Positions 1-64,000 of a DNA stretch of 64,000 nucleotides are shown here, piece by piece; position 1 is the first letter of the stretch, and each line of letters starts with the position of its first letter. The stretch spans positions 458,628 to 522,627 of the forward strand of contig JACPTS010000001.1 of NCBI GenBank assembly GCA_016192685.1, given 5' to 3'. The notes under the pieces were generated by a model. The model saw only the letters and a list, made by a program, of their open reading frames with translations. It did no database searches and was not told where the DNA came from. Both the position numbers and the translations under genes were made by a program. The stretch comes from Candidatus Harrisonbacteria bacterium. Its GTDB lineage: Bacteria > Patescibacteriota > Minisyncoccia > UBA6257 > 02-FULL-45-10c.

Positions 1-1380
1 GCCAAACAGCAAAAAATTAACCTCGGGATTTACTTGATTACGCCGGGAGATTTTGATTTGGCGCTTCGGAAATACTCTCCTTATAAAGATGAGGTGGAAG
101 CGGCCATCCGTTCTTTGGATATCAAGCCGGGAAAGAAAGCCGCCTCCGGAGAGCGGCTGATTTTTTTGGAAGAAGGAGTGGCGGTATCCGAAGAGGCGCC
201 GATTATCCGGCTGGTCGCTTCTACTTTGAAAGAAGCGGTTAATCTGGGGGCTTCGGATATTCATATTGAACCGCAAAGATCCAAGTTGCGGATTCGTTTC
301 CGGATTGACGGCAATTTACAGGAAGTGAGCCAGATGCCGATTGAGCTTCATCAGCCGATTATTTCCCGGATTAAAGTGCTGGCGAATTTGAAATTGGATG
401 AGACCCGGATTCCGCAAGACGGCCGTTTTCGGAGCATTGTTTTTGGCCGGGATATTGATTTTCGGGTGGCGACTTTTCCGACGCCGGCCGGAGAAAAAGC
501 GGCTATTCGGGTGCTGGATCCGACTGTCGGTTTAAAGACGCTGGAAGATCTCGGCTTAACCGGCCGGAACGCGGAAATTCTTAAAGAAGCTCTGGCAGAG
601 CCGTACGGCCTGATTTTAATCACTGGACCGACCGGGTCCGGAAAAACTACCACCTTATACGCCTTGCTCCAGATTTTAAATAATATTCAATCTAATATCG
701 TCAGTTTGGAAGATCCGGTGGAGTATTTTATTGAGGGTGTTAACCAATCCCAGGTTCAACCGGAAATCGGTTATGATTTTGCTTCCGGTCTGCGCCAGAT
801 TCTCCGTCAGGACCCGGATGTGATTATGGTTGGCGAGGTAAGAGACACGGAAACTGCCCAGCTGACTATTCATGCCGCTCTTACCGGCCATATCGTGCTT
901 TCCACCCTGCATACCAACAACGCTGCCGGAGTTATTCCGCGTTTGGTTGATATGAAGGTAGATAGTTTTTTACTGCCGGCTTCTTTAAATGTGATGGTGG
1001 CGCAGAGATTGGTTTCCAAGCTTTGCCAAAAATGCAAAAAGCCGGAAGCGCCCAGCGCCAAAGTGGCGGATATTATCAAGAAAGAATTAGAATCTCTGCC
1101 GGCGGAATTAAAGGGAAAATATAAAGATTTAAAAATTTATCATTCTTCCGGCTGTAAAGCCTGCAATGATAAAGGAATCGCCGGCCGAATTGCCATTTTT
1201 GAAACATTAAAAATGACTCCCCAGCTGAAAGATATTATCAATGCCGGAGTTTCCGAAACGAAATTGGCAGAAGAGGCCAGGCATCAGGGAATGATTACTT
1301 TGCGGCAGGACGGAATTTTAAAGGCTTTGGATGGATTGGTGAGTATGGAGGAAGTGTTAAGGGAAACTGCGGAATTATAA
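1..1380 (+). CDS. pilB: Type IV pilus assembly ATPase PilB/GspE family (5' partial; reading frame open to window start)
   Basis: Walker A GPTGSGKTTT, Asp/His boxes, C-terminal tetracysteine CxxC...CxxC zinc motif; sits upstream of pilT/pilC. Confidence 0.85.
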   Translation, partial: AKQQKINLGIYLITPGDFDLALRKYSPYKDEVEAAIRSLDIKPGKKAASGERLIFLEEGVAVSEEAPIIRLVASTLKEAVNLGASDIHIEPQRSKLRIRFRIDGNLQEVSQMPIELHQPIISRIKVLANLKLDETRIPQDGRFRSIVFGRDIDFRVATFPTPAGEKAAIRVLDPTVGLKTLEDLGLTGRNAEILKEALAEPYGLILITGPTGSGKTTTLYALLQILNNIQSNIVSLEDPVEYFIEGVNQSQVQPEIGYDFASGLRQILRQDPDVIMVGEVRDTETAQLTIHAALTGHIVLSTLHTNNAAGVIPRLVDMKVDSFLLPASLNVMVAQRLVSKLCQKCKKPEAPSAKVADIIKKELESLPAELKGKYKDLKIYHSSGCKACNDKGIAGRIAIFETLKMTPQLKDIINAGVSETKLAEEARHQGMITLRQDGILKALDGLVSMEEVLRETAEL

Positions 1381-1395
1381 GTGTATAATTAGGAT

Positions 1396-2475
1396 ATGCC
1401 CGAAAATATTTATAAACAAAAATTAGATGAATTGCTTTTGACAACGGCGAAACATAATGCTTCTGATTTGCATTTGGCGGTTGGCCGGCGGCCGACTTTG
1501 CGGATTGACGGCGTATTAATCGGCCTTCAGAAAGAATCAGTTTTGACTCCGGAAGCCATGGAGGGTTTGGTGGATGCCCTTTTAACTCCGGAACAGCGAA
1601 GCAAATTTTTGGAAAATAAGCAGTTGGATTTCGCCCATTCTTACGAAGACAAGGCGAGATTCCGGGTGAATGTTTATTTTCAGCGGGGGTATCTGGCGGC
1701 GGCTTTGCGTTTGGTTCCGGCTCAGATTAAAACTATTGAAGAATTGAATTTGCCGCCGATTCTCCATGACTTTGCCCGGCTTTCCCAGGGATTTGTTTTA
1801 GTGGTAGGGCCGGCTGGCCACGGAAAATCAACGACCTTAGCCGCCATTTTAGATGAAATTAATCATCAGCGCACTGACCACATTATTACCGTAGAAGACC
1901 CGATTGAATATTTATTCACGCAGGATCGCTGCATTATTTCCCAGCGGGAGGTGAATAACGACACTTTAAGTTTTCATGACGCGCTTCGCACTTTGCTCAG
2001 GCAAGACCCCGATGTAGTGATGATCGGGGAAATGCGGGACCGGGAATCTATTGCCACGGCCATGACTGCCGCGGAAACCGGCCATCTGGTTTTTTCCACC
2101 CTGCATACCAATTCCGCTTCCCAGACCATTGACCGGATAATTGACAGTTTCCCGCCCGACCAGCAAACCCAGGTAGTTTCTCAGCTGGCGGCTACTTTGG
2201 TAGGAATTGTTTCTTCCCGCTTGGTGCCGCGCATTGACGGCGGCCGGATCCCAGCTTCGGAAATCATGCTGGTTAATTCCGCCATCCGTAATTTGATCCG
2301 GGAAAGAAAAACTTATCAGATTGATTTAGTAATTGAAACCAGTTTGCAGGAAGGAATGACTAATTTAAACCGTTCTTTGGCGGAATTAATCCGCCGCCGT
2401 GAAATTTCTCTGGAAAATGCCGAATTATATTCATTAAATCCGTCGGAATTGAGAATTTTATTAGAGCGAGCATGA
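1396..2475 (+). CDS. pilT: Twitching motility / pilus retraction ATPase PilT
   Basis: Walker A GPAGHGKSTT, ~360 aa PilT-size secretion ATPase with no N-terminal extension. Confidence 0.8.
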   Translation: MPENIYKQKLDELLLTTAKHNASDLHLAVGRRPTLRIDGVLIGLQKESVLTPEAMEGLVDALLTPEQRSKFLENKQLDFAHSYEDKARFRVNVYFQRGYLAAALRLVPAQIKTIEELNLPPILHDFARLSQGFVLVVGPAGHGKSTTLAAILDEINHQRTDHIITVEDPIEYLFTQDRCIISQREVNNDTLSFHDALRTLLRQDPDVVMIGEMRDRESIATAMTAAETGHLVFSTLHTNSASQTIDRIIDSFPPDQQTQVVSQLAATLVGIVSSRLVPRIDGGRIPASEIMLVNSAIRNLIRERKTYQIDLVIETSLQEGMTNLNRSLAELIRRREISLENAELYSLNPSELRILLERA

Positions 2476-3680
2476 AATTTAGATACAACGCCAGAACTAA
2501 ACAAGGAGAATTGCAGACCGGTTTTGTGGACGCGGCGAACCGCGACGCGGCTTTGAATATTTTAACCGGCCATGAGCTTTTTATTTTAAGCCTGGAAAGC
2601 GCCGAGACAATTCAATGGTATCAGAGATTTTTGGATTTATTTAAACGGGTGAAACCGGGCGATTTGATGATTTTTACCCGGCAATTGGCCACCCTGTTGG
2701 ACGCGAAGATTTCTTTGGCTGATTCTTTAAGAAATCTTTACAAACAGACCCGCAACCCGATTTTAAAAGAAACAATTTTTGAACTTTCTTCGGATATTGA
2801 TTCCGGACTTTCGCTGTCTCAGGCCATGGAGCGGCACCCGCATATTTTTTCGGAATTTTATACCAGTATGATCCGTTCCGCGGAAATAACCGGGCGTTTA
2901 GAGGAAGTCAGCGCTTTTATGGCGGATTATTTGGAAAAAGAAGTCGGCCTTTTGTCGCGGGTGCGGAATGCTCTTATTTATCCGGTTCTGGTGATAGTGC
3001 TTTTTACGGCGGTGGTGGGTATTATGGTAGGAGTGGTTTTCCCCCAGTTAGAGCCGATTTTCGCCGAATCGCAGGCGCCGGTTCCGGCAGTTACCAGAAT
3101 TTTGCTTGGCGCCGGCGGCTTTATCGCGGAATGGTGGCTGGCCCTGCTGGTAATCTTGGGAATCTTCATTTTTTTGGCGGTTGATTATTTAAATACGAAA
3201 GAAGGGAAAATTGTCTCTGATGAAATCCGGGTGCGCCTGCCGGTGATCGGCGATTTATACAAAAAACTTTATGTGGCCCGTTTTGCCGAATCAACCAGCG
3301 TTTTAATCCGGGGCGGCATTCCGATCGCCCAATCTTTGGAGATTTCCGGCCATAATATCGGCAGCATTATTTATCGGGACGCGCTTCATGAGGTTGCCGA
3401 AGCGGTGAGAGCCGGCCAACTGATGTCGCAAGCGTTGGCGGAACATGAAAATTATTTTCCGCCGCTGGTTTATCAGATGGTGGCAGTCGGCGAATCAACC
3501 GGCAAATTAGAAGCGTTATTATCGCGGATTTCTTCTTTTTACACGCGGGAGGTGGATGACACCGTTGCCAATTTAGTGGAATTAATCCAGCCGGCAATGA
3601 TGGTTGGCATCGGCGTTTTGGTGGCCATCCTTTTCGCGGCAGTGCTTTTGCCGATTTACAATCTCGCCCAATCTTTCTGA
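2472..3680 (+). CDS. pilC: Type IV pilus inner-membrane platform protein PilC/GspF
   Basis: ~400 aa, duplicated GspF domain pattern, 3 TM segments, 4-nt overlap with pilT. Confidence 0.8.
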   Translation: MKFRYNARTKQGELQTGFVDAANRDAALNILTGHELFILSLESAETIQWYQRFLDLFKRVKPGDLMIFTRQLATLLDAKISLADSLRNLYKQTRNPILKETIFELSSDIDSGLSLSQAMERHPHIFSEFYTSMIRSAEITGRLEEVSAFMADYLEKEVGLLSRVRNALIYPVLVIVLFTAVVGIMVGVVFPQLEPIFAESQAPVPAVTRILLGAGGFIAEWWLALLVILGIFIFLAVDYLNTKEGKIVSDEIRVRLPVIGDLYKKLYVARFAESTSVLIRGGIPIAQSLEISGHNIGSIIYRDALHEVAEAVRAGQLMSQALAEHENYFPPLVYQMVAVGESTGKLEALLSRISSFYTREVDDTVANLVELIQPAMMVGIGVLVAILFAAVLLPIYNLAQSF

Positions 3681-3700
3681 TATGTTATAATATAATTAAT

Positions 3701-4165
3701 ATGAATTTAAATTCTAAAAAAGGTTTTACCCTTATAGAAACTTTAGTGGTTGTTTCCATTATCGGGCTTTTGTCATCGGTCTTTTTGGTCGGATTGGGCG
3801 GTTTTCGTTCCCGGGGCCGAGATGCCCGCCGCATTGCCGATTTGAGGCAGGTTCAAAACGCCTTGGAACTTTATTATTCTAAAAACAGCGCCTATCCGGC
3901 ATTAAGCTGTACCAGCTCCGGCAGTCGAACTTGCTGGGATGGTTTAGAAACAACTTTAGCTGGCGCGGGAATTGGAGTAGCCAAGATAGCCAACGACCCC
4001 AATTCCGCCCAAAGTTATATGTATGCTTCGGATGGCCAGAATTATACTTTAGGAGCTAGGTTTCAAGGCCAAGACCCGGTGTTGAATGATGATATAGACG
4101 GAACATCCAATGGAATTGATTGTATTGGCGGCTCTCCGGAAACGGTTTATTGCCTCCAATTTTAG
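3701..4165 (+). CDS. Type IV (pseudo)pilin, probable major pilin
   Basis: N-terminal prepilin signal KKGFTLIETLVVVSIIGLL (class III signal peptide with cleavage/methylation site). Confidence 0.8.
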   Translation: MNLNSKKGFTLIETLVVVSIIGLLSSVFLVGLGGFRSRGRDARRIADLRQVQNALELYYSKNSAYPALSCTSSGSRTCWDGLETTLAGAGIGVAKIANDPNSAQSYMYASDGQNYTLGARFQGQDPVLNDDIDGTSNGIDCIGGSPETVYCLQF

Positions 4166-4180
4166 TTTACAATTTTTTTA

Positions 4181-5041
4181 ATGTTTACCGCCCTTCTACT
4201 TTTCAGCTTCGGTCTGGTTATCGGCAGTTTTTTAAATGTTGTCTCTTTCCGCTATTCGGAAGAAAAAAATTTATTCCATACCGAGCATTTAGGCGGCCGG
4301 TCAAAATGCCGGCATTGCGAACAGAAGCTCGCTTGGTATGAATTAGTGCCGGTTTTTAGTTTTCTTTTGCAAAAAGGCAAATGTTGGGTTTGTTATAAAA
4401 AATTATCCTGGCAGTATCTTTTGATGGAAGTTGCCGGCGGATTAATTTTTTTATTGCCGTTATATTTATACAACCCCATAATTCCAAATTCATTATTCAT
4501 AATTCAGAGCGCCATTTGGATTTTGGCGTTTCTTACCTTTTTGCTGATTTGGTCAATTGATTTCCGGCTTTATCTTATTCCGGATGAATTAAATCTGGTT
4601 TTAGGAGCATTGGGGCTGGTTCTGGCAGATTATACAAATCTTTACGGACAATTCGGGAATTTTAAAGGTTCTTTTTTAGGCAGTTACGCCGCCCTTTTCG
4701 GCTGGCGGAGCAATATTTGGATTAATCATTTTTCTGCCGCCCTAATCGGCGGGGCGCTGGTTGGACTGATTATTTTTTTATCCAAAGGAAAGGGCATGGG
4801 AATGGGGGATTTAAAAATGATGCTGGCGCTTGGGCTTCTTTACGGATGGCCGGATGTTTTATTTATTTTTATAATTGCTTCGGTAATCGGAGCCGCCGCA
4901 AGCTTGGCGCTGATGCTGTTTCACAAAAAAACTTTGAAAGATGCTTTACCTTTCGGGCCATTTTTAGTAATCGGAGCAATCTTAGTCTTTTTTTGGGGAG
5001 AAGCGATTTTAAGGAGTTATTTTAACTTCTTCGGGCTCTAA
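4181..5041 (+). CDS. pilD: Prepilin peptidase (A24 family)
   Basis: N-terminal CxxC...CxxC zinc motif, multi-TM, conserved Asp-containing GDLKMM motif. Confidence 0.8.
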   Translation: MFTALLLFSFGLVIGSFLNVVSFRYSEEKNLFHTEHLGGRSKCRHCEQKLAWYELVPVFSFLLQKGKCWVCYKKLSWQYLLMEVAGGLIFLLPLYLYNPIIPNSLFIIQSAIWILAFLTFLLIWSIDFRLYLIPDELNLVLGALGLVLADYTNLYGQFGNFKGSFLGSYAALFGWRSNIWINHFSAALIGGALVGLIIFLSKGKGMGMGDLKMMLALGLLYGWPDVLFIFIIASVIGAAASLALMLFHKKTLKDALPFGPFLVIGAILVFFWGEAILRSYFNFFGL

Positions 5042-5057
5042 TGTTAAAATTGAGGTA

Positions 5058-5576
5058 ATGATTGATAAGAATTTTGGCTTCACCCTTGTTGAGATATTGG
5101 TTACTTTAGCTATTACCTCGCTTTTAGTCGGAGTTTTAATAACTTATAATCGCACTGGCGGCCTCCAAATTCTTATTTTTAAGGACCAGGCCAGAGTTAT
5201 TAATATGGTTTTGCGCGCGAAAAGTTTGGCAGTTCAAATTTTCAGCCAATCAATCCCGGTCTGCGGCTATGGCGTCCACTTTGATTCCGTTAATAAATCC
5301 TTTATCCTTTTTAAGGATTTAGCCGATCCCTGCTCCGGTTCCGATAATCGTTATTCCGGTTCAACGGAAGATTTAGAAATAATTAATTTAGATTCCCAAC
5401 TAAAATTTTCCAATTTGGAATTAACGGATATTTTATTTATTCCGCCGGAGCCGATCGTCATCATTGACGGCGATTCCGGTAAAAGCGGGGATTTTCTTAT
5501 TGAATTAGACACGATAAGAGGCGGCAGTCCGAAAATAATTAAGGTCAATAATTTCGGTCAAGTAAGCACTCAATGA
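5058..5576 (+). CDS. Minor pilin / pseudopilin with prepilin-type N-terminus
   Basis: GFTLVEILVTLAITSLLVG N-terminal methylation motif. Confidence 0.6.
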   Translation: MIDKNFGFTLVEILVTLAITSLLVGVLITYNRTGGLQILIFKDQARVINMVLRAKSLAVQIFSQSIPVCGYGVHFDSVNKSFILFKDLADPCSGSDNRYSGSTEDLEIINLDSQLKFSNLELTDILFIPPEPIVIIDGDSGKSGDFLIELDTIRGGSPKIIKVNNFGQVSTQ

Positions 5577-6070
5577 GAACCCATCTTAAAAATAGCTCAT
5601 CCGAATCCGGCCAGTTGATGGTAGAGTCTATCATTGCTATTTCCGTTTTGATAATTGGCTTGTTGGGCATTTTCACCTTGCTTTCCCGCTCCCTAAGCTT
5701 AAATCGGGTAATTGCTGACCAATCCGCGGCAACTCATTTAGCCGCGGAAGGAATTGAGCTGGTGAAAAATTTAATTGACGCTAACGCTATTCAGCGGCGG
5801 CCATGGAATCTAGGTGTTAATCCCGGAGATTATGAGGTGGATTTTAATGACGGCGCTTTAGCAGTTCCTCAAAATCGTAAATTGGATTTTGATTCCGGGT
5901 CTGGCCAGTACAGCTATGACTCCGGCTCGCCAACGACTTTTCAGCGTTTAATCGTCATTAGCCAGCCAAGTCCGGATGAGCTCAAAGTTAATTCTTTAGT
6001 TAAATGGACCACCCGGGGCGGCGGGCAATTTGAGGTCAATTTAGAGGATCATTTCTTTAATTGGAGATAA
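5573..6070 (+). CDS. PilV-like type IV pilus minor pilin
   Basis: N-terminal hydrophobic prepilin-like segment ESIIAISVLIIGLLGIFTLL, operon position. Confidence 0.5.
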   Translation: MRTHLKNSSSESGQLMVESIIAISVLIIGLLGIFTLLSRSLSLNRVIADQSAATHLAAEGIELVKNLIDANAIQRRPWNLGVNPGDYEVDFNDGALAVPQNRKLDFDSGSGQYSYDSGSPTTFQRLIVISQPSPDELKVNSLVKWTTRGGGQFEVNLEDHFFNWR

Positions 6071-6071
6071 T

Positions 6072-6551
6072 ATGAAAAATTCTGGTTTCACCATTGTAGA
6101 ATTATTGGTAGCCATTACTCTTTTTTCCGTTATTGTTGCCATTGCCACCGGCACTTTTATCCAGGCTTTGCGGACTCAGAGAGGGGCGGCGGGTTTAATC
6201 GCGGCCAATAGCAATGCCAGTCTGGCCATAGAACAGATAAGCCGGGAAATTAGGACCGGAAGAGCTTTTTCTTTAAGCGGCGGAGTATTGAATTTTACCA
6301 ATGCCAAGGAACAGGCCGTTTCGTATCGCTTAAACAATGAATCCATTGAAAGGATAGTTGGCGGCGAGGCGGGGATTATTACCGCCGCTAACGCGAAAGT
6401 CGCTAAATTAAATTTCATTTTGGCCGGCGAAAGTTCCACTGACGGCTTGCCGACTAAGATTACCGTGATATTGGAAATCGGAGCGCCGGAAGCGGCCGGA
6501 GCGAAAATTAATCTGCAAACCACCGTCAGTTCCAGAATTTTGGAGGGTTAA
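6072..6551 (+). CDS. Minor pilin / pseudopilin (PilW/GspJ-like)
   Basis: GFTIVELLVAITLFSVIVAIATG prepilin N-terminus. Confidence 0.6.
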   Translation: MKNSGFTIVELLVAITLFSVIVAIATGTFIQALRTQRGAAGLIAANSNASLAIEQISREIRTGRAFSLSGGVLNFTNAKEQAVSYRLNNESIERIVGGEAGIITAANAKVAKLNFILAGESSTDGLPTKITVILEIGAPEAAGAKINLQTTVSSRILEG

Positions 6552-6680
6552 ATTTTCAAAAGCCGATTTTGGTAAGCGGAATTAAAGATTATGCCGGAGT
6601 TTTTTATCCGGACGGCACGGAAATTTTAGGGTATCCAGATAACGTAATTTCTTTTATGAATGTGGAGATAAAATTTTAAT

Positions 6681-6709
6681 TTGACAAAAATTAGATATTA
6701 GATTAGTAT
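6681..6709 (+). promoter_or_regulatory. Candidate sigma70-like promoter (TTGACA, 17-nt spacer, TAGTAT)
   Basis: ttgaca at 6681-6686, tagtat at 6704-6709; precedes a hairpin leader and a small ORF. Confidence 0.3.
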
Positions 6710-6780
6710 ATAAATACTGCAGGGTGGCGTTAGGCGCTATACCCGCAGTTTGTACTTTGTAGCAAAAGGAGTTAGTAGTC

Positions 6781-6876
6781 ATGAAAGGACCAGGAAACGG
6801 ACAAGAAGGCGCAGACAGTCAGTACGAAGGCGATCGCGGACAGGGAGAGGGAACTCACAACGCAGATACTGACTAA
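6781..6876 (+). CDS. Small ORF, 31-aa acidic Gly/Glu/Gln-rich peptide (MKGPGNGQEGADSQYEGDRGQGEGTHNADTD); could instead be part of an sRNA
   Basis: Strong RBS aaaggag 9 nt upstream of ATG, followed immediately by an intrinsic terminator; not in the ORF track (<60 aa). Confidence 0.3.
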   Translation: MKGPGNGQEGADSQYEGDRGQGEGTHNADTD

Positions 6877-6881
6877 GTAAG

Positions 6882-6915
6882 AAAGAGCTCTTTTATAAAA
6901 GAGCTCTTTATTTTA
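6882..6915 (+). terminator. Rho-independent terminator
   Basis: aaagagctctttt/aaaagagctcttt perfect hairpin followed by attttat. Confidence 0.6.
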
Positions 6916-6929
6916 TAATTTAGATAAAT

Positions 6930-8162
6930 ATGAATTTTATTAAAAAAATTACAAAAAGCGGAGTACCGCTTTATATTTTGCCGATGCCTAGTGCCAATAC
7001 GGTTGCTTCTGGTGTTTTAGTTAATGTTGGTTCACGTGACGAAAAAATGCCGGAAGAAGCAGGATTGGCCCATGGTTTTGAGCATATGTTCTGTCAAGGT
7101 AGCAAAAAATTTCCGAATAAAAAATCGTTATTTGAATATATTGAAGAAATCGGAGGTGTCCGTAATGCATTTACCTGGAAAGAAATAACTTTTTTTCATA
7201 ATCAAGTTCCTTTTAATGAATTTGAGCGAGGCGTTGATTTATTAAGTGAACAAATTCAGTATTCTTTAATTCAGGAAGAAAAAGTATCTAAAGAAATGAA
7301 AGTTGTGATGCAGGAATTAAAAAGAAGACAAGATAGTCCGGCTATTTTTTTAGGCGATTTAACTTTTGAGGCGGTTTTCGGTGACCATCCGATTGGGCAT
7401 ATGACTTTAGGAAATGAACAAACCTTACTTAGATTTAATAGAGAAAGTTTTATTAGTTTTTTGAATCGTTATTATAATTCCAGTAATTATACTTTTTTGG
7501 TTGCTGGCAATGTTGACCCAGATTTAGCTTTAGATACTTTTAATAAATATTTTGTTTTAAAAGCGGGTGAAAAAAACATACGTCCACGTTTATCAATACA
7601 GCCAGCAAAAAAAACAGCAGTATTTTATAAGGGAATTAATCAAGCCCACATTAATTTAGCAATTCCTATTGACGTCAATAGTTTAAAAGAGAAATGGTCT
7701 TTAAATTTATTTGCAATGATGATAGGTTATGGTTCGTCTTCACCACTTTATATAGAAATTAGAGATAAGCGTGGTTTATGCTATTCAGTAAATGCTAATT
7801 ATTATTGGGGCACGGATTATGGTCTTTTTAAGATTTATATGGCAACTGATAAAGAAAAGTATAAAGAAGCAATTGATTTGGCATTTTCGGTACTTACTGA
7901 AAATAAAAATAATGCTACTTTATTGGAAAAAGCTAAAAAAATGGAATTGGGAGCATTGGCGCGTCGATTTGAAAATCCTATAAATATTATTTCTGATGCA
8001 GCGGAGAGCGTCGCTTTTACGGGAAGTCCTTATGGATTTCAAGAAGTCGGCAAAGCAATAAAAGATATTACAATTCAAAATATAGAAAAAGTAGTGGATA
8101 AATATCTAAAACCCGAACAATTTACTGCCGTGCTTTTGGCGCCGGAAGATTTTAAAGAATAA
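6930..8162 (+). CDS. M16-family (pitrilysin/insulinase-like) zinc peptidase
   Basis: Inverted zinc-binding motif HGFEHM (HxxEH) near N-terminus, ~410 aa. Confidence 0.6.
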   Translation: MNFIKKITKSGVPLYILPMPSANTVASGVLVNVGSRDEKMPEEAGLAHGFEHMFCQGSKKFPNKKSLFEYIEEIGGVRNAFTWKEITFFHNQVPFNEFERGVDLLSEQIQYSLIQEEKVSKEMKVVMQELKRRQDSPAIFLGDLTFEAVFGDHPIGHMTLGNEQTLLRFNRESFISFLNRYYNSSNYTFLVAGNVDPDLALDTFNKYFVLKAGEKNIRPRLSIQPAKKTAVFYKGINQAHINLAIPIDVNSLKEKWSLNLFAMMIGYGSSSPLYIEIRDKRGLCYSVNANYYWGTDYGLFKIYMATDKEKYKEAIDLAFSVLTENKNNATLLEKAKKMELGALARRFENPINIISDAAESVAFTGSPYGFQEVGKAIKDITIQNIEKVVDKYLKPEQFTAVLLAPEDFKE

Positions 8163-8163
8163 A

Positions 8164-8193
8164 TTTGACAAAATTAGTAAGAAATAGTATACT
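8164..8193 (+). promoter_or_regulatory. Candidate sigma70 promoter (TTGACA, 17 nt, TATACT)
   Basis: Consensus-like -35 and -10 about 65 nt upstream of the 8258 ORF, which has an aaggagg RBS. Confidence 0.4.
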
Positions 8194-8257
8194 TAATTTA
8201 GTAATAACGGTTCGCTTGGGCGTCCGGATTGAAAATAAAAACATAAAGGAGGAGTGA

Positions 8258-8857
8258 ATGAAAGGCTTGCTTGCCGGATTCTTGATGCTGGCTGGTTTTT
8301 TTAGCGCCGAGGCCGCAGATTGGAATTTTCGGTCTGGTCCGGCATTGGCGACTGCCAAAATTGAGGGCACCGAGACGAGTCTGTCTGGATGGACCGTTGA
8401 TGTGTATCGCTTATCTCACCGGAAGTATATTTCTTGGGGTCTGGGGCTTAAAAATCTCTCGGCAGGGATGTATCGCTATACTGGAGGAGATGTGCTGCTG
8501 GGATATTATTCGGATAAAACCAATATGAAAAAAGTCAGTTGGCATATTTCGATAGCGGGCGGTTTGGGGATATTATCGGGTTTGCCAAGTGGTTATTCTA
8601 AATTGCCGGCGGTAAGCTCAGCCGCGCCTGGGAAACAACGCTTGAAATTTCCTTCGGTGTCAGGGCGTGGCGGAATGAATTTTGGGATTAACTACCTGGT
8701 CAAGCCGCCTAAAGATGGCAGTAAATCTTTTCTGGCTTTGACTTTTGACTTGGATAATGGAAGAATCGGTCAAGAGGTTTTTACTTCAGCAAATATTAAA
8801 ACTGATTTTAACTTAGATTATTACGCCCCGATGCTGGGATTAATTTTTTATTGGTAG
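8258..8857 (+). CDS. Secreted hypothetical protein (signal peptide; C-terminus ends ...LIFYW)
   Basis: N-terminal signal MKGLLAGFLMLAGFFSAEA; aromatic C-terminus is beta-barrel-like. Confidence 0.4.
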   Translation: MKGLLAGFLMLAGFFSAEAADWNFRSGPALATAKIEGTETSLSGWTVDVYRLSHRKYISWGLGLKNLSAGMYRYTGGDVLLGYYSDKTNMKKVSWHISIAGGLGILSGLPSGYSKLPAVSSAAPGKQRLKFPSVSGRGGMNFGINYLVKPPKDGSKSFLALTFDLDNGRIGQEVFTSANIKTDFNLDYYAPMLGLIFYW

Positions 8858-8909
8858 TTCTTAACGGCTCCGCAGGCATTTCTGCGGGGCTTTTTATTAT
8901 GGTAATATT

Positions 8910-10808
8910 ATGATTATGGGGATGTCTTCAAAAAATTTTTTTAAAGAAATTTTTTTGGCTTTATTTTTGGTTTTACTTTTTTCCAGTCCCGGAATTGCCG
9001 AGGCTCATTGCAAATGGAGTCATCCGCACCATTGCGTTACTCAAACAGTTGATAATTTTGGTCAGGTAGTTAGTAATATTACAGCTGTCACTGTTAATTT
9101 TTTTATTACTGCTTATAATGTTACCGTGAATGTTGTAGCGGTGGCGTGGGATATGACTGTTGTAGTGGGAACTGGAGGAATTGCTTGCGTGGCAGGCGTG
9201 GATTGCGACGTTCTACTTAGAGACGCGGGTTGCCGAATCAACGATTTAACTCAAGATCCGCGTCACCTCCGTTGTTTTGAGCAAGGAGGAATTTTAACTA
9301 TTGGCGAGATAGCGATTGACGCTCCTGCTTGTTTGGCCGCCGGCGCCGAGCTGACTTTTTATGATGCGGGGCCGCGTTCTCCGGACGAAAAAAATTCCAC
9401 GGTTCAGATTTATCGTTTTACCCTGCCTCAAACCGAGCGTTATTATCCGGTTGGCGGCTTAACCGATGAACAAGCCCAAAACGCGGCAGTGATGAATTGG
9501 ATGGCTGGCCTTGATAATCAAGTCGGCAACGGCCTTATCAGCCCTTATGATTTTATTAAAGAAAGCAGTTATTTTTTGGCCAAAGGAGCCGCGGCCGCGC
9601 CGTTAGTGGAAGTTCCGTACAATAAAGTTTGCGGCGCGAGCGGCGTTTGCAGAATTCGGGACCAAGCCCTGCCCAAAGATAAATTTTTCGCTTATATCGC
9701 GAAAACTGCCGCTGATTACGCGTTAACTATTCCCAAAGGAGCAGTTTATCAGCTTCAGGGTGAATGTCCGGTTGGTAATAGCAGTTACACGACTGGCGGG
9801 AAGATTTATTGCGTAGATGAAGCGGGCCAATACAACTTTAACACTTATAAATTGATGTATTTCTTTATCAGCGATCAGGGCGGCAGAAGGGCGGAAGCGC
9901 GCTACGAAGCTCCGCCTGGCGGCTATGAAAATTCCGACGGGGATTGGGTTCCTTGGTTCGGAGAGCCAAAGTGGTTCATTATTGACGCTAACGGCAAAAG
10001 GATTGACGCGGCTATTGACGCTTCTTTGCTGGAAGACAAAGAAACATCAGAAATTTCCGGCATTAAAAATAATTACGGCAATTATTATTTTAAATTCACG
10101 GAAGATTTCTTTTTTCGGCGGCAAGGAAAATTTTTAAGCGCCAAATCCGGCCAGCCGGTAACGGACACCTATATCGGTTCCCCATTTAATTTGGTTAACG
10201 GCAACGGCATTTTCGGGCCGTTTAAACCGATTGCCGAGACGGCTTGCCCGCCGATTCCGGCGCCAACCGTTATTAGCCAAACCTGCAACGCGGTTACTCT
10301 GGAATCAAAAGAATCAAAGCCACTTAATGTTCTTAGGCGGGTTAAGGGCGATACAGGCGGTTTTATTTTGGCGGGCCAATTTGATTTTTCCGGCGGCAGA
10401 ATTTTTACCGATGCCAATCTTCAGCCGCATACCAATTATGAATATGCTTTGGTGCCGGCTGCCGCGGATGCGGGAACAGTGGTTCAGAATGACCAAATAA
10501 TTGAGGCTTATACTTTTTGCCGGCCAAGTTGCAAAATTTTATCTGAATCTGCCGCCATACCCGAGTTAGGCTCGGCAGATTTAAAGTGGCAGTGTGCTTC
10601 CGATACGGTTCCGATTTCCTGCCAGGTTCAATCCGATGACCGTAAAATCGGCGTTAAATCCGGTTTGAATTCCGCTGGTTCGTTGAAAGTTTCTCCGTCT
10701 GATGATTCCCGATATATTTTAACTTGTATGAATGTTGACGGTTCGGTTACGCTTACGCCGTTTAAGGTTAATATATTGAAGCCCGGTATAAAAGAAGTAA
10801 AGCCATGA
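8910..10808 (+). CDS. Large secreted Cys-rich hypothetical protein
   Basis: Signal peptide, many Cys, no recognisable catalytic motif. Confidence 0.4.
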   Translation: MIMGMSSKNFFKEIFLALFLVLLFSSPGIAEAHCKWSHPHHCVTQTVDNFGQVVSNITAVTVNFFITAYNVTVNVVAVAWDMTVVVGTGGIACVAGVDCDVLLRDAGCRINDLTQDPRHLRCFEQGGILTIGEIAIDAPACLAAGAELTFYDAGPRSPDEKNSTVQIYRFTLPQTERYYPVGGLTDEQAQNAAVMNWMAGLDNQVGNGLISPYDFIKESSYFLAKGAAAAPLVEVPYNKVCGASGVCRIRDQALPKDKFFAYIAKTAADYALTIPKGAVYQLQGECPVGNSSYTTGGKIYCVDEAGQYNFNTYKLMYFFISDQGGRRAEARYEAPPGGYENSDGDWVPWFGEPKWFIIDANGKRIDAAIDASLLEDKETSEISGIKNNYGNYYFKFTEDFFFRRQGKFLSAKSGQPVTDTYIGSPFNLVNGNGIFGPFKPIAETACPPIPAPTVISQTCNAVTLESKESKPLNVLRRVKGDTGGFILAGQFDFSGGRIFTDANLQPHTNYEYALVPAAADAGTVVQNDQIIEAYTFCRPSCKILSESAAIPELGSADLKWQCASDTVPISCQVQSDDRKIGVKSGLNSAGSLKVSPSDDSRYILTCMNVDGSVTLTPFKVNILKPGIKEVKP

Positions 10809-11173
10809 AGGGGCAAGTGATGCTTATAACAGTTTTAGTTCTTTCCGGAACTATTTTGGGGGCAACGGCGATTGCCGGCCTTTTGATGGTTTATCAATTG
10901 CGCCAGTCCAATGATGTCATAAATTCCAATAAAGCGATTTTTGCCGCGGATTCCGGAATTGAATGGCGGCTGTATAAATTTTTTAAAGCCGACAGCCAGA
11001 TTTGCAAAGAATGTCCGGACGGCGGCGTTTGCCCGGGACCCAATTTTGAAAATGGCGCCAGTTTTCAGACTACCTGCGAGCTTTTAGGGGGCGGCGCTGT
11101 CCCAACCGTTAAAGTAAAATCCACCGGCACTGCCGGCAACAATTCCAGGGCTTTTGAAATTATTTTACAGTAA
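10805..11173 (+). CDS. PilX-N-like pilus-associated membrane protein
   Basis: N-terminal TM LITVLVLSGTILGATAIAGLLMVYQLRQS resembles the PilX N-terminal domain; overlaps the downstream S8 gene start. Confidence 0.35.
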   Translation: MKGQVMLITVLVLSGTILGATAIAGLLMVYQLRQSNDVINSNKAIFAADSGIEWRLYKFFKADSQICKECPDGGVCPGPNFENGASFQTTCELLGGGAVPTVKVKSTGTAGNNSRAFEIILQ

Positions 11174-14018
11174 AAAGATTTTGTCCATGAAGCATTTTCT
11201 CATATTTATAATAATTATTTTGATTATCGGTTTTTTCAGCATTGCCGCGACGTGGTTTTTTGAGTATCGCCTGCGATGGCCGGTTGTTTCTTATTTTTTT
11301 TCCGGTTTTGACAGTTGGGAAATGGTTAAGTATCCGAAAAGAGTTATGCTGACTTTGGAAAATTGGAGCGATGCCGAGCAAGCCGCCGCTTTAATTAAAA
11401 AAAACGGCGGGCAGATTATCAAGCTCGTTCATTGGCCGGAAAAAAATGTTGTGATAGCCCTGCTTCCCGATAAAGACGCGGAGCAAATTATCCGCCGGGA
11501 CGCTTTCTGGGGCGGAATCGTTGGTTTTTTCGGTTTTACCGGTGCGGGAAATAAAATCGGAGGCGGTATTGATTCCGTGATTACCGATGGAAAGGTTTCC
11601 GCTGATTCCGCGCAGGTTCCCAATTGGGGCGTTTTGAGAATTAAAGCCAATGAAGCTTGGGCCATGAGCCGCGGCTCGGGCGTTCGCATAGCGTTATTGG
11701 ACAGCGGGATTCAGCGCGACCATCCGGATCTGGCCGCGAATATTAAAGGAGGAATTAATTTTATTGCCGGATTGGGCGCTGACCAATGGGGTGATGACGG
11801 TGGCCACGGAACGCATGTCGCCGGAATTATCGCGGCGCTGGATAATGATTTTGGCGTTGTCGGCGCAGCGCCGGAGGCAAATTTATTCGGGGTTAAGGTG
11901 CTGGACGGGGCTGGCAGCGGATATTGGAGCGATGTGATATCCGGAATTTATTGGGCCGTGGAGAATAACATGAAAATCGCCAATATTAGCTTGGGCGGCC
12001 CGCAGGGATTTGATGAATTAAAAAACGCGGTTGATTACGCTTATCAGCACGGAGTTTTGCTGGTTGCGTCTGCCGGAAACAACGGCGCCAGCGGCGGAGC
12101 AGTCAGTTATCCGGGCGCTTATGATTCCGTGATTGCAGTTTCGGCGACTATTCCGGACGACCGTCTGGCTTCCTTTAGTTCGTACGGGCCTCAGGTTGAA
12201 TTAGCCGCTCCGGGTTCCGAGATTAACTCCACTTCCAATAATAGTTTATATTCCGCGCTTAGCGGCACTTCTTTAGCCGCCCCTTTTGTAAGCGGAGCCG
12301 CCGCGCTGGTATGGGCGAAGAACCCTCAATTTACCGCGGTTCAGGTTCGGGAACAATTGCGCGCCACGGCGATTGATTTGGGAATGCCCGGAAAAGATAA
12401 TCAATACGGATACGGTTTGGTTAATGGGCGGGAGAGCGTGATTGCCAGATTGCCGGCATCGCTGATTTTACTTTCTCCGCGGGGCGGCGAGCAATGGCAG
12501 CAGGGTACGCTTCATAATATTTTTTGGTCTTCGCAAAATTTGAACCAAAATGAAAATGTTGACATCAATTTAATCAGGCAATACACCGTTTATGACGATT
12601 TGTGGGATTCTGCCGGAGTAGTCAGCAGCGGAGGCGCCAGCGCCGGGGCGCAATGCGACCAGTTTTTGTCAACTTATAATCGTATTTACGCTCCCAACGA
12701 AAGATATTCTATTAATACCCACAGGCCGCATTGCACTTTTAATAAATTTATACGGAGGCAGGTTGTCCGGGAGGCTGTGGAAGCAATCAGTATTGCCAAA
12801 GGAACAATTAATGACGGAATGGAAGAGTGGGCCGTGCCGGCTGATTTGCCGCCCGAAGGCCGATATTTTGTTGAGGTAAAATGCGGACAAGATTTTGTCG
12901 GCGTCTGCCAGCCGGGAAAAAGTTCCGAATTCAGTATCGCGTTTACGCCTCCGCAGTCATTTTCAATTCTTTTTCCCAATGGCGGGGAGCAATGGCCGTT
13001 GGGAAGTTCTCAGTCGGTAATTTGGTCTTCCTCATATTACGGTTTAGTCGGCGTGGACATCAGTTTATTTCAAAACAAGAGCACACCTCAATATTCGCTT
13101 GAAAAAGAAATCGGCAGCCCCTGGGTTGGCATTGGAAGCGCGGCTAATCCGGACACTTGCGACGGCAACAGAGCCTCGCGCGAGAATGGCGGGGTCTATG
13201 CCTGCCCGGCAACTAATTCCAACGGGAGTTTTACTTGTTCGGATATCGCGGAATCGCGCGATACTGCCGGATATTATTTCCAGCGGGAGGTGGCCTGTTC
13301 TTATTTGGTGTCCGGCACGACTGATACCTTGGAATTGGTCCGGCTTCTGGAATCCGGCATTAATAATGACGGTTCGGAAATAATTGTTATTCCGGCGGAT
13401 TTGCCGTTAAGCGACCAATATTTCATACAGGTCGGCTGTTCCCGATTTTCCGGTTCCTGCGTTCCCGGCAGGAGCGGGCAAGCGCTAAGCATTGTCAGCG
13501 ATAGTCCCGCCGGTTTATCTATTTTATCTTCCGGCGGAAATGAGCAGTGGCAGGCGGGAAAAATGCAAACAGTCAGCTGGCAGAGCGTTGATTATCCGTC
13601 AGACGGAACCGTTGATATTTATCTCTTGAAAAAGACAACCGGCGCGCTCCGCTCTTTTTTGAACGTCATTACCTTTGACGCGATTAAGGATTATGAAATA
13701 TTTAAGCCTTTAATGCTGGAGGCTCCTAATACCGGAAGGGCAATGATTATTGTTCCGGAGGATATTAATGCCGGAGATGAATATTTAATTCAGATTGTTT
13801 GCGGTAAGAATACTCTGCGGGCTCCCTGCCATGGCGATATCAGCGATAAACCATTTCGCATTTTAGCCCCGAATTTTGATAATTCTTCCGAAGAGAGAAA
13901 TTTTTCTGTTCCTTACGTTGCTTCCACTACTATAATTAATAATCAGACCCGATTTCCATATCGCAGGGCTGTTCAGCCTTCAAAATTAAAACCCGGATTT
14001 TATGAAATTCGTCCTTAA
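11154..14018 (+). CDS. Membrane-anchored subtilisin-like serine protease (S8) with I9-like propeptide and C-terminal repeated GGEQW beta-sandwich domains
   Basis: Catalytic D (DSGIQRDHPDL), H (HGTHVAGIIAA) and S (GTSLAAPFVSGAAAL) motifs; N-terminal TM; three GGEQW...W repeats. Confidence 0.8.
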   Translation: MKLFYSKKILSMKHFLIFIIIILIIGFFSIAATWFFEYRLRWPVVSYFFSGFDSWEMVKYPKRVMLTLENWSDAEQAAALIKKNGGQIIKLVHWPEKNVVIALLPDKDAEQIIRRDAFWGGIVGFFGFTGAGNKIGGGIDSVITDGKVSADSAQVPNWGVLRIKANEAWAMSRGSGVRIALLDSGIQRDHPDLAANIKGGINFIAGLGADQWGDDGGHGTHVAGIIAALDNDFGVVGAAPEANLFGVKVLDGAGSGYWSDVISGIYWAVENNMKIANISLGGPQGFDELKNAVDYAYQHGVLLVASAGNNGASGGAVSYPGAYDSVIAVSATIPDDRLASFSSYGPQVELAAPGSEINSTSNNSLYSALSGTSLAAPFVSGAAALVWAKNPQFTAVQVREQLRATAIDLGMPGKDNQYGYGLVNGRESVIARLPASLILLSPRGGEQWQQGTLHNIFWSSQNLNQNENVDINLIRQYTVYDDLWDSAGVVSSGGASAGAQCDQFLSTYNRIYAPNERYSINTHRPHCTFNKFIRRQVVREAVEAISIAKGTINDGMEEWAVPADLPPEGRYFVEVKCGQDFVGVCQPGKSSEFSIAFTPPQSFSILFPNGGEQWPLGSSQSVIWSSSYYGLVGVDISLFQNKSTPQYSLEKEIGSPWVGIGSAANPDTCDGNRASRENGGVYACPATNSNGSFTCSDIAESRDTAGYYFQREVACSYLVSGTTDTLELVRLLESGINNDGSEIIVIPADLPLSDQYFIQVGCSRFSGSCVPGRSGQALSIVSDSPAGLSILSSGGNEQWQAGKMQTVSWQSVDYPSDGTVDIYLLKKTTGALRSFLNVITFDAIKDYEIFKPLMLEAPNTGRAMIIVPEDINAGDEYLIQIVCGKNTLRAPCHGDISDKPFRILAPNFDNSSEERNFSVPYVASTTIINNQTRFPYRRAVQPSKLKPGFYEIRP

Positions 14019-14056
14019 GATTATCCATAAGGTTAAAAATATGGCATAATAAATTT

Positions 14057-14893
14057 ATGGGCAGAAACAGAAGGGGCTATATAATGGTATCTTTGGCGAT
14101 GGCTTTGTTATTTTTTAATGGGCTGGCAGAGGCCGCTTACGAGGTGAAAGTTAATCTTAATACTCTTGGCGGCGGGACAGGCCGGGTTATTTTTTCCGCG
14201 ACTTCGTCCCGCGATTTTGAATTTTCCGGCTGGTCCGGCGAATCCTGCATAGGCAAAGGACTTTGCGTTCTTGGAGATCTTATTCCGAAAAGTTCTAAAA
14301 TAGTAATCGCCAGCTTTAACGCGCCGCTGTGCACTGAATTTACTTATTCTGATTTCGGCGCCTGCCAATTGGACGGCACGGCGCGGAGAACCGTCACATC
14401 TGCCGGTCCGCTGGGGTGCGTTGGCGGGGATCCGGTAACCAGCCGGGGATGTTTTTATGACCCTTGCGCCAGAGCCCAGACCACAGAAGTGACAGAGCCT
14501 AGTTTGTGGGAAAGGTTTAAGGATATGGTGGGTTCGGTGCAACAAGGTGATTATAAGGAAGCGCTTGATAAAGCTGTTGATTTAGTTACTGGAGGCGGCA
14601 AAAAAGAGCCCCTCTTGGAGATTCCGTCAAGTTTCCCGCCGGGCGGGGGCGCTGGCGGCCCTTCTCAATATGAAGTGGATGTTAGCGACACGACGGTCAT
14701 TCCTGTTTCCGGACCTAAGCCCGAACCTCTTTATGAGCTTCCTGATATTATAATTACTGCTCCTCGTTATGTTGAACCCAAGCCCGAGACTGAGCTTCCT
14801 GATATTATAATTACTGCTCCTCGTGATAAGCCCGGATTTGATTTTCAGTTTGATACTAGTTTTACAGCAGATCCAGGTGTTCGGTGCAAGTAA
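14057..14893 (+). CDS. Secreted hypothetical protein with tandem ELPDIIITAPR repeats
   Basis: Signal peptide; 33-nt DNA unit gagcttcctgatattataattactgctcctcgt present twice. Confidence 0.4.
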   Translation: MGRNRRGYIMVSLAMALLFFNGLAEAAYEVKVNLNTLGGGTGRVIFSATSSRDFEFSGWSGESCIGKGLCVLGDLIPKSSKIVIASFNAPLCTEFTYSDFGACQLDGTARRTVTSAGPLGCVGGDPVTSRGCFYDPCARAQTTEVTEPSLWERFKDMVGSVQQGDYKEALDKAVDLVTGGGKKEPLLEIPSSFPPGGGAGGPSQYEVDVSDTTVIPVSGPKPEPLYELPDIIITAPRYVEPKPETELPDIIITAPRDKPGFDFQFDTSFTADPGVRCK

Positions 14894-14902
14894 GGATTTA
14901 TT

Positions 14903-17635
14903 ATGAACTCGCAAAAAATCATTTTTGTAATATTTTGCATTATCGCAATCGTCATTGCTTTATTTGTAATTAATAAAATTGAAACTGCCCCCCAGCAAGT
15001 TCCAGTTACAACACAGCTAACAGCGTGGGAAATACCGGCGCCAGCACCGCCAACCAAAGCATTGGCTCCGGCCGGCAAAGAAACTCCTCTGGAAAAAGAA
15101 TATCCCAGGCAAGTAATGATTGGATTGCGAGCTTGGAGCGATGTGGAATCCGCGAAGAAAATCATTACTGATAATGGCGGACAAATAATCAAAACTTTGA
15201 AATGGCCGGCCAAAAATGTCATTATCGCGGTCCTGCCGGATAAGAATGTAGAACAGAAAATTCTGAAAAATTCTTTTTGGGGAAAGTTAATCGGAGGAAT
15301 CGGGCTGACTTCTTTGGGAAATAAATTAAGCGGCGGCGTGGATTACGTGGAAAAAGATTTGAAAGTCCCGGCGCAAGCCATTAATCCCATTGATTGGGGA
15401 GTGGCGCGCATTAAGGCGGATAAAGTATGGAATGCGAGTACGGGCAAAGGCGTGAAAGTGGCGGTTATTGATTCCGGCATTCAGCGCGACCATCCGGACT
15501 TGGTTGCCAATATTAAAGGAGGAATCAGTTTTATGCCCGGTTCGCCGGCTCAATGGGATGACGAAGGCGGCCATGGCACTAAAGTCGCCGGCTTAATCGC
15601 CGCCGTGAATAATGATATTGGTTATGTTGGTGTTGCGCCGGAAGCCGATATCTACGCGGTAAAAGTCATGGGTAAAGACGGCCTGGCCGCCACCAGCGAT
15701 ATGATTTCCGGAATTTATTGGGCCGCGGACAATGGGATGGATGTTGTTAATTTGAGCCTTGGCGTCTATATGGACCCTGTTATATATAGTAAGACTATCG
15801 CGGAAGAAAAGGCGGCAGTGGATTATGCTTATTCGCGCGGCGTTGTCCTTATAGCTTCTTCCGGCAATGAGCCAAAAGATGGGCCGGATTGCGACAAGGT
15901 TATTTATCCCGCGGCGCTTGACGCGGTTATCGCGGTGGGCGCGACTGCCCCGGATAATACTGTCGTTGATTTCAGCTGTCATGGTCCGGAGGTTGAGCTG
16001 GCTGCTCCGGGGCTTTTTAATAATGTTCCGGTTATGGGAAGTTCTTATGGTTATGGCAACGGCACTTCCATAGCCGCTCCTTTTGTGTCAGGAGTGGCGG
16101 CGCTTATTTTACAAAAAAATCCTCAATTTACTCCGTCAGAGGTTCGCGAGCGGCTGGATTCCACCGCGGTTGATTTTGGCGCGCCCGGCAGAGATGAATA
16201 CTTTGGCTATGGATTGGTAAACGCGTATGACAGCTTGTTTCCTCCGGTTTTGCCCGTAACCATTACTCTTATCTATCCAAAAGGAGGAGAAAAGTGGTGG
16301 GAAGGCACGCAGCAGAAAGTTAGTTGGAGCGTGGCTAATGTGCCCAGCGGCGAAAAAGTGGATAAAGTGGATATTCAATTGATTCGCCAATCCGGCGGCA
16401 CAATCGAAACCATTCCCCTTGCCTTGGACGCGGTTAATAATGGCAGTTTATTATTGAATGTTCCTTCCGGATTGTTGGTTACCGGCGCGTCTGACAGTTA
16501 TTATCTTCAAGTAAGCTGCGCGAAATCATTTGTCGGAAAATGCCAGCCGGCTAAAAGCGGGCCATTGGATATTACGGCCGTGCCTCCGCAGGCGTTAAAA
16601 ATTATTTCTCCCAACGGAGGCGAGCAGTGGCCGCAGGGGACAATTCAATCCGTGTTGTGGACAGGAAATTATTTTGGCGGGCCGAATGTTGATATTACTC
16701 TTTTGAAAAAAACGCAGATATCGCAGTATTCTCTTAGTTTTCAGAGTCCGGAATCTTGGTATGGGGGCGGTATTTGGGACCCGCGGGGCATAGATACTTG
16801 TAACGGTAATTTTGGCAAGCGCGTTGACGGCGGAGTTTTTTCTTGTCCCGCAACTTATTCATCCGACAGTTTTTCTTGCGTAGATGTCGCTACGGACAAA
16901 AGCGTGTCAGGATGGTACTGGAAAACAAATGTTACTTGCGCATATAAACAAACAGGTTTAACTGACGCGACTACCCCAGTACAAACACTTGCGGCAAATA
17001 TTATAAATAAAGGCTCGGCGGAAATTGCCGTGCCCAGCGATGCGGAGGGAAATAATTATCTTATCCAATTAAGCTGCGCCAATTTTACCGGAGAATGCGC
17101 TAAAGGATTAAGCAACGCTCCATTCAGCATTATCCGTTTGGCGGACCCGGTAGTTCTTACTATCAATAAATTCGGCGCCGGCGCGGTAACTGACGGAAAT
17201 ATTATTTGCGGCAGCAGCAGGGATGCTTGTTTAGAAAATTATGAAAGAGGAACCGCGGTAACTTTATCTGCCGCGTCAACAAATCCTATCGTAATATTTA
17301 CCGGCTGGTCCGGAGCTTGCAGCGGCACCGGAACCTGCCAGGTTACCATGGGCGGGGACCAGTCAGTAACTGCCACGTTTTCCGTGAGAGCGGTAACTCT
17401 TATCGCGGAGGCGGATCCGGGCTCAATATTTACCGGCTGGTCCGGAGCTTGCAGCGGCACCGGAACCTGCCAGGTTACAAGCGACCAACAATCAGTTACG
17501 GCTAATTTTATTAAAAGCCAGGTTATTCAGACGCCGCCACCTCCATCGCCTTCGTCACCGTCTCCGTCTCCGTCTCCGCCGCCAGCCGCTCCAAGTCCAT
17601 TTACTCCAGTGCAACTTCGCGAAGTTAAGCCGTAA
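14903..17635 (+). CDS. Second membrane-anchored S8 subtilisin paralog with C-terminal FTGWSGACSGTGTCQVT repeats and Pro/Ser-rich tail
   Basis: DSGIQRDHPDL, HGTKVAGLIAA, GTSIAAPFVSGVAAL; same domain order as 11154..14018; 50-nt exact DNA repeat at 17291-17340 and 17421-17470. Confidence 0.8.
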   Translation: MNSQKIIFVIFCIIAIVIALFVINKIETAPQQVPVTTQLTAWEIPAPAPPTKALAPAGKETPLEKEYPRQVMIGLRAWSDVESAKKIITDNGGQIIKTLKWPAKNVIIAVLPDKNVEQKILKNSFWGKLIGGIGLTSLGNKLSGGVDYVEKDLKVPAQAINPIDWGVARIKADKVWNASTGKGVKVAVIDSGIQRDHPDLVANIKGGISFMPGSPAQWDDEGGHGTKVAGLIAAVNNDIGYVGVAPEADIYAVKVMGKDGLAATSDMISGIYWAADNGMDVVNLSLGVYMDPVIYSKTIAEEKAAVDYAYSRGVVLIASSGNEPKDGPDCDKVIYPAALDAVIAVGATAPDNTVVDFSCHGPEVELAAPGLFNNVPVMGSSYGYGNGTSIAAPFVSGVAALILQKNPQFTPSEVRERLDSTAVDFGAPGRDEYFGYGLVNAYDSLFPPVLPVTITLIYPKGGEKWWEGTQQKVSWSVANVPSGEKVDKVDIQLIRQSGGTIETIPLALDAVNNGSLLLNVPSGLLVTGASDSYYLQVSCAKSFVGKCQPAKSGPLDITAVPPQALKIISPNGGEQWPQGTIQSVLWTGNYFGGPNVDITLLKKTQISQYSLSFQSPESWYGGGIWDPRGIDTCNGNFGKRVDGGVFSCPATYSSDSFSCVDVATDKSVSGWYWKTNVTCAYKQTGLTDATTPVQTLAANIINKGSAEIAVPSDAEGNNYLIQLSCANFTGECAKGLSNAPFSIIRLADPVVLTINKFGAGAVTDGNIICGSSRDACLENYERGTAVTLSAASTNPIVIFTGWSGACSGTGTCQVTMGGDQSVTATFSVRAVTLIAEADPGSIFTGWSGACSGTGTCQVTSDQQSVTANFIKSQVIQTPPPPSPSSPSPSPSPPPAAPSPFTPVQLREVKP

Positions 17636-17641
17636 AAAATA

Positions 17642-17681
17642 CCCCCACCGAGCACATAACGTTTTATGTGTTCGGTGGGGG
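17642..17681. terminator. Bidirectional intrinsic terminator built on the GAGCACATAA-family palindrome
   Basis: cccccaccgagcacataa cgtt ttatgtgttcggtggggg with T-runs on both sides; lies between convergent genes. Confidence 0.7.
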
Positions 17682-17686
17682 TTTGG

Positions 17687-18796
17687 TTATTTTTTCTTCC
17701 GCTTGGCAATTTCCTCATCGTCCATTTTAATTGCCTTCTCCAAAATTCGCATTGAAAGATCTGCGTGATATCCATTCTGATGTGGTTTGGGGGAAGTATT
17801 TATTTTGAAGTAGTCGTTGATGTAGCTTACAATTTGTAAGAGATAACTCCCGTCTTTCATTTGGCGATGCCGGTGGTTTCTTGGCACTTCCTTAAGATCA
17901 AGCGCGTAGTAGAGCATTTCGTGGGCCACAATATCATAAATTAATGCCTCCCTATCTTCAAAGCTGAATTTGTTATAGACAGATTGCTCGCCTCGAATGA
18001 TCCGGAAAATGCTCTCAAGATAAATTTCCGCTTTCTTATTATTAAAGTCAATTCTTCCCAAGCCCTTCGGATTTCTGCTTTTGAGAAACACAATTCCGGG
18101 CATCGGCGTATTCGGGTCAATTTCGGTGATTTTCACCGCCTCTTTCCAGATATTTTGGATTAACTGCTCATCGGATTTCCATTCTTGGATTAATTTTTCA
18201 TCTTGAATAAATTTCTTATCATCTTCTCGTTTTTCCTCTTCGTCCTCGTCAATTGCTTTCGTCAAAGACTGCATTGAAAGATTTACGTGATATCCATTCC
18301 GATGCGATTTGAAGCCATCGTTGATTTTGAAGTAGTCATTGATATAGCTTAAGACTGGCAAGAGATACCCTTTCTCTTTCATTTGACGATGATGAAGATT
18401 ACCCGGCACATCTTTAAGATAAAGTGCGCCGTGGAGCATTTCGTGAGCTACCGTATTATAAACAGACGCCTCTATCTCTTTATGGCTGAAGTCATAACCA
18501 GATGTTCCGTCAGATTTTTGATAAGCATCTTGTGCTTTCCAAATAAATTCCGTAATACTCCCAAGATAAATCTCTGCTTTATTATATTCGTAGAAGAATT
18601 TTCCTAGAGCTTTTGGTTCTGTTTTTTTGAGAAATATAACTTGAGGCATCGGCGTATTCGGGTCAATTTCGGTGATTTTCACCGCCTCTTTCCAGATATT
18701 TTGGATTAACTGCTCATCGGATTTCCACTCTTCGCATCCGCTCAAAACTATTACTGGCAAGAGCAGCGCGCTCCGGGCCAATTTTTTAAGGTTCAT
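17687..18796 (-). CDS. Lipoprotein with tandemly duplicated putative HExxH metallopeptidase-like domains
   Basis: Lipobox LSGC; repeat 1 carries HEMLH, repeat 2 carries HEMLY; 82-nt exact internal DNA repeat (18100-18181 and 18646-18727). Confidence 0.5.
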   Translation of the reverse strand: MNLKKLARSALLLPVIVLSGCEEWKSDEQLIQNIWKEAVKITEIDPNTPMPQVIFLKKTEPKALGKFFYEYNKAEIYLGSITEFIWKAQDAYQKSDGTSGYDFSHKEIEASVYNTVAHEMLHGALYLKDVPGNLHHRQMKEKGYLLPVLSYINDYFKINDGFKSHRNGYHVNLSMQSLTKAIDEDEEEKREDDKKFIQDEKLIQEWKSDEQLIQNIWKEAVKITEIDPNTPMPGIVFLKSRNPKGLGRIDFNNKKAEIYLESIFRIIRGEQSVYNKFSFEDREALIYDIVAHEMLYYALDLKEVPRNHRHRQMKDGSYLLQIVSYINDYFKINTSPKPHQNGYHADLSMRILEKAIKMDDEEIAKRKKK

Positions 18797-18917
18797 TACT
18801 TTCTCCTATTGAGGTATGCTTTTAGCTTATATAATAATAACATATATTATAAATTTATGCAAGTTCTTTTTGACGGTAATTTAGAATATAATTTACTTAA
18901 CAGATTCCGTTAAAATT

Positions 18918-21113
18918 ATGGACAAAAAATCCGTAAAAGAAAGAATTGAAAAATTAAAAAAAGAAATAGAGAAATACCGGTATGCCTATCATGTTTTGGA
19001 TAAATCGCTGATTTCCGACGCGGCTTTGGATTCTTTAAAAAAAGAGCTTTTTGACCTGGAACAGCAATATCCGGAATTTATTGCGCCGGATTCGCCGACC
19101 CAAAGAATCGGAGGCCAGCCGCTGAAAGAATTTCAAAAAGTCCGGCACGGCCAGCCGATGCTTTCTTTTAACGACGCTTTTTCCAGAGAAGACATGCAAG
19201 ATTGGCTGGAGAGGCTGGAGAAGTACCTCGGAAGAACAATTACTAAGCGAGGCGATGCCTCTTCTCCGAAACCCCCGCAGCCGCGAGGCATGGTGTCGCC
19301 GCAGGCGACCGAGCGGCGAGGACTTAGCGAGTCACGCGCTGGCGGGACGAAGCGGGTTGAGGAAAGAGGTTCGCCGAGCGCCCCTTTCTATTGCGAGTTG
19401 AAGATTGACGGCCTCGCGATTGAACTGGAATATGAAAACGGCGTTTTGATTAGGGGCTCCACGCGCGGCGATGGATTGATAGGCGAGGATGTTACGCAAA
19501 ATCTAAAAACTATTGATGCTATTCCATTAAAATTAAATGTTCCAAGTTCCAAGTTTCAAGTTCCAAGAAAGCTGATTGTAAGGGGCGAAGTTTTTTTGAC
19601 TAAAAAAGAATTTGACCGGCTCAATAAGGAGCAATTAAAAAAAGGGGGAAAAATTTACGCGAATCCCAGGAATGTTGCCGCCGGCTCTATCCGTCAATTA
19701 AACCCGAAAATTACTTCCGGCAGGAAATTAGATTCTTTTCAGTATGATATTGCTTCGCCCTTCGAAGCTTTAGCGAAGGAGGGTATTCATTTTAAATTTC
19801 ACGAACAAGAGCATGAGATTTTAAAAGAAATCGGGTTTAAGATTAATCCCCAGAATGCCCCCGCGGCAACTTTAGACGAGGTTTTTAAATTTCATGAATA
19901 TTGGGCCAAGCATCGGGAGCAATTGCCTTATGAAATTGACGGGATTGTGGTAATCGTAAACAACAATAAAGAATTTGATGATGGAGGAGTGATTGGAAAA
20001 GCGCCGCGGGCGGCCATCGCTTTTAAATTTTCCGCGAAAGAAGCGACTACCATTATTAAAGATATTAAGGTCCAGATTGGAAGAACTGGCGTCCTTACCC
20101 CGGTTGCGGTTTTAAAGCCGGTGCCGGTTAGCGGAGTGACAATCAGCCACGCCACGCTTCATAATGCCGACGAAATTAAGCGGCTGGATGTCCGGGTTGG
20201 GGATACGGTGATTGTCAGCCGGGCCGGAGATGTGATTCCAAAAATCACCAAAGTTTTAAAAGAGCTTCGTCCGCGGGGGGCAAAAGAATTTGAGATGCCG
20301 AAGAAATGTCCGGTGGATAATTCGCCGGTGGTACGGGACGGAGTTGCTTATAAATGCGGCAATAAAAATTGCGGAGCGAGGAATCGGGAACAGCTTTATC
20401 ATTTTGTTTCCCGAAATGCTTTTAATCTGGAAGGCCTTGGCCCCAAAATTATTGACCGATTTTTGGATGAAGGCCTGATTTCCGATGCCGCGGATATTTT
20501 TACTTTAGAGGAAGGGGATATCGCGGTTTTAGAGCGGTTCGGGGAAAAATCAGCAAAAAATATCGTGGCAGAAGTTAAGATTAAGAAAAAAATCAGTTTA
20601 GCGCGGTTTATTTATAGTTTGGGAATTTTGCATGTTGGCGAAGAAACCTCCGGATTATTGGGAAAGGCGCTTTTGAAAATTAATCCGAAAATTGATTCGC
20701 CCAAAGAAGTTTTGGCCGCGGGCTTAAAACTTACTGAAGAAAAATTGTTTGAAATGCCGGATATCGGCCCGGCAGTTTCCAAAAGCATTTTAGAATACTT
20801 TAAAGATGCTCGCCACCAAAATTTGCTGAAAAAATTTGATGAAGTAGGTATAGAAATAGAAAGTTCAAAATTAGAAGTTAAAAGTCAGAAGTTAACTGGT
20901 TTAAGTTTTGTTTTAACCGGCGGGTTGGAATCTATGAGCCGGGAAGCGGCCAAAGAAAAAATCCGCGCTCTTGGCGGCGATGTCAATGAATCGGTTTCTA
21001 AAAATACTTCGTATGTGGTGGCGGGAAGCGAACCCGGCTCAAAATTTGAGAAGGCAAAGAAACTGGGCGTAAAAGTCATAGACGAAAAAGAATTTTTGAA
21101 AATGTTGAGTTAA
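18918..21113 (+). CDS. ligA: NAD-dependent DNA ligase
   Basis: KxDG adenylation motif ELKIDGLA, Zn-finger Cys cluster, HhH and BRCT regions; carries extra in-frame insertions (see findings). Confidence 0.85.
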   Translation: MDKKSVKERIEKLKKEIEKYRYAYHVLDKSLISDAALDSLKKELFDLEQQYPEFIAPDSPTQRIGGQPLKEFQKVRHGQPMLSFNDAFSREDMQDWLERLEKYLGRTITKRGDASSPKPPQPRGMVSPQATERRGLSESRAGGTKRVEERGSPSAPFYCELKIDGLAIELEYENGVLIRGSTRGDGLIGEDVTQNLKTIDAIPLKLNVPSSKFQVPRKLIVRGEVFLTKKEFDRLNKEQLKKGGKIYANPRNVAAGSIRQLNPKITSGRKLDSFQYDIASPFEALAKEGIHFKFHEQEHEILKEIGFKINPQNAPAATLDEVFKFHEYWAKHREQLPYEIDGIVVIVNNNKEFDDGGVIGKAPRAAIAFKFSAKEATTIIKDIKVQIGRTGVLTPVAVLKPVPVSGVTISHATLHNADEIKRLDVRVGDTVIVSRAGDVIPKITKVLKELRPRGAKEFEMPKKCPVDNSPVVRDGVAYKCGNKNCGARNREQLYHFVSRNAFNLEGLGPKIIDRFLDEGLISDAADIFTLEEGDIAVLERFGEKSAKNIVAEVKIKKKISLARFIYSLGILHVGEETSGLLGKALLKINPKIDSPKEVLAAGLKLTEEKLFEMPDIGPAVSKSILEYFKDARHQNLLKKFDEVGIEIESSKLEVKSQKLTGLSFVLTGGLESMSREAAKEKIRALGGDVNESVSKNTSYVVAGSEPGSKFEKAKKLGVKVIDEKEFLKMLS
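19249..19384 (+). repeat. GC-rich palindromic element inserted in-frame in ligA
   Basis: ~135 nt of ~65% GC with internal inverted repeats (ggcgatgcctc...gaggcat), placed just before the KxDG motif; encodes a low-complexity peptide. Confidence 0.45.
19549..19577 (+). repeat. Tandem gttccaag repeats coding VPSSKFQVPRK within ligA
   Basis: gttccaagttccaagtttcaagttccaag. Confidence 0.5.
20861..20907 (+). repeat. AAGTT-periodic insertion in ligA coding ESSKLEVKSQKL
   Basis: aagttcaaaattagaagttaaaagtcagaagttaactggtttaagtt. Confidence 0.45.
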
Positions 21114-21125
21114 GATTATAATTTA

Positions 21126-21413
21126 TTGTATATGCTTACTAAAAAGGATTTAGAACATTTGGCAGAATTGGCGAGGATTGATTTAAAAGCAGGGGAGGAG
21201 GGAAAATTATTGAAAGACCTCGGGGCGATTCTGGATTATTTTAAAGAATTACAGAGTGTGAATACCGATGGCGTAGCGCCGATGACCGGGGGAACGGAGT
21301 TTAAAAATGTATTAAGAGAAGATGCAGCTGGTGGGACTGATGATACTGGAAAGGGATCAGACGCTTTTCCGGATAAACAGGGTAGTTATTTACGAGTTCC
21401 TCCGGTTTTTTGA
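21126..21413 (+). CDS. gatC: Asp/Glu-tRNA(Asn/Gln) amidotransferase subunit C
   Basis: 95 aa, GatC-like sequence, immediately upstream of gatA. Confidence 0.7.
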   Translation: MYMLTKKDLEHLAELARIDLKAGEEGKLLKDLGAILDYFKELQSVNTDGVAPMTGGTEFKNVLREDAAGGTDDTGKGSDAFPDKQGSYLRVPPVF

Positions 21414-22846
21414 TTATGCATTCATTACATTCTTTAACTATAAAGAAATTCCATGATGGGCTATTAAAGAAAGAATTTTCCGCATTAGAAATGGCGCAGA
21501 ATTTTTTTGATTGGATTGAAAAGAAAGACGGCGAAATTATGGCTTATTTGAGTTTGAATAAAGATTTGGCAATGCGGCAGGCAGAGGAGGCGGACATTAA
21601 AATAGCCAAGGGCGAATCGCTTAGCGCCTTGACTGGAGTCCCGCTTGCTATTAAAGACAATATTTTAATTGAAGGATTGACGGCGACTGCCGCTTCCAAA
21701 ATTTTAAAAGATTATACGGCGAGTTATGACGCGACGGTGATTAAAAAACTAAAAACCGCCGGAGCGGTTTTCCTTGGGAAAACCAATTTGGATGAATTTG
21801 CCATGGGGTCTTCAACGGAAAATTCCGCTTTCCAGAAAACTAAAAATCCGCATGACCTTTCGCGCGTTCCCGGCGGTTCTTCCGGCGGTTCAGCGGCGGC
21901 AGTAGCGGCAAATATGGCAGTGGCAGCTCTTGGTTCGGATACCGGCGGTTCTATCCGCCAGCCAGCGGCTTTTTGCGGAGTGGTGGGATTAAAACCTACT
22001 TACGGAGCGGTTTCCCGTTTTGGCTTGATTGCGATGGCTTCCAGTTTAGACCAGATCGGCCCGTTTACGAAAACCGTTGAAGATTCAGCTATTTTATTTA
22101 AAGAAATTTTGGGACAAGATGGTTTAGATGCCACTTCAGCTGAGGTTTCGTATGGCAATGAGCTTTTAAATCCCAAATTGGAGGATATCAAAAAATTAAA
22201 AGTCGGCATTCCGGAAGAATATTTCGTGGAAGGATTGGATAAAGAAGTGACAGAAAAAGTTCAGGAAGCGATTAAAACGATTGAAAGTTTGGGTTTAAAA
22301 ACCAAGAAAATCAGCTTGCCACATACCAAATACGCGCTATCCTGTTATTACATTATTATGCCGGCAGAGGTTAGCTCCAATTTGGAGCGGTTTGACGGCA
22401 TTAGATATGGCACGCGCCAGAAAGCGGATAATTTGTTAGAATTGTATAAGAAAGACAGAGAAATGGGATTCGGCTCGGAAGCTAAGCGAAGGATTCTTCT
22501 TGGAACTTTTGTTTTATCTTCCGGATATTATGACGCGTATTACGCAAAAGCTCAGAAAGTCCGCCAATTGATTAAAAAAGATTTTGAAGAGGCATTTAAG
22601 GAGGTGGATGTAATTCTTACGCCGGTTACGCCAACGCCAGCTTTTAAAATCGGTGAGAAAATCAGCGACCCGCTTTCCATGTATCTTTCCGATGTTTTTA
22701 CTATTCCCGTTAATCTTGCCGGCTTGCCCGCAATTTCCATACCGGCAAAGTCGTCAGGCGGATTGCCGGTTGGTTTTCAATTAATCGGCAAGAAATGGCA
22801 TGAAGCGGATATTTTGGGAATCGGGCAATATTACGAACGTTTATAA
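21410..22846 (+). CDS. gatA: Glutamyl-tRNA(Gln) amidotransferase subunit A
   Basis: Amidase signature GGSSGGSAAAVA, Ser-cisSer-Lys family, 478 aa. Confidence 0.85.
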   Translation: MIMHSLHSLTIKKFHDGLLKKEFSALEMAQNFFDWIEKKDGEIMAYLSLNKDLAMRQAEEADIKIAKGESLSALTGVPLAIKDNILIEGLTATAASKILKDYTASYDATVIKKLKTAGAVFLGKTNLDEFAMGSSTENSAFQKTKNPHDLSRVPGGSSGGSAAAVAANMAVAALGSDTGGSIRQPAAFCGVVGLKPTYGAVSRFGLIAMASSLDQIGPFTKTVEDSAILFKEILGQDGLDATSAEVSYGNELLNPKLEDIKKLKVGIPEEYFVEGLDKEVTEKVQEAIKTIESLGLKTKKISLPHTKYALSCYYIIMPAEVSSNLERFDGIRYGTRQKADNLLELYKKDREMGFGSEAKRRILLGTFVLSSGYYDAYYAKAQKVRQLIKKDFEEAFKEVDVILTPVTPTPAFKIGEKISDPLSMYLSDVFTIPVNLAGLPAISIPAKSSGGLPVGFQLIGKKWHEADILGIGQYYERL

Positions 22847-22851
22847 ATTTT

Positions 22852-23496
22852 ATGGCGGGACCAAAAAAACCAGAAACCAAGAGTACGGCAACCGGTCTAG
22901 AATTATTAGTTTTTATTTTATTGCTTACCGCGATTATTCCGGTTATCGCCGGTTTTTTTGCTTTTACTTTTAACCCGCTGAAGTTTTTATCGGAAGTTCG
23001 GGCGTATTTTGCGCCGTTTTTTGAAAGATATTTATTTTGGCTGGAAGCATCGGCAGTTATTTTTTCGGCGCTTTTTTTGTGGGGAATTATTTATATTTTT
23101 ATCAAAACCAATTATTTAGAAATTAAACGGGAGCAATTTTTGGATATTTTAGGAAAACCCTATGTTTCCCGCCGCCGTTCTTTGAAGGGCTGGAAGCAAA
23201 TCCAAAGCCGCCTGCAGTCGCAAGAGCAGAACCAGTGGAAATTGGCGATTCTGGAAGCCGACCATATTTTAAATGAAATTCTGAAAATGTCCGGCTATCT
23301 TGGGGCGAAATTAGAAGATAAGCTGGAATTGATTACGCCTGCTCAGCTTTCTAATGTGGAAGAGGTGAAAAAAGTTCATCAAATCCGCCATAAAATCGCG
23401 AGCGACCCAGGTTTTCTAATTACCAACGAGGAAGCTCGGGAAATTATTGATATATATAAAAAGTCTTTTATTGAGTTGAATTTAATCCAAGATTAA
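22852..23496 (+). CDS. Hypothetical membrane protein
   Basis: Two TM segments near the N-terminus, no recognised motif. Confidence 0.4.
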   Translation: MAGPKKPETKSTATGLELLVFILLLTAIIPVIAGFFAFTFNPLKFLSEVRAYFAPFFERYLFWLEASAVIFSALFLWGIIYIFIKTNYLEIKREQFLDILGKPYVSRRRSLKGWKQIQSRLQSQEQNQWKLAILEADHILNEILKMSGYLGAKLEDKLELITPAQLSNVEEVKKVHQIRHKIASDPGFLITNEEAREIIDIYKKSFIELNLIQD

Positions 23497-23530
23497 GGTA
23501 TTTTTAAAATAGTTTTGCTTACTAGATATA

Positions 23531-23887
23531 TTGTTTAGGATGAAACTGAAAGCGGGGATTGAGGGGGAGTTTGAGAAGTGGCGATTAAAAATGTTGAATG
23601 CCCAAAGAATGGAAGTGCTAAGGGGATTTTCAGAAATCAGCGAGTTGCTGGAAGCTAATCGTCCCACAAAGGAAGCGGCAGAAATTTTAGCTAGAAGCAA
23701 ATTAAAAATAAGAATTAAATTGCAAGATCTGGGATATCTGGCGTTGGCGGTTTCCCTATTTCATGAAAAAGGCAGAAATTTTCGGTTTCATTGGAATCAA
23801 TTTTGGCAAGGGGAAGATTGGGCTTTGGATATGGAAGTTTCTGGGCGGGAAAGAGTTTTTAGTCCTTATGCCTCAGAAAAAGAATAA
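23531..23887 (+). CDS. Hypothetical protein
   Basis: ORF followed by the terminator aaccccgcttagcggggttt. Confidence 0.35.
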   Translation: MFRMKLKAGIEGEFEKWRLKMLNAQRMEVLRGFSEISELLEANRPTKEAAEILARSKLKIRIKLQDLGYLALAVSLFHEKGRNFRFHWNQFWQGEDWALDMEVSGRERVFSPYASEKE

Positions 23888-23905
23888 CCCCGCTTAGCGG
23901 GGTTT
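23886..23905 (+). terminator. Intrinsic terminator
   Basis: ccccgc ttag gcgggg followed by ttt. Confidence 0.5.
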
Positions 23906-23937
23906 ATGTTTGGTTAGAAAAATGATAAAATTTAAGG

Positions 23938-24612
23938 GTGCCAATATTTAGAACCAAAAACGAAAATTTTTTTAAGAAATGGTCACCAGAAATGGCTTAT
24001 GTTTTAGGATTTTTCGTCGCGGACGGGAATTTAACGCTTGGAAAACGAGGAAATCATTATATTGAATTTACTTCTTGTGATAAAGAAATTTTGGAGAGAA
24101 TAAGGAAAAGTCTTGATAGTAATCATAAAATTAGCGCGCGTAAACTCCAGAAAGAAAATCACAAAATTTGTTACAGGATTCAAGTTGGTAGCAAAATTAT
24201 ATTTGAAGATTTAGTTAATTTTGGCTTCAAACCGAATAAAAGCAAAAGATTGGCTTATCCCAAAGTGCCCTCCGCGTATTTTCATCATTTTGTACGCGGC
24301 TATTTTGATGGCGATGGCCACGTGACAGAAGGATTTTATAAAAGCCGGGATAGAAAAAAGCCAAAACATTTACTTTTTGCCGGTTTTACTTCAGGAACCA
24401 AAAGTTTCTTAGAAAAATTGAAGTATAATTTAACAAAAGTTCGTATAGTTAATGGCGGCACACTATATTATTCAAAGGGCTACAGATTAAATTTTTCAAT
24501 TAGCGATAGTTTAAATCTTTATAAATTTCTTTACAAAAGCCTAGATAATCAATTATACTTAGCAAGGAAGAAAAAAGTATTTGAAAAGTATTTAAATGCG
24601 GTAGTAGCTTAG
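23938..24612 (+). CDS. LAGLIDADG homing endonuclease (double-motif), free-standing
   Basis: Two LAGLIDADG motifs, LGFFVADGNL and VRGYFDGDGHV; last 15 nt overlap the 5' exon of tRNA-Asp. Confidence 0.75.
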   Translation: MPIFRTKNENFFKKWSPEMAYVLGFFVADGNLTLGKRGNHYIEFTSCDKEILERIRKSLDSNHKISARKLQKENHKICYRIQVGSKIIFEDLVNFGFKPNKSKRLAYPKVPSAYFHHFVRGYFDGDGHVTEGFYKSRDRKKPKHLLFAGFTSGTKSFLEKLKYNLTKVRIVNGGTLYYSKGYRLNFSISDSLNLYKFLYKSLDNQLYLARKKKVFEKYLNAVVA

Positions 24613-24886
24613 TGGCCTAAAGCGCCTCCCTGTAGGTAACTGCAGCTCCTAATGGAAACTTTGGGATGAACATTCTGGGATAACGGTGAAGCCTTAAATA
24701 AAATTTATTTATGGTAATACCGTGGGAACCGAGCACATAAATCTTTATGTGCTCGGGCGCCGTAGAGACTAGATACCAGAGCGTCTAACCCTAATTTTAG
24801 GTAAGATGAAGATATAGTCCACGCCATTACGAAAGTAGTGGATTCGTGCACGGAGGAGACCGTGGGTTCAAATCCCATCTACCGCG
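24598..24886 (+). tRNA. tRNA-Asp(GUC) interrupted by a ~215-nt group I intron (exons 24598-24633 and 24849-24886; intron 24634-24848)
   Basis: 5' exon gcggtag ta gctt agtggccta aagc g cctcc ctgt; 3' exon cac ggagg agacc gtggg ttcaaat cccat ctaccgc g. Acceptor and anticodon stems complement perfectly, anticodon loop is CUGUCAC, discriminator G73. Intron has a GTAGAGACTAGA core and an ...AGATATAGTCC P7 strand similar to the Azoarcus tRNA intron; candidate P1 is exon ctgt with intron gcag (24642-45); omega-G at 24848. Confidence 0.75.
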
Positions 24887-24888
24887 CA

Positions 24889-24927
24889 ATTATAAAAGCA
24901 GAGCTTGTGCTCTGCTTTTATAATTTT
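24889..24927 (+). terminator. Intrinsic terminator after tRNA-Asp
   Basis: aattataaaagcagagc ttgt gctctgcttttataatt followed by ttt. Confidence 0.6.
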
Positions 24928-25044
24928 GATTGGAAGGGATTTGAAGGGTATTCCAAAAACATAAACTGCTTTATGTTTTTGGAAACCCCGGCTTTGAAGG
25001 AGGAGCGAGCCTGTGCTTTGCACGTGCGAGCGACGGGTGAAAAG

Positions 25045-25063
25045 AAATCCCATCTACCGCGCA
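25045..25063 (+). repeat. 19-nt direct repeat of the tRNA-Asp 3' end (aaatcccatctaccgcgca) inside a degenerate T-arm-like fragment
   Basis: Exact copy of 24870-24888, 175 nt downstream; preceded by gggtgaaaagaaatccc, which resembles a decayed T-arm. Confidence 0.5.
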
Positions 25064-25130
25064 TTAGAAAATCTTAGCGAAGAATGAGCTTTAGATTTTC
25101 TTATGCCCCGCCATTGGCGGGGCTACTTAA

Positions 25131-25640
25131 TTAATTTTTCACTGGATTTGAAATAACAATAATCCTTTTTTTCCAGCCAGTTAGGAATTTTTTAAGAGAA
25201 ACTGACCTTCGGATATTCTTTTTGGCGTCGGGGTCGTGATAAAAAATTTTATTTTTTTCCATTCCTACCAGTACTATTAAGTGCCCGCCTCTTTTTGGAT
25301 TAAAGGCATTATAAATAGAGGCCAAGAGAGGATGTTTTTTTAGGTGAATTTTTAATTGAGGAACGGCAATGTTTAAATCAAGTTTCGCCCAATCAAAATT
25401 TTTACCTTTGGCGCCATATTTTTTGGCAAGTTCTACCAGGCTGCGATGTTTCCAGCCGATTCCCGGCAAATAAGCGTCAATTTTAAGCCCCAGTTTTAAT
25501 AAATCATCCGGCTTAGTTTTTCTGCCTGAATATTCCAAAAGCATCGCCAGGCTTACAATGCCGCAGCTTTTTTTGCGCCATTTTGGGTCTTTAATATGAA
25601 GGTGTTGGGAATAAGCTGGGACGAGATGCCGGACTTTCAT
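25131..25640 (-). CDS. Papain-like C39-family-like cysteine peptidase
   Basis: Cys motif KKSCGIVSLAML, downstream His GGHLIVLVG; 169 aa. Confidence 0.5.
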   Translation of the reverse strand: MKVRHLVPAYSQHLHIKDPKWRKKSCGIVSLAMLLEYSGRKTKPDDLLKLGLKIDAYLPGIGWKHRSLVELAKKYGAKGKNFDWAKLDLNIAVPQLKIHLKKHPLLASIYNAFNPKRGGHLIVLVGMEKNKIFYHDPDAKKNIRRSVSLKKFLTGWKKRIIVISNPVKN

Positions 25641-26089
25641 AAGATTCTTTTAAGCATAACCACTGGCCCTTTTTCTTTAATAATTTCGTGTAAATTGGTT
25701 TCTTCAACGCCTTTTTTAGATGAGCCGTGAATTACTTTGTTATTGCCAATATACATCGCTACATGGCCAATGTAGACTTCACATTCCGGAAAAAGTTCGT
25801 CATCATAATGGCCTTTGGTCCCGCGGAAAAACAGCAAATCCCCGATTTGTAAATCGGAGATTTGCTGTCCTGAGCTCGTCGAAGGATTTACATTAATTTC
25901 TTTTCCGGCTTGCGCCGCCTGAAGAATGGTGCTTCTTGGAATTTCAATGCCTAGGTGTTTATATACATATTGAGTAAAAGAAGAACAATCTAAAAATTGT
26001 GGAATTTCTTCCGGCTTGGCAGCGTATTTATAAGGAGTGCCAATCAGTGAGTGGGCGATGGTTAAAATTTTTTCTTGATTTTCATTCAT
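25637..26089 (-). CDS. NlpC/P60 family cell-wall hydrolase
   Basis: Catalytic Cys DCSSF, His GHVAMYIG, 150 aa; 4-nt overlap with the downstream peptidase gene. Confidence 0.6.
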   Translation of the reverse strand: MNENQEKILTIAHSLIGTPYKYAAKPEEIPQFLDCSSFTQYVYKHLGIEIPRSTILQAAQAGKEINVNPSTSSGQQISDLQIGDLLFFRGTKGHYDDELFPECEVYIGHVAMYIGNNKVIHGSSKKGVEETNLHEIIKEKGPVVMLKRIL

Positions 26090-26110
26090 ATTCTATATAT
26101 AATATAGCAT

Positions 26111-26431
26111 AGCGGGGTAGAGCAGTAGTTAGCTCGCCTGGCTCAATAACAATATATTTGGGCGTCTTAATAAGTAATTATTAAGAAGATTACTCGTCAA
26201 ATTCGGGGAAGTCTTAAGTTGCATTTTGCGGCCTGATAATCCCGAGCTAAAATTTAATACTTTAATTGTATTAAATAAATGTGTAGAGACTAGATGGCGA
26301 GGTCGCTTTTGGCGATAAGGTATAGTCCAGACCACAAACCGTAGCACATAAAATTTTATGTGCTCGGGCGATGAAAATCGTAGTAGGTAAGCATAACCAG
26401 GAGGCCGTTGGTGCAAATCCAACCCCCGCGA
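26111..26431 (+). tRNA. tRNA(CAU) (Met or Ile2) interrupted by a ~248-nt group I intron (exons 26111-26143 and 26392-26431)
   Basis: 5' exon agcgggg ta gagc agtagtta gctc g cctgg ct; 3' exon cataa ccagg aggcc gttgg tgcaaat ccaac ccccgcg a. Intron carries GTGTAGAGACTAGATGG and TATAGTCC core elements plus a GAGCACATAA-family hairpin in the P9 region; omega-G at 26391. Position 1:72 is an A:G mismatch. The splice site (33/34) is inferred and P1 is not cleanly identified. Confidence 0.6.
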
Positions 26432-26444
26432 CATGTTTTAAACA

Positions 26445-26476
26445 AAAAATACCTTGATATAAGGTATTTTTTGTTA
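26445..26476 (+). terminator. Intrinsic terminator after the intron-containing tRNA(CAU)
   Basis: aaaaaatacctt gatat aaggtatttttt. Confidence 0.6.
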
Positions 26477-26481
26477 GCATT

Positions 26482-26609
26482 GCGGGGGTTGGATAGGGAA
26501 GGGGTCGGGAAACGGGAGTTTCCCGTGTCGGAAGGCACCGAGCACATAAAATATTTTATGTGCTCGGGTCGGAAAACCGAGGGTTTCCGAGCATTCTAAT
26601 CCCCCGCGA
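26482..26609 (+). ncRNA. tRNA-like structured RNA of unknown function (~128 nt) containing a GAGCACATAA-family hairpin
   Basis: Ends pair like an acceptor stem (gcggggg ... cccccgc g); internal hairpins cgggagtttcccg, ccgagcacataaaatattttatgtgctcgg and ggaaaaccgagggtttcc; flanked by two intrinsic terminators; no canonical D or T loops. Confidence 0.3.
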
Positions 26610-26614
26610 CTAAT

Positions 26615-26645
26615 TTAAAAATACCCGTGTGGGTATTTTTAAATT
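26615..26645. terminator. Bidirectional intrinsic terminator
   Basis: aaaaataccc gtgt gggtattttt, between the tRNA-like RNA and a convergent GT2 gene. Confidence 0.55.
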
Positions 26646-27328
26646 TTGAATCTGTATTTTAAAATTGTCCAGATTCCAATCAAGCCATCTTTAAAGGAAA
26701 TTTTCTTCCCTTCTTTAAAAGTTCGCGGCTGGTAGCGGACCGGCACTTCTTTAATAAGGCCGCCGCGCTTTAAAATTTTACAGGTAACTTCTTCGCAGAA
26801 TTCAAAACCATTGCTTTTAAGATTAAGAGATTTAAGAAAATCGGTCCGGAAAAGTTTGTAGCCGGTATTAATGTCCGTAAGATGCGAGCCAAAAAATAAA
26901 TTGGTTATAAAAGTTAAAGACCGGCCGCCAAAATAATAATGAAAATAGCCTCTGCCGGCGTTGCCAAGATTGCGTGACCCATAAACCGCCGCGGTATTTT
27001 CATCCATCACGGTAAGCATCCTCGGCCAATCTGCCGGATCATATTCTAAATCCGCGTCTTGAATTATTGCGTAGTCCCCGGTGAGATGAGGTAGGGCGGT
27101 TTTAATTGCCGCGCCTTTGCCCAGATTTTTTTGGTGGCGCAAAACCAGATATTCCGAACTTAATTTTTCCAGAATCTCTGGGGTTTTATCCGTAGAGCCG
27201 TCATCAACGATAATAATTTGTTTTTGGATTGGGCTAAGATTAACGCTCGCCACCCTCCGCAATATTTCCGCAATGGTATTTTTTTCGTTATAAACCGGAA
27301 TAATTATGGAAAGAGTTTTTAGATTCAT
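26639..27328 (-). CDS. Family 2 glycosyltransferase (dolichol-phosphate mannosyltransferase-like)
   Basis: IIIPVYNE...DDGSTD...DADL motifs (DxD), 229 aa. Confidence 0.7.
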   Translation of the reverse strand: MNLKTLSIIIPVYNEKNTIAEILRRVASVNLSPIQKQIIIVDDGSTDKTPEILEKLSSEYLVLRHQKNLGKGAAIKTALPHLTGDYAIIQDADLEYDPADWPRMLTVMDENTAAVYGSRNLGNAGRGYFHYYFGGRSLTFITNLFFGSHLTDINTGYKLFRTDFLKSLNLKSNGFEFCEEVTCKILKRGGLIKEVPVRYQPRTFKEGKKISFKDGLIGIWTILKYRFKI

Positions 27329-27352
27329 AATAATAGTTTAGAATAAGTAAGT

Positions 27353-28891
27353 ATGAAACGAAATAGCGCCTTATTTTTTGTTTTAGCGGCTGTTTTAATT
27401 TCCGCCTTTTTTAATTTTAGCTCGCCGAATATTCCGGACCCGGACAGTTTTTACCATCTCCGCCACGCGGAAATCCTGCGGCGCAACGGCTTATTAGATG
27501 CCAGTTTTCCTTGGACCTATTTTTCCGCCATTCGGACCGAGGGCGCGGATATTTGGTATGGCTTCCACCTTTTGTTAATCCCATTTATTTTTAGCGGCGG
27601 GACAGCGCTGGGGATTAAAGTTGCCGGTGTTTTTTTAACCGCAACTCTTTTGTTGGCTTATTATTGGGTGGTAAAGCGGCAGAAATTTGTTTGGCCGGCG
27701 CTTTGGCCGTTTTTATTTTTTTTGGCAGTGCCGAACGCGCTATTTCAACTGTTGATGGTGCGGCCGCATATGGTGTCTTTAGCGCTGGCAATGCTTTTAT
27801 TATCTTTTTTAAGCTTCGGTCTTTGGTTTCCGATATTTTTAATCAGCGCGGGAATTACTTTTTTCCATCTGAATTTTTTTTGGATCGGGCCGGGGATAGC
27901 GCTGGCTGTATTTTTAGCGTCTATTTTGGAAAAAACTTTTAGCCGTTCGCTTAAAAAAGTTTTAGCAGTGGCGCTCGGGACAGCGGCTGGCGCGCTGTTT
28001 AGGCCGGAACCAATATCCGCCTTGAAACTTACTTATATTCAGGTAGTGAAGCTGCTGCTTGAAAAACAAAGTGACTTGCCGCTTTTATTCAGCCGGGAAC
28101 TGGCGCCTTTGAGCTTAAAAACGCTTTCCCAGACTTCATTTCTTTTTCTTTTGCTTTGGCTGGCGGCTATCTTGGTTAGCGGTTGGACGCTCTACCATTT
28201 TCGCGAGCAGATTAAAAAAATTCCTTCCGAAGCAAAAATATTCTTACTGACGAGCGGCCTGCTCTCAATTGCTTTTTTCTTAATGAGTCTTTTTATCGCG
28301 CGGCGTTCTTATATTCTATGGGTGGCTTTTGGAACGCTTTTCATCGGAAGCGTTGCCAGTTTTCTTTTCCCGAAAAAATCCCAGCAAGATTGGTTTTTGG
28401 TGCTGACAGCGGTTATTTTTTTGATAATGGTTCCGTATACGCTTTCTCAAAACGGGATTAGTATGGCGCGGAATGCCTCGCCGCCGGATTATTTGCGGGA
28501 AGCGGCGGAATGGCTCCGCAATCACAGTAATTCTGGCGATATTGTTTTTAACACCCATTGGGATAATTTCTCCCCGCTTTTTTTCTGGAATCAGACCAAT
28601 TATTATATCGGCGGCATGGACCCGATTTTCCAATATGCCTATAATTCGGAGCTTTATTGGAAATTTCATCATATTTCCGCTGATGAATTTGGCGATTTGA
28701 CTTGCGGCGCAATCATTTGCGATAAATCCAATGTTCAGGATATTTATTCAGTATTAAAAAAAGATTTTCAGGTAAAATATGTCTTGGTGGAAAAAAGGCG
28801 TAACCCAAATTTTCATCGCTGGCTGGAATTAGACCGGCGTTTTGAAAAGCAGTTTGATAATGGAAAAGAAGTGATTTTTCTGTTAAAATAA
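27353..28891 (+). CDS. Polytopic membrane protein, possible GT-C-type glycosyltransferase
   Basis: More than 10 predicted TM segments, divergently placed next to a GT2 gene; no motif-level proof. Confidence 0.3.
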   Translation: MKRNSALFFVLAAVLISAFFNFSSPNIPDPDSFYHLRHAEILRRNGLLDASFPWTYFSAIRTEGADIWYGFHLLLIPFIFSGGTALGIKVAGVFLTATLLLAYYWVVKRQKFVWPALWPFLFFLAVPNALFQLLMVRPHMVSLALAMLLLSFLSFGLWFPIFLISAGITFFHLNFFWIGPGIALAVFLASILEKTFSRSLKKVLAVALGTAAGALFRPEPISALKLTYIQVVKLLLEKQSDLPLLFSRELAPLSLKTLSQTSFLFLLLWLAAILVSGWTLYHFREQIKKIPSEAKIFLLTSGLLSIAFFLMSLFIARRSYILWVAFGTLFIGSVASFLFPKKSQQDWFLVLTAVIFLIMVPYTLSQNGISMARNASPPDYLREAAEWLRNHSNSGDIVFNTHWDNFSPLFFWNQTNYYIGGMDPIFQYAYNSELYWKFHHISADEFGDLTCGAIICDKSNVQDIYSVLKKDFQVKYVLVEKRRNPNFHRWLELDRRFEKQFDNGKEVIFLLK

Positions 28892-28904
28892 TAATTACAA
28901 AATT

Positions 28905-28976
28905 GCCTGTGTAGCTCAGTGGTAGAGCGAGGTCTTCATAAGGCCGAGGTCGCAGGTTCGATCCCTGCCACAGGCA
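28905..28976 (+). tRNA. tRNA(CAU) (Met or Ile2), intron-less
   Basis: gcctgtg ta gctc agtggta gagc g aggtc ttcataa ggccg aggtc gcagg ttcgatc cctgc cacaggc a. Confidence 0.75.
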
Positions 28977-29005
28977 CTAAATCAGTTCAAAGCAATTTTA
29001 ATTTT

Positions 29006-29017
29006 TGCCACAGGCAC
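29006..29017 (+). repeat. 12-nt direct repeat of the tRNA(CAU) 3' end (tgccacaggcac)
   Basis: Exact copy of 28966-28977, 40 nt downstream, abutting the start of the 29022 ORF. Confidence 0.4.
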
Positions 29018-29021
29018 CACG

Positions 29022-29666
29022 ATGAAAAAGCATTTTGGAAGATTCATTGTTTTAAGCGCAGTTTTGGTTGGCGCGTATTTTTTATTAAATAGAGAAACCG
29101 TTTCCAGTTATACTATTCCGTTTATTGAAGTTCGAACTGGGGAGATTGCCGAAAAACTTAGCGGTTTGACTGGGGGAATAAAAAAATATGCTGGTGGGCA
29201 GGCGACTGTCGCGGTTTCGGAATTAGCAGATGATTTTGTCAGTTCAGTTTCAGAAAAAGGTGGACAGTTGACGCGGCAAATTTTTGACGGCGCTAAAAAT
29301 AATGCCTTTAATTTTTTCCGCCAGGCAGTCAGTGAAAAAGTGGATAGCGTCGGCGCTAATTTAGGAATTGATGTCCAGCAAATTGGTAAGGAAATTACGC
29401 CGTCGGAGCAAGAATCGCCGATTATCTTTGGAATTCAAGCCGGCAGTCCGGCGTATTTTACGATTAAAAATCGAGAACTAGAAAAAATCAGTTATGAGGT
29501 AGATTGGCGGGATGGCAATAAAAAGAACGGTGATGTATCGGTTAAAAAATCAGTGACTGTTTCCCGTATTTGGAGTTCTCCCGGCGAATATTACCCAAGA
29601 TTTAAAATCATTACCTCACGCGGCGAGAAAATTTATGAAATCGCAATTTCCGTGATTTCGTTGTAA
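29022..29666 (+). CDS. Secreted hypothetical protein
   Basis: N-terminal signal/TM segment; no motif. Confidence 0.4.
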   Translation: MKKHFGRFIVLSAVLVGAYFLLNRETVSSYTIPFIEVRTGEIAEKLSGLTGGIKKYAGGQATVAVSELADDFVSSVSEKGGQLTRQIFDGAKNNAFNFFRQAVSEKVDSVGANLGIDVQQIGKEITPSEQESPIIFGIQAGSPAYFTIKNRELEKISYEVDWRDGNKKNGDVSVKKSVTVSRIWSSPGEYYPRFKIITSRGEKIYEIAISVISL

Positions 29667-29676
29667 AATTCTTACT

Positions 29677-30756
29677 ATGAGAATAGATTTGGAAAAATTA
29701 AAAAAAGAGGCTTTGGGGCTGATTAGCGGCGTAAAAGACGCTAAAGCTTTGGAAGATTTGCGGATTAAGTATTTGGGGCGGACTAATGGCGAATTAACGA
29801 AACTGATGAAATCTTTGCCGAAAATGTCTTTGGCGGACCGGCGGAAATTTGGTCCGCTTTTGAATTCTTTAAAACGTGAATTGGAAGCGGCGCTGGAAAA
29901 TAAATTAGCGGCCCTCAAAGCTCAAAGCTCAAAGCTCAAAGCTAGTATTGATATTACTATGCCTGGCAAAAAAGTTTCACTTGGCCACCTTCACCCTTTG
30001 ACTATGGTAGAAAAAGAAATCCGGGAGATTTTTACCGCTCTTAATTTTTCGATAGTGGAAGGTCCGGAAGTGGAATCGGAATATTATAATTTTGACGCTT
30101 TAAATATTCCCAAAGACCATCCGGCGCGGGAGATGTGGGACACATTTTGGCTTCGCCAAAATGAACAATTAACTAATAACAAAAAACAATTAACAAAAAG
30201 TGAAAAGTTAAAAGTTAATAGTTCAAAGTTATTGCTTAGGACTCATACTTCGCCGGTGCAAATCCGTTATATGGAAACTCATCAGCCTCCGTTTCAGATT
30301 ATTGTTCCGGGCCGGGTATTCCGCTATGAAGCCACGGACGTTTCCCACGAAACTAATTTTCATCAAGTAGAGGGGTTGATGGTTGGGAAGGACATTAATT
30401 TGGCGAATTTTAAATTTGTAATTGGAGAGTTTTTTAAGCGTTTATTCAAAAAAAATGTTGTGATTCGGCTTCGGCCCAGCTATTTTCCTTTTGTGGAGCC
30501 GGGATTGGAAGTTGACGTGAAATGCGTTCGTTGCGGCGGAAAAGGTTGCGGCTTGTGTAAAGAATCCGGCTGGCTGGAAGTAATGGGCGCGGGCATGGTG
30601 CATCCCAAAGTTTTTGAGGCCGCCGGCTATAACCCGCGCGACTTTCGGGGATTTGCTTTTGGTTTGGGATTGGAGCGGATAGCCATGATTAAATATAATA
30701 TTCCGGATATCCGGCTGTTTTACTCCGGAGATTTGCGGTTTATTAAGCAATTTTAG
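29677..30756 (+). CDS. pheS: Phenylalanyl-tRNA synthetase alpha subunit
   Basis: Class II aaRS motifs (FRYEATDVSHETNFHQVEG, GFAFGLGLERIAM), C-terminal Zn Cys cluster; contains tandem-repeat insertions. Confidence 0.85.
   Translation: MRIDLEKLKKEALGLISGVKDAKALEDLRIKYLGRTNGELTKLMKSLPKMSLADRRKFGPLLNSLKRELEAALENKLAALKAQSSKLKASIDITMPGKKVSLGHLHPLTMVEKEIREIFTALNFSIVEGPEVESEYYNFDALNIPKDHPAREMWDTFWLRQNEQLTNNKKQLTKSEKLKVNSSKLLLRTHTSPVQIRYMETHQPPFQIIVPGRVFRYEATDVSHETNFHQVEGLMVGKDINLANFKFVIGEFFKRLFKKNVVIRLRPSYFPFVEPGLEVDVKCVRCGGKGCGLCKESGWLEVMGAGMVHPKVFEAAGYNPRDFRGFAFGLGLERIAMIKYNIPDIRLFYSGDLRFIKQF
29914..29943 (+). repeat. Tandem ctcaaag x4 within pheS
   Basis: ctcaaagctcaaagctcaaagctcaaagct coding LKAQSSKLKAS. 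Confidence 0.5.
30196..30230 (+). repeat. AAGTT-periodic in-frame insertion in pheS coding KSEKLKVNSSKLL
   Basis: aaaagtgaaaagttaaaagttaatagttcaaagtt. Confidence 0.5.
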
Positions 30757-30759
30757 AAT

Positions 30760-31143
30760 ATGGAAGGGAATTTTGAAAAAAATATAAAAAGAGAATTAAT
30801 CCAAGAACAGATTGATGCCGTTTTAAAAACTATCAGCGAATTTTCCGGCCTTAAAAAAGAAGCGGCTGATTTAAAAGAGAAAGGCGAGAAATATGACCCT
30901 CATTTTGATTCTATAGATCCCGCTGTTATTCAGGTAAAAGAGGCGGAACTATGGCAAAAGATGAAGATTATAGATTCAAAAGAAAAATACAATGATTTTG
31001 TGCAAGAATTAAGAGCGTACCGGAATGCGCTTCAGAAGGAATTAAGAGAAGCTGGCCAGGAAAGAGATACCAATCCGCACGCCGCTTTTGCCGCTTATTT
31101 AAGCAATAAAACAATGGGAGTGTATGAAAAATTAGAAGAATAA
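30760..31143 (+). CDS. Hypothetical protein
   Basis: 127 aa, charged and coiled-coil-like; lies between pheS and pheT. Confidence 0.35.
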   Translation: MEGNFEKNIKRELIQEQIDAVLKTISEFSGLKKEAADLKEKGEKYDPHFDSIDPAVIQVKEAELWQKMKIIDSKEKYNDFVQELRAYRNALQKELREAGQERDTNPHAAFAAYLSNKTMGVYEKLEE

Positions 31144-31150
31144 TAACGGT

Positions 31151-33100
31151 ATGAAATTCAGCTTTTCTTTAATTAAAAAATTAGTTCCCGGCCGATATAC
31201 CAAATCTGAACTGACGGAGAAATTAAATTTGCATTCTTTTGAAACGGCGGATTTGGGCGGCGATGTTTTGGAAATTGCCGTGACACCGAATCGTTTTTCC
31301 GATGCCGCTTCGCATTTGGGGATCGCCAGGGAAGCGGCCGCCATTTTTGGCATCCCATTAAAAGATCCTCTGGAAGAAAAATTAAAATATGGCCATAAAG
31401 ACCAGGGCGTGTTTCGGGTCAATGTTAAAGAAAAGAATTTATGCCGCCGGTATCTGGCGTCTTACGTGAGTAAGATAAAAGTTGGGCCGTCGCCAAAATG
31501 GCTGAAAGAAGTTCTGGAAACTTGCGGGCTTCGTTCCATTAATAATGTCGTGGATATTATGAATTACGTGATGCTGGAAATCGGCCAGCCGCTCCATGCG
31601 TTTGACGCGGATAAGGTTTCCGGCGGATTGGTGGCGCGCCGCGCCCAAAAAGGAGAAACGATTACTACCATTGATAATCAAAAATTTAATTTGGATTCGG
31701 AAGTGTTGGTGATTGCGGACGCGAAACAGCCGCTCGCCATTGCCGGCATTAAAGGCGGCAAATCCAGCGAAGTAACCAGCGGCACTAAACGGATTTTAGT
31801 GGAAGCCGCTCATTTTGAAAGCGCTAATATTTACAAAACTTCCCGTAAATTAGCCTTGCGAACCGATGCGTCGGTGCGTTTTTCCCATTTTTTAAGTCCG
31901 GAATTGCCGGAATTGGGAATGCGCCGGGCGCTCGCGCTTCTTCAAGAATTGGCTGCCGCCACTATTCATCCGCCGATAGATGTTTATGCTAAAAAAGCAG
32001 GATTGCGGCTGGTTCCTTTTAACCTTAAAAAAATGAGCGATTTAATCGGCGAACATTTTAAAGAAAAAGAAGTTTTGCAAGTTCTTTCCAATCTTGGTTT
32101 TAAAAAGAAAGGTAAAAGTTTGTCGGTGCCGGCGTTGAGGATGGATATTGATGGTTTAGAAGACATAGCGGAAGAAGTAGCGCGGATTAAGGGTTACAAT
32201 AATTTGCCTTCCCGGCCGCCAAGCATCGCTCTCGGAGCGGCTCAAGAAGAAGAACAAATTAATTTGAAGAACCGGCTGCGGAAGTTTTCGGCCGGCGTTG
32301 GTTTTAGCGAAGTTTATAATTATTCTTTTTTGGCGGAAAAGGAAGTCGGCAGCCGGGCCGTGGCTATTGCCAATCCTATTAGCAGCCAAGCCGGATTTTT
32401 GCGGGATAGTTTAAAAATGGGATTAAGGAAAAATTTGGAAAGCAATAAGCGATTTTTTGAGGAAGTCCGCGTTTTTGAAATTGGCAAGGTTTTTTCGGAA
32501 GAAAAGGGCAGGGTGGAGGAAAGATTAATGCTGGGAATGGGGATTTTGGCTAAAAATAGTTATTTAGAAATCAAAGGAGTTTTGGATTCTTTGCTGACCG
32601 GATTGGGCATTATTGAATATGAATTAATCGAGAAGAACCCCGCCCGTTTAGAAGTGAAATTGGAAAATTTGCTCGTTGGAAATTTAGATTTGATTTCGGA
32701 ATTAAAAAACGCGGCCGTTTTAGAATTGAATCTGGACCTTTTATTAAAAGAAATGGACGAAGAAAGGGAATTCGCGCCTTTACCGAAATTTCCGGTGATT
32801 ACCCGTGATCTTTCTATTTTTGTTCCGGAAGAAACGCGCGTGGGAGAAGTTTTAGAAATGATCCAGCGGGTTAGCGCTAAATTAGTGAATGACGTGGACT
32901 TGATTGACTTTTATGAGCCGGATGAAAAATTGCGGCCGAAACAAGACCGCAGCGAGACACAGGAAAAAAGGCGGAAAAGCTTGACTTTCCGGATTGTTTT
33001 TCAAGCCGAAGACCGTACTTTAACCGATGCGGAAGCGGATAGGGAAATGGCGGCCATTAATCAAATTTTGATTGATAAATTTGACGCGGAATTAAGGTAA
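31151..33100 (+). CDS. pheT: Phenylalanyl-tRNA synthetase beta subunit (compact form)
   Basis: B3/4 and B5 domain-like regions, 649 aa, positioned after pheS. Confidence 0.75.
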   Translation: MKFSFSLIKKLVPGRYTKSELTEKLNLHSFETADLGGDVLEIAVTPNRFSDAASHLGIAREAAAIFGIPLKDPLEEKLKYGHKDQGVFRVNVKEKNLCRRYLASYVSKIKVGPSPKWLKEVLETCGLRSINNVVDIMNYVMLEIGQPLHAFDADKVSGGLVARRAQKGETITTIDNQKFNLDSEVLVIADAKQPLAIAGIKGGKSSEVTSGTKRILVEAAHFESANIYKTSRKLALRTDASVRFSHFLSPELPELGMRRALALLQELAAATIHPPIDVYAKKAGLRLVPFNLKKMSDLIGEHFKEKEVLQVLSNLGFKKKGKSLSVPALRMDIDGLEDIAEEVARIKGYNNLPSRPPSIALGAAQEEEQINLKNRLRKFSAGVGFSEVYNYSFLAEKEVGSRAVAIANPISSQAGFLRDSLKMGLRKNLESNKRFFEEVRVFEIGKVFSEEKGRVEERLMLGMGILAKNSYLEIKGVLDSLLTGLGIIEYELIEKNPARLEVKLENLLVGNLDLISELKNAAVLELNLDLLLKEMDEEREFAPLPKFPVITRDLSIFVPEETRVGEVLEMIQRVSAKLVNDVDLIDFYEPDEKLRPKQDRSETQEKRRKSLTFRIVFQAEDRTLTDAEADREMAAINQILIDKFDAELR

Positions 33101-33179
33101 TTTTTTGTTTGATTTTAACTAGTAGATTTGCTATACTAATAAAGTAGAAATAGATATAAAAAGGCCGGGCCTTTTTTAA

Positions 33180-35129
<1,950 letters not shown>

Positions 35130-35132
35130 TTC

Positions 35133-35268
35133 GCTACCTATCTGTCTACCGGCACCGGCGTTCGCCGACTCCTGCGGTCGGCGCCGCCTACGCCTCGCCC
35201 CGATTTTTCGCCTTCGGCGAAACCTAGCAAATCGGGGCTCCGTAGTTGCCGTACGACAGACAGGTAGC
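35133..35268. repeat. GC-rich, highly palindromic intergenic element (~136 nt) with 14-bp terminal inverted repeats
   Basis: gctacctatctgtc ... gacagacaggtagc termini; internal hairpins ccccgattt..aaatcgggg and cgcc ttcg gcga; ~65% GC in an AT-rich genome. Confidence 0.6.
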
Positions 35269-35313
35269 TCACTCTGATTGACGGGGGGTGAATGAATTAG
35301 GTATAATATTAAA

Positions 35314-35502
35314 ATGTTTTCAAAACTAACCTCATTTTTACAAGAATCCAAGCAAGAGCTGATGCGGGTTAATTGGCCGAGCCGGGAAGATACTACCCGG
35401 CTAACTCTGGCAGTTATTGTAATTTCTTTGCTGGTAGCGCTTTTTTTGGGAGTCCTGGATTTTATTTTCAGCAGCCTTTTGAATACTTTTTTACTAAAAT
35501 AA
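35314..35502 (+). CDS. secE: Preprotein translocase subunit SecE
   Basis: 62 aa, single C-terminal TM, position upstream of nusG. Confidence 0.7.
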   Translation: MFSKLTSFLQESKQELMRVNWPSREDTTRLTLAVIVISLLVALFLGVLDFIFSSLLNTFLLK

Positions 35503-35506
35503 TTTA

Positions 35507-36076
35507 ATGAAAGCTAATAAAGAATCAAAAATAGTGGAAATTAAGAGCAAAGAACGGCATTGGTATGCGGTGCATACTTATTCCGGCTATGAAGACGCCG
35601 TGGCGCGCTATTTGAAACAGCGGGTGGATTCGCTATCCATGAATGATAAAATTTTCAATGTTTTAGTTCCGAAAGAAACCAAAATTAAGATTAAAAACGG
35701 CAAGCGCCGGACTGTGGAGGAAAAAATTTATCCTGGCTATGTGCTGGTGGATATGACTTTAACCGAAGATTCCTGGTATGTGGTTCGGAATACGCCGCGA
35801 GTGACCGGTTTTGTCGGGCCGGACTCCACCACCCCAGTCCCGCTTTCTAAAGATGAAATTGACGTCTTGATGGCCCGAATGTCGGGGGAGGAAAAGAAGT
35901 TTAAGATTGAATTGAGGCCTGGAGAAATGGTAAAAGTTATTGACGGCCCGTTTAAGGATTACGACGCGAAAGTGGCGGAAGTGGATGATGAAAAAGCTAA
36001 GGTGAAAGTGCTGGTTCCGATTTTCGGCCGCGACACCGCGGTAGAGTTAGATTCATTACAAGTACAAAAGATATAA
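35507..36076 (+). CDS. nusG: Transcription termination/antitermination factor NusG
   Basis: NGN domain plus KOW (GEMVKVIDGPFKDYDAKV); secE-nusG-rplK order. Confidence 0.85.
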   Translation: MKANKESKIVEIKSKERHWYAVHTYSGYEDAVARYLKQRVDSLSMNDKIFNVLVPKETKIKIKNGKRRTVEEKIYPGYVLVDMTLTEDSWYVVRNTPRVTGFVGPDSTTPVPLSKDEIDVLMARMSGEEKKFKIELRPGEMVKVIDGPFKDYDAKVAEVDDEKAKVKVLVPIFGRDTAVELDSLQVQKI

Positions 36077-36088
36077 TAAATTAAAGTT

Positions 36089-36514
36089 ATGGCAAAAATA
36101 GTTAAAACAATTCTTAAATTACAGCTGGAAGCCGGAAAAGCAAATCCTGCTCCTCCAGTGGGCACGGCGCTTGGGCCGCATGGCGTGAATATTCAGGATT
36201 TCTGCAAGAAATTTAATGACGCGACCAAAGATATGGCCGGTGATGTGGTGCCGGCGGAAATTACGATCTATGAAGACCGGAGTTTTGATTTTAAATTAAA
36301 AACCCCGCCAGCATCGGCGCTTCTTAAAAAAGCCGCGGGCATTGAAAAAGGTTCTGGCGATTCGCTTAAAAATAAGGTTGGTAAAGTTACTAAAGCGGAG
36401 GTACGGAAAATTGCGGAGCGGAAGATGGTGGATTTAAATGCTTATGACCTGGATGCCGCGGAAAAAATCATTGCCGGCACCGCCCGGAATATGGGGATTG
36501 AGGTGGTTGATTAG
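36089..36514 (+). CDS. rplK: 50S ribosomal protein L11
   Basis: 141 aa, conserved L11 N-terminus [14 protein letters not shown]. Confidence 0.9.
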
Positions 36515-36519
36515 AAGTT

Positions 36520-36555
36520 TAAAAACTGCTACTTTATGAAGTAGCAGTTTTTAAT
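36520..36555 (+). terminator. Intrinsic terminator after rplK
   Basis: aaaaactgctactt tatg aagtagcagttttt. Confidence 0.65.
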
Positions 36556-36568
36556 TTATAATTTAAAA

Positions 36569-37309
36569 ATGGATAAACCGAGGGGAAGATTTATTGTTTT
36601 GGATGGTTTGCCGGGATGCGGGAAAAGCACACAGGCGAGATTGCTTTCGGAAAGATTGCTGAACGCGGTTTTAAACGTTGAGCCGACTAAGGCGCTGTTC
36701 GGCGCCGTAATCCGCGCTTATATTGAACGCCAAGCAATTCCGGAGGAATTGCTGGAACAATGTTATCGTTATAAATCTTCGGAAAATGATTTTTGGCCAA
36801 TTGCCCATCACATTATTAATCAGCTGAAACTGAAAATGCCGCTGGGCGAGATGGAAAGGCAAATTCTTTTTGTGGCTGACAGGGTTTATGATTTAGAAAT
36901 GAATATTTTGCCGGCTTTGGCTGCTGGCAAAACCGTTATTCAGGACCGCTATTTTTTCAGCACTTTGGCCTTTGGCTATTCGGGAGGGTTAGAGATTGAG
37001 TGGTTATGGAAAATTCACCAGGAGGCTTTTGCCGCCAGTTCTAAAATTGGGGGTCTTTGGAAGCCGGATTTAACAGTTATTTTTGATTTGGATCCCGCAG
37101 TATCAATGGCCCGGCAAAAAGCCTCCGGAAAAGTTTTGGATATTTTTGAAGAAAAACCGGAACGATTGGATAAAATAAGAGAGGCATATCTTCAATTATC
37201 TAAAAGAACTGATCTTTCTACCGGCATTTCTGTTATCAATGCCGATCAGCCCGCAGAAAAAGTTTTTTCGCAATTGGAGCAATTAATTAAATATCAAACT
37301 GCCGTTTAA
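36569..37309 (+). CDS. tmk: Thymidylate kinase family (d)NMP kinase
   Basis: P-loop LDGLPGCGKSTQ, DRY-like QDRYFFS; 246 aa. Confidence 0.5.
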   Translation: MDKPRGRFIVLDGLPGCGKSTQARLLSERLLNAVLNVEPTKALFGAVIRAYIERQAIPEELLEQCYRYKSSENDFWPIAHHIINQLKLKMPLGEMERQILFVADRVYDLEMNILPALAAGKTVIQDRYFFSTLAFGYSGGLEIEWLWKIHQEAFAASSKIGGLWKPDLTVIFDLDPAVSMARQKASGKVLDIFEEKPERLDKIREAYLQLSKRTDLSTGISVINADQPAEKVFSQLEQLIKYQTAV

Positions 37310-37353
37310 GAGGCAGTTTTTAATTTTTTAAAATTTCTGTTAAATTTAAATAA

Positions 37354-38658
37354 ATGATAGCTAAATTACCGGTTCAAAAAATTGTTTCCGACCCGATTTT
37401 GGGGCTGATTGATATCAGCAAGGTTTTGCCGATGGTGGATGTCCGGGAATTCCAGTCGCTGGCTTATAAATATCAGCTTGGTTTGGCGTTTTTGCTTTTC
37501 CCTTCCGCCACTCACACCCGCAAACAGCATTGCTTGGGCGCTTACCAGCGGACTAAAGAATTAACCGGGCGCTGGGTGGAAAGCGGGATGATTACTAAAG
37601 ACCAGGCCCGGAATGTCAATGCTTACGCGCTTTATCATGATATCGGCCATGGTCCGTTTTCCCATACCGTGGAGCCGCTTTTTGACCTTTTACCCGGAGC
37701 AAAAAAATCAAAATTGCGCGCTGATGACGCCATGGGAATTGAGATAGCGCGAAATTTGAAAAAGGAGATTGAGGCGACCGGAGCCGAATTTGAATCTTTA
37801 ATGAAATTTATGAAACACGAAGACCCTTTGTACTTGGCAGTTCATGATAAGAATTTAGGAATGGAAAAATTTGATTATTTAACCAGAGACGCTTTTTACA
37901 CCATTAAAGAAATGCCGGGGGTGGATTATTTATCCCGCTATATCTATTTTGTGGATGGGCAAGTGGCGGTAGATGAGCGGGTGATTGACCAGGCAAAAGC
38001 AATCCAGGAATTTTATATAAAAATGTCCAAGCATGTTTATTTGCGCAAAAAATCCGCGATTTTACAGCGTTTAGTCCAAAAAATGGCTTACGAGCTGTTA
38101 AAAGAAGGGATGACGGTCGGGGAGATTTGGAAACTTACGGATTTTGGGCTTTTGGGAAGATTGGAAATTTCTCCCAACCCGCTTATCAGGAATTATTATG
38201 GTCGGCTGATGGCGGGTGATTTGCCGAAGATTGCCATTGAATTTAAGCAGGAGCAATTTGTTCAATTAGATGAAAAGCGGGGAGATAAGTCTTTGCACAC
38301 TTTTGGGCTGCCGGAGAAGGTTTTAAATAAAGTTCTTGCCCAAGAAGAGGTTTCCGGCATTAAATTTTTAGCTGATTTTGAAAAAGGAATTGCCGCGGCC
38401 GCCGGCATTCCGGAGGACAGCGTTATGGTGGTACCGCCGATGTCTCACCACCGTTTTGTTCCGGAAGACGTGAAAGTTTACGGCCGAGACGGCAGTATTG
38501 TTCTTCTTAGCGATTTTTACCCCAATCATTTTGCCGCTATGACTGAATACGGAAAATCCCATCATCTTTTGCGGATTTGCGCCTTTCCGGAGCATCGGGA
38601 TAATTTGGAAGCCAAAGCAGAGAAAATTAAGGATTATCTTTTGGAATTTTCAAAATGA
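37354..38658 (+). CDS. HD-domain phosphohydrolase (dGTPase-like)
   Basis: HD motif H...HDIGHGPFSH...D. Confidence 0.55.
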   Translation: MIAKLPVQKIVSDPILGLIDISKVLPMVDVREFQSLAYKYQLGLAFLLFPSATHTRKQHCLGAYQRTKELTGRWVESGMITKDQARNVNAYALYHDIGHGPFSHTVEPLFDLLPGAKKSKLRADDAMGIEIARNLKKEIEATGAEFESLMKFMKHEDPLYLAVHDKNLGMEKFDYLTRDAFYTIKEMPGVDYLSRYIYFVDGQVAVDERVIDQAKAIQEFYIKMSKHVYLRKKSAILQRLVQKMAYELLKEGMTVGEIWKLTDFGLLGRLEISPNPLIRNYYGRLMAGDLPKIAIEFKQEQFVQLDEKRGDKSLHTFGLPEKVLNKVLAQEEVSGIKFLADFEKGIAAAAGIPEDSVMVVPPMSHHRFVPEDVKVYGRDGSIVLLSDFYPNHFAAMTEYGKSHHLLRICAFPEHRDNLEAKAEKIKDYLLEFSK

Positions 38659-40172
38659 AATATATGCCAACAATTGGTTTAGAGATTCATTCGGAGCTTA
38701 AAACAGCAACGAAAATGTTTTGTGATTGTCCGAACGACCCGGATGAGAAGCACCCCAATACCAATGTCTGCCCGATTTGCTTGGGACATCCGGGAGTTTT
38801 ACCGACCATTAATAAAAAAGCCGTAGAGTCAATTATTAAAATTGGTTTCACGGTTAGCGGGAAAATTAATGAAAATTTTAAATTTGACCGGAAAAATTAT
38901 TTTTATCCGGATTTGCCGAAAGGTTACCAGATTTCCCAATATGATTTGCCGATTGTGAAAGGCGGCAGTCTGGATATTTCCGATAGACTGGGAATGACTA
39001 AAATTGTTTATTTAGATAGAGTGCATTTAGAAGAAGACGCCGCGAGGCTAGTACACGGCGGTAGCCCTTCGACAAGGGCTTCGACTGAGCTCAGCCGAAT
39101 GTCCTCAGGGCAACAAGCTTCGCTTGTTGATTTTAATCGTGGCGGTGTTCCGCTGATGGAGTTAGTTACCGAACCCAATATGCATACAGCCGAAGAAGCG
39201 GTAGCTTTTGCCAAAGAATTACAGTTGATTTTGCGGTATTTGGAAGTTTCGGACGCGGATTTGGAAAGAGGCCAGATGAGATTTGACGCGAATATTAGTT
39301 TGACGAACGATCAACAACCAACGACTAACGACAAGTTAGGGACTAAAGTTGAAATCAAGAATTTAAATTCTTTTGCGGCATTGGAACAAGCAATTCAACA
39401 CGAAATAGAGCGCCAAACCGAAGTTTTAGAAAGCAGTAAGTTTGTAAAGCAAGAAACTCGCGGCTGGGATGACGTAAAAAAGAAAACTGTCAGCCAGCGG
39501 TCAAAAGAAGAAGCCCATGATTACCGTTATTTCCCGGAACCGGATTTGCCGCCGCTGGAAGCTTCGGCTTTTGATTTAGCGAGTTTGAAACTAGCTGTTC
39601 CGGAATTGCCCAAAGAAAAAAGGCAGCGTTTTAAAGAACAGCTTGGCTTAAATTTTGAGCAGGCCGATCTTTTGGCGGAAGATCGCCAAGCCGCCGCTTA
39701 TTTTGAAGAAGCGATTTCGGAATTAGAGGCAGACAGCGGTTTATCAGCCGGCAAAGAAAAAATCCAGCTGGCATTTAATTATTTAACCAGTGATCTCCGC
39801 GGTTTGATGAAAGAATACGAATTAAGCTTTGAAAGCTTAAAAATTACTCCGGAGAACTTTGGGGATTTAATTGAGATGATTTCTAAAAAAGAAATTTCCA
39901 GCCGCACCGCCAAAGATTTATTAGTGAAGATGCTGGAGGGCGTAGACCCCCGAACACTGGTAGAAAATGAAGGACTGGCTCAAGTATCGGAGGAAAGCGC
40001 CTTATTAGAAACCATTAAAAAGGTTATTTCGGAAAATCCGGCGGCAGTTGCGGATTATAAAAAAGGAAAATCCAACGCCTTGCAGTTTTTAGTTGGCAAA
40101 GCAATGGCGGAACTTGGGGGCAGAGGGAACCCATCGGTTTTAAAATCCTTATTTGAAAAAGAATTGGAGTGA
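38655..40172 (+). CDS. gatB: Asp/Glu-tRNA amidotransferase subunit B
   Basis: GatB N-terminal CxxC, HLEEDA motif, C-terminal GatB_Yqey region; contains a GC-rich in-frame insertion. Confidence 0.85.
   Translation: MKYMPTIGLEIHSELKTATKMFCDCPNDPDEKHPNTNVCPICLGHPGVLPTINKKAVESIIKIGFTVSGKINENFKFDRKNYFYPDLPKGYQISQYDLPIVKGGSLDISDRLGMTKIVYLDRVHLEEDAARLVHGGSPSTRASTELSRMSSGQQASLVDFNRGGVPLMELVTEPNMHTAEEAVAFAKELQLILRYLEVSDADLERGQMRFDANISLTNDQQPTTNDKLGTKVEIKNLNSFAALEQAIQHEIERQTEVLESSKFVKQETRGWDDVKKKTVSQRSKEEAHDYRYFPEPDLPPLEASAFDLASLKLAVPELPKEKRQRFKEQLGLNFEQADLLAEDRQAAAYFEEAISELEADSGLSAGKEKIQLAFNYLTSDLRGLMKEYELSFESLKITPENFGDLIEMISKKEISSRTAKDLLVKMLEGVDPRTLVENEGLAQVSEESALLETIKKVISENPAAVADYKKGKSNALQFLVGKAMAELGGRGNPSVLKSLFEKELE
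39035..39130 (+). repeat. GC-rich palindromic element inserted in-frame in gatB
   Basis: Hairpins agccctt cgac aagggct, ctgagctcag and caacaagc ttcg cttgttg directly after the HLEEDA motif; shares the 9-mer ccgcgaggc with the ligA element. Confidence 0.45.
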
Positions 40173-40198
40173 TGGTATAATTTATTTAGTTTTAATTT

Positions 40199-40432
40199 AT
40201 GGAGCCAGAAATGAATCCGCATAAAGAAATTGAAGAGATTATTAGGCAGACGCAAAAAGAGCGTTTAAGAAAAGAGAGATTAATGGCGGAACAAAAAATT
40301 CTGGCGCGCGAGAAAGCCATCAGAGAAACAGAAGAAGGAATAAAGCAAGCAGGCGTTACGGCCGAAGATATAGAACAATTAGAAAAGGCAGTCCGAATTC
40401 AAAGATTAAAAAAACCCGATTCTCAAATATAA
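40199..40432 (+). CDS. Hypothetical small charged protein
   Basis: 77 aa, coiled-coil-like. Confidence 0.3.
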   Translation: MEPEMNPHKEIEEIIRQTQKERLRKERLMAEQKILAREKAIRETEEGIKQAGVTAEDIEQLEKAVRIQRLKKPDSQI

Positions 40433-40459
40433 TGACCGCTCCCGGAGCGGTCATTTTTT
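40431..40459. terminator. Bidirectional intrinsic terminator
   Basis: aatgaccgctcc cgga gcggtcatt followed by tttt; convergent with thrS. Confidence 0.65.
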
Positions 40460-42221
40460 ATGACGAGTTTGTCCTATTTTTTATTTCTTCCCTAAGCTTT
40501 TCTTTTAAGGATTCCAATTTCATATTGCCAAGAACGCCGGTTTTATAATGGCGGACATTCGCGCTATTTTGTTCAATTTCTTTATCTCCAGCCACTAATA
40601 TATAAGGAATTTTTTGAAGCTGGGCGTTTCGGATTTTTTTACCCAGCGTTTCATTTTCTTCGGAAATTTCCGCGCGGAATTCGGAAAGTTCTGACTTTAA
40701 TTTTTTCGCGTAATCAAGATGTTTTTCGGAAATCGGGACAATGGCGATTTGAACCGGCGCGAGCCAAAGCGGAAAAGCGCCGCCGAAGTGTTCAATAAGA
40801 ATTCCCAAAAATCTTTCGGTGGAACCAAGGATAGCGCGGTGAATTACTACCGGCTGCTGTTTTTTCCCAGCGGCATCGGTATATTCCAGTTCAAATCTTT
40901 TTGGCAGGTTCATATCCAATTGGATGGTAGACAGCTGCCATTCGCGGCCAAGGACATCTTTTAATATGAAATCCAGTTTTGGCCCGTAAAATGCGGCTTC
41001 GCCCACGCCGATTTCACTGCGCCAGCCGCGCTTGGCAATCAGGGTTTTCAGAGCGGCTTCTGATTCTTGCCAGACTTTCGGATTGCCGATGTATTTCTCT
41101 TTATTTTTTGGGTCGCTGACGGAAATTCTTATCCAAAAATCTTTAAAGCCAAAATCTTGATAAGCTTGGCCAATCATATCCAGCATCAGATTGATTTCGG
41201 ATTCAATTTGTTCCGGAGCGCAAAATACGTGGCAATCGTCCTGGGTTAGCGCCCGAACTCTGGTTAAACCGGAAAGCTCGCCGCTTTTTTCATAGCGGTA
41301 GTTGGTGGTGGTGGCAGTGTAGCGAAGCGGCAAATCGCGGTAAGAATGAGGTTCGGTTTTATAAAGCATCATAAAATGCGGGCAGTTCATCGGTTTCAGA
41401 TAATAATCAGCCTCATCTTTTAATTTCATTGGCGGATACATCGCGTCGTATTTATCTAAATGCCCGGAAATTTTATAAAGTTCGCCTTTAGTAATATGCG
41501 GTATCCAGATTGGCACATAGCCGTTTTTTTCCTGGAGTTCAATGATATAGTTTTCCACCAAGCGGCGGAGAATCGCGCCTTTGGGATAAAAAAGCGGCAG
41601 GCCCGGACCAATTTCATCAATAATGGTAAATAAGCCGAGTTCTTTTCCAAGTTTTCTATGGTCGCGTTTTTTTGCTTCTTCCACCATTTTTAAATGTTCT
41701 TCCAGTTCTTGTTTAGTATTAAAAGCCAGGCCGTAGATTCTGGTGAGCATTGGATTTTTTTCACTGCCGCGCCAATAAGCGCCAGCCAAGTGAGTTAATT
41801 TAAATGATTCAGGATTAATTTCTTTGGTATTTTTCACATGCCCCCCGCGGCAAAGGTCGGTAAAGATATCACCAGTATGATAAATAGTCAGCGGTTTTTT
41901 ATCTTTAGAAAATTCTTTAATTAAATCTAGCTTAAACGGCTGGCCTTTAAACATTTTTTTAGCCTTTAGGGGCGTGAGTTTTTCGCCTTTAAAATCCAGG
42001 CCGGCTTTAATCAGCGAGCGCATTTCGTTTTCCAGCCGTTCTAAATCAGCTTCAGCTATCGGTTTGGGAAACTGGAAATCATAATAAAACCCGTTTTCAA
42101 TCACCGGACCAATGCCGAGTTTAGTTTTCGGATATTTTTTAAGCACTGCCGCCGCCAGCAAGTGCGCCAGCGAGTGCCGAATTTCTTCTAGTGATGACAT
42201 AAAGACTTGCGAAGTTAACAT
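40458..42221 (-). CDS. thrS: Threonyl-tRNA synthetase
   Basis: Class II motifs, HRAILGSTERF, N-terminal second additional domain (SAD, HxxxH Zn motif), C-terminal anticodon-binding domain; 587 aa. Confidence 0.85.
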   Translation of the reverse strand: MLTSQVFMSSLEEIRHSLAHLLAAAVLKKYPKTKLGIGPVIENGFYYDFQFPKPIAEADLERLENEMRSLIKAGLDFKGEKLTPLKAKKMFKGQPFKLDLIKEFSKDKKPLTIYHTGDIFTDLCRGGHVKNTKEINPESFKLTHLAGAYWRGSEKNPMLTRIYGLAFNTKQELEEHLKMVEEAKKRDHRKLGKELGLFTIIDEIGPGLPLFYPKGAILRRLVENYIIELQEKNGYVPIWIPHITKGELYKISGHLDKYDAMYPPMKLKDEADYYLKPMNCPHFMMLYKTEPHSYRDLPLRYTATTTNYRYEKSGELSGLTRVRALTQDDCHVFCAPEQIESEINLMLDMIGQAYQDFGFKDFWIRISVSDPKNKEKYIGNPKVWQESEAALKTLIAKRGWRSEIGVGEAAFYGPKLDFILKDVLGREWQLSTIQLDMNLPKRFELEYTDAAGKKQQPVVIHRAILGSTERFLGILIEHFGGAFPLWLAPVQIAIVPISEKHLDYAKKLKSELSEFRAEISEENETLGKKIRNAQLQKIPYILVAGDKEIEQNSANVRHYKTGVLGNMKLESLKEKLREEIKNRTNSS

Positions 42222-42271
42222 TATTTATTATATACTATTTTTAGCACAGTTACATTAAAGTTTGGGGCAGA

Positions 42272-42652
42272 ATGTTGAGTGAAAAAGAAGTAGAAAATAT
42301 TTGTAGAAAAGCCAAAGAAGGTAAGCTTAGCGAAATCGCCGCTTTTTTAAAAGATAAACTTGGAAGCAGATTGACTACTTTAATTAGCGGCAAACATGAC
42401 GCAAGCATTTTGGATTTATGGATAAGTGGACAAGAAAAGCCAACTAACATAGAAGAATTGCGTTTGCGTTACGGGTATGAAGCAACGGCGTTAGTAGTTG
42501 CTGAATTTGGCGCCGAAACAGCTAGGGCATGGTTTATGGGCACCCACGAAGAGTTGAATGATGGTTCTCCAGCTTGTTGGTTAGCAGATCATGAAAAAGA
42601 AGAGGATTTAAAATTAGTTGTTAGTGACGTAAAAGGTTTCCTTTATAGATAA
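42272..42652 (+). CDS. Hypothetical protein
   Basis: 126 aa, followed by a terminator-like hairpin. Confidence 0.35.
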   Translation: MLSEKEVENICRKAKEGKLSEIAAFLKDKLGSRLTTLISGKHDASILDLWISGQEKPTNIEELRLRYGYEATALVVAEFGAETARAWFMGTHEELNDGSPACWLADHEKEEDLKLVVSDVKGFLYR

Positions 42653-42751
42653 ATAGTTTTATAAAACCTCGCATCCTGCGGGGTTTTTTTAATTTGATAT
42701 TTTATTTAAACCCTGTTATTTTATTTATAGCAAATTGAAAAGGCATTAGAG

Positions 42752-44140
42752 ATGGAAGAACAGACAGCGGTTGAAGAAGATAAGAAGGTTTGGAGTTTAT
42801 TGGTGAATGATATGTTATTTGGATTGGCAGGCAAACCTAGAAAGTGGGAAGATTGGAAGTTCTCCCAACCCCTTCAAGAACGAAGAATATTCGTTTTTAA
42901 TACATTAAAGGAAACAATCAAAGCTGATAGGAAGAAAAATCGCTTAGCCTGCAAGCAAGCCATAATTCTTGCCAGGCACTTCAAGCTTTTGGAAACAGAA
43001 CCCTTGGAAATCCAGGAATTGTATCTCCAAGTTTTTGTGATGACCGAATTTATGTTATCCGGACCAAATAGTTTTTCTAATTTGATAGAAAATCCGTTTT
43101 TATTTGAAGAGCAGCTGTTTTGGCGGCAAATTGCCGTTCATAATCTTAGTTTGTCACATGAATTTCAGAAGTATAATCTTAATTGGGAACATTGGTTAAA
43201 TTATCCTCCTGCCCGTTTTGAATCAAGAGTTAATAATGAAAATCAAGATGTTCTATGGGCTAAGCTTAATCAAGAATTGGATGCGCTAGTGGCGATGTTT
43301 GCGAATCATTCGTTACAACCAAGCCTTAGAAAAGATTGCATTGCCATTAAGAAAATGAAAAAAGAAATTCTGGCTGGCGAATTGGTTTTGTTGCGACGGT
43401 TTTTCCCGCGGTTTTTCCCGCTATATTATAAAACTCTTGATTATTTAAAGAAAAAAGGTCAACCAATCAGCGATCTATTGTCTAAGTTTGAAAGACCGGA
43501 TTTAATTAAGCAATTAATTTTGGAATTGGGGGAAATTAAAAGTAGGAATTTTATAATCAAGCTTTGGGAACGCGATTTTGGAAACTTATATTCGGGTAAT
43601 TATATAGGCAATTGTTTGGCAATTGGAAATAAAGGTTCTTGTCCAGTCATAACTCTTCCTGGGGTTCCGGGGGAAAAACGGCCGGCTGGAATTTTGGATT
43701 ACTTAGTTGATAAGGGGATTCAAGTGGTGGAGATTATGGAATGTAAAAATGGAGATGAGTATTATGTCGGGCAATGCTATCTTTATGTTTTTTTGGACAA
43801 TGGCAAGCCGGTTTTAATGGCGGATTCCATTGATTTTCGTCCGATTTATCAGTTAAGCCGCCGGAAATCTTTAAATTTTAAAATTAGAACCGAGCTGTTT
43901 AAATTTTTAATGGGTTATGCCAGCGCTATCGGCATTGAAAGGGTGGTAATAGCTAAAAATGGTCCGATATTGGAATCCGGTAAAAATAAAGGGGAGAGGC
44001 ACGTGATCGGCAATGACGTGGATGTTTCGGATTTGCTGGAAGTTAATTTTGAAAAGATTGAGAAGCTTGGCGGCTACTGGAATCATCAGCCTTATTTTCT
44101 GGAAAGCGTCGGCGGCACGGAAGCTTTTGTCATTAGGTAA
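42752..44140 (+). CDS. Hypothetical protein
   Basis: 462 aa, no recognisable motif. Confidence 0.4.
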   Translation: MEEQTAVEEDKKVWSLLVNDMLFGLAGKPRKWEDWKFSQPLQERRIFVFNTLKETIKADRKKNRLACKQAIILARHFKLLETEPLEIQELYLQVFVMTEFMLSGPNSFSNLIENPFLFEEQLFWRQIAVHNLSLSHEFQKYNLNWEHWLNYPPARFESRVNNENQDVLWAKLNQELDALVAMFANHSLQPSLRKDCIAIKKMKKEILAGELVLLRRFFPRFFPLYYKTLDYLKKKGQPISDLLSKFERPDLIKQLILELGEIKSRNFIIKLWERDFGNLYSGNYIGNCLAIGNKGSCPVITLPGVPGEKRPAGILDYLVDKGIQVVEIMECKNGDEYYVGQCYLYVFLDNGKPVLMADSIDFRPIYQLSRRKSLNFKIRTELFKFLMGYASAIGIERVVIAKNGPILESGKNKGERHVIGNDVDVSDLLEVNFEKIEKLGGYWNHQPYFLESVGGTEAFVIR

Positions 44141-44144
44141 ATCT

Positions 44145-44172
44145 AAAACCTCGTATTGCGAGGTTTTTTTAT
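44145..44172 (+). terminator. Intrinsic terminator
   Basis: aaaacctcg tatt gcgaggttttttt; followed by a 34-nt near-perfect palindrome agttaacaatgctacgatcgtagcgttgttaact at the dnaE 3' end. Confidence 0.6.
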
Positions 44173-44214
44173 TTAGTTAACAATGCTACGATCGTAGCGT
44201 TGTTAACTAAAAGG

Positions 44215-47200
44215 CTAAAGTTCTTTTACGGAATCGCAAATCAGTTTTGGTTCGCCGTTCCGCCAAGACATTTTTCCGGAGACCAGTACGGCGTTATTTT
44301 CCCGCCAGACCGGCAGAGTTTTTTGGAGCGTGTCGGAAAAGACGATGACTTCCAGAGAATCATTAAAATCTTCCACTTTGGCAAAAACCATTTGTTGGCC
44401 GAGCTTGGTCATTACTCGCTGGACTTTGGAAACAATGCCGGCAATTTTCGGCCTGGGCGCGTATCCGTCTTCAGTTTTAACAAGCAAATTTTTTATCGGT
44501 TGGGAACCGGATTTTTCAATTTTATCTCTGTGCTGGTTCAGGGGGTGGTCGGAAATATAAAGTCCCAGCAATTCTTTTTCCCAGGTGAGTTTTTCCTGTG
44601 ATGTCGCGGTTGGGGCAGATTTTAATTTGAGCGCGTTTGAGGAAACAGTATGGCCGCCAAAAAGAGAAAATTGGTTAGTCTGTTTGGATTTTCTAAGAGT
44701 GTTCGCGAAACTGATAATTTCTTCAATATTAGCAAGTCCGGCGTTTCTTTCCATGCCAAGAGAATCCAGCGCCCCGCATTTTAACAAGCTTTCCAGAGAT
44801 TTTTTATTTAAATCCTTGTGCTCCACCCTTTGGAGAAAATCAGTAAAATTTTTATAGGGGCCGGATTTTTGCCGTTCGGCAACAATGGCTTCCACCACAT
44901 TTTGCCCGACATTTTTGATGGCCAGAAGCCCAAACCGGATATTTTTTTGGTCGGGCGTGAAATTCGCAAGGCTGGCATTGATATCCGGCGGCAATACATT
45001 TATTCCGGCTTTTTTCGCTTCCGCGATTAAAAAGGCCATTCGTTCCACGTCGCCGGCATCCGCATTGAATAAACTGGTGTAAAATTCCACCGGATAATGG
45101 GCGCGAAGATAAGCAGTCTGGTAGCCAATGATCGCGTAACAGGCGGCGTGCGACCGGTTGAACCCATACCGGTCAAAAGGTTCTATGAGAGTCCAGAAAT
45201 GTTCCGCGATTTCTTTTTTTACGCCGTTTTTAATCGCCCCGTTGATAACTTTTTCTTTTTGTTCCTGCATCAGCGATTTTATTTTTTTGCCGACAGCTTT
45301 CCGAAGAAGATCTGCTTCCGATAGCGTGAATCCGGAGAGCGCCCGCACGCCTGCCATTAATTGTTCTTGATAAATCATAATACCGTAGGTATTTTTTAAA
45401 ACCGGCTCCAAAAGCGGATGAAGATAAGCCACTCGTTCTTTGCCGAATTTTCTTTTCAGGTATTGCGGAATAAGTTCCATCGGCCCGGGACGGTAAAGAG
45501 AAATCATGGCAATAATATCTTCCAGTTCGGTAGGTTTTAATTCTTTTAAATATCTGCGCATGCCGCTGGATTCCAGCTGGAAAACTCCGGTGGTATCGGC
45601 AGCTTGTAAAATTGCGAAAGTTTTTTTATCATCCAGCGGAATTCGGCTGATGTTAATTCTTTCTCTGCCCGCGTCTTCAACGAGCCGCAAGGTGTCTTCA
45701 ATTATGGTTAAGTTTTTAATTCCCAGAAGATCCATTTTTAAAAGTCCCAAATCTTCCACGCTGTGCATTTCAAATTGGGTGATAATGGTATTTTCATCTT
45801 GCGGCGCGTATTGGATCGGCATATATTCGGTTAGGGGCTCTTTGGAAATAACAATGCCGCAGGCGTGGACTGAAGCATGCCGAACAACGCCCTCTAAATT
45901 TCTAGCGGCATCCAGCACCCGTTTTGCGTCCGGATTGTCGCGATACATCGCCTTTAGTTCAGAGACATTTTTTAAACATTCATCCAGCCAGCCCTCTTTC
46001 ATTCCTTGAGTCGGATTAAAAGGAATAAGTTTGGCGATTTGGTCGCAAAATCCATAATTTAATCCCATAGCCCGGCCGGCATCGCGAATTGCCGCGCGGG
46101 CCGCCATAGTTCCAAAAGTAATAATTTGCGCAACGTGATTTTTGCCGTATTTTTCTTCAATGTATCCCAACACTTCATTCCGGCGGGTGTCGGCAAAGTC
46201 CAAGTCAATATCCGGCATAGAGATTCTTTCCGGATTTAAAAACCTTTCAAAAAGAAGATTGTATTGCAGGGGATCAAGGTCAGTGATATTTAAAATATAA
46301 GAGATTATACTGCCGGCGGCCGAGCCTCGGCCCGGACCAACGACAATGCCGTGATCTTTTGCCCAGTTCACAAAGTCTTGGACAATCAAGAAATAGTCGG
46401 CAAACCCCATTTTTCCAATTACTTCCAGTTCAAATTCAATCCGTTTTTGGATTTCCGGAGTCAAATTAAGATAGCGGACCGAAGTTCGTTCAGTTACTAA
46501 TTCGCAAAGATAAGCATTAGCGGTTTTTTTGTCTGGGACATCAAATTTCGGCAGTTGGATTTTCCCGAGTTCCAATTCTAAATTACATTCGTTGGCTATT
46601 TTAACAGTATTAGCAATGGCTTCGGGGGCATCTTTAAAAAATTCCGCCATTTCTTCAGGAGAACGCAGGGAAAAATCATCATCTTTTAAAGTCAGGCGGT
46701 CGGCATCGGAAAGTTTATTGCCGGTTTGGACGGCGAGTAGGATATCGTGATACGGAGCATCTTCTTTTTTAACGTAATGGATGTCTTGGGTGGCAACGAG
46801 CGGGATGCCGGTGCTGGCAGAGATTTTTTTTAACCCCTCGTTAGCTTTTATGGTTGGCGTGATTCCCGGATGATGGCCGATTTCCAGATAAAAATTTCCC
46901 TTTCCGAAAATTTCCTCGTATTCCCTAGCGGTTTTTTCCGCTCCGGATAAATTATTTTGTAAAATTAATTTTGCCACCTCGCCGGTAATGCAGGCAGAAA
47001 GCGCGATTAACCCCTCATGGTATTGGCGGAGCAAATTTTTGTCTACCCGCGGTTTATAATAGTAGCCTTTGAGATGAGAAATGGTGACTAATTGGATTAA
47101 ATTTTTCCAGCCGGTCTGGTTTTTGGCTAAAAGAATCAGGTGGTAATATTTATTTTCGCCGTTGGAATTTTTTTCTAAATGGTTTTTAGGCGCCACGTAA

Positions 47201-47403
47201 GCTTCCATGCCCAAAATTGGTTTTACTCCGGCCTTTTTCGCCTTTTTATAAAATTCAATGGCGCCGTAGAGCGCGCCATGATCCGTGAGAGCGATAGAAT
47301 CCATTCCCAGTTCTTTAGCGTGGTTTACAATAGCGTCAATTTTTCCAAGGCCGTCAAGAAGCGAGTAGTGGGAATGGGTATGTAAATGGACAAAGCGAGA
47401 CAT
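44215..47403 (-). CDS. dnaE: DNA polymerase III alpha subunit
   Basis: N-terminal PHP domain HLHTHSHYSLLDG, polymerase core, 1062 aa. Confidence 0.9.
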   Translation of the reverse strand: MSRFVHLHTHSHYSLLDGLGKIDAIVNHAKELGMDSIALTDHGALYGAIEFYKKAKKAGVKPILGMEAYVAPKNHLEKNSNGENKYYHLILLAKNQTGWKNLIQLVTISHLKGYYYKPRVDKNLLRQYHEGLIALSACITGEVAKLILQNNLSGAEKTAREYEEIFGKGNFYLEIGHHPGITPTIKANEGLKKISASTGIPLVATQDIHYVKKEDAPYHDILLAVQTGNKLSDADRLTLKDDDFSLRSPEEMAEFFKDAPEAIANTVKIANECNLELELGKIQLPKFDVPDKKTANAYLCELVTERTSVRYLNLTPEIQKRIEFELEVIGKMGFADYFLIVQDFVNWAKDHGIVVGPGRGSAAGSIISYILNITDLDPLQYNLLFERFLNPERISMPDIDLDFADTRRNEVLGYIEEKYGKNHVAQIITFGTMAARAAIRDAGRAMGLNYGFCDQIAKLIPFNPTQGMKEGWLDECLKNVSELKAMYRDNPDAKRVLDAARNLEGVVRHASVHACGIVISKEPLTEYMPIQYAPQDENTIITQFEMHSVEDLGLLKMDLLGIKNLTIIEDTLRLVEDAGRERINISRIPLDDKKTFAILQAADTTGVFQLESSGMRRYLKELKPTELEDIIAMISLYRPGPMELIPQYLKRKFGKERVAYLHPLLEPVLKNTYGIMIYQEQLMAGVRALSGFTLSEADLLRKAVGKKIKSLMQEQKEKVINGAIKNGVKKEIAEHFWTLIEPFDRYGFNRSHAACYAIIGYQTAYLRAHYPVEFYTSLFNADAGDVERMAFLIAEAKKAGINVLPPDINASLANFTPDQKNIRFGLLAIKNVGQNVVEAIVAERQKSGPYKNFTDFLQRVEHKDLNKKSLESLLKCGALDSLGMERNAGLANIEEIISFANTLRKSKQTNQFSLFGGHTVSSNALKLKSAPTATSQEKLTWEKELLGLYISDHPLNQHRDKIEKSGSQPIKNLLVKTEDGYAPRPKIAGIVSKVQRVMTKLGQQMVFAKVEDFNDSLEVIVFSDTLQKTLPVWRENNAVLVSGKMSWRNGEPKLICDSVKEL

Positions 47404-47516
47404 AATAATTAAATTTTACTGCCGGAGCGAAGTTAGAAGCAAGAAATATTGGGGATAAAGGATTGACTTCTTTAAAATCCATGTTAATATTAGAAAATTA
47501 AGATATTTTTATAATT

Positions 47517-47681
47517 ATGGGTGGCGTACCAGTAAAACATCGTTCTAAGTCCGCGGTTGGACATACTCGTTCTCATCAGGCCTTGAAAAAGGTGCCGGTT
47601 TTAGTTTGTTCCAATTGTAGGGCGCCAGTTTTGCCGCACCGAATTTGTCCCAATTGCAAGCAATATCGAAAAAGCGACTAG
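47517..47681 (+). CDS. rpmF: 50S ribosomal protein L32
   Basis: 54 aa MGGVPVKHRSKSAVGHTRSHQALKK...CSNC...CPNC zinc ribbon; not in the ORF track. Confidence 0.8.
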   Translation: MGGVPVKHRSKSAVGHTRSHQALKKVPVLVCSNCRAPVLPHRICPNCKQYRKSD

Positions 47682-47748
47682 TGTTTAGCGACTAGCGACT
47701 AGTAAATTTTAAATAAATACTAGTGGCTAGTGGCTAGTGGCTAGTCCA
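47674..47748 (+). repeat. CTAG-dense inverted tandem repeats forming a long hairpin (3x gcgactag / 3x ctagtggc)
   Basis: 7 CTAG tetramers in 75 nt; arms are complementary with G-U wobbles; AT-rich loop; located between rpmF and nusB. Confidence 0.5.
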
Positions 47749-47755
47749 CTAATGA

Positions 47756-48211
47756 ATGGCAACTCGACAACTTTGCAGATCAATAGTATTGCAATCCCTT
47801 TACGAGTGGGATTTTTATAAACAGAAATCGGATTTGACCGGGATTTTAGAGCGTAATCTCCAGGAGTTCGGCCCGGGAATTGACGAGCCGGAATTTGCCT
47901 GGAAAATTTTAAAAGGCATTATTGACCACAGAAAAGAAATTGATGAGATTATTGAAAAGGCGGCTCCGGATTGGCCGTTAGAGCAGATAGCGATTATTGA
48001 CCGCAACGCGCTCCGGGTCGGCCTTTATGAACTTTTATTCGCGGACCGGCAGGAGGTTCCGCCGAAAGTGGCGATTAACGAAGCCATTGAGATTGCTAAA
48101 AATTACGGCGGCCCGAATTCCGGAAAATTCATAAACGGCGTTTTGGGCACAATTTACCGGGAAATCGGCGAACCGGGCAAGGATGATAAGGCTCCGGAAA
48201 AAAAGGGATGA
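47756..48211 (+). CDS. nusB: Transcription antitermination factor NusB
   Basis: 151 aa NusB-like helical protein upstream of rnc. Confidence 0.7.
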
Positions 48212-48897
48212 ATTCAGACAAATTAGAAAATTTAATTTCTTACGATTTTAAAAATAAGGACCTTTTAAAAGAAGCGCTGACTCACCGTTCTTATTTAAAT
48301 GAAAATCCGAAATGGCCGTTGCCGCATAACGAACGGCTGGAATTTTTGGGCGATGCCGTCTTGGAATTGGCGATTACCGAATCTTTATATGAGCAATTTC
48401 CAAAAGAAAGCGAGGGGAAATTAACTACTTTGCGGGCGGCGCTTGTCAATTATCAGATGTTAGCCGGTTTATCCAAGCAGATTAGTCTGGAGAAATTTTT
48501 GCTGATGTCACGAGGGGAGGCCAAAGACACCGGCCGGGCGCGGGAAGTGATTTTGGCTAACGCGATGGAAGCGCTAATCGGAGCGATTTATTTGGATGCG
48601 GATTTTAAACAAGTAAAAAGTTTTGTTTTGAAATTCATTTTTCCGGAAATTAAAGAAGTGCTTCAAAAAGGCCTTGACCGCGACCCTAAAAGCTTGCTTC
48701 AGGAATGGTCGCAGGCAAATTTAAAAATAACCCCGCTTTACAAGCTGATCAGCGAGAAAGGGCCGGATCATAAGAAAGTTTTTACGGTGGCGGTTTATTT
48801 TGGTAAAGAAGAAATAGCGCGAGGCGAAGGAATGTCTAAGCAGGACGCGGAAGTGGAAGCCGCTAAAAAAGCACTTGCAATCAAAGCAATTTTATAG
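48208..48897 (+). CDS. rnc: Ribonuclease III
   Basis: Signature [12 protein letters not shown]-terminal dsRBD. Confidence 0.9.
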
Positions 48898-48936
48898 TTT
48901 TATTTAAGTAGTCTTTGCTCTTAGAAAATTGAATAA

Positions 48937-50739
48937 GTGAATCGTACTTCAATGGGATTGATTTTATGGGTTGGCGTTTTTCTGCTGTTATTTAATTTTT
49001 CCAATGCCTTGAGAAAAATTGATCAGCCGGAAAAGGTGTCGGCATCGGAAATCAAAACTCATTTTCTTTCTGGTAAAGTTAAAGGTGTTGTTTTTGAGAT
49101 TGAAACTTTGAATGTCCAATGGGAGGAGCCTGCCAATAATCCGCCGGCAATTAAAAAATTTATTGCTCGAGCTGCCGGACAAGGCCATTTTAATGAATTA
49201 GTGGCTTTAGCCGAAAAAGAGAAAATTCCTTTTGATCCGGCTCCGCCGCCAAATTATTTTTGGCAGTCTTTGCTTAGCAATCTTTTGTGGGTGGTATTGC
49301 TGGTTGTTTTCTGGATTTGGATGATGAAAAAACAAACCGAACAAGTATCCGGCCGAGGAGGGCCGTTCGGTTTCGGCCAATCAAAGGCAAAGTTAATTGC
49401 GCAGAAGGCAGAAAAAACTTTTGCCGATGTGGCAGGCTGTGAAGAAGCTAAGGAAGAAATTAAAGAAATTGTTGATTTTTTAAAAAACCCGTCCGGTTTT
49501 GCTCGTTTAGGAGCCAGGATTCCCAAGGGAGTGCTTTTATACGGCCTTCCGGGAACCGGAAAAACTCTTTTAGCTAAGGCGGTTGCCGGAGAAGCCGGAG
49601 TTCCGTTTTTATCAACTAACGGCTCAAAATTCATTGAAATGTTTGTCGGCGTCGGCGCTTCCAGGGTAAGGGATTTATTTGAAAGCGCGAGAAAATTAGC
49701 TCCTTGCGTGGTGTTTATTGATGAAATTGACGCGGTGGGCAAAAAAAGAGGTTTTGCCATTGGCGGCGGCCATGACGAAAGAGAGCAAACCCTGGATGCT
49801 TTATTGGAAGAATTAGACGGTTTTGATAAAAATTGCGGCATTGTGGTGATGGCGGCGACTAACCGGCCGGATATTCTAGACGAAGCTTTGGTTCGGCCAG
49901 GGAGATTTGACCGCCAAATTATGGTTCCCAAACCGGAATTAACCGGCAGAGAAATGATTTTAAAAATTCACGCCAGAAATGCCGTCCTTGGTCCGGAGGT
50001 TAATTTATTGGAAGTTGCCAAAGATACGGCCGGAATGGTTGGCGCGGACTTGGAAAACGTTGTTAATGAGGCGGTATTGATCGCCACCAGAAAAAAGAAA
50101 GATTATGTTGAGCAGTCGGATTTCAGCGAGGCCGTGGATAAAGTATCCATGGGTCCGGCAAGAAAATCGGTAAAACTTACCGAAAAAGAAAAACAGCGCA
50201 CTGCTTATCACGAAGCCGGCCATACTTTGGCGGCTATGCTTACTGAAGGAGCGGACCCGGTCCACAAAGTCACGATTATACCGCGCGGTCCGGCGCTGGG
50301 TTTTACCAAGCAGTTGCCGGAAGACAGGCATTCTATTACCAAAAAGGAGTTAGAAGCAATGGTGGCGGTTTGCGTTGCCGGACGGGCCGCGGAAGAAGTG
50401 AAATTCGGAGAAATTACCACTGGCCACTCCAATGATTTTGAGAAGGCCACGCTTCTTTTAAAGAAAATGATTTATGAACTTGGCATGGATGAGGAAACGG
50501 GTATGGCGGTTTATAAAGAGAAAGCTGATTTTTGGGGAAATCCCACCGGCCTGGACGCTTCTCAAAAAACTAAGGAGCTTTTAGAAAGGGCAGTAAAAAC
50601 AAAATTAGCTAAGATTTATAATGATGTTAAAGAACTTTTGGTAAGAGAAGTGAATAAGCTTGATAAGTTAGCCGGCCAGCTTATGGAAAAAGAAACATTG
50701 GATGCCAATGAAATTCGGGCTATTATAAATTCCTCCTAA
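48937..50739 (+). CDS. ftsH: ATP-dependent zinc metalloprotease FtsH
   Basis: AAA Walker A GPPGTGKT, second region of homology (SRH), HEAGH zinc site, 2 N-terminal TM segments. Confidence 0.9.
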   Translation: MNRTSMGLILWVGVFLLLFNFSNALRKIDQPEKVSASEIKTHFLSGKVKGVVFEIETLNVQWEEPANNPPAIKKFIARAAGQGHFNELVALAEKEKIPFDPAPPPNYFWQSLLSNLLWVVLLVVFWIWMMKKQTEQVSGRGGPFGFGQSKAKLIAQKAEKTFADVAGCEEAKEEIKEIVDFLKNPSGFARLGARIPKGVLLYGLPGTGKTLLAKAVAGEAGVPFLSTNGSKFIEMFVGVGASRVRDLFESARKLAPCVVFIDEIDAVGKKRGFAIGGGHDEREQTLDALLEELDGFDKNCGIVVMAATNRPDILDEALVRPGRFDRQIMVPKPELTGREMILKIHARNAVLGPEVNLLEVAKDTAGMVGADLENVVNEAVLIATRKKKDYVEQSDFSEAVDKVSMGPARKSVKLTEKEKQRTAYHEAGHTLAAMLTEGADPVHKVTIIPRGPALGFTKQLPEDRHSITKKELEAMVAVCVAGRAAEEVKFGEITTGHSNDFEKATLLLKKMIYELGMDEETGMAVYKEKADFWGNPTGLDASQKTKELLERAVKTKLAKIYNDVKELLVREVNKLDKLAGQLMEKETLDANEIRAIINSS

Positions 50740-50767
50740 CGGAGGAATTTTTGTTATAATAAATCCG

Positions 50768-52945
50768 ATGTATCTTAAACATTTGGAATTGATAGGTTTT
50801 AAATCTTTTGCCCCTAAAACCATTTTGGATTTTCCGGCGGGCATTATCGGAATCGTCGGTCCCAACGGCAGCGGCAAAAGCAATATTATTGACGCAGTTC
50901 GCTGGATTTTAGGCGAACGGGAAGCCAAGAATCTTCGCGGCGGAAAAGCCGAAGATTTAATTTTTGCCGGCACTCCCAAGAGGCCGCGGATGGGCATGGC
51001 GCAGGTGACGCTTACTTTTGATAATGCCTCCGGATTTTTCCCGGTGGATTACAAAGAAGTTTCTATTCAACGCCGGATTGAGCGGGACGGTAATTCCCAT
51101 TATTTTTTGAATAAAGCTGAAGTCCGCTTGCGGGATATTATTGATTTTTTCGCGAAAGTCCGGCTCGGCACCCGCGGGCTTTCTATCATTAACCAGGGTT
51201 CCAGCGATTTATTTGTCCGGGCTGCTCCGGAAGAGCGGCGGGCGATGATTGAAGAAATTTTAGGTTTGCGGCAATACCAATTAAAAAAGCATGAAGCTGA
51301 CCGGAAATTAAAAAACACCCGGATTAACATTGAAAAAGTGCGGGCGATGATTGAGGAGGTGGCGCCCCACCTTAGGTTTTTAAAGCGGCAGACCGCCAAA
51401 TGGGGAAAGCTTTCCGATTTGGAAAAAGAAATAAAAGACCTGGAAAATATTTATTTTGCCCATAAATTGAAAGAAATTCGGGAGGGCGTTGAGAGATTGG
51501 ATCCCCAGATTAAAAAATTAGACAGCGAAATCGGCGGCAAACAAAATCAACTGCGGGTTTTGAAAATGGTCGTGGAAAAAATTGAAGCCGGAAAGCCGGG
51601 AAAAAATTCCGGCGGTGAATTGCGGAAAAAGCGGGAAGTTTTGCTCCAGGAACGTTCGGAGATTGAAAGGGAAGTCGGCAAATTGGAAGCGAAAATTGAA
51701 TTTTTGAATTCGGTAGCGGCCAGCGAAAATTTAGACCTGCGCTCCGGCGAACTTTTAACGGTTTTGGAAGAAGTAAAAGACAGTCTGGAAAAGCTGATGC
51801 AAGAAAAGAATTTAGAAAAGGTTCATTCGGATTTGCGGGCGCTGCTGGAGAAAGTGGCCGGCGTTACTGACCGGTCTTCAAAAAAGAAAAACGAAATTGC
51901 TGATTTAAAATCAGTCAAAGATGCTTTGTTAAAAAAGCTGGTTCCGATCCGGGACGAACTATCCGCTTTAACCTCTAAGGAAGAAGCCTCGGCAAAAGAA
52001 TTTGAAGAGTTTAACGACCAATTCCGCGGCGCTTTTGAAAAAATGGAAATTAAGAAAGAAGAAATTTCCGGATTAGACAAAGAAAAAAATAAGCTGCTTT
52101 TTGATTTAGAGCGATTTAATCTTAGAAAACAGGATTTGGAAATGCAGATAAATCAGATTGGCAGAAAGTTGGACGAGTTTATAAGTCCAATAAGTCCTAT
52201 AGGTCTTATAGACGATTTACCGGCGCTGGAAAGGAAGATGCTTAGGCTTCGTTCGGAAATCGCCGGGATTGGGGAGGTGGACCAGGCTTTAATTAAAGAG
52301 GCCGAGGAAACCGAAACCCGCCATAATTTTTTGGCTGGCCAGCTGGCGGATTTGGAAAAAGCGGCCACCGACCTGGAACAGCTGATTCAAGAGTTGGAAG
52401 AAAAAATTGATAATGAATTCCAGCAATCTTTCAGGAAAATCAATACGGAATTTGATAAATTTTTTAATTTGATGTTCGGCGGCGGCAAAGCGAAATTGGT
52501 TTTAGAAAAGCCTGAGCCGAAAGTCCAGGCGGCGGTGGAGGGGGTAACGGATCCGGAAATGAAAGAGCATCGGAAGGAAACCGAAGATTTGGAAACCGAG
52601 GAATTAAAGCAAACCGGAATTGAAATTGATTTAAGCTTGCCGCGGAAACGGATTCATGGATTGGATATGCTCTCCGGCGGCGAAAAAAGTTTGGTTTCCA
52701 TTGCGGCCCTTTTTGCCTTGATTTCGGTCAGCCCGCCGCCGTTTTTGGTACTGGATGAAGTGGACGCGGCTTTGGATGAAAAAAATACCAAGCGGTTTGC
52801 CGATATTGTCCGGGATTTTTCAAAAAAAACCCAGTTTTTAATTGTCACCCATAACCGCGCCACCATGGAAGCCGCTAATATTCTTTACGGCGTCACGATG
52901 GAAGAAGACGGAGTATCTAAAGTTTTATCATTAAAGCTTGAATAG
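50768..52945 (+). CDS. smc: SMC-family chromosome partition ATPase (short, 725 aa)
   Basis: N-terminal Walker A GPNGSGKSN, C-terminal signature LSGGEKSL and Walker B LVLDEVDAALD; coiled-coil middle, shorter than canonical SMC. Confidence 0.6.
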   Translation: MYLKHLELIGFKSFAPKTILDFPAGIIGIVGPNGSGKSNIIDAVRWILGEREAKNLRGGKAEDLIFAGTPKRPRMGMAQVTLTFDNASGFFPVDYKEVSIQRRIERDGNSHYFLNKAEVRLRDIIDFFAKVRLGTRGLSIINQGSSDLFVRAAPEERRAMIEEILGLRQYQLKKHEADRKLKNTRINIEKVRAMIEEVAPHLRFLKRQTAKWGKLSDLEKEIKDLENIYFAHKLKEIREGVERLDPQIKKLDSEIGGKQNQLRVLKMVVEKIEAGKPGKNSGGELRKKREVLLQERSEIEREVGKLEAKIEFLNSVAASENLDLRSGELLTVLEEVKDSLEKLMQEKNLEKVHSDLRALLEKVAGVTDRSSKKKNEIADLKSVKDALLKKLVPIRDELSALTSKEEASAKEFEEFNDQFRGAFEKMEIKKEEISGLDKEKNKLLFDLERFNLRKQDLEMQINQIGRKLDEFISPISPIGLIDDLPALERKMLRLRSEIAGIGEVDQALIKEAEETETRHNFLAGQLADLEKAATDLEQLIQELEEKIDNEFQQSFRKINTEFDKFFNLMFGGGKAKLVLEKPEPKVQAAVEGVTDPEMKEHRKETEDLETEELKQTGIEIDLSLPRKRIHGLDMLSGGEKSLVSIAALFALISVSPPPFLVLDEVDAALDEKNTKRFADIVRDFSKKTQFLIVTHNRATMEAANILYGVTMEEDGVSKVLSLKLE

Positions 52946-52994
52946 AGGATGCTTGACACTAAAAGCTAAAACCTATAAGCTAAAAGCTACTTTT

Positions 52995-53333
52995 ATGTTA
53001 ATGATTCGTCTCCAGCGCCGAGGGAAAAAGCACCAAGCGGCTTATCGCGTGGTGGTCGGCGAGAAAAGATCTAAATTGCTCGGCAAGCAGACCGATGATT
53101 TGGGCTGGTATGATCCGCATTCTGCCAAATTGGATTTGAATAAAGACCGCCTTCAACACTGGCTTTCCGCGGGAGCCAAAATGAGTGATACCGTGAATAA
53201 TCTTTTAGTTAGTGCTGGTATGGTTCCGGGTAAAAAAATTGCAGTTCATAAAAAAGCGCAAATTTCCGGCGGCCAAAAATCTGAAGCAGCTCCAGCAGTT
53301 GCTGAAACTCCAAAAACTGAAACGTCAAAATAG
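52995..53333 (+). CDS. rpsP: 30S ribosomal protein S16 with Lys/Ala-rich C-terminal extension
   Basis: MLMIRLQRRGKKHQAAYRVVV S16 N-terminus; ORF track start 52938 is probably too far upstream. Confidence 0.75.
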   Translation: MLMIRLQRRGKKHQAAYRVVVGEKRSKLLGKQTDDLGWYDPHSAKLDLNKDRLQHWLSAGAKMSDTVNNLLVSAGMVPGKKIAVHKKAQISGGQKSEAAPAVAETPKTETSK

Positions 53334-53336
53334 GAT

Positions 53337-53365
53337 TTGACAAATATTTTATTATCTGATATATT
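53337..53365 (+). promoter_or_regulatory. Candidate sigma70 promoter (TTGACA, 17 nt, TATATT)
   Basis: Upstream of the KH-domain gene. Confidence 0.3.
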
Positions 53366-53414
53366 ATTATAAATTAGCTCAAAGGTCGGTAAAGGTAAGT
53401 AAATAAAATCAAGA

Positions 53415-53747
53415 ATGTTCGGAAAAGCTAAAGATAAAGATATGGCACAGAAACCACATGATCAGGAATTTCTGGAATATCTCGTCAAGTCTATTGTTGA
53501 GAATCCAGATAAAGTAGAAGTTGACCGTAAGGTAGACGAAATGGGAGTTCTGCTTTCTTTGAAAGTGGACCCGAAAGATATGGGTCTGGTTGTCGGAAGA
53601 CAAGGTTCCACGGCCAAGGCCATCCGCTCGCTTTTGAGAATCGTCGGCGTTCGGAATAACGCCCGCGTTAATCTCAAGATTGAAGAGCCGGAAGGTTCTA
53701 CCCGCGGTCCGCGCATGGAGCGCGGAGACAGAGATATGAATCTCTAA
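53415..53747 (+). CDS. KH-domain RNA-binding protein (YlqC/UPF0109-like)
   Basis: GxxG-containing KH fold VGRQGSTAKAIRSLLR; sits in the rpsP-KH-trmD conserved neighbourhood. Confidence 0.65.
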   Translation: MFGKAKDKDMAQKPHDQEFLEYLVKSIVENPDKVEVDRKVDEMGVLLSLKVDPKDMGLVVGRQGSTAKAIRSLLRIVGVRNNARVNLKIEEPEGSTRGPRMERGDRDMNL

Positions 53748-53759
53748 AAGTATTTCGCT

Positions 53760-53784
53760 AAAATCCCCCAAAGCGGGGGATTTT
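53760..53784 (+). terminator. Intrinsic terminator
   Basis: aaaatccccc aaag cgggggatttt. Confidence 0.6.
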
Positions 53785-53828
53785 AGTTTATAATAAGTCT
53801 TATAGACTTATCGGACTTATTTAATTTT

Positions 53829-54488
53829 ATGCGTTTTGATATAATAACAATTTTCCCGAAAATTTTAGATTCTTATTTCAGCGAATCACTTTTAAAAAAA
53901 GCCCAAGATAAGGGTTTAATTAAAATTCAAATTCATAATCTTAGAGATTTCACCGGCGATAAACATCATAAGGTTGACGATACGCCGTATGGCGGCGGGC
54001 CTGGGATGGTATTAAAAGCTGAACCGGTTTATAAGGCGGTTCAAGCTATAAAGTTAAAAGTTAAAAGTTCTAAGTTAAAAGTTAGGACAATTTTATTGTC
54101 CTTGCGCGGCAAAAAGTTTGACCAGAAAGAAGCGCATCGTTTGGCAAAATACGGCCAATTGGTTTTTATTTGCGGCCGTTATGAGGGCGTGGATGAGCGG
54201 GTGGCAAAATATGTGGCGGATGAGGAGCTGTCAATCGGTGATTATGTGCTTTCCGGCGGCGAATTGCCGGCTGCGATTGTGATTGAAGCAGTGAGCCGGC
54301 TTATTCCCGGCATGCTTGGAAAATCCGAGTCTTTGGAGGAGCGCAAGGGAACTTATCCGGTTTATACCAAGCCGGAAAGAATAGAGTTGAAAGTGAAAAG
54401 TGGAAAGTTAAAAGTATTTAAAGTTCCGCCAATTTTGTTATCCGGAGACCATAAAAAAATTGAAGAATGGAGGGAGAAAAATTCTTAG
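53829..54488 (+). CDS. trmD: tRNA (guanine37-N1)-methyltransferase
   Basis: MRFDIITIFP N-terminus, SPOUT knot region GRYEGVDERV; carries two AAGTT-repeat insertions. Confidence 0.85.
   Translation: MRFDIITIFPKILDSYFSESLLKKAQDKGLIKIQIHNLRDFTGDKHHKVDDTPYGGGPGMVLKAEPVYKAVQAIKLKVKSSKLKVRTILLSLRGKKFDQKEAHRLAKYGQLVFICGRYEGVDERVAKYVADEELSIGDYVLSGGELPAAIVIEAVSRLIPGMLGKSESLEERKGTYPVYTKPERIELKVKSGKLKVFKVPPILLSGDHKKIEEWREKNS
54051..54083 (+). repeat. AAGTT-periodic in-frame insertion in trmD coding KLKVKSSKLKV
   Basis: aagttaaaagttaaaagttctaagttaaaagtt. Confidence 0.5.
54386..54425 (+). repeat. Second AAGTT-periodic insertion in trmD coding ELKVKSGKLKVFKV
   Basis: gttgaaagtgaaaagtggaaagttaaaagtatttaaagtt. 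Confidence 0.5.
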
Positions 54489-54531
54489 GGGCTTGCGGTA
54501 ATTACTAAGTTTATATATAATGTAACTCTAT

Positions 54532-55296
54532 ATGGAAGATTTATTGACTAGGGAAGAATTAAATAATAATCCGGATAACTTGCCGGTTCTGGAAGAAATG
54601 ATGAAGGCCGGTTTGTTTGTCGGCCGCAGGAGTTCTAAAACTCATCCGAAAATGCGGGGTTTTATTTTAGGCATCCGGAATAAATCTTCGTTAATTGATT
54701 TGGAAGAGACTTTGAAAATGCTGGAAAAAGCAATGGAATTTATAAAAACTAAAGCCGCGGAAAAAGAAGGGAATATTTTATTAGTCGGTACCGCGCCGGT
54801 GGCTAAAAACTCCGTTGAAAAAACCGCCAAACAGCTGGATTTGCCTTTTGTAACGGAGCGTTGGCTGGGCGGGACTTTGACTAATTTTAAGACTTTGTCA
54901 AAAAGGATTGTTTATTTCAAAAAATTAAAAAGCGATAAAGAGGCGGGACGGCTGGATAAATATACCAAAAAAGAACGTTTGGATATTGACCGTCAAATTC
55001 AAAAAATGACCACGATGTTTAGCGGCGTGGAGAAAATGGAATCTTTGCCGGCGGCGCTTTTCGTGGCTGACGTTAATGCGCATTTGACTGCGGTCAGGGA
55101 AGCGAGGCGTTTGAAAATCCCCATTGTCGGGATTATGAATACCGATACTGACCCGGAATTAGTAGACTATCCGATTCTTGCCAATGATCGCAGTAAAGTC
55201 AGCATTGATTGGATTTTAGCGCGTCTGGAAAAGGCGGTGGAAGAAGGACGGGCGCTGGCAAGAGAAGCGGGAAAAGCCGAAGATAAAAAAAGTTAA
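54532..55296 (+). CDS. rpsB: 30S ribosomal protein S2
   Basis: 254 aa with conserved S2 regions; rpsB-tsf order. Confidence 0.85.
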   Translation: MEDLLTREELNNNPDNLPVLEEMMKAGLFVGRRSSKTHPKMRGFILGIRNKSSLIDLEETLKMLEKAMEFIKTKAAEKEGNILLVGTAPVAKNSVEKTAKQLDLPFVTERWLGGTLTNFKTLSKRIVYFKKLKSDKEAGRLDKYTKKERLDIDRQIQKMTTMFSGVEKMESLPAALFVADVNAHLTAVREARRLKIPIVGIMNTDTDPELVDYPILANDRSKVSIDWILARLEKAVEEGRALAREAGKAEDKKS

Positions 55297-55298
55297 TC

Positions 55299-55739
55299 GT
55301 GACTACTGTTATCCAAAAATTAAGGGAGGAAACCGGCGCCGGAGTGATGGATTGCAAGCGGGCTTTGGAGGAAGCCGGCGGAGATTTTAATTTAGCGAAA
55401 CAACTTATTGAAAAACAGGGGCTGGTGAAAGCGGCCAAAAAAGCCGAGCGGGCCACTGGCGCTGGCCTTTTAGAGGCTTATGTGCATAACGGCCGGGTCG
55501 GAGTTTTGCTGGAGCTTCGTTCCGAAACTGATTTTGTTGCTCACTCGGAGCCTGTTAAAGCGTTAGCCCATAATTTGGCGCTTCACGTTGCGGCTATGGC
55601 TCCGGAGACGGTTGATGATTTATTAAAACAGCCGTATGCGAGGGATGAGGCAAAAACCGTAGAGGAAGTAATTAAGGGAACGATTGCTATAGTTGGTGAG
55701 AATTTAAAGGTGGCCAGATTTTCCCGATATCAGATATAA
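55299..55739 (+). CDS. tsf: Elongation factor Ts (short form)
   Basis: N-terminal UBA-like IQKLREETGAGVMDCKRALEEAGGD; 146 aa. Confidence 0.8.
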   Translation: MTTVIQKLREETGAGVMDCKRALEEAGGDFNLAKQLIEKQGLVKAAKKAERATGAGLLEAYVHNGRVGVLLELRSETDFVAHSEPVKALAHNLALHVAAMAPETVDDLLKQPYARDEAKTVEEVIKGTIAIVGENLKVARFSRYQI

Positions 55740-55753
55740 GATATAATAGAATC

Positions 55754-56080
55754 GTGTACAACTTTATCCTTCAAACCATTGTAATGTTGAGCCTCGGCGC
55801 CTTGATTTATCTGGTGGCGCGGGCTGTACCGCGAGTTTCCGAAACCGAGATTAAAACTTTCTCTCCCGGTGATTCTCTTGATCGGTGGATTAAAAAGTTG
55901 CCGCTGGAAAAAATGGACGCTTGGTTAAGCAGCCAATTGGAAAAATTCTTGCGGAAATTTAAAGTAGCGGTTTTGAAATTAGATAATCTTTTAACTAAGC
56001 ATCTTTCTAATTTAAAATCCGTCGCTACCGAAGAAAAACCAACCTTATTTGAAAAAAAAGAGGACAATGATATAAAGTAA
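55754..56080 (+). CDS. Hypothetical small membrane protein
   Basis: N-terminal TM segment, 108 aa. Confidence 0.35.
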   Translation: MYNFILQTIVMLSLGALIYLVARAVPRVSETEIKTFSPGDSLDRWIKKLPLEKMDAWLSSQLEKFLRKFKVAVLKLDNLLTKHLSNLKSVATEEKPTLFEKKEDNDIK

Positions 56081-56092
56081 AAAGTAGAATCT

Positions 56093-56179
56093 GGGCAGAT
56101 ACCAAAGCGGTCAAATGGGACTGGCTGTAGACCAGTTGGCTTTACGCCTTCGGGGGTTCGAATCCCTCTCTGCCCACCA
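56093..56179 (+). tRNA. tRNA-Tyr(GUA), long variable arm, CCA encoded
   Basis: gggcaga ta cca aagcggtcaaa tgg g actgg ctgtaga ccagt + variable arm + ggggg ttcgaat ccctc tctgccc a cca. Confidence 0.8.
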
Positions 56180-56240
56180 TTGAAATATAAAATTATCTTT
56201 GATAAGCTATTTTTAGCGTTAACCTTAAAAACCGAATAAG

Positions 56241-56486
56241 ATGACTCGTAATGAACTTATCTTAAAGATTCAAGCGGCTTCCAAAGAGGATGATAAAGAG
56301 TTTCAGGAAATTATCGCCACCCTGCTTGATCAAGGTTTTTTGACAGAAACAGATTTATGCCGAGAGATTGGTGCTTCAAAACCAACTATTCGCAGATGGA
56401 AAGAAGGAAAAAGTTCTCCGCTTCCGTTGATGCGACTACATCTTTTCAAACGATTGATTAAAAAACTTCAAGAAAACGACCTTTAA
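56241..56486 (+). CDS. Hypothetical protein, possible HTH DNA-binding
   Basis: 81 aa; segment TDLCREIGASKPTIRRWKEG is helix-turn-helix-like. Confidence 0.3.
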   Translation: MTRNELILKIQAASKEDDKEFQEIIATLLDQGFLTETDLCREIGASKPTIRRWKEGKSSPLPLMRLHLFKRLIKKLQENDL

Positions 56487-56527
56487 AATAACTTGCGTCA
56501 GCAAGTTATTTTTAATATTCTAAGTTT

Positions 56528-56860
56528 ATGCCTTATATTGCCCCAAAAGACAGAAAAAAGATTGACCCGCTGATTGATAAATTGGCTGGCGCGATTGTAA
56601 AAGAAGCCAAAGAATCTAAATATGACGCCGCTTTTGCCGGTTTATTGAATTACACTTGCACTCGTTTAGCTTTGAAAGTCACCCGGGCTTTGTTCGGTAA
56701 AATGCGCTACTGGATTATTGCCACGGTTATCGGAACTTTTAACAATATCGCGGACGAATTTTACCGCCGGATCGGCCTTCCTTATGAAAATAAACAAATG
56801 AAAAAGAGCGGCGATGTTGATCTTTACGAGGAATATCAAAAGGAAATAGAGTTAGATTAA
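56528..56860 (+). CDS. Hypothetical protein
   Basis: 110 aa, no motif. Confidence 0.3.
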   Translation: MPYIAPKDRKKIDPLIDKLAGAIVKEAKESKYDAAFAGLLNYTCTRLALKVTRALFGKMRYWIIATVIGTFNNIADEFYRRIGLPYENKQMKKSGDVDLYEEYQKEIELD

Positions 56861-56869
56861 TTTTTGTAA

Positions 56870-56940
56870 GCCTCCTTAGCTTAGTGGCAAAGCAACGGTT
56901 TTGTAAACCGTAGACGTCAGTTCGATTCTGACAGGAGGCT
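56870..56940 (+). tRNA. tRNA-Thr(UGU)
   Basis: gcctcct ta gctt agtggca aagc a acggt tttgtaa accgt agac gtcag ttcgatt ctgac aggaggc t. Confidence 0.8.
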
Positions 56941-56988
56941 CAATTTGAAAAATATTTCTAAGACAGTTATAATTAATAACAGATTTTT

Positions 56989-57277
56989 GCCGATGTAGCT
57001 CAGTGGTAGAGCAACTCCATGGTGGGTCGCAAGATCCTGGGAAGTCAGACTTCCATCCGCCCATTCGCCGAGTAATTGGTGAATGAATCCCGAATAACGG
57101 TTAAAAACCAAGTCAAACTTGGCTAAGACCGTGGCCGCCGTAGGCGGCCCGAACGACTGACAAGGGGCTCCGGTAATTTCGGAGTAAGATACAGTCTAGT
57201 CCTCTTATAATCCCTTATTGGAGAAATAGAGGTGTAAGCGAAGGAGTAGGTCGTCGGTTCAATCCCGACCATCGGCT
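56989..57277 (+). tRNA. tRNA-Thr(GGU) interrupted by a ~217-nt group I intron (exons 56989-57023 and 57241-57277)
   Basis: 5' exon gccgatg ta gctc agtggta gagc a actcc atggt; 3' exon aa ggagt aggtc gtcgg ttcaatc ccgac catcggc t. Exons restore perfect acceptor and anticodon stems. Intron has gactg...cagtc P7-like pairing and a ...AAGATACAGTCTAGTCC segment; omega-G at 57240. Confidence 0.6.
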
Positions 57278-57321
57278 CAAATTTGATTTTTGAGTCAATA
57301 TAAAGTAAAATAAATTACTAT

Positions 57322-57492
57322 ATGAGCGAGTCAAAGTTTTCTAAAAACTTAATCAAGCTTCGGTGCGAAGTCTGCAAGATGGTTAATTATTATACCCGCA
57401 AGAATAAAAAGAAAGTGGAACGGAAGATTGAAACCAGCAAATTCTGCAAACATTGCCGGAGGCACACTAAACATAAAGAAGCCAAAAAATAA
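57322..57492 (+). CDS. rpmG: 50S ribosomal protein L33
   Basis: 56 aa [30 protein letters not shown]...[12 protein letters not shown], four-Cys zinc ribbon; not in the ORF track. Confidence 0.8.
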
Positions 57493-57523
57493 TCGAGCAC
57501 ATAAACTTGTTATGTGCTCGATT
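57491..57523 (+). terminator. Intrinsic terminator built on the GAGCACATAA-family palindrome
   Basis: aatcgagcacataa acttg ttatgtgctcgatt followed by atttttt. Confidence 0.65.
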
Positions 57524-57551
57524 ATTTTTTAGTATTAGAATATTCCTATAA

Positions 57552-57622
57552 GGGGGCGTCGTATAATGGTAGTACAGCGGTCTCCAAAACCGTTAGTCAG
57601 GGTTCGATTCCTTGCGCCCCCG
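57552..57622 (+). tRNA. tRNA-Trp(CCA)
   Basis: gggggcg tc gtat aatggta gtac a gcggt ctccaaa accgt tagt caggg ttcgatt ccttg cgccccc g. Confidence 0.8.
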
Positions 57623-59077
57623 CATTTCAAGTAAAGTGGTAGGTTTTGATGATATTGTTGCAAGTTCTTGATAGCCATTTTTGAATGTAAAACTCGCTAT
57701 TTTTTGATTTCTAATTTTGCAGTTCGAAAGTAAATTATTTAGCAATTCTCTCTTTTCTTCATTTTTTGCAAATTTAAATACTTTTGCCGCTGTTTGTGCT
57801 TTAAAAAAGGCATTTCTCATTTGTTCGAAAGTAATAACATCCTTCTGATCATTTTCATTTGTTTTGGTTTCTAAACTTACTACCTCATTCTGTAGTTCCC
57901 TCATTTTTGATTCATAAACCTCTTTAGAAATGATTCCGGAGATATAAGTGTCTAATAATCTATTCTTTTTATCCTTAACGCTATTAAGCTCTTTTAAACG
58001 CATTTCTTCCATCTTTTCTGAACGATCATACTCAACCTTATATTTTTCTTTGTCAGCTTCAAATGCCAATTCAACCAATTTTTCATCAAACTGAAGTTTT
58101 TGTAGAAGTTTAGAGATAAGATTCTCGGCATCTTTGGAAGTAAGGTGTTTATTCCTTTGGTTGCAGATTCCTTTTCCGTTTGTGCAGTAATAGTAAATAT
58201 ATTTTCCTTTTTGAAGCGTAGCGGTTAGTAGGCATCCACAAACATCACAATTCATAAACCCACGAAGGGGGAAGCAATTCTTTTTCTTTTTTGATTTATT
58301 ATTTCCACCAAGGATTTCATTTGCTTTATCGAATAAATCTTTGCTTATAAGCGGTTCATGATTGCCGCGATAATAAATTCCTTGTTTAAGCATTACCCCA
58401 TAATAAAAAGGATTTCTAAGAATAAAATAAATTGTGCTTTTGGAAATTTTTTGACCAGACTTTGGTCTGTACCCATCTTCGTAAAGTATATCCGCAAGTT
58501 CTTTTGGGGTGTATTTTTCAGTTGCGAACAATTCAAATATTCTTTTAATAACTAATGAGTATTTGGGGTCAATAATAATAGTCTGATTTGATTTGTCATT
58601 TAAATATCCAAAAGGAGCAATGCCTGGCCAACCGCCTTTTTCTAATTTGGCCCTAATACCTCGCTTTACATTTACCGATAAATCATCAACATACTTCTTA
58701 GCAATACCGAAGTCTAAGCTCATCATGAATTTGTCGTCAGAGATATTACGGAATACTTTTTCCGGAGTTTTGATTTCAGTAATTAAACCTCTATCCATAA
58801 ACCAAGATACCTTTCCACCATCTAAGGCATTACGAGCTAAACGATCTAATTTCCAAACTAACAGACCACAATTATTTTTCTTTTCTATGAATTTCAGCAT
58901 TTCTTCAAAGATAGGTCTTCCCGGAGCTTTGGCTGACATGGATTCTTTATAGATTTTAATAACATTTAAACTATCTTTTTTAGCTAAACATAATAGTTCT
59001 GATTCTTGAGAATCTATTGATTGCACCTGACGATCTTCTGCCTCTGATGATTTACGACAATAAATTATATAGTTCAT
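57593..59077 (-). CDS. Large serine recombinase (resolvase/integrase family)
   Basis: N-terminal catalytic domain YCRKSS...QSIDSQ, recombinase domain, C-terminal zinc ribbon CDVCGC...YYYCTNGKGIC; 494 aa. Confidence 0.8.
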   Translation of the reverse strand: MNYIIYCRKSSEAEDRQVQSIDSQESELLCLAKKDSLNVIKIYKESMSAKAPGRPIFEEMLKFIEKKNNCGLLVWKLDRLARNALDGGKVSWFMDRGLITEIKTPEKVFRNISDDKFMMSLDFGIAKKYVDDLSVNVKRGIRAKLEKGGWPGIAPFGYLNDKSNQTIIIDPKYSLVIKRIFELFATEKYTPKELADILYEDGYRPKSGQKISKSTIYFILRNPFYYGVMLKQGIYYRGNHEPLISKDLFDKANEILGGNNKSKKKKNCFPLRGFMNCDVCGCLLTATLQKGKYIYYYCTNGKGICNQRNKHLTSKDAENLISKLLQKLQFDEKLVELAFEADKEKYKVEYDRSEKMEEMRLKELNSVKDKKNRLLDTYISGIISKEVYESKMRELQNEVVSLETKTNENDQKDVITFEQMRNAFFKAQTAAKVFKFAKNEEKRELLNNLLSNCKIRNQKIASFTFKNGYQELATISSKPTTLLEMRGRKESNPD

Positions 59078-59808
59078 AATTTTTCTTTTAAATAAAATTT
59101 CTTTGTGATTTTACCAGTAAAGTAATTTTCTCCAGACCAATTTTTGAATGATTCTTTTTTATCATACCGGCGCTTAAGTTCTTCAGCAAGTTTTCCGCGG
59201 ATAACTATTTCTTTTGGAAATCCGTGAGATATGCGTAGTAGTCGCATCGCATTAAATAAAACTTCTCCAGCACCTTTAGTTATATATTTACTTATATAAT
59301 ACGCCAACTTTCTAGAACCATCAGTCTTTCGCGCATCCACAAAACCTTGTCCCCATAATTTCGCAAGGATTCGGGTTTTACGTTCATCTCCGTAAGAAAT
59401 AATCCGTCTACCAATTTTCGTATCTCCAAGAGACAAGGGCACGTTAAAAACAAGGCCATGAAAATGGATTCGTCCTCGCGGGGAGAGTTCTGGAACAAAG
59501 AGGGATTGGGCTTTAGGAAATTTAGTTTGCAACCGCACTTGGAAGCGGCGAAGGGAATCGTTTGCAAATGAAGCATCTGAGGCGTCACCTTTAAAGGTGA
59601 GCGTAACCAAGAGCGGGCATCCAAATTCTTCAAGAGCAGAAGACAAGCGCCGCACACATATTTGTTTTGTTCGCCAAATATTATCGCGTCTTCGAGGACC
59701 GTATATAATACGCCTTGCCCTGGGAGAGTATACGCGTATTTTGGATGGCTCTTTTTCGGTTTCTGTGATTTCAACGATTTCGCCATATTTTCGATAAATA
59801 ACTGGCAT
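59074..59808 (-). CDS. HUH rolling-circle replication initiator (pC194/Rep_1-like)
   Basis: Motif I LLVTLTF, motif II HFHGLVF (HUH), motif III YYISKYITK (Y..K); 4-nt overlap with the recombinase start. Confidence 0.6.
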   Translation of the reverse strand: MPVIYRKYGEIVEITETEKEPSKIRVYSPRARRIIYGPRRRDNIWRTKQICVRRLSSALEEFGCPLLVTLTFKGDASDASFANDSLRRFQVRLQTKFPKAQSLFVPELSPRGRIHFHGLVFNVPLSLGDTKIGRRIISYGDERKTRILAKLWGQGFVDARKTDGSRKLAYYISKYITKGAGEVLFNAMRLLRISHGFPKEIVIRGKLAEELKRRYDKKESFKNWSGENYFTGKITKKFYLKEKL

Positions 59809-59837
59809 TGATTAAATATCAGTTTTACAACTGTGAG

Positions 59838-59882
59838 GATATATCAAGTCAGGAGGAGTCCTCGCAGAGCGAGGACTCCTCC
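59838..59882 (-). promoter_or_regulatory. Candidate double-strand origin (dso): CTTGATA nick motif adjacent to a 14-bp GC-rich perfect hairpin
   Basis: Minus-strand cttgata (plus-strand tatcaag at 59842-59848), next to ggaggagtcctcgc aga gcgaggactcctcc (59852-59882), ~45 nt upstream of the rep start. Confidence 0.45.
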
Positions 59883-60114
59883 TTCTTAATAGGGAAAACC
59901 CGACAGACTAATCCAGCTAAATTCGCCAAAGACGATAAAAATTCAGCCGCGCCCTCTTTACTAATTGGCCGACCTTTTATTTCAAAATATTGAATTGTTT
60001 TATTGATTAGTTCTTCGCTGAATTGATCCATAAGCAAACTTTAATTTGCCCATTTGACGGAAAACGGGTATAAACTTACAGATAAGTTCAAAATTCAGCT
60101 AACTTTCGTTTTTT

Positions 60115-61044
60115 ATGCTTAAAAAACTATTTGGAAATAAAGTTAAAAAAATACCCAGGGTTTTCCCAAGTGGAGTTTTAACATTTGAAAAATCTGGTCA
60201 CACATTAACTCAAGATAAAAATTTCTATGTGTGTTCTAAAAAACAAAAAGGAGTGTGTGAAAATGATAATGAAACTCGCCTAAAAGCAGAAATTTTTCAA
60301 AGGAATTTTTCTAGATTAGCTATGAAATTTTCTATACCTGACGGGAATCAAGCGTTTCTTTCTAAAAATATGGTAGCCAAAATTTTACATGCTTTTATAG
60401 ATGAAATAACCGAATCCAATTTAGACACCGAGTTTTTTGATACAACTATTGATGTAATGGAGCAAGAATCTGGAATTAATAAAAAACAATATAAAACCGA
60501 CTTTAAAGATGCAAAAAATAGCTATGTAGCCATACAAAATGAAAATACAATATTGCCTCTTGCCTCAATACTTATTTCAGTAATCATAACTTTTATAAGA
60601 CAAGACAAATCAGAAGCAGAAATGGGAGCAGTTCTAGCGTATTTATCCGATAAAGTTTATTTATCTGATAGCGGCAAAATTAACAAAATTAAATTTAACA
60701 AATTAGGAAATTATATAGTGCAATATATTCAAAAATATCTCCCAAACTATGGAAATTCATTTAAGCATTTACTTACTAATGCTGAAAAATTTGAGACTTT
60801 AGAATTTAAAAATGTAGCAAAATTAATACGAAAAGGAGAAATGGATAATTTGCTTCCGTATGATCCATTTCAATCTAGCTATACTATTAGCAAATACATA
60901 AAATTAACCTTTTCAAATATCTTAGAACTAAAACCGGAAAGGGCAATTGATCATTTAAAGTTTCTTGGCTCTGACCTACAATGGTGGGCGATAAATAATT
61001 TATTAAGATTAATTGGAATAAAGCCAGTTAAAAAAGATGAATGA
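60115..61044 (+). CDS. Hypothetical protein (element cargo)
   Basis: 309 aa, AT-rich codon usage, no motif. Confidence 0.35.
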   Translation: MLKKLFGNKVKKIPRVFPSGVLTFEKSGHTLTQDKNFYVCSKKQKGVCENDNETRLKAEIFQRNFSRLAMKFSIPDGNQAFLSKNMVAKILHAFIDEITESNLDTEFFDTTIDVMEQESGINKKQYKTDFKDAKNSYVAIQNENTILPLASILISVIITFIRQDKSEAEMGAVLAYLSDKVYLSDSGKINKIKFNKLGNYIVQYIQKYLPNYGNSFKHLLTNAEKFETLEFKNVAKLIRKGEMDNLLPYDPFQSSYTISKYIKLTFSNILELKPERAIDHLKFLGSDLQWWAINNLLRLIGIKPVKKDE

Positions 61045-61098
61045 ATAAGTTATACTTTAACTAACAATTTAATTGCCTAAACCTTAATTTATTAGGGC

Positions 61099-62361
61099 AT
61101 GGCTAAAAGACCCGATGAAGATACTGAACCCCGCGTTCAGCAACTCTTCATCGGGCCATATTGGGAAACTGATATGGGGTCGCAAGACCTAGCTGGTGCG
61201 GGGTTTAGTATTTATATGGCATTAACTAAATGTAATGAATGTGGCGGAGAAGTATCAGATAAAGCATCTATTTGCCCGCATTGTGGTAATCCAATTCATA
61301 CTGAACCTAACTCAATAATTAACCCCCCACCTTTACCAATTTCAGAAATAAATATAGAAGAAAAACCGGGGATTCTTTTTAAAATTACTTATACAATATT
61401 ATGGATATTTGCTGTATTAATAATAGTTTTTGTTCTCATACTTGTAATTGGGCCATTTATACTCCCAAATAATCTTTATAAAGACCTTATATTACAAGAA
61501 CTGACGAATTCACCAACAAACCTTTTCCAAAAGCAGTGGTGGCAAGAATTTCAACAGAAGATACCACAAACAAAAGATTCTTCCCCAACGTCATCAACAA
61601 AAATTATTTTTAATCCAAAACTTATTTCTGATAGTAAATTTTCATTCTATACATTGAACGTAGGAAAGAACGAAGACCATAATATATCTTATAGAGACGA
61701 GCAAGGAATAATAAAATTACTTAATACAATAAATTATCCACCCAAATTAACACAAAATTTAATCATAATTTTTATAAATCCAGATGATGTAACTTCAGAT
61801 ATGATACTTGTAAATCCGGATAAAACTTGGTTAAATTTTTCTGATAATAGAACTGCAGAGGGTGGGCTTTATGCAACAAATAAAAATTGGCATTGGATTG
61901 AAATTAATAAACCAGTACCATCATTTACTGGAGCAATTTTAATTCATGAGCTCGGTCATCGTGTAGCTACAGAATTAACTCAACAAGAATGGGATAATTA
62001 CTATAAACTCCGAGGTATATCAGCTAATACATCAAGAAATATAAATAATTGGATTTTATCCCCACAAGAAGATTTTGCCGAAGTTTTTAAATATATTTTT
62101 CGCCAAGGAGACCCTAAAATATCCGTAGAATGGCAGATCCGAACTCAATATGGAAATGTTATACCAACAAATGAATTGATTGAACCAGTAATAACGGGAT
62201 GTGATTCTTTATTCGGAAGAGCCGATCAAAAGAAATTACAAAGTTGTAGAAATGCTAATAGCGGAGCGCTCGATTGGGTTGGTAGGCCTTTATATTTTAG
62301 GGTTACTGATTCAGCAACAGAACAATTTATCAGAAATATTATTAAAAGATTATTGCAATAA
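61099..62361 (+). CDS. Membrane-anchored protein with N-terminal zinc ribbon and C-terminal HExxH zincin-like domain
   Basis: CNECGG...CPHCGN zinc ribbon, one TM helix (ILWIFAVLIIVFVLILVIGPFIL), HELGH motif with downstream Glu. Confidence 0.45.
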   Translation: MAKRPDEDTEPRVQQLFIGPYWETDMGSQDLAGAGFSIYMALTKCNECGGEVSDKASICPHCGNPIHTEPNSIINPPPLPISEINIEEKPGILFKITYTILWIFAVLIIVFVLILVIGPFILPNNLYKDLILQELTNSPTNLFQKQWWQEFQQKIPQTKDSSPTSSTKIIFNPKLISDSKFSFYTLNVGKNEDHNISYRDEQGIIKLLNTINYPPKLTQNLIIIFINPDDVTSDMILVNPDKTWLNFSDNRTAEGGLYATNKNWHWIEINKPVPSFTGAILIHELGHRVATELTQQEWDNYYKLRGISANTSRNINNWILSPQEDFAEVFKYIFRQGDPKISVEWQIRTQYGNVIPTNELIEPVITGCDSLFGRADQKKLQSCRNANSGALDWVGRPLYFRVTDSATEQFIRNIIKRLLQ

Positions 62362-62368
62362 TTTAATT

Positions 62369-62842
62369 ATGAAAAATATTGAATTTTCAAGAGAATTAAT
62401 AAAGGGCAGGATTGCTGAAGTAATATTTGAACAAATGATCCGTGAGGAAGAAAAATATACTGTTATACCATTTGGCTATGAGCATACTATGCCCACACTT
62501 GCTCAATACAGGCATCTCGCAGAAATCCCTAAAATTATTGATAATATTGCAGACGCTCCCGACTTCGCTCTTATTTCAGAAAATAACAATGAAATCTTTC
62601 TTGTTGAAGTGAAGTATCAACACAAACTTAATCTCGCCAAACTCGAAGAATATGCTAATAAATTATTAAACCGATGGGACTACCCATGGCTTTTTGTGGC
62701 AACGCTTGATGGCTTTTATTGTGGTTTATGTAAATGGATTGTTGATGAGAAAAAGATCAACAAATTATCAGAAAATTGGGTTACAAAAGAACGCCAAGTA
62801 GAATACTTAGAATTATTGAAAGAATTTGAAAAACAGTCTTAA
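62369..62842 (+). CDS. PD-(D/E)xK nuclease-fold protein
   Basis: Motif PDFALI...EIFLVEVKYQ (D...E-x-K); the ORF-track start at 62201 overlaps the upstream gene, and the ATG at 62369 is preferred. Confidence 0.45.
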   Translation: MKNIEFSRELIKGRIAEVIFEQMIREEEKYTVIPFGYEHTMPTLAQYRHLAEIPKIIDNIADAPDFALISENNNEIFLVEVKYQHKLNLAKLEEYANKLLNRWDYPWLFVATLDGFYCGLCKWIVDEKKINKLSENWVTKERQVEYLELLKEFEKQS

Positions 62843-62907
62843 TTCTTGCTTGATTATCTTAAAATTTAGATATATTATTTATCATGGCTTGAAGAAACTT
62901 TTTAATT

Positions 62908-63549
62908 ATGGACGATGAATTTATCTATACATTATTTTTTACAAAAGAAGAGATAAAAAAGTTTTTGGAAGATTATAGTATACCAGAAACGAAAGATTAC
63001 GAATTTGTTGTCGCAGTTATTTTTCACCATTATTTTTCTGAAAAAAACCAAAGAAATAAATACTGGATTGGTTTCAAAATACGGTTAGATTACTTAAAAA
63101 TTTTACCATCCCGTGGCTCTAAGGAGCCAAGAAAGCTATCAGAAATTGCAGAACTTTTTAGAAAAGGCATTGACGAAAACTCTATTATTGATTTTATTAT
63201 CGCAAAAGAAGTAAATATAAAAAAAGCAGAAGTAAAAACTTTTCAAGTAAAACGATTTGGTATAGGTAGAACAAAAAAAGACACAAATGAATTAATTGCT
63301 TATCTTAAAAATTTATTCATGCGTAAATATGGTAAAAAAGCAAAAACCGATCTTGTTGTTGTTCTAGATAATGGAGTAAACATTGATATGAAAAAATTAT
63401 ATGCCGAGATTAATACAGTTAATAATCCCTTCGATAGAGTATTATTTATATGGTTTGACGATAAGATGGTCTATCTAAGTCATGTATATCCACGAGGCGG
63501 TATAGAGAAGTGTCCGATTATTGATATTTTCCCCACATTAACACTATGA
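62908..63549 (+). CDS. Hypothetical protein (element cargo)
   Basis: 213 aa, no motif. Confidence 0.3.
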   Translation: MDDEFIYTLFFTKEEIKKFLEDYSIPETKDYEFVVAVIFHHYFSEKNQRNKYWIGFKIRLDYLKILPSRGSKEPRKLSEIAELFRKGIDENSIIDFIIAKEVNIKKAEVKTFQVKRFGIGRTKKDTNELIAYLKNLFMRKYGKKAKTDLVVVLDNGVNIDMKKLYAEINTVNNPFDRVLFIWFDDKMVYLSHVYPRGGIEKCPIIDIFPTLTL

Positions 63550-63731
63550 AGCAATAAGATTTACATTATCTTACTTTCTATTAATTTGGTTCGAAAATCG
63601 TTTAATACAGCCCGCCAGCTGATTATTCTTTATTAAGCTATTTTTATTGAGGAATTTTTTCTTGATTTTTGGGTTTTTAAATCGTAGTATACATAAGAAA
63701 GTTCTTTAATAAATTGGGGAGCGCCCATATA

Positions 63732-64000
63732 TGCAAAATTTTGATTTGTTTGCCAGGTTTTTAGTAGAATCAAACTTAATTGAAAATATAGAAGATAATT
63801 TGGATTTTGTCAGGGAAGAATTAAGATGCGGCGCAAAAGACGGCCATGCCGGGGCGATTCTTTATCTGGAAAAGTTAGCACAGGATAAAAGCCATCTGCT
63901 GATTGAGGCGGATATAAAAAAGGTTCAAGGTTTAATTACCAAAGAGCAGGGAGAAAAAAGATTTGATCTTATTTTAAAACCAAAGTGGATAGGCAATTAT
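63732..64000 (+). CDS. Hypothetical protein, 3' partial at window end
   Basis: ATG at 63732 with an open frame to the end of the window (MQNFDLFARFLVESNLIENIED...). Confidence 0.25.

Follow-up and report, generated by a model that had tools for sequence, protein, structure and literature searches.

A small integrative element at a tRNA-Trp gene of Candidatus Harrisonbacteria with a LOOT RNA ahead of genes for a zincin-like membrane protein and a predicted PD-(D/E)xK nuclease

The region downstream of the Rep and serine recombinase genes, read in an initial annotation as a module of five cargo genes, makes up the right half of a mobile element of ∼6 kb at a tRNA gene in the genome of Candidatus Harrisonbacteria, a CPR bacterium. 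Our reading of the window, by which we mean the whole 64 000-nt stretch of DNA analyzed, is a tentative one: 57.59 to ∼63.7 kb is a ∼6.1-kb integrative rolling-circle element in the CPR chromosome, whose operon, headed by a LOOT RNA, would act on its behalf in conflicts with phages or other mobile DNA. We regard this reading as plausible, if somewhat short of probable. The gene set of the element comprises a large serine integrase (Int), an HUH replication initiator (Rep), p62, p309, LOOT, p381, p157 and p213. A leftward operon (p62-Rep-Int) and the rightward p309 make up its backbone, and the accessory operon behind p309 consists of the LOOT leader followed by p381, p157 and p213. The five co-directional + strand ORFs annotated initially (60115–61044, 61099–62361, 62369–62842, 62908–63549 and 63731 to the end of the window) were all recovered downstream of Rep and the recombinase, and they are real genes, with homologues 31–78% identical in other CPR contigs. 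They do form part of an integrative element, but not one cargo module: p309 belongs to the backbone, p213 had no relative in the related loci or viral contigs searched, and the last ORF, a Fic-domain gene, probably belongs to the host or to a separate island.

A rolling-circle element at a tRNA gene

The element was recognized from the tRNA overlap, the integrase and Rep genes and a drop in GC content. The integration target is a tRNA-Trp gene (CCA anticodon; 57552..57623, + strand; detected by ARAGORN and by the Rfam tRNA model with 63.2 bits), the 3′ 31 nt of which are overlapped by the 3′ end of the integrase gene. Downstream of Rep and the serine recombinase, the GC content falls to ∼0.30, and the GC3 of the element genes (0.18–0.31) lies below that of the flanking host genes (0.34–0.48). 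A search for an att repeat of the element found none, and the right border was placed by composition and gene content only.

The integrase (494 aa; 57593..59077, − strand) matched the Pfam families Resolvase, Recombinase and Zn_ribbon_recom, all three above their cutoffs, as well as the integrase family PHROG 95 (E = 2e-86). Rep (244 aa; 59074..59808, − strand) was assigned to PF23343 REP_ORF2-G2P (50.1 bits; cutoff 27.8) and PHROG 3419 as a rolling-circle replication initiator, and its translation contains the motifs LVTLTF, HFHGLV (HUH) and YYISKYITK with the catalytic tyrosine. Upstream of Rep lies the small conserved ORF p62 (59849..60037, − strand), with homologues at the same position in two related elements (L021, E = 4e-6; L132, E = 5e-5) and small ORFs in its place in two others (L123 and L124); its product is possibly a regulator or an excision factor. 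Between the 3′ end of p62 and the start of Rep, a GC-rich inverted repeat (59851..59883), with perfect 15-bp arms around a 3-nt loop, is a candidate origin or regulatory hairpin, and in L123 and L124 analogous hairpins of different sequence occupy the corresponding position. On the other side, p309 (309 aa; 60115..61044, + strand) has homologues of 30–47% identity only beside Int and Rep. As it travels with both genes, in the window as well as in L009, L123 and L124, we count it as backbone rather than cargo. The p309 N-terminus shows a weak likeness to the zinc β-ribbon of serine recombinases (hhalign against Int residues 260–327, E = 0.11), and a Zn_ribbon_recom match was obtained for two of five family members (E = 0.005 or weaker).

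Including the one in the window, nine Int-Rep elements were compared (the others being L009, L123, L124, L021, L022, L024, L130 and L132), all in CPR genomes and all with the 3′ end of the integrase gene overlapping the 3′ end of a tRNA gene. [quoted passage not shown] The element in the window resembles them in its Int, its HUH Rep and its tRNA overlap. It differs in its CPR host, in an integrase frame that ends inside the tRNA gene in each of the nine elements, and in p309, p62, LOOT and p381, which have no counterpart there. Furthermore, unlike in IMEs and AICEs, no relaxase, coupling protein or FtsK-like Tra gene was detected using Pfam, PHROGs, NCBIfam and a motif scan. Rep may double as a relaxase.

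An integrated small ssDNA virus (inovirus-, plectrovirus- or microvirus-like), in which p309, p381 and p213 would be virion or morphogenesis proteins, also deserves consideration: Rep belongs to PF23343 and is 28–36% identical to microvirus and ‘ino’-type Reps, the size of the genome and its integration at a tRNA gene would be compatible, and there is a report of inoviruses in CPR (PMC6813254). We consider this origin highly improbable. Distant tblastn matches of Rep include microvirus Reps and small Firmicutes plasmid Reps alike, the latter matching equally well. No ORF of ≥30 aa from 57.5 kb onward contains a Walker A motif, and the element has no ATPase, including one of the pI/Zot type (no Zot match in Pfam or PHROGs). 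Too little room is left between the genes for ORFs of small single-TM coat proteins, no match was capsid-like, and IMG/VR held no relatives of p381, p157, p213 or Rep.

The LOOT RNA and its 3′ helix

The accessory operon begins with a full-length covariance-model match to the LOOT RNA (61074..61190, + strand; model positions 1–121). It scored 84.8 bits (E = 1.8e-15), with the gathering threshold at 46.4. This RNA had been missed initially, and the gene behind it had been taken to encode a protein of 420 aa, codons 1–39 of which are LOOT sequence. The start methionine of eight of nine p381 homologues corresponds to residue 40 of this ORF, the exception, on the P0009 contig, having an unrelated upstream extension instead. 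We therefore place the gene at 61216..62361 on the + strand, with a product of 381 aa (p381). The 39-aa ‘peptide’ reappears as a spurious N-terminus of unrelated proteins and in 42 tiny ORFs.

The LOOT motif is Rfam family RF03000 (Weinberg et al. 2017, PMC5737381; metagenomic RNA listing in PMC7779021), typed there as an sRNA gene with no assigned function. In contrast, in each of the loci studied here it sits immediately 5′ of an ORF in the same orientation, in many cases on Int-Rep elements. In L009, L123 and L021, 22–57 nt separate it from the p381 or p157 gene downstream; it also lies upstream of a methylase-Mrr gene in L005 and, as located with a local nhmmer profile, just 5′ of p381 homologues in L130 and L131; elsewhere, it also precedes NucS-like and SNase genes. 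Reaching beyond the 3′ end of the Rfam model, we observed a long-range helix of 8 bp (61128..61204, + strand), in which the apical loop of the central LOOT hairpin (61128–61135) pairs with 61197–61204. This helix is followed by a T-rich run, with the start codon 12 nt further on. Across nine sequences, 88.9% of the cells pair, compared with 38–51% when the partner is slid, and six of the eight pairs show double changes. The covariation score of 0.615 (versus ∼0.1) was matched by none of 500 shuffles, in the same nine sequences in which the helix had first been spotted by eye. The constant position of LOOT 5′ of a co-oriented ORF, together with the covarying 3′ helix, suggests that it is a cis-acting leader, and the location of the helix near the start codon would be consistent with cis control of operon expression.

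A zincin-like membrane protein and a predicted nuclease

All the features initially annotated in the membrane protein are present. On the + strand, p381 has an N-terminal cytosolic CxxC…CxxC zinc ribbon (61231–61284), a single TM helix (∼61384–61464) preceded in the alignment by basic residues, and an outward-facing domain with the motifs HELGH (61945–61959) and EDFAE (62068–62082) and two invariant cysteines. HELGH was present in 8 of the 8 loci checked, with H, E, G and H invariant in an alignment of 10 sequences; EDFAE, in a predicted helix, was likewise invariant and positioned 41–42 residues past the first histidine in 8 of 8 loci; one of its glutamates may be the third zinc ligand. The zinc ribbon is missing from the homologues in L021, L022 and L024. 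As judged from its sequence, p381 crosses the membrane once, with an N-terminal helix as its anchor and its HExxH…E domain predicted to lie outside the cell.

Searches for the fold gave weaker signals. The named top Foldseek matches of the AF2 model (pLDDT 73) in the PDB were all zincins but weak, none with E < 0.001; anthrax LF was the best (E = 0.01, TM ∼0.25), and 4l7a, M61, M1 and MATCAP were among the others. Only zincins (viral IrrE, SprT and ‘lethal factor’) were matched in BFVD, which also speaks against a virion role of p381. A profile search against the PDB found nothing, and Pfam, NCBIfam and PHROGs yielded zinc-ribbon matches only. We call the ectodomain zincin-like; its matches to gluzincin folds are weak. 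Anthrax LF carries the motif HEFGH…EFFAEAF, and p381 shares with M34 (anthrax LF/Pro-Pro endopeptidase) the HExxH followed by a glutamate ∼41 residues on, in the context E-x-F-A-E; LF chains were the best PDB matches, and the ‘lethal factor’ annotations in BFVD are of phage proteins. Unlike M34, it has an N-terminal membrane anchor and often a cytosolic zinc ribbon as in TcaA. Membership of M34 was considered and rejected: p381 is not filed there, has no Pfam or PDB sequence-profile match to it, and none of 10 p381 members matched ATLF/M34 in Pfam at E up to 1.

The neighboring gene encodes p157 (157 aa; 62369..62842, + strand), which is confidently predicted, from alignments and a structural model, to be a soluble cytoplasmic PD-(D/E)xK nuclease. 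The PDF…EVK core noted initially is present in this ORF, and all 22 aligned sequences share the catalytic residues E17, D65, E80 and K82. Among these family members, 9 of 22 matched PDDEXK_11 (best E = 1.1e-5) and 18 of 22 matched TnsA_N; the protein in the window itself matched TnsA_N only (E = 0.038), with no curated family above threshold. The AF2 model (pLDDT 92) has an αβββαβ core, and its top PDB fold matches were all PD-(D/E)xK enzymes (E = 0.0035 or weaker), led by Hjc, RecU, influenza PA-N and BpuSI with Foldseek probabilities of up to 0.99. With Hjc and RecU it shares a single-domain core of ∼150 aa, the E…D…ExK set and the αβββαβ topology at 11–16% identity and a TM-score of 0.52 or lower, but it differs from both in an additional invariant GYEHTxPxLAQY loop and a C-terminal helix.

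Linkage of the two genes and possible roles of the operon

The p381/p157 pair is a recurrent accessory operon. The two genes lie 5–10 nt apart in three elements (the window, L009 and L123), in both gene orders, and the proteins of these elements are only 31–42% identical; L018 holds a decayed fourth copy. The co-occurrence raised in the initial annotation is real but not obligate. Most p381 homologues lack an adjacent p157, five of the eight p381-bearing elements have no p157 at all, and in all three contexts sampled from at least 280 clusters of p157 homologues, which were chromosomal, the gene occurs without p381. The main p157 clade is a lone gene, 60–78% identical across CPR lineages; a housekeeping nuclease for DNA repair that elements picked up by chance would show the same pattern.

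Nucleases of other families also occur beside or near p381 homologues: a DUF2726 nuclease of the PD-(D/E)xK clan follows the homologue in L022, with Mrr_cat in L005 and Endonuc_Holl on the P0009 contig. Outside Int-Rep elements, p381 homologues lie among methylase, Mrr, AIPR, AAA_21, HicAB-like and Panacea genes. These neighborhoods, together with the tight linkage in both orders and the exchange of nuclease families, would fit the idea behind the initial annotation, a coupled two-gene defense. In such a system p381, sensing or triggered at the envelope, would signal through its cytosolic zinc ribbon and activate p157 as the nuclease effector. We find such coupling distinctly unlikely: the zinc ribbon, the sole cytosolic part of p381, is gone in three elements, p157 stands alone in its sampled contexts, and most p381 loci (in a small sample of ∼18) lack an adjacent nuclease. 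PADLOC-DB v2 also found no known defense system here, only a zinc-ribbon match (E = 0.056), which agrees with the earlier impression that no named system corresponds to the pair.

A p381 homologue is present in eight of the nine Int-Rep elements, among which Rep and Int are deeply divergent, although seven of the eight related elements had been found by searching with p381 itself. This retention makes p381 look more like a life-cycle gene than defense cargo, and it resembles a family hallmark of these elements more than an exchangeable cargo gene. In an element without conjugation or virion genes, the surface zincin might help it to leave a cell, enter one or pass between cells, for instance through remodeling of the envelope, while a Hjc/RecU-like nuclease might resolve replication or recombination intermediates. 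Several observations are consistent with such a module. Nothing else in the element is a candidate for a role in transfer, and it encodes no ATPase. Holliday junction resolvases are among the best fold matches of p157, and p381 diverges fast (31–34% identity versus 69% for Rep), as a surface protein engaging a host is expected to do. Against it, L124 retains Int, Rep and p307 without LOOT, p381 or p157; p381 homologues also occur in restriction and toxin islands without Int or Rep; p157 is dispensed with in most p381-bearing elements; and the discovery route was biased towards p381. We regard a life-cycle role of both genes as possible but doubtful.

Given the islands around p381 homologues, and the NucS-like and SNase genes that LOOT precedes elsewhere, p381 and p157 are probably involved in conflict between mobile elements, as in the reading that we tentatively favor, in which the operon would help the element against phages or rival mobile DNA. 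Exclusion could come from the surface protease altering envelope, pilus or adhesin proteins, and the nuclease could cut incoming or competing DNA. The two would act in different compartments and often be co-selected, without being obligate partners. A more far-reaching version, which is unlikely as a whole, would make LOOT a riboswitch-like cis-acting leader that gates a new conflict module specific to CPR mobile elements (an LF-like zincin and a minimal PD-(D/E)xK nuclease), and the element, with Int, Rep, p62 and p309, a member of a new tRNA-integrating family of mini-replicons in Patescibacteria.

At the right end of the element, p213 (213 aa; 62908..63549, + strand) has an element-like GC3 of 0.215 and no match in Pfam, PHROGs, PADLOC, NCBIfam or the PDB; it is the only element-specific gene. 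A D…EVK/QVK-like stretch was seen in its sequence by eye only. The Fic-domain gene, of which the window contains the 5′ part (63731..64000, + strand), probably lies outside the element, because its GC3 of 0.36 is host-like in comparison with the element genes. The gene was not seen beside related elements. The complete gene, in L001 (210 aa), matched Pfam PF02661 Fic; weak matches to the NCBIfam models SoFic and mob_myst_B were also obtained.

The integrative element and its relatives

The serine integrase (Int, 494 aa, minus strand) carries Resolvase, Recombinase and Zn_ribbon_recom domains and also matches the PHROG 95 integrase (E = 2e-86). Its stop codon falls within tRNA-Trp (57552–57623), and the GC content drops from ∼0.43 to ∼0.30 over the region. 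Using context look-ups and scans, we found eight more elements combining Int with the rolling-circle initiator Rep on contigs of other CPR genomes (L009, an element also represented by L007 and L008, as well as L123, L124, L021, L022, L024, L130 and L132). The 3′ end of the Int gene overlaps a tRNA 3′ end in all nine elements, including the one studied here (window 57593–57623; L009 2172–2237; L123 5388–5420; L022 4844–4903; L024 4545–4604; L124 5280–5333; L021 6356–6367; L130 2465–2495; L132 63–123). In each of them, the Int reading frame terminates within the 3′ part of the opposite-strand tRNA gene, so that the element supplies or overlaps the tRNA 3′ end. The overlapped tRNAs are Trp, Gln (several), one Ser-type and one Glu-type, with anticodons assigned partly by eye. 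Compared to L009, the proteins of the window element are 69% (Rep), 46% (Int), 32% (p309), 42% (p157) and 34% (p381) identical.

Rep (244 aa, minus strand) matches PF23343 with 50.1 bits. The reading of the element as a small ssDNA virus is very improbable and was rejected, as there is no ATPase, capsid, coat or other structural gene and no relative in IMG/VR, and Rep is equally distant from microvirus and small-plasmid Reps. Small elements that integrate at tRNA genes and encode an integrase together with a rolling-circle Rep are already known, namely IMEs and AICEs, and the present element has tRNA integration, integrase and rolling-circle Rep in common with them.

The initial annotation had placed five co-directional ORFs downstream of Rep and Int and grouped them as a cargo module. 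All five are indeed present on the plus strand; one of them does not belong to such a module, and another probably does not. The first, p309 (309 aa, 60115–61044), is part of the backbone, since its homologues occur only beside Int and Rep (L009, L123 and L124), with a further homologue on a short contig. Its conserved N-terminus (YVCSKKQKGxC...ERNFSRLA; 60115–60330) aligns weakly to the zinc beta-ribbon of Int (Int residues 260–327; hhalign E = 0.11) and retains two of the four Cys of the serine-recombinase zinc beta-ribbon, and Zn_ribbon_recom was matched in two of five p309 members. From these motifs, p309 is possibly a recombination or regulatory accessory. A small gene, p62 (62 aa, 59849–60037, minus strand), is kept in position among the elements, with a sequence that is also conserved in L021 and L132. 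Between p62 and Rep lies a perfect 15-bp GC-rich hairpin (59851–59883), with positional analogues in L123 (7712–7738) and L124 (7695–7720). These hairpins are perfect or near-perfect (12–15 bp, loops of 2–3 nt), sit a short way upstream of Rep, within the 3′-terminal part of the small ORF, and differ in sequence between elements, making them candidate origin, regulatory or attenuator sites. A consensus scan for promoters and terminators returned fewer sites than in shuffled sequence and was uninformative.

The last of the five ORFs is a Fic gene that starts at 63731 and is open at the window end. It directly adjoins the element (63731–64000; L001 6738–7370) and shows weak matches to SoFic and 'mobile mystery protein B'. 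L001, a contig from the same population, extends beyond the window and contains the complete Fic gene (210 aa); next to it come YtxH and metK, which are encoded on the opposite strand. GC3 is 0.18–0.31 for Int, Rep, p309, p381, p157 and p213, 0.36 for Fic and 0.34–0.48 for flanking host genes, and we found no Fic gene beside related elements. Fic thus probably falls outside the element and may be a separate small island, and on these grounds we set the right end of the element between 63.55 and 63.73 kb, for an approximate length of 6.1 kb. This boundary stays approximate because neither a direct-repeat search of L001 nor, in six elements, a local alignment between the tRNA 3′ end and the far end revealed att repeats; with serine integrases, such a lack is normal. 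Looking up the flanking host genes by exact protein recovered no unoccupied insertion site: L33 had no record, and contigs with DUF6899 ended near 57.0 kb.

Several assemblies break at this position, close to a tRNA-like gene (56990–57280, plus strand) that is seemingly split by ∼220 nt, with a canonical acceptor/D-arm 5′ half from 56990 and a T-arm/acceptor 3′ half to 57280. It was missed by ARAGORN and gave only a weak Rfam tRNA match (56989–57061, 20.6 bits), with no group I intron match in Rfam. In a Brennerbacteria MAG (L208 4285–8254), a p381 homologue lies ∼250 nt past tRNA-Thr. The surrounding rpsB-tsf-tRNA-Tyr...tRNA-Thr stretch is the one in which the window element is inserted (54532–57623); neither Int nor Rep is visible in L208 up to the contig end. 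Another of the five ORFs, p213 (213 aa, 62908–63549, plus strand), has a GC3 within the element range, and searches of libraries and related loci detected no relative. Visual inspection of p213 showed a D-F-I-I-A...E-V-K...Q-V-K stretch, which could be a second PD-(D/E)xK-like core.

CPR bacteria (Patescibacteria) make up a large share of bacterial diversity and, to our knowledge, next to nothing has been learned about the plasmids and integrative elements that they carry. A limited literature search returned no description of this element family, the p381 family or the genomic context of LOOT. The family is compact and recurrent, and its signature, an Int gene ending inside a tRNA together with an HUH Rep, p62 and p309, could be used for mapping gene flow in CPR.

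A LOOT RNA upstream of the accessory genes

The second of the five ORFs (61099–62361, plus strand) had been read as a 420-aa protein with a zinc ribbon, one transmembrane helix and an HELGH motif, and a 'hypothetical protein' with 100% identity to its product is encoded in a Candidatus Harrisonbacteria MAG, which identifies the host as a CPR bacterium. The domain reading stands, and the length has to be corrected: the first 39 codons are part of an RNA, and the protein, p381, has 381 aa and starts at the residue-40 Met (61216–62361). An Rfam scan placed a full-length LOOT motif (RF03000) at 61074–61190, scoring 84.8 bits (gathering score 46.4). Eight of nine p381 homologues start at the position of this Met, and P0009, the exception, is extended upstream by unrelated sequence. 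A signal or domain made up of the 39 N-terminal residues was ruled out by these homologue starts and the coinciding Rfam match.

LOOT also explains why the 39-codon segment recurs, with 68–84% identity, as the N-terminus of three unrelated proteins (P0011–P0013; NucS-like, SNase and DUF5655). Searching 1.84 billion representative proteins with the 39-aa pseudo-peptide yielded 42 matches (P0138–P0179), nearly all of them ORFs of 40–130 aa, which are translations of LOOT. A survey of the genes downstream of LOOT by the same route returned mostly tiny spurious ORFs and a few fused genes, whose products are NucS-like nucleases and membrane or secreted proteins. Public protein sets therefore contain an annotation error: translated LOOT sequence appears in them as tiny 'proteins' and as false N-terminal extensions.

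The first gene of the accessory block has LOOT immediately 5′ of it and in the same orientation. LOOT is followed by p381 and p157 in the window, by p162 and p396 (homologues of p157 and p381, respectively) in L009, by p157 and the p381 homologue p441 in L123, by the p381 homologue p407 in L021, by a p381 homologue in L130 and L131, and by a methylase-Mrr operon containing the p381 homologue p418 in L005. At the loci with Rfam coordinates, 22–57 nt separate LOOT from the start codon. Past the Rfam model, we detected an additional 8-bp helix between the apical loop of the LOOT central hairpin (61128–61135) and 61197–61204, followed by a T-rich run; the columns are also present in L123, L009, L005, L131, L020, L130 and L022. 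By pair counting on an alignment of nine sequences, the same ones from which the helix was derived, 88.9% of cells pair, compared with 38–51% when the 3′ partner is slid. Both sides changed in six of eight pairs, and the covariation score of 0.615 (vs. ∼0.1) was reached by none of 500 shuffles. Folding LOOT against the tail with duplexfold gave inflated, uninterpretable duplexes.

In the window, the 3′ strand of the helix stops 12 nt before the ATG, and this geometry suggests that LOOT acts as a cis-acting leader rather than as a free-standing sRNA, although its Rfam type label implies the latter. The orphan LOOT motif thereby gains its first consistent genomic context, as a putative leader directly 5′ of accessory genes, many of which encode nucleases or surface proteins. 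Its position and the extra covarying helix near the start codon make a regulatory role testable.

The p381 and p157 proteins

The N-terminal ribbon of p381 (CxxC-x10-CPHC) is nearly invariant and is followed by basic residues and one strongly hydrophobic helix; the homologues of L021, L022 and L024 lack the ribbon and keep the anchor alone. Invariant in the ectodomain are H-E-x-G-H, S-P-x-E-D-F-A-E-V-x-K and two Cys, and the spacing between HELGH and EDFAE was 41–42 residues in all eight loci tested. Profile searches of Pfam, PHROGs, NCBIfam and PDB detected only the ribbon and gave no match for the ectodomain. The AF2 model of p381 (pLDDT 73 overall, 85–97 near the motifs) had only zincins among its named best matches, which were anthrax lethal factor, 4l7a, M61, M1 and MATCAP in PDB and IrrE, SprT and 'lethal factor' proteins in BFVD; all of these fold matches were weak (best PDB E-value 0.01). 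We conclude that p381 represents a new sequence family of putative zincin-like enzymes, probably gluzincins, that are anchored in the membrane and face outward. The HExxH/EDFAE pair resembles the LF/PPEP motif pair, and membership of M34 was not supported. A metagenome scan for p381 loci was swamped by matches to the zinc ribbon only, and just L129–L132 were useful.

The earlier assignment of p157 (157 aa, 62369–62842, plus strand) to the PD-(D/E)xK nucleases was confirmed by prediction: E17, D65, E80 and K82 are invariant, the AF2 model (pLDDT 92) has the canonical core, and the top Foldseek matches (Hjc, RecU, influenza PA-N and BpuSI) are all PD-(D/E)xK nucleases. Among 22 family members, PDDEXK_11 was matched in 9 and TnsA_N in 18, both weakly, and a sequence-profile search against PDB gave nothing meaningful. 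The family comprises at least 280 homologue clusters with 60–78% identity across Paceibacteria. The window copy belongs to this main clade (78% identity to the homologue P0015), and the copies of L009 and L123 share just ∼40% identity with it and with one another. In the three contexts examined, p157 stood alone, with neither p381 nor LOOT (L010 7001–7465; L012 7001–7474; L015 7001–7465). Main-clade genes were seen with LigT/NUDIX, beside a tRNA, and after a type I R-M/SduA_C/YgjP cluster. As a lone gene, the main-clade p157 is unusually conserved across Paceibacteria lineages, and it could be housekeeping or widely mobile.

Linkage and possible function

Genes for p157 and p381 are adjacent, in both orders and with gaps of 5–10 nt, in three divergent elements, and L018 holds a decayed copy of the pair. 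In L022, a DUF2726 protein (PD-(D/E)xK clan) follows the p381 homologue after 15 nt, and Mrr_cat (L005) and Endonuc_Holl (P0009 contig) lie two genes from one. No adjacent nuclease was found at the p381 loci L019, L020, L021, L024, L030, L130–L132 and L208. The co-occurrence anticipated by the initial annotation thus holds in part: given the linkage in three elements, the lone p157 genes and the nuclease-free p381 loci, the association is recurrent and facultative.

From this observed architecture we infer, as a tentatively favoured function, an accessory operon that is controlled by LOOT and serves in conflict or exclusion. In such an operon, envelope, pilus or adhesin proteins would be the targets of the extracytoplasmic p381 protease, and DNA that of the cytoplasmic p157 nuclease, the two being co-selected without mechanistic coupling. 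That the zinc ribbon is optional, that nuclease families are swapped and that the p157 clade stands alone all argue against coupling, which makes a sensor–effector defence system improbable. The main rival, unlikely although less so, assigns p381 to the life cycle of an element otherwise without transfer function. The presence of p381 in eight of the nine elements supports this reading, but most p381-bearing elements were found via p381 itself, and L124 has none. For now, the protease–nuclease pair is no more than a lead, albeit a reasonable one, towards a new function in exclusion or defence.

Homologues of p381 also accompany other anchored extracytoplasmic proteases (L020 4909–9143; L022 7809–9950). 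In L020, a zinc-ribbon/TM/trypsin-like protein and several zinc-ribbon proteins are encoded near the p381 homologue, and the gene order in L022 is p272 (the p381 homologue), DUF2726 and Trypsin_2.
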